A DNA stretch of 64,000 bases, from contig CP089275.1 of the NCBI GenBank assembly GCA_023920165.1, positions 868,001 through 932,000 of the forward strand, given 5' to 3'. This document shows positions 1-64,000 of this stretch, piece by piece. A program made the translations under genes and the position numbers. The stretch comes from Curvularia clavata. Its lineage: Eukaryota. The notes under the pieces are model-generated. The model saw nothing but the letters and a program-made list of their open reading frames with translations. It was not told the origin of the DNA and searched no databases. The first letter of the stretch is position 1. Every line of letters starts with the position of its first letter.

Positions 1-752
1 CCGTAGAGGGCGCCAAGGAAGGCGCTGTCTGTCCAGGTATGTAATACAAAGTTGTGAACATTTGTGGCTTCGACAAACTGACTCGGCTGCCTCCATGTTT
101 AGTTACGGGACAAAAGCAGCTTGCTTAGGCATCCTTGTCCAGGCTGACCAAGGGCCCTGCTGTATAACTGGCGTTTGGGTAGGATATGAGAAATATATTT
201 CTGTGAATTCATCCGGTTGTGCATGCCTACGCATGTCTCTTGACTATTTTCAGATGCATCTATGGTGACAAGTGTGAATGCTGGGGTAGGAACTGGCACC
301 ATAGCCATGTGTACGATTGCCAGTGGAACAATGCTGGTAGAAACAGAATCCCCCTCCCCGCGAACTGGACCTGGTTCGAGCTCACCTTGGGAAGTGGGCC
401 AAACACGGTCGGTTCTAAATACTCGATCTGGTTTATACCTTTCGGGAACACTACCAAGGGAATTGCGACTGTGCGCAAGGAAATTGGCGAGCAAACAGTG
501 ATACCAGCCACCTTTGTTGAAACGGGCAAGAGATGGATTTCGAAGAACACCAAAGCTAGTTATGCGCAGGCCTGGACCATTTCACTGGCCAGTGGTCTGA
601 CTCTGGATATCAAGTCTTTTACGGGAGACCAAGAACTTTGGTCGGCTGATTTGTCTACCGTTGCATTCGAAGGGTTTGTTGAAGTACAGGGAAACAAGAA
701 TGGTAAACCAATTAGCGGATTTGGATTGGTAGAGATACTACCACGTCTCTAA
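1..752 (+). CDS. 3' part of an AttH/CrtC-like (kievitone hydratase-type) lipocalin-fold protein; 5' end outside the window or degenerate
   Basis: ORF 219..752 contains YDCQW (cf. family WYDRQW), NWTWFEL, RWIS...Y..AWTI, DQEL and AFEGFVEVQG...GFGLVEI, typical of the C-terminal barrel of this family. Upstream exon structure unresolved. Confidence 0.55.
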
Positions 753-1054
753 ATTTTAAGCATGAAGTAGTGCCTCGCATTAATGGATGCAAAGACGTCA
801 GTATATGTATCATGAGACAATTCTTATAAAACTAGGATCTTACTCACCCGCTGCATATATTGTGTCTAGTTGCATCAACTTTTATGCTCTTGTCACATCA
901 CGTTGTCGGCTTGGCGTGGTGTTACTCGCGTGACCTCGGCGCCCCGCACCAATCACTTCCTTTCGTCGAGTACTCGATCGGCCCTCAGCCAACCCTTTCG
1001 TAGAAGAGAGAAGCCTTCCTGTTACTTGCAACGGTCGGAAACTCTGGCTGGGGC

Positions 1055-1410
1055 TCAAATCATGCCTCCTGAAGCCTTGAAACTGTCGGATATGGTGCCC
1101 TCATTTTCGGTGGCGAAGATCACACGATTCAGAGGCACCCAAGACTGCGCAATATCGTTTATGAGACAGGCGCTTTTGTCGTTCTGGAAAACCAGTCCAA
1201 TCTGCTGACCGATTTTCAGGAATGCCGCGGCATATACCCCACAATCTTCCCCAGCCGGCTCTTGTTGTTCCACAAGTATGCATGGTCGGTATTAAATACT
1301 TTCCAAGAGCCGCATAGTGCTGTGTCATGCGCAGCTAGCGTTAATTTATCCTCATCGTGTCATTGGTTCTTTTTACTGCCTTTAGATGAAAACACCAATG
1401 TCGCACTCTA
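1055..1410 (-). pseudogene. Disrupted Ulp1/SENP-like (peptidase C48) cysteine protease fragment
   Basis: Minus strand reads RVRHWCFHL (catalytic His, HW at ~1395-1400), then after a stop and frame change YRPCILVEQQEPAGEDCGVYAAAF (Q..DCG catalytic Cys motif). Confidence 0.5.
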
Positions 1411-1594
1411 CCTTGTCGGAAGCCAAGGGCTTTTCTTCCTGCGCTTTACCCCATCATATGTTTGAAAGCATGCACTGTGTATATACAGTCGCGGATCCGG
1501 GCTCCTGGATGCATTTGTCTTCTGGTCCATCAAATTTCTGTCAAATCTGTCGTATTGCTCCTAGGCTCGCAATTGACAATCATCGGCAACATGT

Positions 1595-2662
1595 ATGCGG
1601 TCCCCGTATTATTCACTCAATCTGCGTAAGTATCTAAAACGCAGTCCACAATTGCATCAGCTCACGATAAAAAGATTTGAAACTCCATATTCCAGACTGA
1701 AAAATGGCGGCATATCTCCAACCGCGCCGTCCATCTCGTCGTCCGCCTCTTCAGATATTTCGTTCGGGTGTCTTGATCGGAGAGACTCCACTTCCTCGAA
1801 CGTGTCTACTGCAGCCTCTTCCACGGCTTCTATAAAAGAGAGCCCTCCCCCTAAGCATCGAAAAACACTCTCCAATGGATCCATCTCTCGGCGCCTACTT
1901 CAGAAACGTAAAACACATCAACCTCGACAGCAGAGTGTTTCGTTACCAACATCATCTCCCGTGACAGCCTTGTCGCCTCCGGCGCCAGCGTCTGTGGCGA
2001 GCCCGCCATCTCCATCCACCACAGAAGTAAAGGGCTCTGATTTGGTCGTTAAATGCAGAAACCGAACTTACAATTGTGACCGAGCAATCATGTGCTACCA
2101 TTCACGATGGTTTGCTAGAGTATGCGCCATTGTCATGTCTCCAGTAAGCTAGCTCATGTCCCCAATACGACAAAGCTGACAAAAGCAGAAATCATCAAAA
2201 GGCGCCATTGATTTGAGTGCAGATGATCCATGTGCTGTGGGGGCGATGATGCAATACTGCTATCAGCTTGACTACGACCACCTGGCGAGCTCTGACGAGG
2301 AAGTACCTGAAGTTGCCACTCTGCGCTCGCATGTCAATGTGTACATGCTAGCAGAGCGATATGGAGTTGCAGGATTGAGGGCGCTCGCAATGCAAAAGTT
2401 CAAAGACCTCGCAGCTATGGTCCTGGACGAAGACGGCAATGAGGATCAGCTTCAGTCTGCAATTCGCGCTATTTTCGCCCCAGATCGCATTGCAAACGGC
2501 GACGAGCTCAGGCATGTGATGGTGAAGTTGTGTGCGGATCACGTGCAAGCTTTCATTCACGACACTGGCAAGAAGATGTCTCTCGTGTACGAGTCAATGG
2601 AAGAATTTCCCGAATTCAGAGTAGAGTTGTTTGAAGAGATGGGGTCCCGTTGGCGGTGTTGA
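1595..2662 (+). CDS. BTB/POZ domain protein with Ser/Pro-rich N-terminus (2 exons)
   Basis: SDLVVKC..TYNCDRAIMCYHSRWF. Intron 2144-2188 (GTAAGC..GCTGAC..CAG, phase 0; alternative in-frame donor at 2120) joins to IDLSADDPCAVGAMMQYCYQLDY...HVNVYMLAERYGVAGLRALA. Confidence 0.8.
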
Positions 2663-2920
2663 ACCAGCCTCTTTGCTAAGGTGCCGATGACGAGAAGCAA
2701 ACAGTCGTTTGCCCTATCACCAACGGTGAATCCAGTGACTTCACATTCACCACGCCACTCACACTTAGTGAGATCCACGTCCCTCTAAGCGCGTTACGCC
2801 ACTACAAACGCGTACGTTGCGCGACTTGAGCCAGCAACCGCCTCGACGGTCATAATTCGAGAGAGGTGTATCACTCATTTTCCTCCTACAACCCACACTA
2901 CACTGCAGTAGCCAGCCGCA

Positions 2921-4132
2921 ATGGACCCAAGAGATCGTAAACGCGTCTTTAGCAACGCCTTCGGCCCATCCAACCATCCGAATCCCAAGGTATCTCGTAC
3001 CATGGCTGGCTACGCTGCCAGCTCCGAGTCCTCGTCCTCGCCTCTGGTTTGTTTAACACCCATGAGGGAAACAGAGGTTCATCAGACACGAATGCTCACA
3101 ATAGTTCTCAGTTGCCCGCGCGATCGCCATTGGACTCTCCAACCCGCTCAAACTTCAACGTAAGCTTCAGTGATGACGATGTATTTGGATGCCACTCTCC
3201 AGGCGAGCCAGCCATCTGCAAGGAGCGACCTGACGAAGGCAAATTTGGACCGCCTGTCCTAGGCTTCCAGGAATTGTCACTGCATGATGGACCAACGACT
3301 CCGCTGCCGCAACTCCATCAATCGCACATGCCTGCGGCCCATACAAGCGTTTTCATAGTCGAATCAGGCTCCCTGCAGCAGTAAGCACCCCCTCGCATCC
3401 ACATTCAGACAAACCTGTTCTAACTCTAAACAAAGACTGTTTCCCTACATCGACCCAACCGATGTAGTCGTTTGTTTCAACCAAGGCAAGCAAGCCGTGA
3501 AAACGAAGAGCTATCTTCTCAGCCAAGCATCCCCGTTCTTCGCAGCCATGCTCAACGGTCCGTATCTCGATGGCCACACACGCTGCATCCGTCTCCGTAA
3601 CGACTTCCCACACGCCATCACGGCCATGATGCAGTTTTTGGAACATGGCGTTTACGTCCTCACCATGGCTTTGCGCATAATGCACACCAAGCTGACGATG
3701 CTCGATCTGCACGTCCATGCCTACGTTGTGGGTGCCAAATACACCGTATCTAGCCTTTGCCGCCACGCTGTTAACGAGTACATCAACATGAGCCGCATGT
3801 TCCTCAGCAGGGCTCTCGGCTGCGTCGACGAACAAAACAGAGGCGATAGAGCGTTAGAAATGGATTATGTTCTCAACTCGCTTGTGCTAATCTGGCGCAA
3901 CACGCAGCACCGCGACGACGCTTTGCGCCAGGCAGTACTGGAACTGATCAAGCCGAACATCAGTCAGTTGCTGCGTAAGCCGTTTTTTCGGACGCTTCTG
4001 TTTGAACTGACGGGCTTCGGGGATGATCTTCTGCAGAGTCTGGTGGAGGATGGGTTCGATATCCGAGTGCGGGTATTTCCTGCCGAGCTTGGATGGCTGG
4101 AGGACATCGGTGTTAGATTTGGTGATTTTTAA
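2921..4132 (+). CDS. BTB/POZ domain protein (probably 3 exons)
   Basis: Intron 3381-3435 (GTAAGC..CTAAC..AAG) gives TDVVVCF..KSYLLSQASPFFAAML..IRLRNDFPHAITAMMQFL..HVHAYVVGAKYTV..L. First intron (3047-3111) and start codon less certain. Confidence 0.75.
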
Positions 4133-4670
4133 GTGCATGGGAGTTTGTTCGATGGGTATGGGCAATGTCGTGAATGCTTTCTAGGCGTTGCTCAATAAGT
4201 ATCATGTCGAATCTCAAGTGTAGAGTCATGGTGGACTACGGCGGACTGGCCTTACAGTCTTTTGTAGCACACCCAAAGTGATTTTTAATCATAGGGTGGA
4301 ACCTTGATAAACAGTTGTGAGCCTACATTTCCCGCATCTTGGATCACTTGAGAGAAGATAAGCTTGGCCGGGAGAGTTTGTGGCTTGTGGTAGCTTGAGC
4401 CACACGTGGCTGACAACGCGAGAATAGACGCGTGTCATCTACTACTACAGAGATGGAAGTTTTAAGACGTTGATAACATTGATGGTCTAGTGATATGTTT
4501 GACCCTCCTGCATGCCCATGCCGTCGTTGCTTCAAGGCTAGACACGGAATGGTAGCAAGAGAGACAATTTACTCTTCGCGATCCGAGTGGAGTTCAATCG
4601 TCCATGGGAGAGCAGGACGAGACCTCAAAGAAGATGGCGTGTCTACAAAATGAAACCATGGATTGGTCCC

Positions 4671-5129
4671 TTAAATCTTGACAAATTTAGTATGCGAGCC
4701 CGTGGCAACAACGGGACCAGGCTCGCCGTCAACTAGCTTCCAGATGGTCACAGAAGTGAAGGCGAGGGTTCCGCCCACTTTGCTTGCTTTGCCCTCAATC
4801 TCTATCGTGTCGCCATCCTTGGCGCCACTCTGATAAGAGACGTGGATGTCGGTGGACACGCCGGTTTTTGTCCTCTGGTCCCAAGCCGCGATGGCGAGTC
4901 CACCGAAGCAGTCTATGATAGTTGCCGACGTGGAGCCATGTATGCTCCCATGCGTATTGAGATGGTTCTTGGTCAGAGGCAGCCGTGCGCGCACGACGCC
5001 CTTGGATGCGTAGGTCAGTTTGAGGTCAGAAAGAAGAAATTCGTAGATGGGGCTGCTTGGCTTGCGGGCCTCCCAAAACTTGACAACGTGAGCCAGTGTC
5101 TCGGCGTCACTGGGAGTCTCAATGGCCAT
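4671..5129 (-). CDS. Hotdog-fold acyl-CoA thioesterase (PaaI/ACOT13-like)
   Basis: HLNTHGSIHGSTSATIIDCFGG and GVSTDIHVSY..A..GD.IEIEG..KVGGTLAFT motifs; single exon from ATG 5129. Confidence 0.9.
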   Translation of the reverse strand: MAIETPSDAETLAHVVKFWEARKPSSPIYEFLLSDLKLTYASKGVVRARLPLTKNHLNTHGSIHGSTSATIIDCFGGLAIAAWDQRTKTGVSTDIHVSYQSGAKDGDTIEIEGKASKVGGTLAFTSVTIWKLVDGEPGPVVATGSHTKFVKI

Positions 5130-5395
5130 GGCGTAGATATAAGCGACGGAGTGGACGAGTGCAAGGTTTTTGCTTGTGATGAGGGGAAGATTTTGTACCA
5201 AGGTACAAAGTACGGAGGCGGCGTACCGGTGCTAAACTATTTTCGCACCCAAGCACGATCAACACCGCTTGTCACGTTTCACCCCACGTCTGTCCGCCGC
5301 CCAAGGCGCCACATATATACAGTCTGCTGCACCGGACAATGCTGGACAGCACGCCAGCACATCCCCCAGTACTGTAGAGCCGATGGTTGCCCACC

Positions 5396-8300
5396 ATGAC
5401 CATGAGCGACGCCATTGCACCATCACCTACACCCCCGAGCCCGCCCATGTCCGCAATCGAACGCATCCATGACTCGGACCCGCCGCAGGACGGCGCTGCC
5501 CTGGTGCCAGAGGGCTCTGCGACAGAAGACCATCCAGATTCCAGCCCCAAAGAAGAGTCAAACACGCTGCCGCTCGACGTCAAGACGCTCACCGACCGCG
5601 CCCTGCACTTCTTAGCGACTGCTAGCAACGAGACGTTAGGGGCGTGCCTCGCTGGACTAGGCGCAGGCACCTATCTTATACTCGGACGCGTTGGCCTGGT
5701 TCTTATAGGCGTTGTGGGCGGCGTCGTTTTGCATGCAACGTGGGAGGGCCACCACAGCGATACCCGGGGCGCGGCAGCAAAGAGTGCTGAAGCCAGGAAA
5801 CGCGAGTTGGGGGCCGACATAGCCCAGCGACTTCTCGACTGGCGAAACTCACACACCCAAGATGCGACACAGCAACATGACACCTACGATCTCAATGTGC
5901 AGCTGTACTCCGGCAAGAAGCTCGACTACTCCGACTTCAGGCCGGAGACGGCGGCTGCACTGACGGAGCTGACGGATGCAGTCATTCGTGACTATGTCAA
6001 GTATGTCCTCCAAGTAGTCCTTAGATACTCCTCTAATACACTGCAGGTGGTGGTACTCACCCCTACTGCCCACCGAAGAAACGTTTCCCAACTCGTGTCG
6101 CCAGACCTTGACCGCTTTCGTACTCTCCGTATCTGCACATGTCTCCCGCAAGCGACCAGCCGACAACTTTATCGACTTCGTCACACGCTCTGCCTCCTTC
6201 ATCATCATATTGCTGCAAGAGATTGCCACGGCTATACAGGCGTCGCCGGGCGATGTTCCCACTGAAGCAGTCGATCTCTATCTCAAGATGAAGAGGGACA
6301 GCACCCTAGCCAACATCCTCGATCCCGACTACCAGGCGAAGCAGTTCAGCGTGGCTGCTGAGGACATACTGCAGAACTATCTGGACCCAAAGACATACAA
6401 CTGCATGCCAGCACGCACCTTCTTGCACCAGATACTAGCCAAACTTGTCCTGGAAATGATAGTTGTGAGCTGTTCAAGGCCCGAATGGATCAACGGATGG
6501 ATTGTCCAGCTTTTGGAAGAAGGCGAACCTGAGCTCCTAAATGCCATCGATGCCGGCGTCGAGGGCTCATCTGGACAGCTGCAAAGTGACACGGCAGATG
6601 TAGAAAAGGCATCAGACCAAGATACAGCATCTCTAGCGGAAAAGAAGGAACACAAACGCGTCGTGAGCAAAGCCCAGGAAGCCATGGATGACGCTATGCG
6701 GGAAGCTCAGCGTTTGAGCCAGATGATTGCCGAAGAAGACGCAAAACGGCTTCGGGAGCAGAATAGGCAGAGCGCTTCTACTTCAACGCTGAACGACGAT
6801 CAGTCCGAGAGCACTACCCAAGGCATCGTCACCCCATCGTCTTCAGCAAGTGACACGCATGCCGACTCCGAGCTCGTAGACTTGGGCATCTCCGGTCTTT
6901 CCAGCGGATCAATGTCAGCTGTCGCACCGTCGCCTCCGCCAAAATCGGCCGAAGAGATTGGAAAAGAAGAGGAGGCCAAACAGACATTTACTAGCTTTGA
7001 TCAGCTCGTACTGCCTCAGCCACCAACCGCATTGATGGATAACCCCACGCCTACGGAGAGGCCGCCACCACTGACACTACACAACAGCACAATGTCTATC
7101 TTCGATGATAGTATGCCTGGCGAAAAGGGTAACATCAAGAGCAAACCAACTGCCGAGTACTTGATTCAAATTGAACCCAAATCGAATCACCACACCGGGT
7201 GGATGACGGCACGCAAGTACAGCGAGTTTGAAACCTTACATGAAGTCATGCGTCGTATAGCAGCCATCACCGGAACAACTGGGTTTAATGAAGCACACCC
7301 CACGTTACCAGGCTGGAAAGGCCATACCAAAGCATCGCTGCGTGGTGAACTAGAACGCTACCTCAACCATGCTGTGCAATACCAACCACTTGCCGAAAGC
7401 GAGGGTATGAAGCGCTTTTTGGACAAAGAGCTCGGCTCTGGAAAAACTCCAGGTGGCGGCTTTCCTGGAATGAACTGGGCTGGTCAAACCTTCGACACAG
7501 TGGGCAAAGGTATGCTGGGCGTACTGACAAAGGCTCCCAAGGAAGTCGCTGGTGGTGGCAAGGCGCTTTTTGGTGGAGTGAGCGGAGTGCTAGGCAGTGT
7601 AGCAGGGCCGCTGGGAGGAAAGAAAAACCGCGAGTCGGTCAGCAATGCTCCTGCTACCGCTACACCATCTGCGAGCCCTGCTCCTAGCCGCACTTCGACT
7701 ACAACAGCACCTATCCAAACACGGCAGAATAGGGCAGAATCGACAGTATCTGAGCTACCCAAGCATATCCGTTCTGAGAGCAGCATGTCTCTGGCAACCA
7801 AACGCACATCAATGGATTCGATACGCGACCCAAATTCGCCTGTCATCGATCAACAACCAGCACGGGAAGCTCCCATGGAACGGCGACCTTCTTATAATCC
7901 CGACGGCGATGGCAAACGCTCTGGCAGATCATCCAGATACGGCTCAAGGAACAACAGCCGTGCGCCAAGTACACATGGAAAGATTGAAGATCTTAGCCCC
8001 ATGATGGGAGGTGACCAAATCTTGAATCTTCCACCCATGCCTAGCGAGATCCCCGACGATTACAACATAGTGCGCAATCCCACTGAGCCCACACACAGTC
8101 AAAAGCCTTCACGGACCTCCATGGACTCCGTACCCTCTCTACCCCGCCGCACCTCCACAACGTCCCTTGCTACATCATCGCCTTCGAAATCTTCACTCAA
8201 AAAGACCCGCACAGAGCCAGCATACACGCCCCTTTCAGAAACCGAAACCACCGTCATCATCGAACTCTTCTTCGCAGTCATCAATGAACTCTACACCCTA

Positions 8301-8723
8301 TCATCTGCCTGGACCCTCCGCCGCACGCTACTCAACGCCGCAAAGACATATCTTCTTCGGCCCAGCAATCCGCAGCTCTCATCCATCACTTCCCTCCTAC
8401 AAACCACAGTCCTAGATGACAACACGTCCGACGCCGGTCTCGCGTACCACATTCGCAAGATTCGCGAAAACGGACTCCCGACCGAGGAGGAGCTCAAGAC
8501 ATGGCCCGAGCCCATGTCGGACGACGACAAGGAGAAGCTCAGGGTAAAAGCTAGAAAGCTGCTAGTCGAAAGGGGTATGCCGCAAGCACTTACAAGTGTC
8601 ATGGGTCAGGCGGCAAGTGGTGAGGCTTTGGGTAAGGTATTTGACTGTTTGCAGGATCAAAGAGTCGCGAGAGGCATCATGTTTGGTTTGGTACTACAGG
8701 GCTTGAGGGCTGTGACGCAGTGA
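5396..8723 (+). CDS. Membrane-anchored PXA-PX-Nexin_C sorting-nexin-like protein (Mdm1/SNX14-related architecture)
   Basis: N-terminal hydrophobic hairpin (LGACLAGLGAGTYLILGRVGLVLIGVVGGVVLHATW). PXA start LTDAVIRDYV|KWWYSP across intron 6001-6046. PX motif ARKYSEFETLHE. C-terminal LYTLSSAWTLRRTLL. Confidence 0.85.
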
Positions 8724-9548
8724 TGAAACCCCGTTGTTGAAATGTGTTTTCGGTATGACATGAGTTATGGAAGTTTACATCTTCCCTGTTCTCTTTATCT
8801 TTTTTTTTTCTTCTTTGGCGTTCTTAACCTTATGAAATGATTGCTGGGAAAGGAATATAAAGTCCCTTGTACTGTATGGTGTTTCTGAAGCGGATATAAA
8901 TATGTATAGAGAGAGAGAAAGATCCATTGTAATGTCTCGCATTTTCCATATCAAGTTTGTCACGTTCGCATTCCCAAGAAAGACGCCAGACAAAAGCACT
9001 AGAAAGACGAGGATACTGAAAAGTGTAAAGTTGGTATTTCCGGTCCCTAGGTATATATATCTTTTTGCCCTCCATGCACTTCTGCATCCTAATATTGTAC
9101 AAGTTTGCGCCCTGTTTGTAGCGCAGCATTTGCATCGTAATCTTCTCGCCAACATCCCAATGTGTATAATGCGTTGTGAGCAGATACCCGTCATACCAAC
9201 AACAAAAAAATAATTGCTCTCAACCATCAATCTTCACGCAAATCCATACGCCATCCAATGCCTATTGCATTCGTTCCTCCAAAAATAAATTACATCCATG
9301 TCGAAAACCCAATCAAAACCAAACATAAGGTATGATAGACGCAGAGGATATAAAAGGCAATACACGTCTAATGCATCCGTGATAAAAATCCAATAATGGC
9401 TCGGTCCAGTCCGCCCAGAAGCATGTACTGCCCCAGATTGCGCCGTTCGCTGATGCTGTTAGGGGCGGTAATAGTGAGGCCCATGCACCAATAATGCATA
9501 GGTGTATATGTGTCGTGATAAAACGTGAAAAATAAAAGCCATCTTCTC

Positions 9549-12500
9549 TCACTTCTTCGTCATGAGAGGAGGTGGTTTCGAAGGATCGGCCGGATCCAGG
9601 AATTTGGTCATAACGATAGAGAGCTCTTTGAACTCTACCGGCTTCGTAACGTACGAGTTGAAGCCCGCTTCCGCGCATTTGGCATACACGTCTCCGAGAA
9701 CGTTCGCTGACAGCGCAATGATAGGGTGACGGCGGTATCCATGCTTCTTCTCCCATCGCCGAATCTCTTTGCAGGCTTGGTATCCGTCTTTGTTAGGCAT
9801 GTGTAGATCGCACTGAAGCATGTTAGCGTTGTCCAGGTTGGCAATGTGTCTGTACTTACCAGAACGATGGAGTAATAACCCGGCGGCTTGGAAAAGATGG
9901 TCTCCGTAGCCTGAACGCCATCAAGTACTGTTTCTGTCTCGATATCGATTCTGGCAAGGAATTTCAGAATAACCTGAATGCAGTCAGTATAAGCAAACTC
10001 GCAGCTTCGTCAATCTATCTTACGGTTTGGTTGATTTTGTTGTCTTCCACCAGCAACACTTTGTGGTTCTTCCCGCCAACTCGACGTTTAAGTTCTTCGA
10101 ATACGAGCTTCTGGCTGACGACAACCTGCTGCGCGCTGTCCTGATTTCTGTCTGTGCTCGACTCGCGTTGTTTCTGTGGATCAAATATGATTGCAAATTT
10201 TGATGGCTTCAGCGGCCGGTAAACAAACTCCAAACGACGATCGCTGTGAAGCTGCTCATAATCGTACACGGGAGCCTCCTTCATCAGCTCCTTCTTCTGA
10301 GAAGGATCAGAAACAATGACGACTGATGTGTTGCTGTAAGACGCAGAGCTAAAGATTTGGTCGACGATGGCATGCACCTCAGCAGTGTCATGCAGCACAA
10401 GCACAACGTGAGTGAACAAGACGGGATTGTCACCGCCCATCATCTTCTGAGCGCCGATAATACTCGACTGTCCAGTAACCTGATGAGGTATCCCCTGAGG
10501 CAATGTGTTCTTAATATGCCTGATTGTAGCTTCTCTGCTGTGTTCAAGAGGGCACACTACCAAGATGGAATACATGGGAGGCTGCAGGGCACTGCCCAGG
10601 GGAGAAAGACTACGGTTTGGCGAACCTGAACGAACAGTTTTATCAGAGTCGACAGAAGTGCTCGATTCGCCTGGTGGAGTTTCATGTTCGCTACTTTCTC
10701 GCCTTGAGGGCAAGGCTAGGTTGATGTTCGAGTCCTGGGCTGGACTGGCTTCTCGCATGTAAGATGACGCAGAGGACCTTTCTGATCGCAAACTCGATTG
10801 CCCAGTAAGTGCAGCGCTTGTCAAAGAATGCTCTGAGCTTCCAGAGGAGAGGGCAGGCGAGTCTCGCGAGCGTTCAGATGTCGTTGTGCTAGGTGCAGGA
10901 GATTTGACCGACTCGCTCTTCTCCGATGATACGCTTGACATGCGCTTCAGAGGTGCATAACCAGGATGCTGTGATTGCACAAACTTCTGAAGAGCTGATG
11001 GCTGGAGCTGCTGTAGGGAGGCCGGTGGAGGTGCGATAGGTGGATCAAAGGCGGGCGTTCCTGGAGTTGACACTAGCGGTTTGGGATAATCGTCTGCAGT
11101 AGGAAGGCCAAACTTGATTGTGAAGAAGAAGGTTGAGCCCTTGCCTGGTGAGCTTCGAGCATCCATTCTGCCGCCATGAAGTTCGACAAACTGCATCGAA
11201 ATAGCCAATCCAAGTCCAGTACCGCCATGCTGTCTTGTGCTGCTGGCATCGATCTGACTGAAACGTTTGAACAAGTACTTGGCCTCAGCATCTGTGAAAC
11301 CTTGGCCAGTATCCACCACTTCGAATCGAATCATCGTCTCGTTGTCCTTTAGTGGCCGGGATCGGTCAGATGGATGCAGTTTGCATCGTATGAAGATCTC
11401 TCCGTGCTCGGTAAACTTGATTGCATTGCCGACCACGTTAAGCAGCACTTGCCTGATGCGAAATTTGTCGCCCTTGACCTCCGCTGGGACGCCCTCTTCG
11501 ACCAGGTAGTTGAGCTCCAGACCCTTTTGGATGGCCAGACCCATGTTGAGGTCGTTCACTTCTTCTAGGAGAGATGGCAAATGGAGCCACTCCATGGAGA
11601 GCTTAATCATACCCGCTTCAACCTTGGACAGATCCAGAATGTCGTTGATGAGGTTGAGGAGACTATCGGTACTGGCTTTGATAATGTTGACGTGCTCCAG
11701 TTGCTCGGCATTGAGTGCGCTGTCCAGAAGGAAATTGACCATTCCAGAGATGCCGTTGAGTGGCGTTCGGATCTCGTGCGACATATTGCTCAGGAATTTG
11801 GACTTTGCATCCATAGTCTCCTTTAACGTTTGCTCAAGCAGCTTGTGGTCGTTGATGTCTGTAGCTGTTCCATACCAAGTCTCCTCGTCACTGGTTTCCG
11901 CAAGCGATTTCTCTAGTAGGATTCTCACAAGATGCCACCTGTAATCGCCATCTTTGTTACGTAGTCGGACTTCAGTCGAATACGATGCCCGTCCGTGCGC
12001 GTCTTTGACAACTCTCAGTATGCCAGTACTTGCCAGTTTTGATAGTTTGGCTTGCGGCAAGTCCATTCTGTCTGGTGTTGAGCTGCTGGGACTAGCGATT
12101 GTCCTCTCGGTTTCTGACGAAGCGTCAGAAGCATTGGAGTCTTGCTGTCCATGTTCAGATGGCATAGACGTAGGCACATTAGCAACACCATGCTCATCTA
12201 GCTCTGGCAGCTTGCACTTGATGACGTCGTCAGGATGGACATGTTCCAAGAAGCCATTGCCAAGGGCCTGGTCCTCACTCTGGCCAGAAAAGGAAATCCA
12301 CTGTGAGTTGCAAAAGGTCAAGCCCCTCCGATCCGACACGACGAATACGATCTGAGGGCTCGAATTGGCCAGCGCGCGATACTTTGCCTCGGATGCAGCC
12401 GTCTCTTGTTGGCGAGCTGAGTTCTGTTCTGCAATGTGTTGCTCATGGAAATCCATGTTGGTGCCAATCCAATGCACAATCTGCTGGCGCTTGTTCCTTA

Positions 12501-15500
12501 GTGGTGCAACCCGAACATAGAACCATCGGTAGCACTCATCGAAGCGCTGGAGCCTGACTTTCATCTGCAGCTGCTGTCCAGTCCGCAGTGACCTACTCCA
12601 TTCCTCCAAATACGAGTCGCGATCTTCAGGATGAATCGAGTCCCATGGATTTTGCAACACCTGGCGTGAGGTTTGGCCGCGATAAATCAGAAATTTAGAA
12701 TTGACCCAGCTGATTGCCCCAGTATTTGGTGCAGCAGTGAATATCTGGACTGGCAGTGAATCGATAATAGTCCGCAGCAAGCTCTCTGAAGGGGGCGGCA
12801 TCTCAGATGATTCAGTGACAGACATTGTCCTGGCAGCTCCCTGGGGCGGTTGCGGTCGCCCACCCGGTGTGGTTGCAGCCGGCAATGATTGGAACGATGA
12901 GCTAAAGTCTGCCCCATATGAGTGCAGGAGTGAGTGAGCACGTGCAGACGTATCTTGCACCTGGGCGCGGCGCGGGGCTGATGTGTCATCCCTCCTGTCA
13001 TCACGTGGCTTGACGGTGTCTTCTTTGACCTTTTCAGTCAGGGGATTCACAGGTACCCGTTTCCCGGATCGCTTATCTGATTTTCGTAAACCCTGCTCTT
13101 GTGAGCTTGAAGCTGGATGGTTGGCGATCTTGTTAGCCTGTTTCCTAGCATCAAAATAGCTTTCTACAGCCTCACTGCCGGCAAGATGACCCGGCGTGCT
13201 ACTATGTGAATGCCTGCTGGAGAATCCGAGTGAGGTGTCCCAACCAGGCGTTCCGGCGATCGACCCTCCTGGACTATGTCGAGAACGACTCGAGTAATCA
13301 GATGGGCTGGTGACGCTACCTGCTGCGGAGTTGGAGATATCTCCAAGATCAAGATGAAGCAAGTCTTCAAGACTGTCAGAATCCGAAGGCATACTAATCC
13401 CTCCTGCGCCGCCAGTAGCAACACGCCGCTGTCGGATAGAGGCAACCTGGGTCTGAGCGTTTGTGAAGTGCCAAGCATTCGAGAACGAGGTAGCTAGGTG
13501 GGGGCCAAGGTGCTTGAGCGAGTTTGTCAAGTTTCGTGGATATGGCACGATGGGTGACAGTAGTGAAAGAATAGCAATAGGTGCTTTCCGGACAAAATCG
13601 CGTTGGTTCAAGTGAGCCCCCACAGATTGTTCAGACTGTCTCCGTGATGCTGCTGGGGTCTGAGCTGGCGTGGAGGCGTCTGTTGAGGCCATTACCTGGG
13701 ACAGTGTTGGATGGATTAATGGTATATGCGTAACAGTGCTGGCTTTGTCAACGCCAATGGCTTCAACCATGCCATACTGTGTGTAGTCTTGGGGAGAGCG
13801 GGATGGGTTAAATGTCTCTTCATCAACATTACCGGTAGCAAAGAAAGGATTGGCATCGGCATCATTCTGTATGGCTGGAGAAGGGGCAGGTGACTGTGCC
13901 CATGGCGAAGCTGGGTATTGTTCGTACTCTTCGTAACGTTGAGGCAACCTGGGGTCACTAGAGCCAAAACCGGCCCGGCCACGGGCAGCAGCCGTCTTCT
14001 GAGCTTCCTGTGCAGCAGCACTGCCCTGGACTGCAGATGGTTTGGTCTGCTCAAGCCTGTCTTTTTCTAGGTTTTCTTTCGAGGTAGAGAGGGACGTCGA
14101 ATAGTCCCTAGTTAAGGTCACTAGGCGACCCCTTTCCAAAACACGATTGACACCTGAATTGTCTATCAATGCGTCCGGCTCATGATCGAGAGCGCGCAGT
14201 ACGTGGTACACAGCGCTTGGCAGGGAAGGTTCTCCAACGCTGGAGAATTCTGGATCACTAAAAGACGGACCTCCAGCTGGTGTTGAGTCAGCAAAGACAG
14301 TAGACGTTCCGTCGAAAGACGCTTGAGAGACCTGTCTTAGTGGGTGCTCCGGCCGCGAGCTCATATGAGGGGCATGACTCGCTGAACGAAGTGGGCCTCT
14401 TGGGCGAACTGGCTGTGCGGTCATGGACGTGTCTGATGCCATAGTCGACTTCTGCCGTTCATGGCCGGCGAAGGAGTGGTGGGAAAATAGCTTCGGTCTC
14501 CTTTCTGGAATGACGGTGGTAGGCGGCATGTCGACCGATTCGCCTTGGTGGAAATGTGACATGTCTTCAGATGGACGATGGCTATGATAGCCTGCGGATT
14601 CCTGATATGTCGCGGCATATGCGCTTGCATCATTAGCCGATGCAGTAAAAGTAGCCTTCTGGCCCCATGGTACGTTTTCAATGTCTGAAGCATCTGCTGG
14701 TACGGCGAGAGTCACTCTTTCGGCCCCATAGTGGTCGCGCATTATCGAAGTCACCGTCGTCCACCATGCCGCTAAACCAGGCTCGATACCCAGCCGAAGC
14801 ACAATATCGTAAAGGTTGGGGCTGGGGAATTGTGGGTCCTCGATTTCCGGGCTGGAATGATGTTGGCCTCCTGGTGCAAAAGGTGTGTTTGACGCTGCAG
14901 GCGTGCTACTCTCCGAGGCAATGCGCTCCCTGGCTACTATGTACTCTCGCGATTGGCCAGCAGAAACCGTAGGCGAGAGGCTTGTAAAAGGCATGTGGAA
15001 AGCTGAAGCCCATCTTGGTGTGTTTGGGACGGTAGGAAACGGATACGAGGGAGTCCGGAGTGGATGAGCGGCGGGCGTGGGCGGCATGCTTCCGCGGATG
15101 GTTTTTGCGGATTCGGTAGATTCTGTCGAGGCTGTCACGGCGGTGGGAAGCGGGTTCGGGCTGGGAGTAGGGCTGCTAAAAGCACCCTCGAGTGTGGGTG
15201 AAATGGCCGATATGGGCTCTTCCTTGATGGGGGATATGCGACGAGGCTGGGGTGAGGGGGCATTGGGATTGCCCGACGAGGCCCGCATTCGTGCACGCTG
15301 CTGTTGCTGCTGCTGCTGCAATACCTTGAGCTGGAGACGACGCAGTCTCTCGACCTCGAGTTCATCTGGGGAGGCGTTGCTGTGAGGCGAGTGGGTGCCA
15401 CTGTCGCCTGGGCCATGATGTGCCTCTTTCTTGCCGCCATGGTGGCTCTCTCTGTCGCTCATTTCGGCGCCGGCAGCTTCATCGTCGCGGGGTTCGGGGG

Positions 15501-15666
15501 CTTGTTGGGCGCGGGGCGAGTGTTGTGAGGGTTGAGATGGGTAGGGCTTCGCGTCGCTGGCCGCCAATCTCTGCAGTGGCGGGCGTGGAGCGGGTGGTGA
15601 GGGCGTGGCAGAAGCGGCGGTTAAGTCTCTCTTGGGATCAGGAGAGGAAGTCGGGGCCTTTGTCAT
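9549..15666 (-). CDS. Hybrid sensor histidine kinase (PAS-PAS-HisKA-HATPase-receiver), probably fungal group V
   Basis: Two PAS/PAC repeats (IHPED..YRWF; VHPDD..YRWH), H-box FLSNMSHEIRTPLNGI, N-box QVLLNVVGNAIKFT, G-boxes DTGQG and GGTGLGL. Receiver LLVEDNKINQ..IVL|CDLHMP..PIIALSAN..YVTKP. Introns 9974-10023 and 9813-9859. Start at 15666 is inferred. Confidence 0.93.
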
Positions 15667-18374
15667 TATGGCACTCCCCGGTCTCCAGCGTGCAGCGCAA
15701 GTGGTGTGGCGATGGAGGTCGGGGTCGGGGTCGGGAGAAGGTGGTGCATAGAGTTGGGATGGGATGGGATGGCTATGACGTCGCAAATGGCGTTCCTGGC
15801 AGCGGCAGCACGGGGCGGCGTAATGGCGGCAGCACCATGGACAAGACGGCCAGGCAGATGAGGTGGAGGCGGGTACAGTGGGCGCAGGCCGAATGCCTCC
15901 AGAGTGAGTGGCCAAAGTAGCGGCGAGTGGTTGGCAAGAAGAAATTGGGTCGTGGGCTGGCGGGCAAGGACAAGATCAGGAGCAGGACGGGGCTTGCTTG
16001 CTCACGGGCACCAAACGGCTTCTGGGGGTGCGAGACGAGGCATGCATGGGCCTAGTAAGACAGGGCAGCAGGCGTCCGGGCGGGTGCGAGTAGGGCGGAA
16101 ATAGCCTGGGACAGATCGCAGATCGGGAGCAGAGGGGCGTGCTCGCAGTAGTAGTAGCAGCATAGTAGCGAGCGAAATTGAGTGTTGGCGGACGGGCGGC
16201 TTTGGTCTGCCATTGGCCTTGGCGCGACGTCATTTCTCAGGGACTCGCGTAGCTGCAAAGCTGAGTCTCTGGCGGTCCAGCCAGCACACACACACCACAC
16301 TGCCTCTCCGCGGCGCCCAACCAGCGCCACCATGGCCTTTTGCCCTGTACAACGTCGGCGTGCTGCTCTGCTCACGTTCGCAGCTCGAGCAGTTGCTTTT
16401 TTGCGCGTGCCCACAACGGCTGTCGCTGCCGTGGCTGCACGCCAGAGTGCCGTGGCACGCCCTGCTCTCATTGGACCGGCCGCTTTCCGATGCCTGCCCA
16501 ATGCGGCTAGCGCACAGTATCCTCGTCTCCCAGTGCCGCCATCAGCACGACTATTCCCATTTTACCTCTCAGAGCCTCCCCCATTGACGTGTCGACTGCG
16601 CTACCTGCAATTTTCGCCCTTCTAGACGCCGCTGACTTCGCGCCTATTGCTCGACTAAAGCGCCCGTGGCACCATTAATCGTCCCATTTTGATGGCAATA
16701 TCTACCCCTGCCCCCGCCTCGCCTTGCCTCGCCTCGCCTCACCTCGCTTCAAGCATTGTTGCTCAAGCACCCGCAGCGGCTTGCGCGCTTGGACTACTGA
16801 TTCCTGCTCGAAACAAGATGCTCTCGATCCTCTTACACTGCCTAATCGGCACCTGTACAGTGGGGACTCCTCACGTGGGCCTTTGGCACTTGCTCTACAC
16901 CCCCACCTGCCGAGCACACCCCACCTGACAAAGTTCCGGGACATGCAGTTTACTTGCTGCCAGCTGCCTCACATGCGCAATACTGCTGTGTTTTGCATAT
17001 CATGCCACTGTTGCCAGTCACCGTGTTTTGGTCGGAAACGTCATCCGGGCCAATCCAATTGCGGGTACCTGCATCGCCCACCACAACCACGGGATCTACA
17101 CACAACCGCCTCGTCTTCACGCCACACCCGAAACTTAATCACTCACAGTTGCTTGTCAACGACAGCTCAAACAAGTGTCGAGCACTCTCATCGTCTCGTT
17201 GTAAAGTTGCGCCCCTCGTCGACGCTACTAGAGAATATCTCACCACGCTAGCTCACCTCACTACCACGGCACTGGGAGCACAGCGGCCCAATGCAGCCTT
17301 AACTCTGTCCCACATTCGAGAAAAGACAAGCTGGGCAGATTGTAGTAAATTATTGGCCAATTGCCCTGTGTAATCGCCGCACAAAACGCCATTTATGACT
17401 GACAGCTTCCAGGATCCACCCTAGCCGTTGTCCAAGGCCGCCCCACTCTTGCTCTCGATTCCTAGCCATGGCCTTCAGAATTGCCCGTACAGGACCCAAA
17501 GCCCCGTTTACGACGACGCTCGGTCCACAAAGCATTCCTCCTGCCATGTCCTTCGGCTTGACTTGCGGGGGAAATCCAACATCGGACTTCTGATGACGAT
17601 ACGCCCCATTCTAATCTATGCACAATGACAGTTATATGTACCAAGTCTCTTGGTAGGTTATTGATAAAGCTTGTCAAAACCCCTCGATGCTTCTACAGTG
17701 CTTTCCAAGTCTCACATGCAACCTCATAGACTAGCTCCACATTGCGCTCTTTGAAAAGTTGATTAGACGCATCGCATCACCATCGAGGGTTTAGAAAGCC
17801 CTAGAGTTTAAGTTTCGAATAACTTACTACTCCGTCTTCATTTTTCGGTTCTCTTGGGTAATAGTCCCAGCATGCACACGTGACCGGGGCTGTGTCTTCT
17901 GCGCATCTTTTCCGCCTTCCAGAAGGATACTGAATATAGCTAGCTTTCCCTGGCTGCAGTAGTATGAGTATCTTACTCATGCGCCTAAAGCTGCCATCAC
18001 ATAGAGACAATGAGAGTGCTCACGTGACATGACATTGCTACCATCGGCCCTCAGGAAAACATCTCCGAGAGTTTCCAGAGCCGACCCCCACTGTCCAATC
18101 AACATGCTCAATGCCCCCGGCACGCGAGCCAACTTCTCCGCAATCCAGACCCTCCGTTTTCCTCCACATTCCGCGCTGCGCCCAGTTCCGCCCTCCTGTT
18201 CATGCCGACGGAACCCATACAAAAAGCAATGCCCGAGGTTGCGGCCATGCCCTGCATCTATACTCTTGCAGCGACGCTGCCTCTCCTTCCACAGTTGCTC
18301 CAGCCAGTGCCTTTGACAGGACTTTGTGTAGATAGCGCCTCTTTTTTTGGTGTTCGCAGACTCGTCCCGGAAAC

Positions 18375-20093
18375 ATGCCTTCGATATCCACTACTCTCCG
18401 CACTGCGCGCACCTTTTCGCGAAGCACAACAAAGGTCTTGGGGCCTGCCAATTGATCGCATACACTCAGCGCAACAACTGACGTGAGCAGACATATCTAA
18501 ATCTTTCGCGATCCTTTTCATCATCTCTCCGCCGCAATGAGATTAACAAGGTCTACCCCAGCGCTGCCGCCGCCATCGAGGACATGAAGCCCAACAGCAC
18601 ATTGCTCTGCGGTGGTTTTGGTCTTTCCGGTGTACCCGACACATTGATTGAACAAGTCAAGAACACACCCAAGATCACTGGCCTGACCGCCGTATCTAAC
18701 AATGCCGGTGTCGTTGGAGGTGGTCTCGGCTTGCTTCTGGAAAGCAAGCAAGTCAAAAAGATGATTGCCAGCTACGTCGGCGAGAACAAGGTGCTCGAGC
18801 AAATGTACCTTACCGGAGAACTTGAACTCGAACTCACGCCCCAAGGCACTTTGGCCGAACGATGTCGAGCAGGTGGCGCTGGCATTCCAGCTTTCTACAC
18901 CCCCGCTGCATTCGGCACCGTCGTACAAACAGGTGAATTGGCACTCAGGCATAATAACGATGGCAGTGTAGCCCAGTACTCAACACCTCGCGATGTCAAA
19001 GTCTTCTCAGGCAAGAGCTACGTCATGGAAGAAAGCATCAAGGGCGACTATGCCTTCATCAAAGCCTACAAGGCCGATCGTCTAGGTAACGTGCAGTTTC
19101 GCTTTTCGGCCCAAAACTTCAACGGCGCCATGGCACGCAATGCGACTACCACAATCGTCGAAGCCGAGCACATTGTCGAAGTTGGCGACATTCCTCCCAA
19201 CGCCGTCCACGTCCCCGGCATCTACGTCGACCGCGTGATCCAATCCACCGCCGAGAAGAAGATTGAAAAGGTCGTCAACGCCAAAGACCCCGCCGAAGCC
19301 GTCAGCGATCTCGGCAAGGGAGATCAAGCTAGCAAGCGCGAACGCATTGTACGCCGCGCCGCCAAAGAATTCAAAAACGGCATGTATGCCAACCTAGGCA
19401 TCGGCATGCCCATGCTTGCCCCATCCTTTGTCGACCCCTCGGTCGAAGTTCAGCTCCAATCCGAAAACGGCATCCTGGGTCTCGGTCCTTACCCACAAAA
19501 GGGCCTCGAAGACCCTGACCTCATCAACGCCGGAAAGGAAACAGTCACTCTCCTTCCCGGCGCCTCGTGCTTTGGCTCCGAAGAATCCTTTGGCATGATC
19601 CGGGCTGGCAAAATCGACCTGACTATTCTCGGCGCCATGCAAGTTTCTGCCCGCGGCGACTTGGCCAACTGGATGTTGCCTGGTAAAGTCAAAGGTTTCG
19701 GAGGCGCCATGGATCTCGTGTCGAATCCTGAAAAGACAAAGGTTGTCGTGACCATGGAGCACACAGATAAGAAGGGCAGGCCCAAGATTCTCAAGCAGTG
19801 CGAGTTCCCGCTTACGGGTAAGGCGTGTGTGAGCAGGATTATTACGGATTTGGTGAGTTCTTTTTCTTTTTTTGCCTCTTTTTCCTTCCCCTTCCCTTCC
19901 CTCTTTGGTCTAGTGGTAGAAGAAGAAGGCGAGTTAGAACTTTGACTAACTGTTGTACTAGTGTGTCTTTGACGTCGATTTCACAGAGGGTCTGACGCTC
20001 GTCGAACTCGCCGATGGCGTTACCGTAGATGAGATCCGAGCCAAGACGGGTGCCGACTTCAAGGAAGCAGCGGAGATTAAGCCCATGCTCTGA
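18375..20093 (+). CDS. Mitochondrial succinyl-CoA:3-oxoacid CoA transferase (SCOT/OXCT1 family)
   Basis: [30 protein letters not shown], catalytic SENG, GGAMDLV. Arg/Ser/Thr-rich presequence [20 protein letters not shown]. Introns 18435-18490 and 19853-19961; stop TGA 20091-20093. Confidence 0.95.
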
Positions 20094-20545
20094 TTGAAGT
20101 GAAGCAAGAAGAGAAATACAAAAAAAAAAATAAGAAAATCAACATCGTCATGATAGAATCTGATTGAGCGTTTAGGAAGCCTTGTTTAAAAAATACTGCT
20201 TTGCTTGCTGCCTCTAGAACTTTATTGAGTTCCTCTTATGCTTACGATGTATGAGTTTTGAATGAAGATGCCTATCATATAACTAAGGAAAAAGAGAATG
20301 AAAGAGAAGAGAATGACATCTATCAAAAATGTACCAAACTAGATCTTTTTTTGAGATATGCAAACACCACCCCTTTCTAAAGATAGAGAGAGAGAAAAAA
20401 CGACAGTCTTCTACCTACAGCCAACAGAACCCAATGCACCCAACAACACATGACCCTCCGTCATCGACCAGAATCTAGATAAATATATATGTATACACGT
20501 ATAGATATATGTTGGGGGAAAAAAGAGAGACGAAAGCTCAGACTC

Positions 20546-22186
20546 TTAATCTGTCCTCGTCTTCACACTGCCACTGGCGCCATGCAGCGCAGGATCATAT
20601 TCCTCAGCCTTCGCCGCGGCAGCTCTAACCCTCGCCTCCTTGGCGGCCTCGACATCGCTCTCTTCGCCATCAATTCCCAGTTCCCTTCTGCGCTGTCTCT
20701 CGCGCCACTCGGCGTCTTCGCCATCTTCGTCATCCTCGTCTTCGCTATCCTCTTCACGCACAACACCGTACCTCGCACTGTCGCCGCTGCCAGCCTCGGG
20801 ATCCTTGATGAAGTTGTCGATGATCCAGTACTGCAGTGCGTTCATGATGAGCGGGAAAACGAACATGACAAAGGCGATTTGCAGAGCCGTGTTGCCTTCT
20901 GTCCAGCGGAGAGCCCAGTCGCCGACCCATGCGATCCAAGGGAGGAGCGCGAAGAGGGCGAGGACGCAGAGTTTCATGCCGATGAGACCGAGGAAGTAGA
21001 TGATGGATTGCTTGAGCCACCAGGTCGCGCGGGGCGGGTGGCCATAGTTGCCGGAGCGGATGGATTCAGGGGGGTTGGCGAGCGGGGTGCGGGAGAAGCC
21101 AGCGTGCAGAAGTTTGAGAAGGAGGACAAGGATGGGGATACCGATTGTGGTCTGTCGTTTGTGCTTAGTCTTCTTCTCTTTAGATGGGTTTGATCAAAAC
21201 TTACGTCAATAGCTAGGTTCAAGAGGTAGAAGGAACACGGGTTGGGCTGGTCTTTTCCGTCCAGCTGCGTCGGCGAAACAGTAGCCACGTCGAACTTGCC
21301 AGAGGATAGCATGGACATCAAGACGTTGGCAAGATGAAGCAGCACCGAACCAAAGACTTGCTTGGAGACATCGAAGAACCAGATCTTGACCGGTCGGCGA
21401 GGATGTTCTCGCATCCTCTTGACGACAAGAGACGACACAGCAAGAAGTCCTAGAGCGGCCTGTACCAGCAAAGCGAAATCTCCAAGCAGATTGCACTCGC
21501 CGTTTCCAGATTCACCGTCCAGAGGGTTTCCTTGTGCAGCAGCAGGTTGTTCCGGGTCTGCTGTCGCTGCAGGCTTCGTGTCGGTCGCGGTGGACGTAGG
21601 CCTAGGCACGTTCTCAGGCGCAGCCTCTTCGTTGTTCGAGTTCATTTCGTCATCTGTAACCGCGGCGCTTGTGATAGCTGGCGCAGGTTCGGTAGGTTTG
21701 GCAGGTGGTTCTGGTTCGGCCTTGACACCATCGATGCCTATGAGCTCCGTTTCAAAGACTGTTGACACGCGCCGTTAGCTTTAACATGCCCCTTGAGAAA
21801 TGTGTACGTGCGCCCAAAAACATACCAAGCGTCGATGCTGCTGGAATAACACCGTCTATGCCATGATCTCCATACGCCAACTCTGGCGGTATCGTCAATT
21901 TCCTCCCCTCACCAATACACATGTCCAGCAAGCCCTGGTCCCAGCCTTTGATGACCTGGCCCCTGCCGATTGTAAACCTAAAAGGCGTCCCGGAATCATA
22001 GCTCGAGTCGAACTGACTTCCATCGCTCAGCAGCGTGCCCTTGTACATCATCGACACCTTGTCGCCATTCTTTGTCTTGCGCGTGCATTCGACAGCTTTT
22101 GTGACTTCGATTTTGAGTTCGCCGGCAAGCACGAGCGAAGGCAGCAGCGCCAGCGGGAGCGCCAGAAGCGTGCTGAGGGGCCGCAT
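20546..22186 (-). CDS. Signal peptide + FKBP-type PPIase (Fpr2/FKBP13-like) fused to a STIMATE/TMEM110 (YPL162C-like) multipass membrane domain
   Basis: FKBP motifs [44 protein letters not shown] across intron 21759-21825. Frame continues without a stop into [45 protein letters not shown] (intron 21152-21204)..[14 protein letters not shown]. Confidence 0.88.
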
Positions 22187-22983
22187 ACTGGCGGCAGAGA
22201 GAGAAAGAAAGAGAGCCGAGGATAAGGATGTCTTGGGTGACAGGAAGTTGCAAAAAACGAACAAAGATTATTTTTCTCGGCGGCAAAATTCCAAGCTACA
22301 GGCAGGTGTTTGTCGCAGGCCAGACAGGCAAGCTGTGGTGCACTCGAAAGCCCCGATTGACTCGGTGTTCGGGCGAACGTGTCAAGGGTGAAACAACGTG
22401 TGTGGCGCGTGGGCAACGGGGAGGGGCGGTTACGGGTTTCGCAGCCGGGCTTACAGCTGCAAGTGATGTCAAAGAGGAAAAGAATACAGTCAAAGAGGGC
22501 GGGGGTTGGGACTGGCGTTCAACGCCAGACGTGGCGAGTGTGCAAGGCGGGCGAGCAGGTGCTCTTGACGTGCATAGCAGCGCGTGTGAGGTATTAGGCT
22601 TCTGGTTCCAAGGCCCGAATGCGAAGGGAAGGGTGCGGGCTAGAGCCCGCCGCGGCAGGGTGGCGATCATTACTACTGGGTGCATGCAAGGCTAAATTGG
22701 CTGGGCACTAGTTCATATTGGAAATGGATGTGCATCTGGCTAGTCACATGTAATACCGCCAAGGTATATACAGATACTTGAATATTCAGACATGGGAAAA
22801 AGAATATGTTGGTGATACAAAGCGAGTGTTGTCGCCCCTTCTAGCCCGCCGAATTACCTAGGAACGCCACTGATGCTGCAAAGCCAATGAGCGATGCGAA
22901 AAAACAAAAAAACAAAGGAATATGAGAAAGAGACGCCTGGTGCGAAGCCAAGGTGTGGAGAATGGTTGCTAGATCTATGCTGG

Positions 22984-24676
22984 CTACTCGTGGTCCTCTG
23001 GTCGCTTGAGAGGGCTTGTTCTTGCTGGACTGTCTACTCCTCCGTTCAGACTCGGCGCAAGTTGAAGACTGGTACGGACTATGCTTTGGCCTGGCCGAAC
23101 CACGATGCTACCTCGTCGGTCGCGCTCCAGTGGATCAGCTGTGTTGACAGCCGCATATTCGCCCTGGGTCTGGAGGTGCGCATTCATCAGCGCCTCCTCC
23201 CTCATCTTCTTGAACTTCATGTAGTTGTACGCAGCGATACTGCCAATTGTGACGATAAGCCCAGTCAGATTGATGGGCGTAAGCGGGTCGTTGAAAACGA
23301 GGTTTGCGGTTCCAATTGTCACCACCTCCTTGAAAATGCCGCAAATGCTAAGAGTGACGACCGAGGTCCGCTTCAGCAGAGCGAACTCGGACGCCGTCAT
23401 GAGAAAGGCCAGGACTCCCGGGAACAAAAGAATGCCAATGCCGAGAGCAGTGCCCTTTGTTTCAAACAAGTGTGAAAGGCCCTCCAAAAGCGCGGGGAAG
23501 CCTTCCACGGGTATCGCGAGAACAAGTATGCTAAGGAACATGACGGGCGCAAGGAAGAAGATGGAAGAAAACGGGTTCGCGGTAGCGGGGTTGCGCAAAA
23601 GCAGAATCTGGGTTAGGGACCAGCGGAAGCCCGACGAGCATGCTGATACCATGACGAGAATGAAGCCGAGCGTGTGAAAGGCAGTCTCGCCGGCCACCAT
23701 CATGACGACGCCGGCCGTCATGATGAGAATGATGAAGACGAGTCTCCATGACGGTTGTTCGAGGCGGAAAAGGAAGGCGAAGATGAGGACGAAGCCGAGT
23801 GCAGATGACTTGCACATTGCTGTTCTCGTTAGCTGTCGTGTTCGTCAAAAATGGCAGTCTGGTGCTTACTGAAAAAGGTCAAGGAGATGAATTTCAAACT
23901 CGTGTTGCCCAGACCAATATCCATGCCCGTGGCTGCTCCACAGGGTCCTAGCCTACTGAAGTAGAACCACTTTGTCATGAGGGGCTTCTTGGGGTCCACG
24001 GGCTCGACTCGCGCTCTTTGCCCGTGAGGGTTGAGAGAATCGTGCGTTGGTCGGAACGCCGGGATGAGGAACAGCACGAGAGATGCAAGAGTAAATTGGA
24101 CAATCATGTGCATGCATGTGGTAAACAAAGGAAATGGGAAGATGTTCTTGGTCTCGCCGTCGTCTTTGGCCTCCTTGAACATCCACTTGTTATAGACGGA
24201 TATGGATATAGAGAAGAGATACCTGGGCGTGTTGTCAGCTAGCGGTCCACCTTGGCAGAATTGCAGTCGCGTGCGTACCATAGCCCAATAAGGACGGCAT
24301 TGATGAGCATAGATTTGATGAGGTTCTGGTCGGCCAGCTTCTTCTCCTCCTTGGTGTATGTGTCATCCGGAACGATGCGCTGGTCCAGCAGGGTGTTCCG
24401 CCTCTTTCTTCTGCGGCGCCTCCGCCTGTCTCTCTTGGTGAGGCCCGTCTCCTCGTCATCCTCGAGCCCGTCTGCACTCATGTCGTCGAGCTCGTGGTCT
24501 TCACTGTCGCTCGGGGAGTCGGAGTCGGAGCGGTCTGCGCCCGAGGAGTCGTGGCCTTCTTCGGCAATGTGGTCGGAAGGGCGGCGTCTGTGCTTCTTGG
24601 AGTCTGATCTGGTGGGTAGGGTCGCGCCGGCGAGGGAGGAGGAGCGTCGTCGGGCAGCGGCGTGCTCATCCGTCAT
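22984..24676 (-). CDS. Triose-phosphate/nucleotide-sugar transporter family protein (SLC35C2/Ymd8-like)
   Basis: LW|YLFSISISVYNKWMF, FPFPLFTTCMH, DIGLGNTSL, MCKSS, SGFRWSLTQILL, TSVVTLSICGIFKEV. Introns 24223-24278 and 23820-23869. Start could be further upstream. Confidence 0.9.
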
Positions 24677-25722
24677 GGTAATGGCGGGCGGATGGAGGCT
24701 TCTGGCGATGTGGGTGGGTTGGGGCAAGCTGGAACCTACGGCTACATGGGCGTCGTCTAGGTCAGAAAGGGAGCTGTCGGATGGAAGCGAGGGTAGTGTC
24801 CGAAGAGGAAACTCATTCCCCGGACTAAGCAGTGGTCCTTGGAGTGTAGCGGAGTCTTGAGCATGCAGCCAGCGAGCGATGCGGGCCTGGTCTGAAGTCA
24901 TGCTGCAAGACGGCGGTGGAGCTGATTCGCTTGGGCCTTCACCGCCAAGCACTTGAGAGGGCCCTAGTCGGTAGCTTGTGAGCAGCGGGCTAGCATCAGG
25001 GGCTGCGGCGGGGCGGTTGCGTCAAGGGGCGATGGGATGCTGCTTCGGAGCGCCAGAAACAATGCAGGTCAGGTACAGCACCCTCGGGAGCCCGTTGTGT
25101 TGATGTCGCAGCCCTCTGCCGCAAGTACGAGGACGGTATTGTCAGGGCCCGGGCAATCTGTGACACCGGCTTGGGCTTCAGACGGGCGGCAGCACCACGG
25201 CCAATCACCACCACGTGTCCTTGCAGATGCATCATTGCAGTAGAATCGGCGGGGGAGCATCGCGCACGCGGGAGACGATCCTAGTCGAGCCTCGAGTCTA
25301 GACGTCGTGCAGGGTGGATCCGTCCCACGCGACCAAATACTTGAATACTCGAGTACTACTAGGCCCGACCGTCGCAGAGCAACGTCACAGAGTTTGGCGA
25401 GCGAAAACAAAGCACCAAGAAACATTTGCCATCGTCCTGGTCTGCAAATACTTCTTACTTGAGCTCACTCTCGGCCAAAAATAGACATCAGCACACCATC
25501 ATCCTATACTGCACGCACGCACGTGACCCCATAAGCAACGCCGCCATGTTTCCATTTTTCCTTGAAATGTTTCGTCTTGCATAGCGTATGTAGCCTCGAG
25601 TCGAGTCGAAAGTGTGCGCCAATTATGCTGCACCTACCAGGAAATATATGCCCAAAGGATATCCAAACTTGAACGCCGTCTCCTATGCAAAACATGACAA
25701 CAAATCGGCCCTAGCCAGAGTA

Positions 25723-27049
25723 CTATATCGCCCCAGGCGGTGGGATGGGTGCTGGCGGCAGCTGCTCGATTTGCCGAATCAAAAAGCTCTTCTCGTCAAT
25801 AAACTGCTCGTCTTCTGTCCGGTCTTCCAGAAACGAGGGCAGGAAGCGCAAAAGCTTATCCCGGTTGCTAATCAGGATGCGTTGCACAGCCACTGATTTG
25901 TTCGGGTTTGCGACAAACACCTGTTGCTGTCAGCTCTATATACGTGGACTATAGCGGTTATGCACTACGTACCTTGAACACATGGAAACCCTCGTAGTTG
26001 ATCATTTTCCTGTCATCTCGTAACAGCTTCATGATGATCTTGAGATGCTCACCAGAGTCGACGTATTGCGTCATGACATTGTAGTTTGCCCGGTCGAGGA
26101 GAATCTCACCCAGCAGCTTGATCGACTGGCGCTTGGTAACGTAGCTTTCCGATTGGATCAGGATCGAATTGTATTTGGAGAAGAAAGCATCAAAGTTGGT
26201 CTGCAGGAAGGTGGCCACCAGGGGCTTGTGTTTGGTCAGAATCTCCTGTCAGCGTGTCAGTTATCTGTCAGAGGGCTCTCGTCCCAACTAATCGTACCCT
26301 GAACGTGTTGAATGCGTCTGCGCTGACTTCAAACGCTCCCTTGTCTATCCACCCAAAGAACTTCCAGAAGACGCCGTTCCCTGATGACGGCAGATCCGGG
26401 TTCACGTTGCCCAGGTCAAGTGTCTTTCCATCTTCCATTGGTTCGTCGTAGAGAAGCAGTGCGGCAATTGCGTCGTATTTGAGTGCCTCGCGCAAAATCC
26501 CACCGCATGGCATGGCGCTCTCTCGCCGGTCGTAGCCTCGACATAACGCTATGATAATGTCTGGTCTGTATGCGACAACGTGCTCCAAGACTTGTGGCGT
26601 GGGCTGGCCGGCGGGCTTGTAGCGAAATGCGGTCGAGAAGATTACTTGGGCATCCTTTCGCGACTCAAACGGTAGTCTGTGTATGTTGACGGCCAGGGCG
26701 TATAGCAGGTCTTCATTGAGTATGTTTGTGAGGAGCTGGAAGACAGCCTCTGGGTTGACTTCAGTGTCTTTTGCCCAAGTCAGCGTTTGTGTGGAGACGG
26801 CACAGCCAAAGGACAAGGCAAAGCATACCGGGTGTGCCCTGAAGCCGAACTTTCATCTGCTGCAAGTCCAGCGCAAGCCCCTCCTCCAGCTGTCACATGT
26901 TAGCCATGTTGTGCAGGCATGTCGAGGCCGCCTCATGAGCGCACCTTGGGATTGGGCTTGTCCTCCTGCCCAAGCCGAAGGGTGAGCTCCTTGATTGACT
27001 TTGTGAGCTCGAGATTGTTCTTTTGCTTGTTACGGAACAGGAAGGCCAT
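25723..27049 (-). CDS. hymA: HymA / Mo25 (CAB39) morphogenesis scaffold
   Basis: MAFLFRNKQK start; LPFESRKDAQVIF, FEVSADAF.TF, SESYVTKRQSIKLLGEILLDRANY, YEGFHVFK|VFVANP. Multiple short introns (e.g. 26246-26298, 25921-25972). Confidence 0.93.
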
Positions 27050-27576
27050 GTTGAGCGGCCGGACAGCTTTGCCAGGGCGGTGGTCGATGGGCGACGGCGG
27101 CGACGACGTGTGGGGTTGCGACTTGGGGCCAGAGCCGAGAAGGTTCTATCTTGACGGCGACGACATGCAGGCGGAGCGGGTCACAAGTAGCCTGGCACAG
27201 CGGGGGGTGTTTGGGCGTGTAAGCAGGGGCACGGCAATACGCTTTGTTGTTTTGCTGTGGTGATGCTGTTGGCTGTGGCTTGTCGGGTCAGCCCTGCAGC
27301 CAGGTGCGGGCGCTAGTAGCCTTCCCTCCAAGCCTGCGCTTCCACTCGCCCAGCGTCTCAACCCACTTTGCATCGAGCCCATCCTGGCACGTTGAGTGGC
27401 TGTCGACGTAAACTAGATTGGCTTCCATCTGACTTGTTTCTATGGAACGGCATACATATGACCTCATCTTCGCACCAGCGCCGCGGCATGTTCGTACACG
27501 CGGAAATGCTCCGCCCATTGCCAGGGGGCCTGCGAATACGTCACGTGCCATCACTATGGATTTCCCAGACGACCTT

Positions 27577-29181
27577 TCACTCCGCAAAGAATGCATGCTC
27601 GAGAATCTGCGCCTTGGGTCAGCTTCGCTCACACAGTGGGTCGATTAACCATACCTTTGACGCACTCATCCTTGTGCTGCTCTCGTACTTGACCAGGCTG
27701 CCTACGAGGCTGCGCTCTGTATCAGATAATTTTGGCAACAGTGCGGACCAGTCCTGCGCTGGATATTCGTGAAACTGCACCTTGCCCCAATCGCGGAAAC
27801 CAGCTGCCTCCTGTTCATGTCATTAGTAAGATGCTCCAAAGACCAGTCACGTGTAGACTCACTGGCCAGACTTCCAAATTTGGTGTTCCCAGCTTTTTGA
27901 ACACGCTTTGGATCAAAGCCAAGTCACTGCCTAGTTCCCCAGAATCAAACAACGTCTCATGGTCAGGGTCCAACGCCTCCGCGACTGTGCAACCAGCAGC
28001 CCATAGGTCCAGACTGCAGCCGTACTTTTGGTTACCGAACAACAGCTCAGGAGGCCGGTAGCACGTGGTACCAACGTCGGTAATCTTGGAGTCGGCCGCT
28101 TCCGAGCCTGATACATCTGGCGCCCATGCAATGCCAAAGTCGGATAGATATGCTGGCCCATCCAGAGACTTGAGAAGGATGTTGGAGGGTTTAATGTCAC
28201 GATGGATGATGCCCTTGTTGTGAATAAAGGCCAATCCAGTAAACAGATCTTTTATACATGACTTTGTCTGGCTCTTGGACAGTTTTTTGTCACGTAGCAA
28301 ATCGCTAAAGTCATAGCGCATGAAGGGAAATACGAGGACGAATTGGCTTCCATTCTCAAAGAAAGTGTCCAGCAGTGGAATGATGCGGTCTGAAGCTGCA
28401 AGGCTGAGGATCTTGGCTTCCCGTTTCGAATCGTGAGGCGGCTCCATGACCGATGGCGTCGTGATCTTCAGGGCAACCAGCCTGCCCTTGGCAGGCGAGT
28501 CTACTGGAAAGAAGCCATCGTGGCCGAGCGCAGGTGCTTTGTAGACGACAGAAAAGAGGCCTTCGCGATGGTATACCGCATCATGGTACTTGCCAACAGG
28601 CTTGCCGCCCGGGGTTGGAACATAGTCCTCGTCCTATGCCACAAGGATTAACAGGAATCGGAACGACCGTGTGATGTGCTATCCAACCTCTGGCGTGGGG
28701 AATTCAAGAGACGGCCGTGGGAGGCTCATCATCTTGTCATTACAGAGCCTGTCATAGTCGTCCTGTAAAAGCATCAGAAAACCAGCACTAATGCCTCGAC
28801 TTCACGATGCTTACCAGAGACTGTGCTGCATCATAGAGCGCCGCCTCATCTCTGGTAGCTTCCTTGCGGGCATCGGCTGCCGAGAGCGATGGGTCGGACG
28901 ACTGATAGGCGGATGATCTGCTTTGACATTAGCAGAGGCGACAAGAAAAAGCCAAACTCTCGGAGGTGTCAGTGAAGGGCCTGCAATCTCTCAGCAAATA
29001 GCAGGAGAGGGCGTGTGTTCAAGCATACACAGGAACAGGGACGAGCCCTGCAGAGAAAGCAATTTAAGCGTCGATGCAGCATTGCCTAGCGCGGTAATGG
29101 AGACTTTTTTACCTGCATTTGAGTGACAGCCAACAGGCGAGCAGAGAAGCCGAGGCGCGATCGCCAGTCAGATGAAGCCAT
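27577..29181 (-). CDS. CMGC Ser/Thr kinase, Csk1/Cak-like monomeric CDK-activating kinase
   Basis: Degenerate Gly loop REGLFSVVYKA, VALKIT, HRDIKPSN, SDFGIAW, VGTTCYRPPELLFG, DLWAAGC. Introns 27607-27654, 27811-27862, 28634-28687, 28763-28814. First exon/intron boundary uncertain. Confidence 0.8.
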
Positions 29182-29684
29182 ATGCGTTGCAGGTTTGCAC
29201 AGTGTAGGGAGGGAGATTTAGCATCACACAGGAGTGGAGGTCATGGTACTACTTTAGTAGTGGTAGTAAGGCACGGGAGAGAAGCAGATGGGCCGAATAA
29301 GGGCATGGAATGGTACCCAACTGTGCATGCATGGGACCCGCAGAGCTGAAGCGGTGTAGCCTGTGCAGCCTTGGGTGAGGGTATCCGCGGCACCGTTTGA
29401 CGAGGCCGGACGTGTCTCAGGGTGAATTGCTGTTTTTTTCGACACGGGCGGAACAGCCGGCGATCGTGGTGCGAAAGTCGAGTGCAATTGTTTCCAAGGT
29501 TACGTTACGTCAGACCCCGGCGCAACCGCGGCCTTAGGCTAGGCCCAAAGCGACGAGCCCCAAGCCACCACGGACAACGCAGTAACTCATTCCCACGACA
29601 CTTGGCCGACCTTCGGTACATGTAACTAGGCTGCATAGCTGCTTTCCGGCTGCGCGCCTCCGCCTCCCTCCTCGTCCCGACGTC

Positions 29685-32614
29685 ATGGAGCTCCAACGCA
29701 AAGAATACCCGGCATTGCTGGTGAGAGCCGTCCCCCCAAGGTCCATCACGCCCCAAGCACTCGCTCACACCATCCCCAGACCTCGCTCACTCCGGCGCAA
29801 GCCGTAGCCGTGCTTGACAGTCGCATGAAGCATGTGGGACAATTGAACACCCACATTGCCGACTGGTTGCAGGTGCGTTGGGCCCACGGCACGCGCATAG
29901 CCATGACGACTCATCCCAAGTCTAGGAACGCCGCCGTGTCGAAGAGCAATATGTCCAAGGCTTGCGCAAGCTCGCAAACAGACATCCTCCAGATGATTCA
30001 TCCGATCTTGGGTATGCACGCTGCCACACACGCCGGGGCGCATGAATTGACCACGACACAGCATCTTTGCGACCCCATGGGAGAAGATCGTGAGCGCGAC
30101 CGAGGCCGTCGCCCAATCCCACGCCCACCTTGCCTCCAAGATCGAGGCCGACGTCGAGCGACCCCTCCGCGACTTTTGTGGCAGTAATCGAGAAATCCAG
30201 GCCATGGGCAACATACAGGGCAACCTCGCGGCCATTGCCAAGGACATCGACTCGGCACAGAAAAAGCAGGCCAAACTTCGTGATAAGGGAGCGAAGGCCA
30301 AAGCGTCTGCCGTCGCCGACGCCGTCCAGGACATAGAAAAGGCTGAGCTGCAGTGGGACTCGCAGGCGCCCTACGTTTTCGAGCAGCTACAGGCCATTGA
30401 CGAAACCCGCCTGAACCACCTCCGCGATGTTCTTACACAGTTCCAGACGCACGAGGTGGACCAGGTGGAGCGCAGCAGGACCACGGCCGAGGAAACCCTC
30501 AATGCTATGCTAAACATCGAGACGGCCGACGAGATTCAAACATGGGCACTGAGGATGCGAAGTGGAGACGCTCGCCCTCCTTCGCGGAAACCAAGCAATA
30601 CTCCGACACCGTCAAGGAGTTTGGCACCGCCCTTGCCCACTTCCCCTACTGGAGCAGAGGACGACAGGAGCATGAAGAGCGGCTCAGCGCAAGAGAAGCA
30701 GAGTTCGAATCCTCTCAAGCGAATCGGCACAGTCCTGGGCCGCCGAAGACAGAGCACGCATCCCTACGGACGCGCAACCTCACCAGAGCGGAAGTCATCA
30801 GCAAACATTGGCTCAGCGTTTAGTGGTTTTGGCAAGGGCAAATCCAAAGATCGTGATAATCAGGCCCCTAGCCTGCCCTCCACAGCCGAACGCCCAGAAT
30901 CGCCAATGAAACGCTCTTCTCAGCGACCTAGTACTTCACAGAGATCGGATTCCCCAGGTCTTACTCAACAGACTAGTTCTGAAGCACCTCCTAATGGTAC
31001 TATACCTGAGTCGTCTGCAGAGACGGAGAAAGAGACGGAAGCCCCTAGCGCTGTAAACGGAACTGCATCTGTACAACAAGCGCCAATACCGGAGCTCATC
31101 GAGCCTTCTATACCACCCGCAATCACGGAAACGCAGCCAGAACCAAACAAAGACGCTGAAGGCTATTCCGTACCACCATCCGCTCTTGACGCCATCACCG
31201 AAGCAGAAAGAGAAGCCGGATTGTAAGTACCTTGTTTATTGGGGACTCCTACTGAGCTGACATGTATCAGAGCACAAAGTGAGGGAAACGCACCACCTCA
31301 ATTCAAGCTTGACATTAGAAACGCTCCAATCCAGGAGGAAGACGGTGATGCCGATGCGGCTACCGCGAACCTCGTCAACACACTGCGTGCTGTAAGTGCT
31401 CTTGGAGACCCGATTGACATGTACTAATATCAGAGCAGCAAGCTGCACAGCCCAAGCGATCAAGCACTCTGCGAGGCCGACGGGATGTTCGCAACACTAT
31501 TTTTGTCCCCAGCCCCGCAACGCCAGAACTTCAGAGCATAGGCGAGATACCACCAAACTCGGCTGGTGATTCTAGTCAAGCTTCTGGGCCTACCTCTGTA
31601 GCATTTGTCCCCCCTGTTCCACCTCCACATCCTTCATCTCCAGCGTTCAAACCTCCACACCGGTCGTTGTTATCAGACGACCATCCTGCCTCGGATACTC
31701 AATCCATCCGATCGGGCCGATCGTTAAGTAGCTCCGCTAGTACCACAGTAAGGCATCCGGACCTGCATGAACCGGGGCTCAATGCGTCATTAGTGGAGAC
31801 TGTCAGCGCTTGGTTCGAGCAGGGCAATGTCACCAAGGCAATGGTAATCGGGCAGATTGCGCTTGCATACAATCCTGTTGATATCTCTGCCGGCCCGTTC
31901 GGTACTGAGAATATACGATTGGAGAACTTTTCTGTGCTCGAAAAGGTAGCGCCCAACCCTGCTTTCATTGAGCAAGAAGTGGACAATCCCGGTAACTACA
32001 CCGTGGATCTGTCCAAAATCACAAAGACTTCAGTGGCTTTCCACTATCAATTGCATGTCGAAGAAAGCAACATTGCCACATTCCCGCCAATTATTCTGTC
32101 TCCCATATGGAAATCAGAGCCCACCCAAATGTCCGTCCTCCTCAACTACTCGCTCAACCCCAAATTCGACCTTGGTAACGCAACAAGCGTCACATTCAAA
32201 AACCTTGTTCTTGTGATCCGGCTGGAGCCCGGATCAAAAGCAACATCCTGCCAGTCAAAGCCCCCTGGTACTACTTCGCGTGACAAGGGCCTCATCTACT
32301 GGCGCCTCGGCGACGTGACCCTATCCAAGGACTCTGTCGCACAATCCCTCCGCGCACGCTTCTTTACCGATGGCCAAGCAAACCCCGGCAACACGGAGGC
32401 GCGCTGGGAAATCAGCGACGACCAAACTCTGTCCATAGGCAGCGGGCTCAACGTCAGCATGAGCCAGGCCCTCAGCTCTAAGAAAGACGACGCCGAAGAC
32501 GATCCGTTCGCTGACATTGACGAGAACGAGAATCCACCGGCTAGTCCTGCCATTACGTGGAAGCCGGTTGCCGCAGTCAAGAAAATTATGAGTGGGACTT
32601 ATCTGGGTGTTTGA
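29685..32614 (+). CDS. SYP1: Syp1/muniscin endocytic adaptor (F-BAR + mu-homology domain)
   Basis: MELQRKEYPALL start; IADWLQ..ERRRVEEQYVQGLRKL; WDSQAPYVFEQLQAIDETRLNHLRDVLTQFQTHE (F-BAR); HPDLHEPGLNASLVETVSAWF..IRLENFSVLEKVAPNP (muHD). Several short introns. Confidence 0.88.
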
Positions 32615-32692
32615 AGTAGCTTGCTTGAGATACACAAGGAGAGGTTGTTTTGTAGATGGAGTATCTGGAGGGGTAATAGAATAATGAGGAGC

Positions 32693-32716
32693 AGAGAGAG
32701 AGAGAGAGAGAGAGAG
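32693..32716. repeat. (AG)n microsatellite
   Basis: About 12 AG units directly visible downstream of the SYP1 stop. Confidence 0.95.
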
Positions 32717-34191
32717 GATAGTTAGTGAAGGAGAGTAAGAGGCAGTATAGTGTTGTAGGTTGTGTGTGGCTAGATGTTGATATCTCCCCCACCTCTTTTT
32801 TTTTGTTTTCCTTGGTTTTCTTTTGTAGCGTTAACGTGAACCAGACTCGTGTTTGCCTCGCAAGCCATCTTAAAACTAAGAATCTTAATCTCCAAACTTA
32901 TCATCCTACTCCTTATGTTGTGAGAGATTCTGAGAGTTGAAATATAAATGAGTGTGTGAATATATAAGAGACCCGAGTACAGTGAGCTGAACAAGTACAG
33001 CCCCTCACGCGTATATTTTGCCATTTGGTTTAGCGGGTGGTGAGAACCCTTTTTTTACGCGTGGTAACATCCGACTTTCTGGTGTCAAGCTGGTCAGTTT
33101 ACCCTGTCTGTGAGCTATCTTCTTTGATTGATGGATATTAGCACTTTGCGAGAAGACCTCTATAGTGAGAAATTAGCCCTGTACGATAATTGCTCTATGT
33201 AACTTTGTACCCAGTCAGATGCATGTCTGGAAAGAACCCGAGGTTGAGATTTCCATGAAAATCAGAAACAGATAGGGATATGTATGAATTGGATTAGAAT
33301 AGTAAACGGATATGAAGTGTGTTGAGCTGCGACACCTACTTGGTATCTGGTCCGAATTCCAGACTTGCTCAGGAGATCAATGAATAGCAGTGAGTCAAAG
33401 AGGGGACAATTGTTTGATTATTACTATTTACTCGTACAACCAAAACTGTTGTCGTTGCGATAGCTGACCTCCAGGACTTCTCTCAGGCCTCCACTGTAGA
33501 GATTCAAGAAGGAGATGCTAGAGTCTAGCCCAGGGCTACTGGTAGCCATGTGCACCGGCACAATAGAGTCATAAGCAAAGAGGAAGAAGGTATCAGGACT
33601 GCATTGTGGCTTACATGATGAAGCATTTTGGCACGACCGACCCACCTGTGATTATGGTACATTATGATGTTGCATAGACAGATAATTTACATGGGTATCA
33701 GAACAGCTGAAAACTTGGTAGGTATCAATCACGCAGAAGGAGTTGGGGGTAAGCGTTACCGTACGAAAATCAACGCACACCGCACTTACGCTAAATGTTA
33801 CAAAGTCGCCATTACACTCACTGTTCAGGACAATGCTGCAAAGGTATAGAAAAAACTCCGGTGGTGAAACTCGTGCATCTCGCGTCTGGGCTTTGCTGAA
33901 GAATGGGTGATGATGGGAATCGCTTACACTGTGTTTTTTTTTTGTGAGCAGCACGCAGCATCGCCAACTATGCAGCTGCTGGAAGAAATGGTTGTATTAA
34001 TACATAGATTCCAAATGTACTATTGGAGTATATGAGTATAACTTACATCTATAGAAAGAAAAGGAAGGTCCTCCTGGTTCTGAAATACCATTTTTGAGCC
34101 TGAGAAAACGCCTCTAACCCTGTGGGTTGTGTGGGCAAGGCCAACGTTCGCGCTAGATGAAGAGTGTCGAATGTCTCCTCTCCGGCCACAC

Positions 34192-35724
34192 TCAATCCAT
34201 ACTCTTAGCAAGTGCCCATAAACTGTCGAGCTTGGCGCGACCGAGTGTCTCACGAGCCTCTCCAGCGGTCACGCATACTCTGGAGCCCCATTTTCGGAAG
34301 GACCGCTCCTTGATCTCTCCCTCGAAGATGAGTGTGCACTTGTTGGATGAGTTGTCCTTTACTTCTCCAGTTTCGGTGAGTGGCCTGAGCCATTGCGGAT
34401 CCGAAGCGTGCTTCTCGGCCTGGGTCTCTGTTGGCGGGCCATTCTCATGCCACTTGATGCGTTGAAGCATGAGCTTCTTATATTTATTGATTGCATATGC
34501 GCCTCCTTCAACTACCACAAGATTCAAGTCGGGGTTGAAAAGGGTAATGCCGGTGAGCGCGTGTTCTTTGGCATTGTTGTCAATCTGAAAGCGGTGCTTG
34601 CCATACGCCAAAGACTTGATTTTGAAGACGCACATGTACAGTCCCTTTTGCGCGTCCTTTTCTTGGTTGGCAGCAAGCTTGGCGTGTTTTTGTTCTTTGG
34701 TCAGCTTTCGGTCCTCATTCGCTGCTACGTGGTCATCATGGCGCTGTTGGATTTGTGACTCAACGAGCATTTCCACAGCGGTGGGGTCTGCAATGGCTTG
34801 TTCTCCCATGACACGCATCATGTTTCCGCGCTTAACTTTAGGTGGTGGGGGCGGCTCGAGGCCGAGACGAATCTTGGCTTGGTGTTCTTTGAGGTCTGCT
34901 GCACGGCGCATCCTGCGCAGCTTCTGTTGTTCTTTTGTGGTAAGATACATGGGCTTGACCTGAACTAGACGCTGGTCCTGGGGCGCCTTAAGCAGAGGTG
35001 GGTGCTGGACATAGAGTGTGATGATGGAATCGTCGGTCTCAACCTTCACTTTGGATGGATCGTCGATGCAATCGTAATTGGTCTCAGCTAGGATACCTTC
35101 GTCCCACCATTCAATATCTGGAGGAGGCTGTACCAGAAAGCCGCGTTCGCTGTTCTCATCGAGGCCGGCCCGGCGCGCCTGGATCGCGAGCGCCTTTTTG
35201 ATCTCTTCGAGCCGGCGCTGTGCACGCAGCTTGGAAGCCTGGTCGAGGTACTTGCCTTGTTCGTTGAAAGCGAGCACACGAGGGCCCCTCTTCTTGGCAA
35301 GGGCAGCAGTCTTCGGATCGAAATATGGGTTTTCTGGCACTTCGTCTTGCGATTGCTTTTGCTTAGGCGCTGGAGCTTGGGATTTCTGATCAACTTTGGG
35401 CGTTTCTGAACGACGGTTGCCGAGCGTTGTCGCAAAGGGTGGGCCTGCAGAATCCGGTGTGGGGGGTTTGGCTGCTGCGGAACCCGCCTTTAACGCCTCC
35501 ATTCTCGCCTTCATAGCCGCCAACTTGTCCTGAACTGCATTGCTTGCCCCAGCCGCCGGCGGTGGGGGAGTTGAAGCGGCGGCCGGCTTCGCGAACCGGG
35601 CTGCAATTTCGGCGGCCTTTGCTTTGGCTTTGGCCTTTGCGGCCTCAACGGCATCGGATGGTTTGGGGCGCTTCACGTCGCCATTCGGGCTTTGACCTTC
35701 TGGATAGGGGCGCTTCTCCGCCAT
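34192..35724 (-). CDS. PRP3: U4/U6 snRNP protein Prp3
   Basis: PPDIEWWD, ITLYVQHPP, MYLTTKEQQKLRR.RR, IRLGLEPPPPPKVK..NMMRV.G..AIADPTAVE, VVVEGG..AINKYKKLML.RIKW. Single exon; alternative ATG at 35730. Confidence 0.95.
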   Translation of the reverse strand: MAEKRPYPEGQSPNGDVKRPKPSDAVEAAKAKAKAKAAEIAARFAKPAAASTPPPPAAGASNAVQDKLAAMKARMEALKAGSAAAKPPTPDSAGPPFATTLGNRRSETPKVDQKSQAPAPKQKQSQDEVPENPYFDPKTAALAKKRGPRVLAFNEQGKYLDQASKLRAQRRLEEIKKALAIQARRAGLDENSERGFLVQPPPDIEWWDEGILAETNYDCIDDPSKVKVETDDSIITLYVQHPPLLKAPQDQRLVQVKPMYLTTKEQQKLRRMRRAADLKEHQAKIRLGLEPPPPPKVKRGNMMRVMGEQAIADPTAVEMLVESQIQQRHDDHVAANEDRKLTKEQKHAKLAANQEKDAQKGLYMCVFKIKSLAYGKHRFQIDNNAKEHALTGITLFNPDLNLVVVEGGAYAINKYKKLMLQRIKWHENGPPTETQAEKHASDPQWLRPLTETGEVKDNSSNKCTLIFEGEIKERSFRKWGSRVCVTAGEARETLGRAKLDSLWALAKSMD

Positions 35725-36131
35725 GGTCATGATGGGCAATGGTGTGTGGATGGTGTGCGGTTGCGGCGTTTCGGAGGAGAGATGGTGATGGCGCAAAGCA
35801 GCCGCTGGACCAGCGGTCGGGCTGCTCAAAGTCGATCGATGGTTCCGTGGATTTGGCGCAGACTCCCACTTCCAGATTGCTCTTGAGCGAGGGCGCGGCG
35901 ATGGTGGTGATTATGATGGTAATGAAGTCAAACCAGTCGCTGCGGAGTGACGCGAAATGCACGCTGCGGCCTAGCTAGGCGTCTTGGCGCGCATACCGGC
36001 TAAACCCTGGGCGAACTTTTCTGGTCCCGAAAAAACTCCCCGCAAGTTTCGCGCTGCTGCGAACATCACAACCAACGCCTTTGCGCGCGGATTGCTTCTT
36101 CAACAGGCGCAGCAGGCAAAGAGGCGCCGCC

Positions 36132-39100
36132 ATGAACACCCATCAGCCAACTTCCTCGGCCATCAATGGCATCGAGTTTGGCTTTCTTACCACAAAAGAC
36201 ATCAAGTCGCTCTCGGTGAAGCGCATAACGAACCCGACTACCTTCGATTCGCTGCTTCACCCAGTGCCAGGTGGTCTGCACGATGCAGCACTCGGTGCTT
36301 TCCTGGACAACCCGTGAGCTTCCTTCCACCGTCCAAATCCTTATCGCTTTTGCTGACAATCTTCAAGATGCGGGACCTGTGGTCTCACAAACTTCCTGGG
36401 CTGCCCTGGCCACTGCGGCCACATCGAACTTCCTGTACCCGTCTACCATCTCACATTCATGGACCAGCTATTGCGACTGCTCCGAGGCAAATGCGCATAT
36501 TGCCACCAGCTGAAGCTCTCCCGCGTGCAGGTCAACGAATTCGTTTCCAAGCTGCGATTAATAAGATGCGGATTAGTAAAGGACGCAAACGACATGCATG
36601 AGCACATCAATATCGAGAAGGGCAAGACGAGTACACGAGCCGGCGACGATTCCGAAGATGAAGACGGCGACAACGACGACATTATTTCGCAGCGAAATAG
36701 CTACGTTAAAAAGTGCATGAAGCGAGCAGGCATTTCAAAGCACGATGCTAAGGCAGTGCGCGAAAAAAACGAAACCATCTCCGATGCGCGCCGAAATGTG
36801 GTTAAGGAATTCTACGCAGAGCTCGTCAAGCGCAGGGTTTGTGGCAACTGCCAGGGTATCAGTCCTACATACCGTAAGGACCGGGGTATCAAGATCTTCC
36901 GGAAGGCACTCAGCCAGAAAGATAAGACCAAAATGGCCCAGGCAGAAAAGCGCATCCAGAATCCCCTCGATGTTCTCGCTCGCCGCGATGCAAAGGCGAA
37001 GAAGCAACACGTACACGCAGACGAGGGTGTGGCGGACTTGGACCCTGCTTCTGAAGAAGATGAGGGCATCGACATGGAGGACATACAGGAAGCCGACGGC
37101 TCACTTGTTGCCACAGAGTCACGCATGGCTCGGAAAGCAAAGACAGCCGAGACTGAAGAGCCCCTGCAAGAGTATGTCAACTCGAGCGAGGTCAAGGCAG
37201 CCATGACTTTGCTCTTCGAAAACGAGTCTGAGATGATGCGATTGCTTTATAGCCCATACGGGTCAAAGTCCCTAGTGGATGTGAGCGCTGATATGTTCTT
37301 CACGCAGGCTGTAATTGTTCCTCCGAACAGGTACAGGCCTGAAGATAAGACAGGCGACTCCATTGCGGAGTCTTCAAAGAACAAGCTCTACAAAGGCATC
37401 CTCGAAGCTTGCGAAACCATTCGACAAATCAGCCAAGAAATGCGAGGCAAGCCAAATGAATTGGGATATCGTCAACGAAACTTTGACGACATGCAAACCC
37501 AATTTGTGAACCTGCAGGGCGCTGTGAACGCCCTCATCGATCGCGATGCCAATCCTGTACAGGGACGCGCTGCGGTGACCAACGCCGATGGAATCAAACA
37601 AAATCTCGAGAAGAAGGAGGGTCTTTTCCGGAAAAACATGATGGGCAAGCGTGTCAACTTTGCTGCACGAAGTGTCATCTCACCCGATCCGAACATCGAA
37701 ACCAACGAGATTGGTGTGCCTCCAGTATTCGCCATCAAGCTCACCTACCCTGAGCCAGTCACCAACCACAACTTCTACGACCTTAAAGAAGCAGTGCTCA
37801 ACGGACCAGACAAATGGCCTGGAGCGCATGCCATTGAAAACGAATATGGACAAGTCATTTCGTTGAAGAAGAAGAACTACGAGGAGCGGCTGGCCTTGGC
37901 CAACCAGCTTCTCGCCCCGTCAAACTCCTACTCCAACGGTGCCAAGAACAAGAAAGTGCATCGCCATCTCAACAATGGTGATGTGGTGATTATGAATCGA
38001 CAACCGACACTACACAAGCCTTCTATGATGGTGCACCGAGCACGTGTCTTGCCGGGAGAGAAGACCATTCGCATGCATTACGCCAATTGTAACACATACA
38101 ACGCCGATTTCGACGGTGATGAAATGAACATGCATTTCCCCCAGAACGAGCTTGCCCGCGCCGAGGCCATGACCATTGCGGATACCGATCATCAGTATTT
38201 GTCGGCTACAGCCGGAAAACCTCTGCGAGGTCTGATCCAGGATCATATTTCAATGGGAGTATGGCTGTCCAACAAAGATACCTTCTTTACAAAAGAGGAA
38301 TACCACCAGCTTCTCTACTCCTGCTTGCGACCAGAAGACGGCCATACGACCTCGGGTAGACTCGAGACTGTTGCCCCTGCCGTCTTGAAGCCTCGACCAA
38401 TGTGGACGGGCAAACAGATTATTACAACCGTTTTGAAGAACATCAAACCCGCAGAGTACCAGGATCTAACGCTCTCATCCCAATCATCCACAAACTTTAA
38501 ACTGTGGGGTGTGCATGCTGAAGAGCGGTTCGTCATCGTCAAGGACGGCGCGCTTTTGAGCGGTATCATGGACAAGAGTCAGATTGGTCCTGCTGCTGGT
38601 GGTCTTATCAACGGCATCTACGAGGCTTATGGAGAGACCATAGCTGGAAGGGCATTGAGTATCATTGGAAGGCTGCTTACCAAGATGCTACACATGCGTG
38701 CCTTTTCTTGTGGTGTTGAAGATCTCATCCTCACTGAAGAAGGAGAGAAGGCAAGACTGGAAGAGCTTCAAAAAGCAGAGAAGGTCGGATTCGAAGTGGC
38801 CGCTAAGTATGTCACTTTGGACGCGGAAAACATCGACCCCAACAATCCAGAGCTCCGCCGACGACTCGAGGCGGTTTTGCGAGATGACACCAAGCAGCAC
38901 GGTCTTGATCTGCTCACAAACACTGCCAACGGCAAGATTTCGACATCAGTCACTAGAGCTGTCCTACCTGAGAAGCTCATCAAGCTGTTCCCAAAGAACC
39001 AAATGCAGGCTATGACTGGTTCTGGTGCCAAGGGTAGTTTGGTCAACGCAAACCAGATTTCGTGCAATCTCGGTCAGCAGGTTCTTGAAGGTCGAAGGGT

Positions 39101-41519
39101 TCCAGTCATGATCAGCGGTAAAACGCTGCCTTGTTTCAAGCCCTTTGAAACCAGTGTTCGCGCTGGTGGTTACATTGTCAACCGTTTCTTGACTGGTATC
39201 CGACCCCAGGAATACTACTTTCATATGATGGCTGGTCGAGAAGGTCTTATTGATACCGCTGTCAAGACTTCACGCTCCGGTTATCTGCAAAGATGTATCA
39301 TCAAGGGCATGGAGGGTCTCCGTGTTGAATACGACACCTCGGTCCGTGATTCAGATGGCTCAATGGTTCAGTTCCTTTACGGCGAAGATGGTCTCGATAC
39401 GACAAAGCAGAAATACCTCAACGACTTCAAGTTCCAAGCCCAGAACTTCTACTCTTTGGCTCAAGCTTTGCACACTTCCGAGGCCTATCCGCGTGTATCT
39501 AGTGCTGAAGCCGCTGAACACAACAAGAAGGCGGCGAAGAAGGCCAGGAAGGGTGATATTGCAGCCATGGATCCTGCTACCGCAGTCTACACGCCTTCAC
39601 GACACAGCGGTAGTACTTCCGAAGCGTTCTTGCAGGCCAAGCGGGAGTACTGCGATAAAAATCCGGACAAGTTGCTCAAGAACAAGAAGCACGACGAAGA
39701 AGGCGAGATTCTCAAGCGTACATTTGAGCAGATGCTCGATCTCAAATACCTCCGGTCTCTGGTCGAACCTGGTGAGGCTGTCGGTGTCGTGGCTGGCCAA
39801 TCTATTGGTGAGCCTTCAACACAGATGACGCTCAACACTTTCCATTTGGCTGGTCACTCTGCAAAGAACGTCACGCTCGGTATTCCTCGTCTACGAGAAA
39901 TTGTGATGACTGCTAGTGCAAACATCTCCACACCTTCGATGCAGCTGTACCCTCATCCTGAACTATCAAAGGGAGACTGCGAGAAGTTTGCAAAGAGCAT
40001 CACCCGTCTACCACTTTCAGCTGTGCTTGACAAGGTCACGGTCACTGAATCATCTGGCGCCGGTATAGAATACGGCCAAGCAAGAACCTACAAGGTTCGC
40101 TTGGACTTTTACCCTGCCAACGAGTACACCGAGGAGTATGCTATCAAGGTTCGCGACGTTGCCGAATCTATTGAGCAGAAATTCTGCCCTCGTCTGCAAA
40201 AGATGATTCGTGTCGATCTGAAAAAGAAGGCTCTAAACAAGTCGCTTTCCACCGCAAGTTCAGCCAGTATTCCCACAGTTGGTGAAAGGACTGGCAGGAG
40301 TGGAGAGGCAACTATTGGAGAGTCTGAGGAGACTGTCCGCGCTGATCGGGAAGGTGGAGCTGAAGATGATGCCAGTGATGACGGAGAGGGCGATGATGAC
40401 ACCACCCATGCTAAGGATCGGGGCAGGCGCGAGGACAGTGTAGCCTATGAAGAGCCAGAGGAAGAAGAGCAGGCTGCCAATGACAGGCTCGCTCGAGAGG
40501 ACGAGGTCAGTGAGGACGATGAGACATATGGCGGTAGTCCCAAGCCCTCACGCGCCGCCTCACCCGACGCCGAGTCGGACGACGAAGATGACGAGATGGT
40601 CGTCCCTACAGATGAGACCTCGGACATCCGTCGCGATCGCATCTGCACAAAGAACAACGATGTGTTTGATTTCACTTTCGACGACCGCAAGGGTGCTTTC
40701 TGCGAGGTCACCTTTGAGTTCCCCATCTCTATGCCCAAGCTCCTCATGCTACACCTCGTCGAGGAGGCTGCCAATTTTGCTACCATCCATGTCATCCCTG
40801 GCATCACTGCGGCACAATTCTCTGCAAAGACCAAAGATGATGAGGAGAACATGATCAACACTGATGGCTCCAACCTCATTGCCATGCGCGAATTCGGTCA
40901 CATCATCGACGTCAACCGCATCATGACCAACGACATCGTGGCAATGCTGCACCTCTACGGTGTTGAAGCCGCACGCGCCACCATTGTCCGCGAGATGCAC
41001 GCCGTTTTCTCTGGTCACGGTATCAGCGTCGATCAGCGCCATCTCAACCTCATTGCTGACACAATGACCAAGGGTGGAGGCTTCACGCCTTTCAACCGTA
41101 TTGGCATGAAGGGCAATGTCAGTCCGTTCATGAAGATGAGCTTTGAAACCACTGTTGGTTTCCTCAAGGACGCTGTCCTCGAGCGGGATTGGGACGAGCT
41201 GAAGAACCCAAGTGCCAGAATCGTCGTCGGCAGACTGAGCACAGTGGGTACAGGTGCCTTTGATGTCCTCGCACCCGTCAGGATTCGTGACCCGCTCAAG
41301 GATATTGCTGAGGAAGTCAATGATGTTCTTGTTGGTGGTGTCCGAGAGAAGCGTGATTCGGATTCTGAAAGTGAGTCTGAGGAGGAAGAGGAAGATGATG
41401 AGGAAGAAGGCGAAGAGGTGGAGATGCAGGATATCGAGATGCAAGACGTGGATGAGGTTGAGGAGGTTGTCCAGGAGGAACCGAAGAAGGAAAAGAAGAA
41501 GAAGAACAAGAAGCATTAG
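36132..41519 (+). CDS. RPA1: DNA-directed RNA polymerase I largest subunit
   Basis: GGLHDAALGA, Zn motif C.TC..CPGHCGHIEL across intron 36314-36367, KKEGLFRKNMMGKRVN, NRQPTLHKPS, catalytic YNADFDGDEMN, GEPSTQMTLNTFH, acidic Pol I expander region. Confidence 0.98.
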
Positions 41520-44500
41520 TGGGTGTGGTGACGATGGGTTTTGCTACATCTATGTTGCTATGAGGTGTTTTTCTGTATTGGGTAGCATGGGCTTTAGGCG
41601 TTGATGCTTTCAAAAAGGATGGTATAATATTGCGTAGCAAATCTTATGCTTTTAGGTAGATTCTAAAAACATTTCCAACACTTTGTTCACTTGAATCATG
41701 TGATGCATGACAGACAGTTCCTACATATACGGTGGTACTTTGAGTGAGATGATATTAACATCAAAGACGTTTGGGAACTTCTTATGGAGAATAAGTCGTA
41801 ACACTTTTCCGATTGATGATGAGATCCCCTTTCCTCTATGTGACATGAGTGAGGAGGAGATTACATGTCTAATTGGAGTGAACTGGCAAGAACCAGCACA
41901 GAACTGTGTGTTCTGGCCTCAGCCTTGACCCCGGATCGTTGCCACGCATTCCGCGGCGACGAGCTTGTTGAGACTCTGACGGTTTGTGACATAACACGTG
42001 CGGTTGCCTAGCCTCACATTTCCAATGGCGTGATGATTCGAGACATGCGAGTTTAATGAAGTGTTGGAGTAGTTACACAGATAACCTACATAGCCCCCCT
42101 TGTCCTTGTGTACTCGGGCGTACTGAACAGACTCAATTACATGAGTATGAAGTATGCAGCATATAGTAATTGATCAAATACTGCACGAGGCTATGCGAAG
42201 GCAAGGTCTCTTTATTGTTACATGTGAGATGTAGCTAATGGGAACAAAGAAGACTATTCGCATTGCATAGACTTCAACAAACTACGCGTATGAGGCGTTC
42301 ATATGCGTTCCAAAGGTACATGGATACAATTCCTCTGAGTAAATTCCACCACGTAAGCCCCTTTATTCAAAGCAAGGTCGCAAAATCTCGCAAATGCTTC
42401 CACGAATACCGCATTCGGGCCCGCGTCTTCTTCTTCCTCCTCCCCTAGACTCCTCGGACGCATGCATGCTGACGTGCGGAATAAGTGCGGGGCAAAAAGG
42501 TGTACCGCGCTCGTCCTTTTCCCCGGCCAACAAGGTAGTTGTTCAAGGAGCGGGAATGAGTGGAACCGTTCAGCTTCGATCAGGCGGTTTCTTGTGTTGC
42601 TTTTTGTGCGACTGGGGATAGCATGTGGTCTTGATAAGGCAGATGGGCGCTAAACATGTGTACACATGCTCAGTGAGTGGGGTTGACATGGGGGGATGAG
42701 CATGTATCCGTACTACGGTCCTTCTTTCAGTTCGTGTTCCCTCAATGATGGTGACTGTATCCTGCATGACTGATAAGACATTGGACGACCTTGGAAGTTC
42801 TAGCCTTGAACCAATGGTCTGTGTCTAGGGTCCCTTGGAACGGTCCCCTAAATCGCCAGACCCAAAATTGACTGCGTTATTTAGAAATTGATGCATACTG
42901 TCGCTTGTTGAGACAGCTTTTGGCCGCGGAAAATACGGTTGCTGGCATAGGGCATACCTAGCACATAAGCGAAACTGCATTATCATCTTCTCGTACGGGA
43001 TAAGTGGCGAAAGGTATCTCAACAAGTAAAAACGTACCCTCGGCTCATGTGGTTATCTTCAGTGTCTACGATCCAAGTGCCGATCTTTCACAATCCCCTG
43101 GTGTAGCTTATTATTGGTCCAGAGCCCGGTATACTGGGACACAGGGGGCGCGTCAAGCGTCTATTGGCCAACGATAATACAGTTTCGCTAAGGGAGTACG
43201 ATACCTTCAATCATAGTCGTTTCTTTTTTTCTTACTTCCCAAACATCTGTACAAGCATCAGTCAATGTGCAAATCGGTTGTCTGCGTCATGCCCCGGGAT
43301 CCCGATCGTTGTCGTGACCCGCACCAAGTAAATGTCTTGTTCGCCAAACTAGCCTCAACAATCGGCATCGATTATCAATGCCAACATGTTTCTCTGCTTA
43401 GCCCTGTGGGGAGCAGGAAGCAGGGAGGATCAGCCATATTGCATAAGCACATGAAAGCGACCGTTTGTTCGCGACAAGAACAAGGTGGCGTGCACATGGG
43501 GTGTCGCTCGCGTATGCCTCCCGACGTTCCCCTTCTGCACGGGGCAGTGGGAGGATCCCGATGGATCGAGGCTCTCGGTGGCATACCAGACGTGCCGCGG
43601 TCCGTTGGATGATGCTCGGCAGCAGGTGAATGTAAATTTCCGATTTCTCGTGATAGCCATGGTCATGTGATAGAGAAGGGATGATGGCGAGATAGAGACT
43701 GAGAGACTGAGCCAAGTCAACGAGAGTGTTTTTTTAGGCTCGACTTACATATTTTGAGCCGCAGTCGCAAACGGCAGCACCTGGAATAGGTAGGTGTCAT
43801 TGTGCTATCTTGGTAAAGGCAAGGCCTCGAACCGGCATGTCTGCGGCCATGAGCCGAAATGTTAAACGCAGGTAGGAGACTCCACTTTCACATGCAACAT
43901 GGATTGGATTGCTTTTCAGGGCTGGTAGGGCTAATCGCAGAGGCGCGAACAGGGCCTCAACAACGCTCCCACCGAATTGCAACACCAGACGCGGTGCCGT
44001 GCTAGCACTAACTTCTGCACGGCCAAAGTACCGGTGCGGCACATATGACGGAGGAAGCGCCCGCACCGATCATCGTGTAGGCAAGGGGGTGCTATGTATG
44101 TGATAAGCCACACGCCAAAACCCAAGGGCAGGGGGCGGATCCAAAGTTGAGCAGAAAGCGCTTCAGCTCTAGCTGGCACGAGCTTGATTTGGATTCCCAG
44201 TTGTACAATTCACGAGCAAGCATGGCGCAATCTTGCTCTGACGTCGTGGGCGGCCAATTGTGCTTGGCCAATGGCTTGTTTTTCACATGTCAAAAAAGCA
44301 GCGCCCCCAAACTTTGATGCCAAACGCCCCACAGCATGCAAAACCCGCCCCTCAACGCAATGCTGCAGTATGGCGACGATTTGACATGTATAATAGACAG
44401 TGTATGGGATGCGTGGCGTCAGTGTATTGCGGGCTCGCTTTGCCTTGTGTAACGTAACGGCTTGCATCGACTGTGTATCTGCAGCGGCTCCATCTGACTG

Positions 44501-44987
44501 CATCTTCGCATCATGGCCTTTCCTCATGCCGTGACGCACGGGAATTGGCAATGAAGAGAAAAAACCCGGAAACGGACAAGTGAGAAGGAACACAGATTGG
44601 CCCCCGCTGTGCTGTCTCTGGCGTGCGTGTGAAAAGTACTGTACAGAACTAGCGGGAATACGACCATGATAGCGATGGATGGATGGATTGGTTTGGGCTA
44701 TCGATAAGGTGGCTTTCACATGCCATTACACACACGCACGCAACAGAGCAGCAAGCCACGCCGTTTTTAGCAAGGTCCCACCCCCCCCCCCCCCCAAAGC
44801 TCAGTCACACCATAGCGCTGGGCCATTATAATAAGGCGAACAGAGATCCCCTCTGCACAATCTCGTGTTTGCACTGCTCGCTCCTCTCTTTCTCTCTCTC
44901 TCCCTCCCCACGGCAGGCTGAATAGAGACATCACCTGCGCCACAGTGAACCGGCATAACATCCTGCTCATCCAGTCTCCCCTAGTCA

Positions 44988-45601
44988 ATGGCGCCTCACG
45001 CAACTGAAGACAGCAACATGGAAAACAACAGCATTCCTCTTACCAATGGCGATGTGCCCAGCTCCAAGATCCTCTCTGTACGTCATCTTCCCCCATGCGC
45101 TCCATGTACCACACGCTAACATCCGTTTCCCCCCTCGTTCAGCACTTGAATTCATACCCAGTTGTGCACGACAGCGTTGAGACATTCAAGACACATCCCT
45201 ACGGCGAGCGTGCCCTCGCCCTGGCCAGCAACACGTACAACAATGTCGTCGCGCCCTTCCACCCATACCTCCGCACTCCTTACTCGTACATCTCGCCTTA
45301 CCTCGCCCGCGCCGACCAGCTCGGCGACAACGGCCTCTCGACACTCGAGTCGCATCTGCCCATTGTCAAGGAAGATACCCAGAAACTCAAGCAATACGCC
45401 TACTCGCCTGTCCACTATGTCCAGGGCACCTGGCAAGACGAGTACAACAAGACACACTACAACAACGGTGTGCTGAAGATGGGTGTTGCGGCTCTGAGCT
45501 TTGAGCTGAGGATGCTGAGCGATGCTTGCGATGTTGTTCTTGCCTATCTGAACAAGGGAAAGGAGCAGACCAAGAAGAAGGTGGAAGAGGTGAACCAGTA
45601 A
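44988..45601 (+). CDS. Perilipin-like lipid-droplet protein (Mpl1/CAP20 family)
   Basis: MAPHA..NGD..SSKILS|HLNSYPVVHDSVETFK.HPYG..PYSYISPYLARADQLGDNGLSTLESHLPIVKEDT. Intron 45078-45142. Confidence 0.88.
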
Positions 45602-46296
45602 GCCTGACTGTGTGGTGGGAACCCGGCCCGAAAGCTGCCATTTCTTTTTAGCTGGGTCATTCTTTTGTGTACTCCTTCATACCTTCCTTTTTCTTCAGAG
45701 GCTTATGCTTTAGCTGGGCCAGTCCAGGGTAAAAAGTGAAAGCGTTTGTGCAAACATGCTCCCTTTCCTACTGCCCGGTCTCTGTATATGTAGCGGGCAT
45801 CATGATTTCGGGTGTAGTTAGGCTGAGCAATAATTATGATATCCCTTTTTTGAGAGAAAAAAAAACAAGAATACAAAGAGGCAATCGCTGCAATGTGAAG
45901 AGATAATCATGTCCATGTGGGTTAACCTCTCCGAAGACAATTGTGACTCGGTCTTATCGAATCCGCAAGATCGCGGCAGTATCCGCCCAAGTCAACGACC
46001 GGGCGACAGCATCGTGTGAGTAGCGCTACAGGAGTTACTATCATCTGCGCATCACGGTCAATCAACATCCAACGAGAACCAAAGGCCAACGTGAAATTCA
46101 TGTGCATTTCATGAAGTTCGTGAATTGAGTCTGATGCCGGATTTTTCATGCTTTGATTATCAAGCCGATATACACGCCCGGATGGCAGGCCGGATTTTGG
46201 GGTCCTGTCATCTTATGATATCCACCGACATGCTCATGCACGATCTTCCGTGTCAAATCATGCCCATCTGCGCCCAGCCGTGACCAAAGGAAAAGC

Positions 46297-46967
46297 TTAG
46301 AACTGTAAGGGAGTGAAGAACCACCTGTTCTTGCCGGACTGGTATCGCTCCTCGAATGCCTTCTTGACCGTCTTCTTGGCCTCCTCCCGTTGCGACACCT
46401 CCTTGAATGTGTCGGCAGAGATGACGCCCTTCAGGTTCTCGAGCTCAATGGTGTAGCGGGTAGGCATGATGTGGGTGTCTGCGCTTGTTAGTGCCTGCTC
46501 CTCCTACCGGACCTCACTTCCACCTACAGTTGACCTGCTTAACGAAAGGCTTGACCTTGCTCTTCTTGGCCTGCTTGGTCTTTGACATGCGGCGGGTGAC
46601 CTTGGATGGGTAGGTCTCGATACCGGCAACGAGAGCGTGGGGGAAGGGGTGCGACTTGGTGCCGTTGTCGAGGGGAGAAATGATCACGCACTTCTTTCCG
46701 GCATAGCGGCCCCGGGTGATGATCTAGGCGAACTGTGAGTGAGTGCGGTTGAGTGGATTCGGGCGATTCAAACGTACGACAACGCGTCCGACCTTGAGGC
46801 TGAAAAAGGCATGTTAGCAGCTGTTGTCTTCCAGGTTGCAGATTTTCCTTGGTGCAAATATTGGTGTCCCGCGACGCTCATAGACGGACATCGCGGTGCG
46901 CCAATTTTACGTGCCAGAAATATTCGTGCGTGCGTGTAATCGGGGAGGGGGACACTCACAACTTCAT
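46297..46967 (-). CDS. RPL27: 60S ribosomal protein L27 (eL27), 4 exons
   Basis: Not in the ORF track. Spliced manually: [70 protein letters not shown]. Introns 46800-46959, 46724-46777, ~46479-46528. Confidence 0.96.
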
Positions 46968-47205
46968 TGTGGCTGTCGTCCGGGTTAGTGATGGGATACT
47001 TGGTCGTGGAGTTCGAGGTGTCGTCAAAGCCAAAAAGCGCTGTGGGCGACCTCGCTAGATCTTTTGGCCGCTCCGCCGCGCTAACCCGGCTAGCGGCGTC
47101 GCTGGTTGGCTGGCCCCGCCCTTGCCTCTAGAAATCTTGAAGACCCGCCAAAAGTTTCGCGGCGCCGACTCTGGACGACTGGACAAGTTGCACACGACAC
47201 CCAAG

Positions 47206-48655
47206 ATGAAGATCAAAGCCCTCAGTCGGTCCACCGCCTCGACGCAGGCGCCCGGCTCCAATGTCACAAAGGTCACGCGAAACCTAGATCCCGATCAGCA
47301 TCCGTTCGAGCGCGCGCGAGAGTACACGCGAGCTCTCAATGCGACAAAGGTCCAGCGCATGTTTGCGCAGCCCTTCCTTGGCAGTTTCGAGCCTGGCCAT
47401 GTTGACGGTGTATACTCCTTTGCAAAGGACCCGAATTCCCTAGAACACTTCGCCAGTGGCAGTGGTGATGGCATCGTCAAAGTCTGGGACTTTACAAGCA
47501 GAGAGGAGAAGTGGCAAGCACAGGCGCACGAGAACCTTGTCAAGGGCATGTGTTGGACTCGAGACAGGAGACTGATAACTTGCGGCTCGGATCGCCAAAT
47601 CCAGATGTTTGAACCGTACGCTCAGCCGTCTGGGTCGCCTCCCAAAGCAACCTGGCATGGCAATTCGGCATTTACATCCGTCTCACACCACCGCTCGCTG
47701 CCTACCTTTGCTGCTGGTTCCAGCGTTATATCCATATACGATACATCGAGGACTTCCGGCGCTCCAGTCTCCAGCCTTGTCTGGCCATCGGTGAGTAATT
47801 CTCTTCTTGCAAGGCACGATAAATACTGATTACTCAAAGGCCATTGATACCATTACGGACGTCAAGTTCAACCAAGTCGAAACCTCAATACTGGCATCAT
47901 GCGCCACCGACAGAGCAGTCATCCTGTATGATGCGCGCACAAACTCGCCTCTTCATCGTACGGTCCTCAACTTTGCCGCCAACTGCATTTCTTGGAACCC
48001 AATGGAAGCCTACAACTTCGCTGTTGCATCAGAAGATCACAATGCATACATTTTCGACATGCGCAACATGAAGCGAGCATTGCAAGTTCTGGTAAGCCTT
48101 TCATCCAAACTTTACCTTCATCACCAGAAAGCATTCACTAACATCAAACAGAAAGGACATGTTGCTGCAGTCATGTCGGTCGAGTTCTCTCCCACTGGTG
48201 AGGAGCTCATCACTGGTAGCTACGATAAGACCATCCGTTTGTGGGAGCGTCAGAAGGGTCACTCTCGCGACACATACCATACGAAGCGAATGCAGCGTGT
48301 CTTCTCCGTAGCGTGGAGTCCGGATAACAACTACGTCCTCAGCGGGTCAGATGACGGCAACATTCGCTTGTGGCGCGCAAGGGCATCCGAGCGACAAGGC
48401 GTCAAGTCATATGCCCTACGACAAAAGCTAGAATATGATCAGGCCCTCATAGAGCGTTACAAGCACATGCCAGAGATCAGACGAATTGACAAGCACAGGC
48501 ATCTTCCCAAGACGGTGAAGAAGGCCGGTGAGATCAAGAACGAGGAGCTCAAATCTCTTAAGAGGAAAGAAGAGAATGAGAGGAGACACACGAAGAAGGG
48601 TGAGGTCAGGCGGAGGGCTGAGCGTGAAAAGATGATCCTCGCACGAGAGCAATGA
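47206..48655 (+). CDS. SOF1: Sof1/DCAF13 WD40 protein (U3 snoRNP, SSU processome)
   Basis: MKIKALSRS, RNLDP.QHPFERAREYTRALNATK..RMFAQPF, YHTKRMQRV, SGSDDGNIRLWRA.AS. Introns 47791-47839 and 48092-48151. Confidence 0.96.
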
Positions 48656-49021
48656 AGTTCTGACAAGAGAACCCTGCTACACTTCCTGCATAGCGTTGGC
48701 GTTTTTTTTTGCATTTCCGTATGACTCGGGGGTTGTTTGATACCACACTGGGTGCATGTTGTCGAAGAAGAAAAGTAAATAGGAATTTGTCGAGGCGCAT
48801 GTTACTCTTTGGATAAGTGTTTAGCATATTAGAAATCAGACGAAACCCCATTATTCTCAACACGTGATGTCGTGAGATTGCGTCATGCCGAGGTGCATAG
48901 GGCGTGCTCGTTGTACACATTCAACCAACACATATCTCAACTCCCTGCATTGCCCTTGTATATCTGTGCTCTAATTGTGCTTCCAACAACTCAACTAGTG
49001 ATATCGCAGATATAGCCAAAC

Positions 49022-50223
49022 ATGTCTTCCACCACAGCCCTCCACACCCAAGACACAAAGTTCACTCAACTCGGGCTTCAAAAAAGCATCGTAAACAAAG
49101 AGCAGGTATGCTGCTATACGCGATCGCTTGAGAATGCCACGGATCAGAATCCCATCTTGGTGCTCATACATGGGTATCCCCAATCTTCGTACATGTAAAT
49201 CATTACTCTTTCTTATTTCCATACTACCGTCCTCTGGAAGAACGATGAAACAAATAGTAAAGGATGGGAGGAGTATGTGGGGAAAAGACTATTCGTGCTG
49301 ATGCAGAGAGACAGGTGGCGCCATTTCATACCACTTCTCCCATCAACCGCACCTCTATTCGTGCCTGATCTCCCCGGCTACGGCGCCAGTGCGGCAATCC
49401 CTCAAAACGATAAATTGAGTGTGGGGAGAGTCGTGCTTGAAGCGTTGAAGACGGAAGTGCAGAATGCGAAGAGTAGCAAGGCCGATCATGACAAGATAAA
49501 AGTCGTTGTCATTGGCCATGATCGCGGCGCCAGAGTCTCGCACCATGTCAGTGTCAGTGGTGTGGAAAACGTGGACATCTTGGGTGTATGCCTGATCGAT
49601 ATTGTATGTCTATTCTCCCGTCTATCGTTCAGATCCTCTTGTCTGCTGCCTCTTCGATACTGATAACATAGCGATAGGTCCCTATCTCAACGCAATGGCA
49701 GCACTTTGCTTCTCCTGCTGCTGCCGCAGCAGAAGTCACTGGATATTTCCACTGGCCCTTCCTCGCCAATGTCGATCTTGCAACCCGGATGATTACTGCA
49801 TTTGGGGCTTCCAACTGGTGTCGGGAGATGATACTGCACTGGGCTGGCAAAAATACCGTTGGTATCAACACACTAAAAGCAGATGATGCACTTGAGGTTT
49901 ACGGTCAGTTCTTTGAGCAAGAACATACGCTGAAGGCTAGTTGTGAGGATTACAGGGAGGGTGCGACGACGGATGTTGAGAGGGAGGAGAAGAGCAATAA
50001 GGAGGGGAGGAAGATTAATGTGCCCGTGTTGTTGGTGTACAGCCAGGCGGGAATCGGGAGTAGATTCACTTTTCCAGATGTTTGGAGGGAGTGGGTAGGA
50101 GAGGGAGTGAATATTCAGCATCATGGTTTGGGAGATGGAGTCGGCCATTTTGGTGCAGAGGAGGCGCCGAAGGAATGTGCTGAAGTGGTTGAAAGGTGGC
50201 TTAAGGATGTGCTGCAGAAATGA
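49022..50223 (+). CDS. Alpha/beta-hydrolase, fluoroacetate/haloacetate dehalogenase-like (3 exons)
   Basis: LIHGYPQSSYM|WR, PDLPGYGAS, GHDRGARV, LIDI|VP, GYFHWPFLA, SCEDYREGATTD, GHFGAEEAP. Introns 49195-49314 and 49604-49677. Confidence 0.85.
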
Positions 50224-51337
50224 ACTAGGATTCTACAAGGTAGTTTTCAGTAAGATCTAGACTATGGTGAAAGTTACGTATAACTGTTATCCGTGGAGGG
50301 ATATCCTTTTTGGACAACTTCTCGAGCCACCCAACGTACTCGTCAAACTCAGAGGGTGTAGAGGGCGACTCCAAGGGCTTTTTACACTGACACAGGCTTA
50401 TAAGAAATTCTCGGGAAGATGAACAGAATCTGGGCGACTCTGATTTCACCGAACAACAAGTATGTGAGAATTCTTACTGTGCTGTAATATCACGTGACCA
50501 TGCTTGAGAGGCATATCAATCTTCTTTTAGGCGCACATAGACGCATTCTTTACTCTGTTAGCTACTGCTGATCCAAGCTCGATTGTTTTTTTTTAATGAT
50601 ATAAAAAAAAGCCTGTCTACCCCACTTTCAGTCACCCCTTGACCTTTTCCTACGATTACTTGTCGTGCCACAGCAGATATAGCCAGAATTTGTGCTCTTC
50701 AAAACTTGAGAAACAGCACGTGCAAGTTGTGTGAAGTTCACTAACATAAGCACTAAGCACCATAGGCCTGCAGTGTAAAGATCATGGATTTGGTAGCTTC
50801 GCCGAGCAACAAATGAGACAGCGTGCGGTCATCACATAGATCATCCTTAGCGTCTTGGCAGCCCCTTCGGGTGTGGTAGGCTCTGCGGGCCGCAGCTGGA
50901 ACTCTTACACTTGTTCATGGGAGCTTTCCAACAGCCAATAACGGAGCAGATACCTTTTTGTCAGAATGCTAGGAATATATTACATACCTCCTCCGAGTTG
51001 AAGTAAGCATGGTTTGCATGCCAACTCGTCCCACGCTTGGCTATTCCACAGAAGTAAGCTCGGCACCCCGCCATGTCGGTGTGCAAACCGCGTTTCCTGC
51101 TATGCTCTTCGGGAAGGTATGCAGATCAATATGGACCTGTGCGTTGTCTGGACTTTTTTTCAGGTCGACAAGAACAAAATCAATCAAGTATTATCATGGG
51201 TAACAGCCATTTAAGTAGCGGGATTAGTTAATGGTACGCCTGAGAGGCGTTTTTATCAGCTCTCACACATGTCATACTAACCTTTCTCCCACTTTTCGTT
51301 ACTCCCTTCGCAGTACGAGTAGGACCCACCTGTTCCT

Positions 51338-52951
51338 ATGCTTCTCTTTACCATCATCGCTTGGCTACTATGCCTCGCCCATAGTTCATCAACTGATTCG
51401 GATGCGCTAAAGCATGTCGTCTCTGAACTACCGTCCCTCTTGTCAAAAGACGCTGTTGTCACATTCCCTTGGGATGCTCGATGGGATGATCTGCAAATAC
51501 GTGCGGCTTCTCCGCGTATCTCTCCTGATTACAGCATCATTGTCGAAGCAGCCACTGAGGACGATGTGCAGAAGACGGTTTCCCTTGCCAATCGTTTCGA
51601 CATTCCGTTCTTGGCTGTATCTGGTGGCCATGGGTGGACTCGATCGCTGAACCAGTTGCCGTATGGTATTCAGATCAACTTGAGAAAGCTCAATACCACT
51701 ACTCTTAACCCAGACGGCAAGACGGCCATAGTTGGTGGCGGTACAAAACAATATGAGATCACACGTTCCCTGTTTGGCCTCGGCAAGTACGCTGGTGAGT
51801 ACATGTCAATTATTATAAGTAGTGCAGGTTGAGGCAGATAACTAATCCTATCACGATGCTAGTTACTGGACTCTCACAATGTGTTTCCGTTGCAGGTCCG
51901 CTGTTGGGGGGTGGCCACAGCCTACTGCAGGGTCAATATGGCTACTCTGTCGATGGCCTTGTTTCTGCACGAGTGGTACTCGCCAGCGGTGAAATTGTCG
52001 AAGCGTCCAGGACGAAGAATTCAGACCTGTTCTGGGCGTTGCAAGGAGCCGGCCATAACTTTGGCATCGTTACAAGCCTGGAAATGAAGACTTATGACAT
52101 ACCCTCCGAATGGACCGTGTATACATTCATGTTTTCTTCAGACAAGGTCGAAGCGCTATTCACGTTGGTCAACGAGCTTGAGGATCTGGGCGTTCAGCGG
52201 CCAGCAAAATTGGCGTTAACAGGGTTATTCATAAGAATTCCTGCTGTTGACTCCGTCAACGTAAGTTGTATTCTGGCACCATGAATAGGCACGACTGACC
52301 ATCCCTAAGCCTATTGTCATATACAATGTCGCATACGAAGGTTCAGAAGCGGAAGCGGAGCCATATGCTGCTCGTTTCACAGCGCTTGGCCCCATCTCCA
52401 CTCAGATTCACACTAACGTCAATTATGTCGAGCTATACACTGTGACAGGAAACCTACTCACAGATCGGCCCTGTACAAGCAACGAAAACATACTTGGGGC
52501 CGGAGTCTCTTTGCCTGCTTGGGACATTCAGGGTGTCCGTAAAGCGTTGACCATATTCGGGGAGATTACTGCTGACCCTCGTTTCAATACCTCCATCACG
52601 CTTATGGAGAATTACGGAATGCAAGGAGTGCGCGCTATCGATGCTGCTTCCACTGCCTTGGCGCCTGAAGAGCGCGATTTACCCATCCTCGCAAGCGCAG
52701 TGCTCTGGTGGGCCGGTGAGGATGAGGAGACAACGAAGGTGGCTCAAGATTATTTACATGCAATGACTGACGCACTCTATATGGGCGTCGATGGAGACAG
52801 TAACAAGAAGCGACACTGCTACGTCAATTACGCAAGTGGAGAAGAGTCGAGGTCGGAGGTGTATGGCGAGTCTAGGCTGAAGAAGCTGGCCGAATTGAAG
52901 AGCAAATGGGATCCAGAGAACAAGTTCAAGTATTACAATCCTATAGTTTAG
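51338..52951 (+). CDS. Secreted FAD-linked oxidoreductase (berberine-bridge/VAO-PCMH family, AA7-like)
   Basis: Signal peptide MLLFTIIAWLLCLAHS; SGGHG flavinylation His; LLGGGHS..GQYG..D; SDLFWALQGAGHNFGIVTS; C-terminal YVNYA..YG..RL.KL..LK.KWDPENKF. Introns 51795-51862 and 52261-52309. Confidence 0.9.
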
Positions 52952-55900
52952 ACAGAAGTGCATTCAATGAAGCACGCTAATTTAGGTCACGCTTTTTGAC
53001 AAAAGCAAGAACGCTTGGTTAATACACGCGACGGTTCCTTATTAGCCAAATAAAGTTCAATGATAAAAAACATAGTAATACGAGACTATGCCATCCATTT
53101 CATGATAGCATCTTTGTCTAAGGAGCTCACGGCTTCAAAAACTCCTCTAAGTGCTTCGCTACGGTTTCCTCTGTGGGGACTTCGTAGCGCCATGTAGCTG
53201 CCACAGTGACGTTCCGGAGGCGGAAAGCACCTCCACCCTCGGGAATGCCTTTGTCGAAGAGTAACTAGCCTTGGGCCACAACGCAGTAGGCACCTTGTCA
53301 TCTCCCAACTGGTACACCGTGATTTCTGCTATGCCATGTCGATGCCTAACGTATTTAGGAATAGCGCCGCGACCCCGATCCTGTAGTTGCTTCGTAGTCT
53401 CACCTTCCAAGCTACTTTAACTACTTTCGTTTGTTTTGCTTGCTTTGGTCTTGAGCCACTGCAGTCGCTGCAACTTCATCTCGGAGCGTTCTCTCTTCGA
53501 TTTCATCGACAGTGTACTTGCTTGCCGTAACGGTGAGCTGATCCCGTAGCGACTCGCGGGTGGATCGAGACCTTTGTATAACTTACGACGCCAGAATCAG
53601 GTGGCAAAATGTTATCATCACACTTCTCTTCACAGGTTCTTGTGTACAGACTACCAAGATGCACCTTTGATGTGAGTGTTTTGTATACCCCCGGGAAATT
53701 CATTTGTCATGTGATCTAACCGTAACTTACTCTGGAGGGCACACATTGTCTTAGGTTTATTGAGATCCGTGACCCTCCTTAGTGATATTCGGGACTGATT
53801 AGAGTCTTGTTGTAGGGAAACGGGCAATTTGAGTGCTGGCAGTTGCTGTCCGGGTACAATTTTCAGCTCTCTAGTCCTGAGATAACTTTTAGCAATTTCT
53901 TCAGTGGATGCATCTCTCTGCGATATCAAGATACTGGTTATTTTGAAGTGCTAGGTCTCTCTCTCTCTCCCTCTGTGCAAACCTGCAAGCGTCCTTGATA
54001 CCAGTGATACTCTGTTGTTGCGAGGTTGTCGCTCAGCAGTACCACCCTGACAACACATGTAGCCACCAGATACCCATATCTACTCTGGAATTCTTAGTAT
54101 CTTTTTCCATGCACACGCAGAGCTTATTTGTTTTGGGGAATATAAAAGCAGATTCAATAGCGATGCAAGCGCCTCACGACTACTGGGTGAGTCGAAGTTG
54201 ACTATTTATCAAAGTATAATATAACTATAGCATGTAGAGGTTGCTAGTCAGAGTTATTTAAGAGATAGCTAAACATAGAGGTATTGAAATCAACAAATAG
54301 AAAACAATTGATAAGATACATCGCAAGCCTAATTCCAACAAAGGCAATGTCGGAAAATAGAAAATCGCCCTAGTTTGTGTACTAGCCAACTTCCCAGAGA
54401 CATTAAATTCATTCCACATACAAGAAAGCATTGTAATGAATTGAAGGTTTCCCTCACCAAGCGGAACAGTAATGGATTTTGCTATCATGTATCTACCTGA
54501 CGCACTTCAAGGCGTGGAATTATGCTCGACAGCCAATGCTCAAACATCGACTATTTTGTGTCCCAACAGTAAAGTATGGAAGCACTATGTATATAAGGCG
54601 TCCCTCTTAGTTCCATGTCCTCTCCCCTCGCACCACACTTTCATACCCTAATAAACAATTCCCGAACCCCAATCTACAGCATGAAAATGCAGGGTCAAGA
54701 AACTGCGTTTAAAGTAGACGTGGATGGAAAACTCTATTTCCCCACCCCACCAACCTATACATGTACCCGCCTACCAAAAAACACCCATCCAAAACAGCAA
54801 ACCCACCTCCCTCCTAACATCGGAGCCTTCATCAAAACCAGTTTTTTTTAACAAGACCGAGATACACGAGCTGATATACTCACAAATAGGGTCTGAGGTA
54901 CAAAAGCCACATAGCCATTCCTTACCTCTCCCATGTCCACATTCTCATGCAGGGTAGGGAAAAAAAGGCATTCAAACGAGTAATGTCAGCGACGTTGGAA
55001 GCCAGCGCAAGTCCGAATCAGTGTTTTACATGCTGTGACAAAGATGGAGAAGAGGCGGGAACAAGGCATGCTTCAGCATCTCAAATCGGGCGTCTATGGA
55101 GAAACATGGTAGGTCGTTATGTGGGGGGACGGTATAAAAAAAAGATATATGCATTATGGGAAGAGCAAAGGATAAAGTAGGGGAAAAAGGGAGTGGGTGG
55201 TGAATGAGATGAGGGAGATGGACTGACATGTGTGCATACATACATACGTAGATGGGAAAGATGTGAAGAGAAGCTACCTACGCAAAAACCACCCATGTAA
55301 TGTATAACACCGTAGAGTCAAAGGCATCATTCAATCAGAGGACAAGCATGCACAGAGAAAAAAACAGCTGTTCCATGCACGATCTCATGCCAGATGGACT
55401 CACGTACATAACATCTACATGACATCTCGAGTCTGCGCATGTACATAAGATGGGGCGGGAGAGAGATAGAGAGAGAGAGAGGCAAAAAATAACAAGCCAC
55501 CCTACCCCCCTCCATCATGCAAGACAGCTTCGCAAGCGTCGGCCCTTTCCGCGAACGCAGCCTGCGGGTCACTTACTCGGCAGAAAACTTTGTACATGTA
55601 CATACATGTAATTCCCCGGTCTACGGGATGTAAGAAAGAAAAATTACGGTTACATACATTTACGGGTGTATGTGTGTGTCGCATGTGTATATTTTTCCGT
55701 AGAGCAAAAATTGCAGGTTAATTGGGGCACACACACAGACACACAGACACACAGACACCAACGCACATACGGAAGTGCACAGAACAAAAAAAGGATAAAA
55801 AGAATATTGTGGTTAATTAGTGTTTTTGCGACGGCCAGTGTTTCAGATGCATCATGTGTTCGCAGGAGGACAGATTGCCAGGTTCTTGGCGCGGAGGAAG

Positions 55901-58900
55901 AGAAGAGGAGGGGGGGGGGCCTGCGGGTAAGCAAAAGACGAGGGGGTGTGGTGTGTGCGGGACACAGAACGGATAGACAGGAAAACGAAACAGCTTGGGG
56001 TATTTCGGCCTTCATTTTACCCCGTATGCAGTTCATTGCTACTTTTCTTGCTCTTCAAACAACAACGGGTTCCGTTATCGTTTCAAAGTGAAGATCTGGC
56101 CCTGGAATCTCATACAACACTCATTACAATTTCCTTTTCTTTGTTCCGGTGGTTCCAGTCATTTGATCAGGGATTTTTTTTGACAGTGGGGTTGAAAGAA
56201 GGGAACTTTTCTGCGCTTCCGGAATTAATCCGGTCAACCAATGTCGCCGCGGTGCCCAGGGTTACGAGCTGCCATTTGCGAGAACCACAGTCACACGGCT
56301 GTAGCGAAGCCGAACGGGGTTTTTCCTCGGGTGCGCAAAAGTTGGTTGTGGACCCCGCAATAACCCCCCGGAGAAAGATGGTCGAATTCAGAATGTTCGA
56401 CGTTGGTGCTTTTTCTTGTCAACAAAATTGAATCTTTGGTAGACACGGAGAAATAAATCGGATCCAATGCATGGGAGAGACGCGTTCTGCCTGCCCGTTG
56501 GAAGCAGTTGAACCACTGGAAACCGTCGGTGGTTCGCACAGCCGACAAGCGCCGTGTCGGATGCGGGGATTAGAGACCCAGAGATAGAGCTACTGTGATG
56601 ATGCTGGGATGTTGGGTCCAGTTCGCACAACGGACAACCCATACGTTCACTCGAGCTGGTGCGGTGGTTTAGCTAGGGCGCTATGGCGTTTGCATCTACC
56701 ATGGTTCGCAGAATGCGAACGGCAGCCACTCAAAGCGACTACAAGGACAGCATCGTCGCAGGTCAAAACGCGCTAATATTACCGTTGGCTGTGCACACGT
56801 CCCAGCCGCGACTGCTCTCGGCCCGCAATGCATGCAGAGATTTTCGTGATAGATCAGACCATCTTCCCAACCACCCCAGTAAACACTAGGATGGCTAGTC
56901 GAGCCAAGTTGGCCCTCGGTATCAATAATTCGGGTGTAGTTGGAGAAGCCGAGAGGATCTGTATCTGTGTACGGACCAAGGTCGACGCGTGGCTAGTGAT
57001 TAGTATGAATTTTTGCGTACACGTAGTGCGGGCCTGAGCGTCATGGTTTGTTCAATCTGGTGAATAGTCCGATAGCAAGGTCATTGATCAGAGCACCTAC
57101 CAAAACCAACTCGGCAGGAGCCTTTTTTTTCTTCTCTCTTTGCCCTCGGATAACAAGGCTAATAAGCCATGATCGGGAAGAATGTGGGTGCTCTAGTAGG
57201 GCAGAGTTTCGGGCCAAGCACCGCAAGATGCCATGTCATCTATTGTAGTGAGCTGGGATGGATCCGAGCACAATTGAAGCGATGGAAGCGGTTTTATCCA
57301 GCCGCCCATACCAATGTGTCGGGTAACAATTAGAATATTTGCGTACTTTATTGAGTCAGACGATATAGAGGACATGTGCTGGATATGGCAAGTCATTAAC
57401 CTATGGCACAATCACGGTTCCGAGTGCAAATGGTTTCCTTGGCAGCCGGCGAAAATGCCAGCTGGGACAAGTGTGAGGTTACCGATCAATCGACTGTCGG
57501 AGGAGTTTTCGCGATACGGCAATGAGTTGTGCAGATGTGCTCATAGTGAATTTTTTTTTTCCTTTCCGTCTCGTAATCGCGAGTCGCATCGATGATACGG
57601 CTTTACGGCTGACTGGGCGGCTGAGGCGTTGCTAGCATGAATAAAGTGCGGCAGGCTAAATGCACAATCGAGCGAGCCCTATAACAGTTTATGCATGAGT
57701 GCGCTTAGACCGAGGCCAGGACGACGACATCATGTTGTTAGTAGAGCAGTAGCTTTACATGGTATAGGACAAGTTGAAGTGGCTACATGACGAAAAAAAC
57801 AATATTGCTTCAGCCACAATTGGCAAAAGTAGGCGCAATGGAAATCATCTCGACTCATGGCATCGACGGCCAGGCTGCAGCGCACCCTGTACAGAGGTGT
57901 GGCGGGACGCCAAGGTGATGCAGCAGAGCATGCCGGGCGGATCATGCAAAGGCTTAACGATAGGCGGCTCTGCAACTGGGCGTAGCTGCAAGATGGCAGC
58001 GTACTTTTTTGGCGGCCGTTAGGATACTGCTTAGTGACGGAGGCCGACGGTCCCCGGACAAGTTTTGTCACGACGCAAGTAAGAGGCGCGGCGGACGAAA
58101 GACCCGATGCTCAGAGCGCCTACTTCCAAGGCTGGCGAACGTCTGAGGGCAGGGTGAATCCGATCAGAAAAGAGAAAAAACAAAGTAGAGAAGAGCGGTG
58201 AGGGGGTTGGCGGCAGAGCGGGAAGCTGCTTGAGCGCGAACAATGAACCCCTCACTTGGACAGTTTATTTGTTGAACTTTGTTGAGGCCATCGAAGAGCA
58301 TGTGGAGTGGACGCGAGGAGTATGCGAGACCGGTGAGGCCGACAGCTAGCCAATCAGATGGCAGAAGCACACCCCACGAGCTGCACAGCGCCGTCGTGGC
58401 TAGCTTGCTCCGTCGATATCCCGATAACGGCTCTGCTGGCTTCCTGACGTGGCCAGTGGTGATTGGCGGTCCGACGCCTATCTGGACCATGGAGCGAGCA
58501 TGCGACGCTGATCCATCCACTCTTAGGGGAGCTCCAGAAGCTCGTCGTGTGGGAAAAAAAGAGGGTGTTGTCTTTTCCATGTGAAGTATGATAGATTCAT
58601 GGCGGCTGGAAGGGGGCGACAACTCGTGTGCCGTCAAGCGCGGATGCGAGAGGGTCGGTGCGACGGCATGTGCAGAAGCTCTGCTTCCAGCAGCAAGCCT
58701 TCGATCGGGTCCACGATCCCATCCTAGTTGTGTGTGCACTCGAGGGTAGAGAGTGGAGAGGGAGCTTCGTCTTGGCTGCCACCACGCAGGGATCCCTTAC
58801 ATTACACGCATATGCAGGCGCGGCTCGCTGCATACGAGCTCTGGCCAGTCCAAGTCCAAAGTGGCTGCTGCATCGCGGGATTGCCTCACGCTGCAGGAAC

Positions 58901-58939
58901 GTTGGCCCGCGACAGAGACAGAGACAGACAAGGACACAT

Positions 58940-58963
58940 ACACACACACACACACACACACAC
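58940..58963. repeat. (AC)n microsatellite
   Basis: About 12 AC units, preceded by GAGACA-type repeats. Confidence 0.95.
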
Positions 58964-61900
58964 GGCGTGAAAGACGGTTGTCTATGCTCTCCTTTGACAA
59001 GCTCATTTCCCTTGGGCCGTTTCTTGGGCGGCAAGGCAACAATGGCCGCTGCAAGCGGGACTAGTATGGTCCGAGGCCAGATTACGCTTTATTGCCACGG
59101 GTAGAACTTCCCCACTGCACGAAAACGCAAATGTTGTCGACGAGGTGCAAAAATGGCTGATACAAGACGATGAACCCTGTAGACGAGTATTGGAAATAGA
59201 AGCTTCGTCATGTGCTGAGGGGCTTGTGGCAGCCTGACTCGGACCCTGTTTCCATCGGTCAATTTTCTTGTGTGCATGTCTATTCTAGCCAGGTGGGTGG
59301 CGGTGGTGGTCAGCAAGCGTAGCATGTAGCAGGTAGAGACACGGGCGCGCGCCTTTTCTCCACGATCCGCTCCCTCGCACATCGCGCCGGCTGCGCTGCA
59401 CTGCACGTTTATTTCCACTGGTGCATATCTGCTACACGCCCTAGTCCACGAGGCCGTCGTGTGACTGCAGACGAGTAAAGATAATCGTCCGCACCCCGAG
59501 CACAGGGTGATACAGGGTGGGTCGCTTGAGCGCCGCGTCCTACTACCTAGTACTCCGTAGACTACTCCTAACCAACTGTACTACGGCAGTGTAGGCCAGC
59601 ATGTGGCCTTGGCTGTCGAGCCCGGATCGGGATCCAGTGATGCCGTCAGTCGTGGTACGGAGTGGGTAGGTGGGTGGGTGGGTGAGCATGTTGCGCTCGA
59701 CCAAACTTTGGCCCCCATGGTGGAGCGTCAAAGCTATGGAGAGCAGCAAAAGGGTTGGCTGTGAAGACACTAGCCATGACACGGATGCGAACTCTTGGTT
59801 TGGCGCCTGAGGCGATGGCCTGGGCGGAGGACATGCCAACTGTCAAGTGGCATGGCCGTCGACTGCTGTTCCAGAGGTCGAGGCTGGCACCGTTCGCATG
59901 GTTGGTGCAGGGATCGAGGCGGACTCTCCCGTGCGCCGTGCTACGAGTCCCATGATGCACTACTCAGCAACTAGGAGTCGGAGGATGCAAAAGCCCTTTG
60001 GGTCGGTCGTCGTTTGAAGACGTGTGGCCATGGTGGCGCGCATCCCTCCCCCCGCCGGGATTGCGTTGTATGTGGCCTCTTGTTTCAGCTGGACCAAAGC
60101 GTGTAGGCCCTTGTGATACGGGGACGACGCATTGGCCGAGGTTGCAGGCTTAGACATGGTCGTGGGCGCGAGACACGGCCATGGAGATTGAGTTGCACTC
60201 GTTGTCGAGGCGCGTAGTGCGTGGGTGGCTGTTGAGGTGAGGGCAAGGTCAGAAAGCGTGACTGCGGCGCTGGTGGGGCTAGGCCGGGGAGGGCTAGCGC
60301 GGCCAGCGCATCTTCTCACCGCAACTAGGAGATGGCCTATGACGGCGTGCGCCGTCCACATCCAACGTCAAGCCCGTGCTACCATGGGCACATCTGTCAT
60401 TCGACGTGGGTGTCGAGTGGCATGGTCTTTGAGGATCAAAGGGCCAAATGGCCATGGACGGGCTGTGGGCGTCTTGCCCGCCATGCTCGGCTGACATGAC
60501 ATGGCTGTCGCACACTGTTGACGAGATTCCACGTTGCACATGTCTTGACGGGGCTCGCTTCGCGTCGTGCATGGGCATTCTGAGGACTTGTCGTAGGGAA
60601 CAGATGGACGGTGGCCTGGTCTGGGCTTTGCTGTCTGGCTCCCGGTAGACTACCCAGCCAATGGGAGAAGACATGACCAATGCCCAGATGACGGTGGCCG
60701 ACTAGCTCGCACGGCCTACCGTCCGTCTATCCCGCTGAGAGTCGGGCGTATCCCTGTGCTGGCTGGATAGAGAGGCATTTAGCCTGTGGTGGTAACGCCA
60801 TCCATCTATGATATCAGGGCATTTTGTTTACAAATTGGCCAGGCAGGTCGATGCCGTCTCACAGGTCCTGCCCGAAGCATCGAGTGCCGTTGGAAAAAGC
60901 GACGAGGATGACGGCCATTGTCAGCAGCCAGAGGGTGCCGCGGCAGTTGAGCGTGTTTCAGAAGGAACGTGGCTGTCGGGCGGGCAGTGCAGTGCAGTGC
61001 AGGAGCGACCATTTTGCTTCTGCCACCATTTTTTTGTTTGTTCATCTGTTGTCGACCCAATGGCCAGTGTGTGCCGGGCTGACTCGCACAGAGTATGTGC
61101 TGTTCAAGCAGGGCAGGGCAGGGCGAGCGGGAGATTGAGCGCCGACAGCCGACGGCGTGTGTGGTAGAAGGGAGTATGTGTGTTTGAAGCGATAGCAGAA
61201 TGGTAGTGCCCTTGTGGTTCCCTTGTTGGGACGGGCGTGTGAGCAAGCAGTGGTGGGCTCCGCAATTAGACGGACCGGCGCCGCTTAGTCAAGGCGGGCG
61301 CGCACGCGCAGTTTGCAACGACTGTTCCCTATCAATTGAGGGCAGCGGTTTGCCCGCGGTGCGCGTCGAATATCTCCGGGGGCTCTCAGTGGCCCACCGA
61401 TTCAGCCGTGTTATCCCCATCGGGCGGGTAGCCGATGCCTCAGGACGCGACAGAGTGGCAGGAAAAAGTAGGCGCCCGCTAAATTTGGAGCGCGGTACCC
61501 TTGGTGCTGAGGGCGGCCGTGAGAGGACAGAGGGGGTCGGGGGTAGTGGAGTGGGTGGGGGTGAGTGGTGGTGGTAGCAGCCAGGGCCAGTCGTTGGGTG
61601 GTGGATACGACGACGACGAGTTACAGTGGCTACAAGGGCTCTGTCGTGGCCGCGGTGCTGTGGTATAGTGGCGGGCAGGCAGGCTGGGCTGGGCGATGGA
61701 TGGGGAGGCCATGGCAAGGCATGGTATGGTATGGCATGGTATGGCATAGGCAGAGGTTCGCTTGCGTGCATAATCGTCGCGCTATGGGCGGGCAGGCCTG
61801 TCCCTGTCAACCGCACCGGCGGCGGATCAGCCCAGTCAGCAAGCTCCACGGCGGCGTCTGTGCGGGTGGAGCGAAACGGCCTGGGTCTGACGGGATTGGC

Positions 61901-63035
61901 ATGTGGATGCAAGTCGACGGCCGATGTGAATTTAGATTGTGCTCGTGTCGTGTCGTGTCTGTCTGGCTGTAGGGGAGGCAAGGCAGGGCCTGTCCCCAGA
62001 AGATCTCCACCACCCGTGTGTCTAGGGACGGCACTGGGCTGCACAGCACTGAGGGCTGCATTGTTGCCATCGGCCTCGTCGCCAACTGCATTGCCATCTG
62101 CTGCTCGAGCCGCCCGCCGCCGCTGCTGCAAATTCGCTCCGGCCCGTCGACGCAGCAGCAGCAGCTGTTGCTTGCCTGCCCGCCTGCTTGCTTGCTTGCG
62201 TGCGTGCGTGCTTCCCTCGCCAGCCGGGCGGCCAGCCGGGCAGCCAGCCAGCCAGCCCAGGCCCGCGCGCATCGGAACAACTTGGCAGCGACGCCGGGCG
62301 CGGGCAGGGATTGGTCGCGCCTTCTCTTGCGAGCAAGCGGGCAGCAACAGACTGCGGGGCGGGGCGTGCGCTGCTCGCCTGTCCACGGCTGCCCTCTTAG
62401 CTGCGGCCTGCCTGCTGTCGAGCGCTGCAGAGAATCCTGCAGCACTGCCGACGACAACGAACGACTTCGATTCTCCACACCCTCTCCCTCACTCTCGTCG
62501 CCTTTGCACGCAAAAGAAGCCCTCTGCTCGTGAGTACTGCATCCGTATCCATATCCATACCCATACCCATATCCCTCCCCTGCCCACTCCCTCCCCGCCG
62601 GACTCGCCACCTGCGTTTCCCGTGCACCCTCGCCTATCGCTCCTGCGCCCTCTCTGGTTGGGCCACGCCCAGCACTAGCTGCCAAAGTCACATCCCAACC
62701 ACCTCCGCCTCTAAACCTCCGCCTCCCCACCGCAGTCTGCGAAGAAGCCCTTCGCTCGTTCTCTCTGGCTGCACACTCCCCCCCACCCCTTCTACCCCCT
62801 CTCCCCCCCAATAGACTGTCGCTTGTCCCTTTGCACAAAAGCTCCCTGCTCTTCTGCCGCTGCTTCGTCCTCTCCGCGCCGCTGCAGCCTCTCGACTGAC
62901 ACGCGTGTGTCGCGTAGTCTTATTCTTGCACTTGCAGCCGCTATCGCTATCGATACTGCTTGACCCGCATCCCCCCCAAGCGCGACGACGTTACGACTGT
63001 TTACGACAACATTGCTCCCAGACGACCCCAAACAC

Positions 63036-63113
63036 ATGTTTCTGGCATTCGCAGTCCGATTCCGCTATTCTTCCAGGCCGGCTTTTGTCAATTCCCACCT
63101 TTGCGTCTTCTGA
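63036..63113 (+). promoter_or_regulatory. Upstream ORF (25 aa, MFLAFAVRFRYSSRPAFVNSHLCVF*) in the putative stuA leader
   Basis: Only + strand ATG I found between 61927 and 63982; ends at TGA 63111-63113. Confidence 0.55.
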
Positions 63114-63595
63114 TCCCACACCCCCCAAAAAGCATTTGTCGACGACCAGCCCTTCTCTGCTTTACGACTGCAACGACGTAACGACCAGCTTTTCCCCCCT
63201 CCAGCATTGTTTGCAGCGTTCCACTTGATCCAGCAGCTTCCCGCGCCCATAGCCTATTTCTCTCCCCCACATCGGTTCGCAGCCAAGCCATCCTGGTCAG
63301 TATTCCCCCCGAAGCCAACTTCGCTCTCTTCTTGCCTACCTCTGTGCACACCCTCTGCAGCCAATCCACCACCACCTTTGCCTCTGCTAGCAATCAACTA
63401 ACTGGCCCTTCCAGATTATTCGCTCCGCCAACCTCTTGCCGCTACCTGCAGCCACGAGCGAGCCATCATCCTGCCGAACACGCCTGTGTGCAGCTGCGCT
63501 TTCATCTGGACGACTGACTCGGCAATCTTTTCCAAGAAGCGCTCGACGTCCGACCCCAACAACCACATTTTCGACATCCCCTCAATACCGTAAAG

Positions 63596-64000
63596 CTGGA
63601 GCTCCCATCGATCTCGTCGGTCCACGCCCGCGGCCCTGCTGACTCTTGGTACCCATCCCATTACGCACCCAAGCCTGCCACCTCCAGCGAACGTCTACCA
63701 GCCCTGCCCCAGATTCAGTCGCACCCAAGCTCGTCGTCAAGCTCGTCGTCACCTCGCGGTGATTCCATCAGTTCTGGTTCGGTCACTGGCGGAAGCGCCA
63801 GCTCCAATACGTCGTACGCCGCGTCCGTCAACGGGCACACCACCGGCTTCAAGACGCCTTCCCCAAAGCACGCCCCCCAGGACCTCAGGCGAGACTCCCA
63901 CTCCCTCAACGTCCAGTCGGTCCAAAGCTCTCCCTTTGGCTCTCAGGAGGGATACAGTTTTGCTCCCGGCGGCTACAACAGCATGAACCAGATGCAATCG
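63596..64000 (+). CDS. stuA: 5' end of probable APSES transcription factor StuA/Asm-1 (runs off the window); first ATG at 63983, open frame from 63518
   Basis: Frame reads [39 protein letters not shown]. From recall this resembles the N-terminal region and MNQ start of ascomycete StuA proteins. The ~11 kb gene-free upstream region fits. The APSES domain is not visible in the window. Confidence 0.62.

Follow-up and report, generated by a model that had tools for sequence, protein, structure and literature searches.

The window analyzed here is a stretch of 64,000 nucleotides of the Curvularia clavata genome (contig CP089275.1), and at its 3' end, on the + strand, lies the beginning of a gene which, judged by its relatives, is the StuA/APSES orthologue of a Pleosporales-like fungus. 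APSES factors, StuA among them, govern sporulation, sexual development, secondary metabolism and virulence in many moulds and in plant or human pathogens. With the 161-residue frame at the end of the window as a query, 30 proteins were found at E <= 0.01 among 1141 candidates. Every source-named match is of the Dothideomycete APSES/StuA type (Pyrenophora, Periconia, Plenodomus, Didymella, Phyllosticta, Aplosporella and others), and the named relatives are called StuA, cell pattern formation-associated protein or APSES. The gene product of the same genome, the 809 aa model P0002, carries a KilA-N/APSES domain (PF04383, Pfam E 1.2e-09) at residues 307-386. This domain is situated beyond the end of the window, and the part of the gene 3' of the window was read through model P0002 alone. 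The sequence-only reading of this DNA had named the downstream gene as probably stuA, which is borne out both by the domain in P0002 and by the StuA/APSES names of the relatives. The features of the locus are the following:

62439..62529, + strand: leader exon 1, from RNA contigs
62530..62917, + strand: leader intron 1, 388 nt, GT..AG, from RNA contigs; contains no ATG
62918..63295, + strand: leader exon 2, from RNA contigs and sequence
63036..63113, + strand: uORF of 25 codons, MFLAFAVRFRYSSRPAFVNSHLCVF, with its stop TGA at 63111-63113; the only upstream AUG in the leader
63296..63414, + strand: leader intron 2, 119 nt, GT..AG; its branch site resembles CTAAC, and the intron is removed in X1, X5 and X9
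63415..64000, + strand: exon 3, from RNA contigs; includes the upstream in-frame TGA, the proposed CUG start, the putative extension and the canonical AUG
63515..63517, + strand: in-frame TGA, from sequence
63584..63599, + strand: conserved putative initiation context AATACCGTAAAG-CTG-G, with nearly invariant nucleotides across relatives
63596..63598, + strand: proposed CUG start codon, from sequence and relatives
63596..63982, + strand: putative 129-codon N-terminal extension, under purifying selection as protein
63983..64000, + strand: canonical AUG (MNQMQS), the usual start of StuA annotations; the ORF continues past the window end

The TGA at 63515-63517 closes the frame upstream, inside exon 3. 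From 63518 to 64000 the frame is open, and its first in-frame ATG (MNQMQS) is found at 63983, 155 codons past the TGA. Codon 27 of this frame is the CTG at 63596-63598, which stands in the context AAG-CTG-G (position -3 is A 63593, position +4 is G 63599) and precedes ATG 63983 by 387 nt, i.e. 129 codons. Both the AUG-less run of 155 codons and the CTG with these two neighbours had been pointed out in the sequence-only reading, and all of the coordinates were confirmed on the sequence. In this C-rich DNA an open frame by itself is weak evidence, since 186 of 2000 dinucleotide-preserving shuffles of 63518-63982 were also stop-free in the same frame. The depletion of ATG is a much stronger signal: the + strand of 61925-63982 has a single ATG, whereas 500 shuffles averaged 16.9 and never fell below 9, and the opposite strand of the same segment has 29. 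The spliced leader of about 1037 nt likewise holds one ATG (63036), compared with a shuffle mean of 6.8, and one ATG or fewer was obtained in 5 of 2000 shuffles. RNA evidence on the leader covers the part from 62439 onward.

The structure of the transcript was read from four public runs mapped on positions 60000-64000, three of which (X1, X5 and X9) come from three studies, and the fourth (X14) is a metatranscriptome; a repeat at 61705-61751 was passed over in the mapping. In X1, X5 and X9 the contigs skip 62530-62917 and 63296-63414, both GT..AG on the + strand, and are therefore derived from spliced + strand RNA. We infer the RNA nature of these three runs from the spliced joints; the run records are silent on RNA. 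X9 and one X5 contig lack intron 1, which X1 and another X5 contig retain. Simple repeats are present at the start of this intron (CCATA/CCCATA-type units, 62535-62575) and upstream of the transcript start (GCTT/GCGT units, 62170-62215). The 5' ends of the contigs, at 62439 (X1), 62442 (X5) and 62452 (X9), mark the approximate 5' end of the transcript. From 63415 to 64000 the X1, X5 and X9 contigs are continuous, their only joints being 62529/62918 and 63295/63415, and the X14 contig is unbroken over 63410-63637. There is therefore no AUG exon spliced into the frame in these contigs, which drop rare variants and so could miss a minor isoform with such an exon. A CTGAC..AAG acceptor at about 63514-63536, suspected in the sequence-only reading as the entry of an upstream AUG exon, did not hold up, as no RNA contig has a joint there.

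A minor alternative splice or an upstream transcription start could nevertheless provide the extension with a normal AUG, and this is how P0002 and many public models are built. P0002 begins at ATG 60384 and joins 63415 through an intron of about 3 kb. The frame after 63415 meets the TGA at 63515, so the model needs a second intron, at about 63590-63687, and this intron removes the LELPSIS..PATSS block, the most conserved part of the peptide. Neither the junction of the first exon nor the second intron was seen in the RNA contigs, and the annotated N-terminus of P0002 is for this reason probably an artefact. A low-depth X1 contig of 151 nt does cover 60361-60511, and rare isoforms can escape contigs. 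On the other side, the main contigs of the three studies begin at 62439-62452 and have only two leader introns, and in none of the four runs did we find an RNA-supported splice that places an AUG exon in frame ahead of the conserved block. The comparison with relatives also speaks against such an exon, because the N-termini improvised in different models have no mutual similarity, no conserved AG acceptor is present just ahead of the conserved block, and several species have in-frame stops 7-11 codons before the CTG. We consider a spliced AUG very unlikely as the source of the extension.

The single ATG of the spliced leader, at 63036, has a weak context, with C at -3 and T at +4. It aligns in 11 of 11 relatives, which were chosen for carrying a homologous uORF, and the uORF region of these relatives includes the conserved block GCTATTCTTCCAGGCCGGC(A/T)TTTGTCAATT. 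The stop of the uORF varies among them in position (19-27 codons) and the conservation of nucleotides continues past the early stops, and because of this the conservation of the uORF looks to be at the level of nucleotides rather than peptide. TTACGAC/ACGAC repeats flank the uORF in the window (approximately 62984-63010 and 63160-63187), and runs of ACGAC are conserved at both ends of the alignment in relatives.

For the extension itself, a scan of metagenome contigs gave 250 pattern matches, from which 43 loci encoding relatives were confirmed. In seven of them (L018, L031, L032, L040-L043) the MNQM motif is truncated or diverged, and these were read separately. From the nearest upstream stop to the MNQM ATG, all 37 sequences in which that ATG could be located (36 loci and the window) are free of in-frame ATG. 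Codon tests were performed on 23 unique sequences out of the 36 which reach both ends. Over 133 columns the major-allele frequency is 0.868, 0.911 and 0.636 at the first, second and third codon position, respectively. NG86 medians over 242 pairs, with pairs of dS outside 0.05-3 excluded, are 0.215 for dN, 1.308 for dS and 0.16 for dN/dS, and the highest dN/dS is 0.295. The distance from CTG to ATG varies from 363 to 402 nt and is a multiple of three in all 23 sequences, and where Ser, Pro, Thr or Gly is invariant, three or four synonymous codons are in use. A lack of peptide conservation ahead of the AUG had been named in the sequence-only reading as an observation that would speak against translation; the peptide is instead strongly conserved, with substitutions of the coding type. 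The codon-level conservation with dN/dS below 1 that the same reading had expected to begin at a conserved near-cognate codon was also found, its onset lying 4 codons before the CTG.

Conservation of a leader could also be that of an RNA or DNA regulatory element, in which case the region would be untranslated and StuA would be made in its AUG form only. The first 25 codons have a median dS of 0.42 vs. 1.2-1.5 elsewhere, which points to an additional nucleotide-level constraint near the start, and the context block around the CTG is conserved at the level of nucleotides. The leader of the Candida albicans orthologue EFG1 is, moreover, a known regulatory region (PMC6034079). Against an untranslated leader stand the strong three-base periodicity of substitution and the low dN/dS, the fourfold-degenerate Ser, Pro, Thr and Gly codons that vary freely under fixed residues, and the changes in length which keep the frame, open as it is in every species. 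Upstream of the block neither frame nor sequence is conserved, no Rfam family matches 62300-64000 at gathering thresholds, and no stable fold was found. A further argument comes from an out-of-frame ATG situated 74-83 nt before the canonical AUG in 13 of the 23 unique sequences (L011-L013, L015, L016, L022-L025, L027, L034-L036) and absent from the window. It opens an ORF of 25-28 codons that overlaps the canonical AUG, and tolerance of such an ATG is more in keeping with a coding sequence than with a scanned leader. The same ATG suggests that the AUG form is not strongly protected in the species that carry it. An untranslated leader as the whole explanation is extremely improbable in our opinion.

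The lower dS near the start finds no account in RNA structure, either by RNAalifold or by folding of the single sequence. RNAalifold gave -9.03 kcal/mol downstream of the CUG, with a covariation term of -0.07 and a compensatory change in one of 16 pairs. The fold of 63596-63665 has a z of +0.78, and 163 of 200 shuffles fold as well or better. A start-enhancing hairpin downstream of the CUG was considered as a candidate and rejected, neither a stable nor a covarying structure being found there.

The position of the start can be narrowed down from the relatives. The CTG, its A at -3 and its G at +4 occur together in 42 of the 43 loci, L030 being truncated 5' of the site, and in the same 42 the block AAYACCG(T/A)AAAR-CTG-G is nearly invariant in nucleotides. 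All 23 unique sequences have CTG as the proposed start codon, whereas other invariant Leu columns use 4-5 synonymous codons. The surroundings of the canonical AUG (AGC ATG AAC CAG ATG) are invariant as well. Peptide conservation starts abruptly at N-T-(V/E)-K-L-E-L-P-S-I-S, 4 codons ahead of the CTG, and upstream of the conserved block the peptides fail to align across all relatives. Ten loci have upstream in-frame stops close to the CTG: 7 codons before it in L013 and L031, 9 in L041-L043, and 11 in L018, L023, L032, L034 and L035. Between stop and CTG there are zero near-cognate codons in L013 and L031, and the adjacent AAG is the sole one in L034, L035 and L041-L043. In six loci (L013, L024-L027, L031) this AAG is replaced by AAA, which is no near-cognate. 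From the positions of the stops and the replacement of AAG by AAA it follows that CTG is the one near-cognate shared by all 42 loci.

This bears on the possibility that another non-AUG codon nearby, AAG 63593 or the conserved Ile codon ATC 63611, starts the extension, and that the CTG is an ordinary Leu codon. AAG immediately precedes the CTG in most loci, and ATC or ATT is conserved five codons downstream of it. The codons N-T-V/E-K ahead of the CTG are likewise conserved, and the true start could thus lie slightly upstream, although within these codons we found no near-cognate common to all species. An AAG start is opposed by the loci with AAA. As for ATC, the Leu, Pro and Ser codons directly after the CTG vary synonymously while their residues are fixed, a pattern that a start at ATC would leave unexplained; translation therefore begins at or before those codons, which argues against the downstream ATC. 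A start at one of these neighbouring codons is quite unlikely, and CUG 63596 is the preferred start.

In several relatives a segment ..ARLSR.LTR.. further upstream looks like another frame of the window, which is an impression by eye only. Some database proteins have an M start at MS(S/N)ERLP, and these are GTG or CTG codons that gene callers rendered as M (for example P0016 compared with L001, and P0003 with L019).

The extension is not restricted to close relatives of Curvularia. Among 1.84 billion representatives, an extension-only profile matched 32 proteins at E <= 0.001, and a Penicillium-like distant match (P0058) used as a query gave 56 proteins, 40 of them with the LPSIS block. LPSIS-bearing proteins belong to Penicillium, Aspergillus (wentii, turcosus, udagawae, oryzae, awamori, terreus and others), Paracoccidioides, Polytolypa, an Onygenales species and the lichen fungus Sarcosagium. 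Lichen fungi of the Teloschistales and the Lichinomycete Phylliscum came from a second profile search, and the peptide is also conserved in lichen fungi of the Acarosporales. The sequence-only reading had suggested that similar peptides precede StuA in other ascomycetes, and the protein searches show that this holds for Eurotiomycetes, Lecanoromycetes and Lichinomycetes. Sordariomycetes and Leotiomycetes gave no extension-bearing match in searches limited to proteins whose models already include the extension, and their lack of matches is no evidence of absence.

Gene models treat this region in diverse ways. The residues ahead of (T)EKLELPSIS are mutually unrelated among the models, and it is at (T)EKLELPSIS that the models converge; 12 models start instead at the canonical M(AS)MNxxQPYMDVH. 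Five Penicillium StuA models (P0085, P0088, P0089, P0092, P0093) have MRLLHHPSLHLSH.. as a common N-terminus, some 40 residues ahead of LPSIS, which may be either a lineage-specific in-frame AUG or a repeated artefact of prediction. In P0046, P0047, P0050, P0055 and P0057 the conservation reaches further upstream (GHSRPF..NTEKLE) than in Dothideomycetes, and because of that the start may be a different one in their lineage. The closest named match of P0050 is the lichen fungus Lasallia.

The ELPSIS..WY module is also present inside two other, unrelated-looking proteins, P0041 (residues 179-233, BLASTP E 5e-18) and P0043 (residues 340-382, BLASTP E 2e-16). In this second family the module is internal and has the pattern ELPSISxVHxRxPVDxWY..YAP(K/R). 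P0041 has, by eye, a C-terminal GATA-type zinc finger motif. P0043, which stands for a cluster of 15 members, has Met at the position of StuA's CUG, with NTV before it; this fits a StuA peptide beginning Met-Glu-Leu-Pro and is only suggestive. The occurrence in a second family supports the view that ELPSIS..WY is a real peptide module. In StuA the extension is Ser/Pro-rich and has this conserved N-terminal module of the (M/L)ELPSIS type and a conserved G(F/Y)KTPSP site, which looks like a site of proline-directed phosphorylation. No Pfam family was found on the 129-codon extension, and the top score in the ESM Atlas, 0.75 for an ascomycete cluster, is below the useful range. AlphaFold2 on P0007, with an alignment of 34 rows, gave a mean pLDDT of 40.1; even the APSES domain was poorly modelled, hence the model is uninformative on order or disorder of the extension.

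The sequence-only reading had proposed a CUG-initiated form of StuA about 129 aa longer than the AUG form, and the RNA contigs, the conservation of the peptide, the invariant CTG and the identity of the gene as StuA support it. We infer initiation at the CUG to proceed as follows. Ribosomes would scan the spliced, nearly AUG-free stuA leader of about 1 kb, and would bypass the weak-context uORF of 25 codons or reinitiate after it. A fraction of them would then initiate with Met-tRNAi at CUG 63596, in the conserved context AAUACCGUAAAG-CUG-G, and the StuA proteoform made from there would exceed the AUG form by 129 residues. Ribosomes which pass the CUG could start at AUG 63983, so two proteoforms would be possible. 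The extension would most likely have a regulatory or docking role in the transcription factor. Leader scanning followed by initiation at CUG 63596 to give the long StuA, with the AUG form also possible, is in our opinion the best explanation of the locus and one we hold with good confidence.

A broader interpretation is offered tentatively, and we regard it as possible rather than likely: the CUG-started StuA might be the principal form across Dothideomycetes, Eurotiomycetes (including Aspergillus and Penicillium), Lecanoromycetes and Lichinomycetes, and its first 40 residues a portable docking module, (M)ELPSISxVHxRxPVDxWY..YxP(K/R), shared with a second family of regulators that has a GATA zinc finger member. 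If this were the case, three decades of work and most annotations would describe StuA without its conserved N-terminal 129 residues. If the CUG start is true, complementation constructs, tags, deletion boundaries and domain maps based on the AUG would be incomplete, and the inconsistent N-termini of StuA in at least four fungal classes would be artefacts that one rule could correct. The choice between CUG and AUG would then be a testable translational switch of a master developmental regulator, and filamentous fungi, in which few non-AUG starts are documented, would gain a deeply conserved one.

Production of a CUG-initiated long isoform and an AUG-started shorter form from one mRNA is well known from c-Myc and similar animal regulators. 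StuA differs from c-Myc in protein family and in kingdom, and its extension, at 129 aa, is much longer. For the stuA gene of A. nidulans, Wu and Miller reportedly described in 1997 a leader with mini-ORFs as a regulatory region. In the searchable literature, with subscription journals outside the search, we found no report of a non-AUG start of StuA, and the Aspergillus papers found on stuA and uORFs dealt with other matters than a stuA start. For an APSES factor with a non-AUG start the only relevant searchable paper concerns EFG1 and excludes an extension (PMC6034079). The CUG-started long StuA is thus apparently unreported, as far as these searches go, and near-cognate extensions as such are already known from cpc-1 of Neurospora crassa (PMC5487733).

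Conventional annotations of StuA cover the same gene from the same canonical AUG (MNQMQSY.DVH), without the 129 conserved upstream codons. Aspergillus models of 625-655 aa start with MASMNQ, and StuA of Alternaria alternata is described as 631 aa (PMC10715145), which is the size of the AUG form. Public StuA models of 740-850 aa, on the other hand, include the extension only by inventing unrelated N-terminal exons. EFG1 of C. albicans is an orthologous APSES regulator that, like stuA here, has a very long leader: its regulatory 5' UTR is about 1.1 kb long and exerts translational control, and its authors excluded an extended Efg1 because the candidate upstream ORFs terminate within the leader (PMC6034079). 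The upstream frame of StuA, unlike that of EFG1, is open into the main ORF and is conserved as protein.

The closest parallel is cpc-1 with its Pezizomycotina homologues, as described in PMC5487733, the main text of which has no mention of StuA, asm-1 or APSES. In N. crassa cpc-1 the near-cognate starts are conserved and have A at -3 and G at +4; initiation at near-cognates was demonstrated in vitro and in vivo (PMC5487733). Features of the cpc-1 type found in StuA are an AUG-free open frame, purifying selection, a conserved near-cognate at the edge of the conservation and contiguity on the mRNA. Both genes encode a transcription factor behind a long leader with one or more uORFs, and both have an AUG-less in-frame extension which is conserved as well as the main ORF and contains conserved near-cognates (PMC5487733). 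Initiation in cpc-1 was shown by experiment, whereas the CUG start of StuA is proposed here from sequence and RNA contigs. The two also differ in their type, cpc-1 being a bZIP factor with several candidate codons and StuA an APSES factor with a single invariant CUG at the onset of conservation (PMC5487733).
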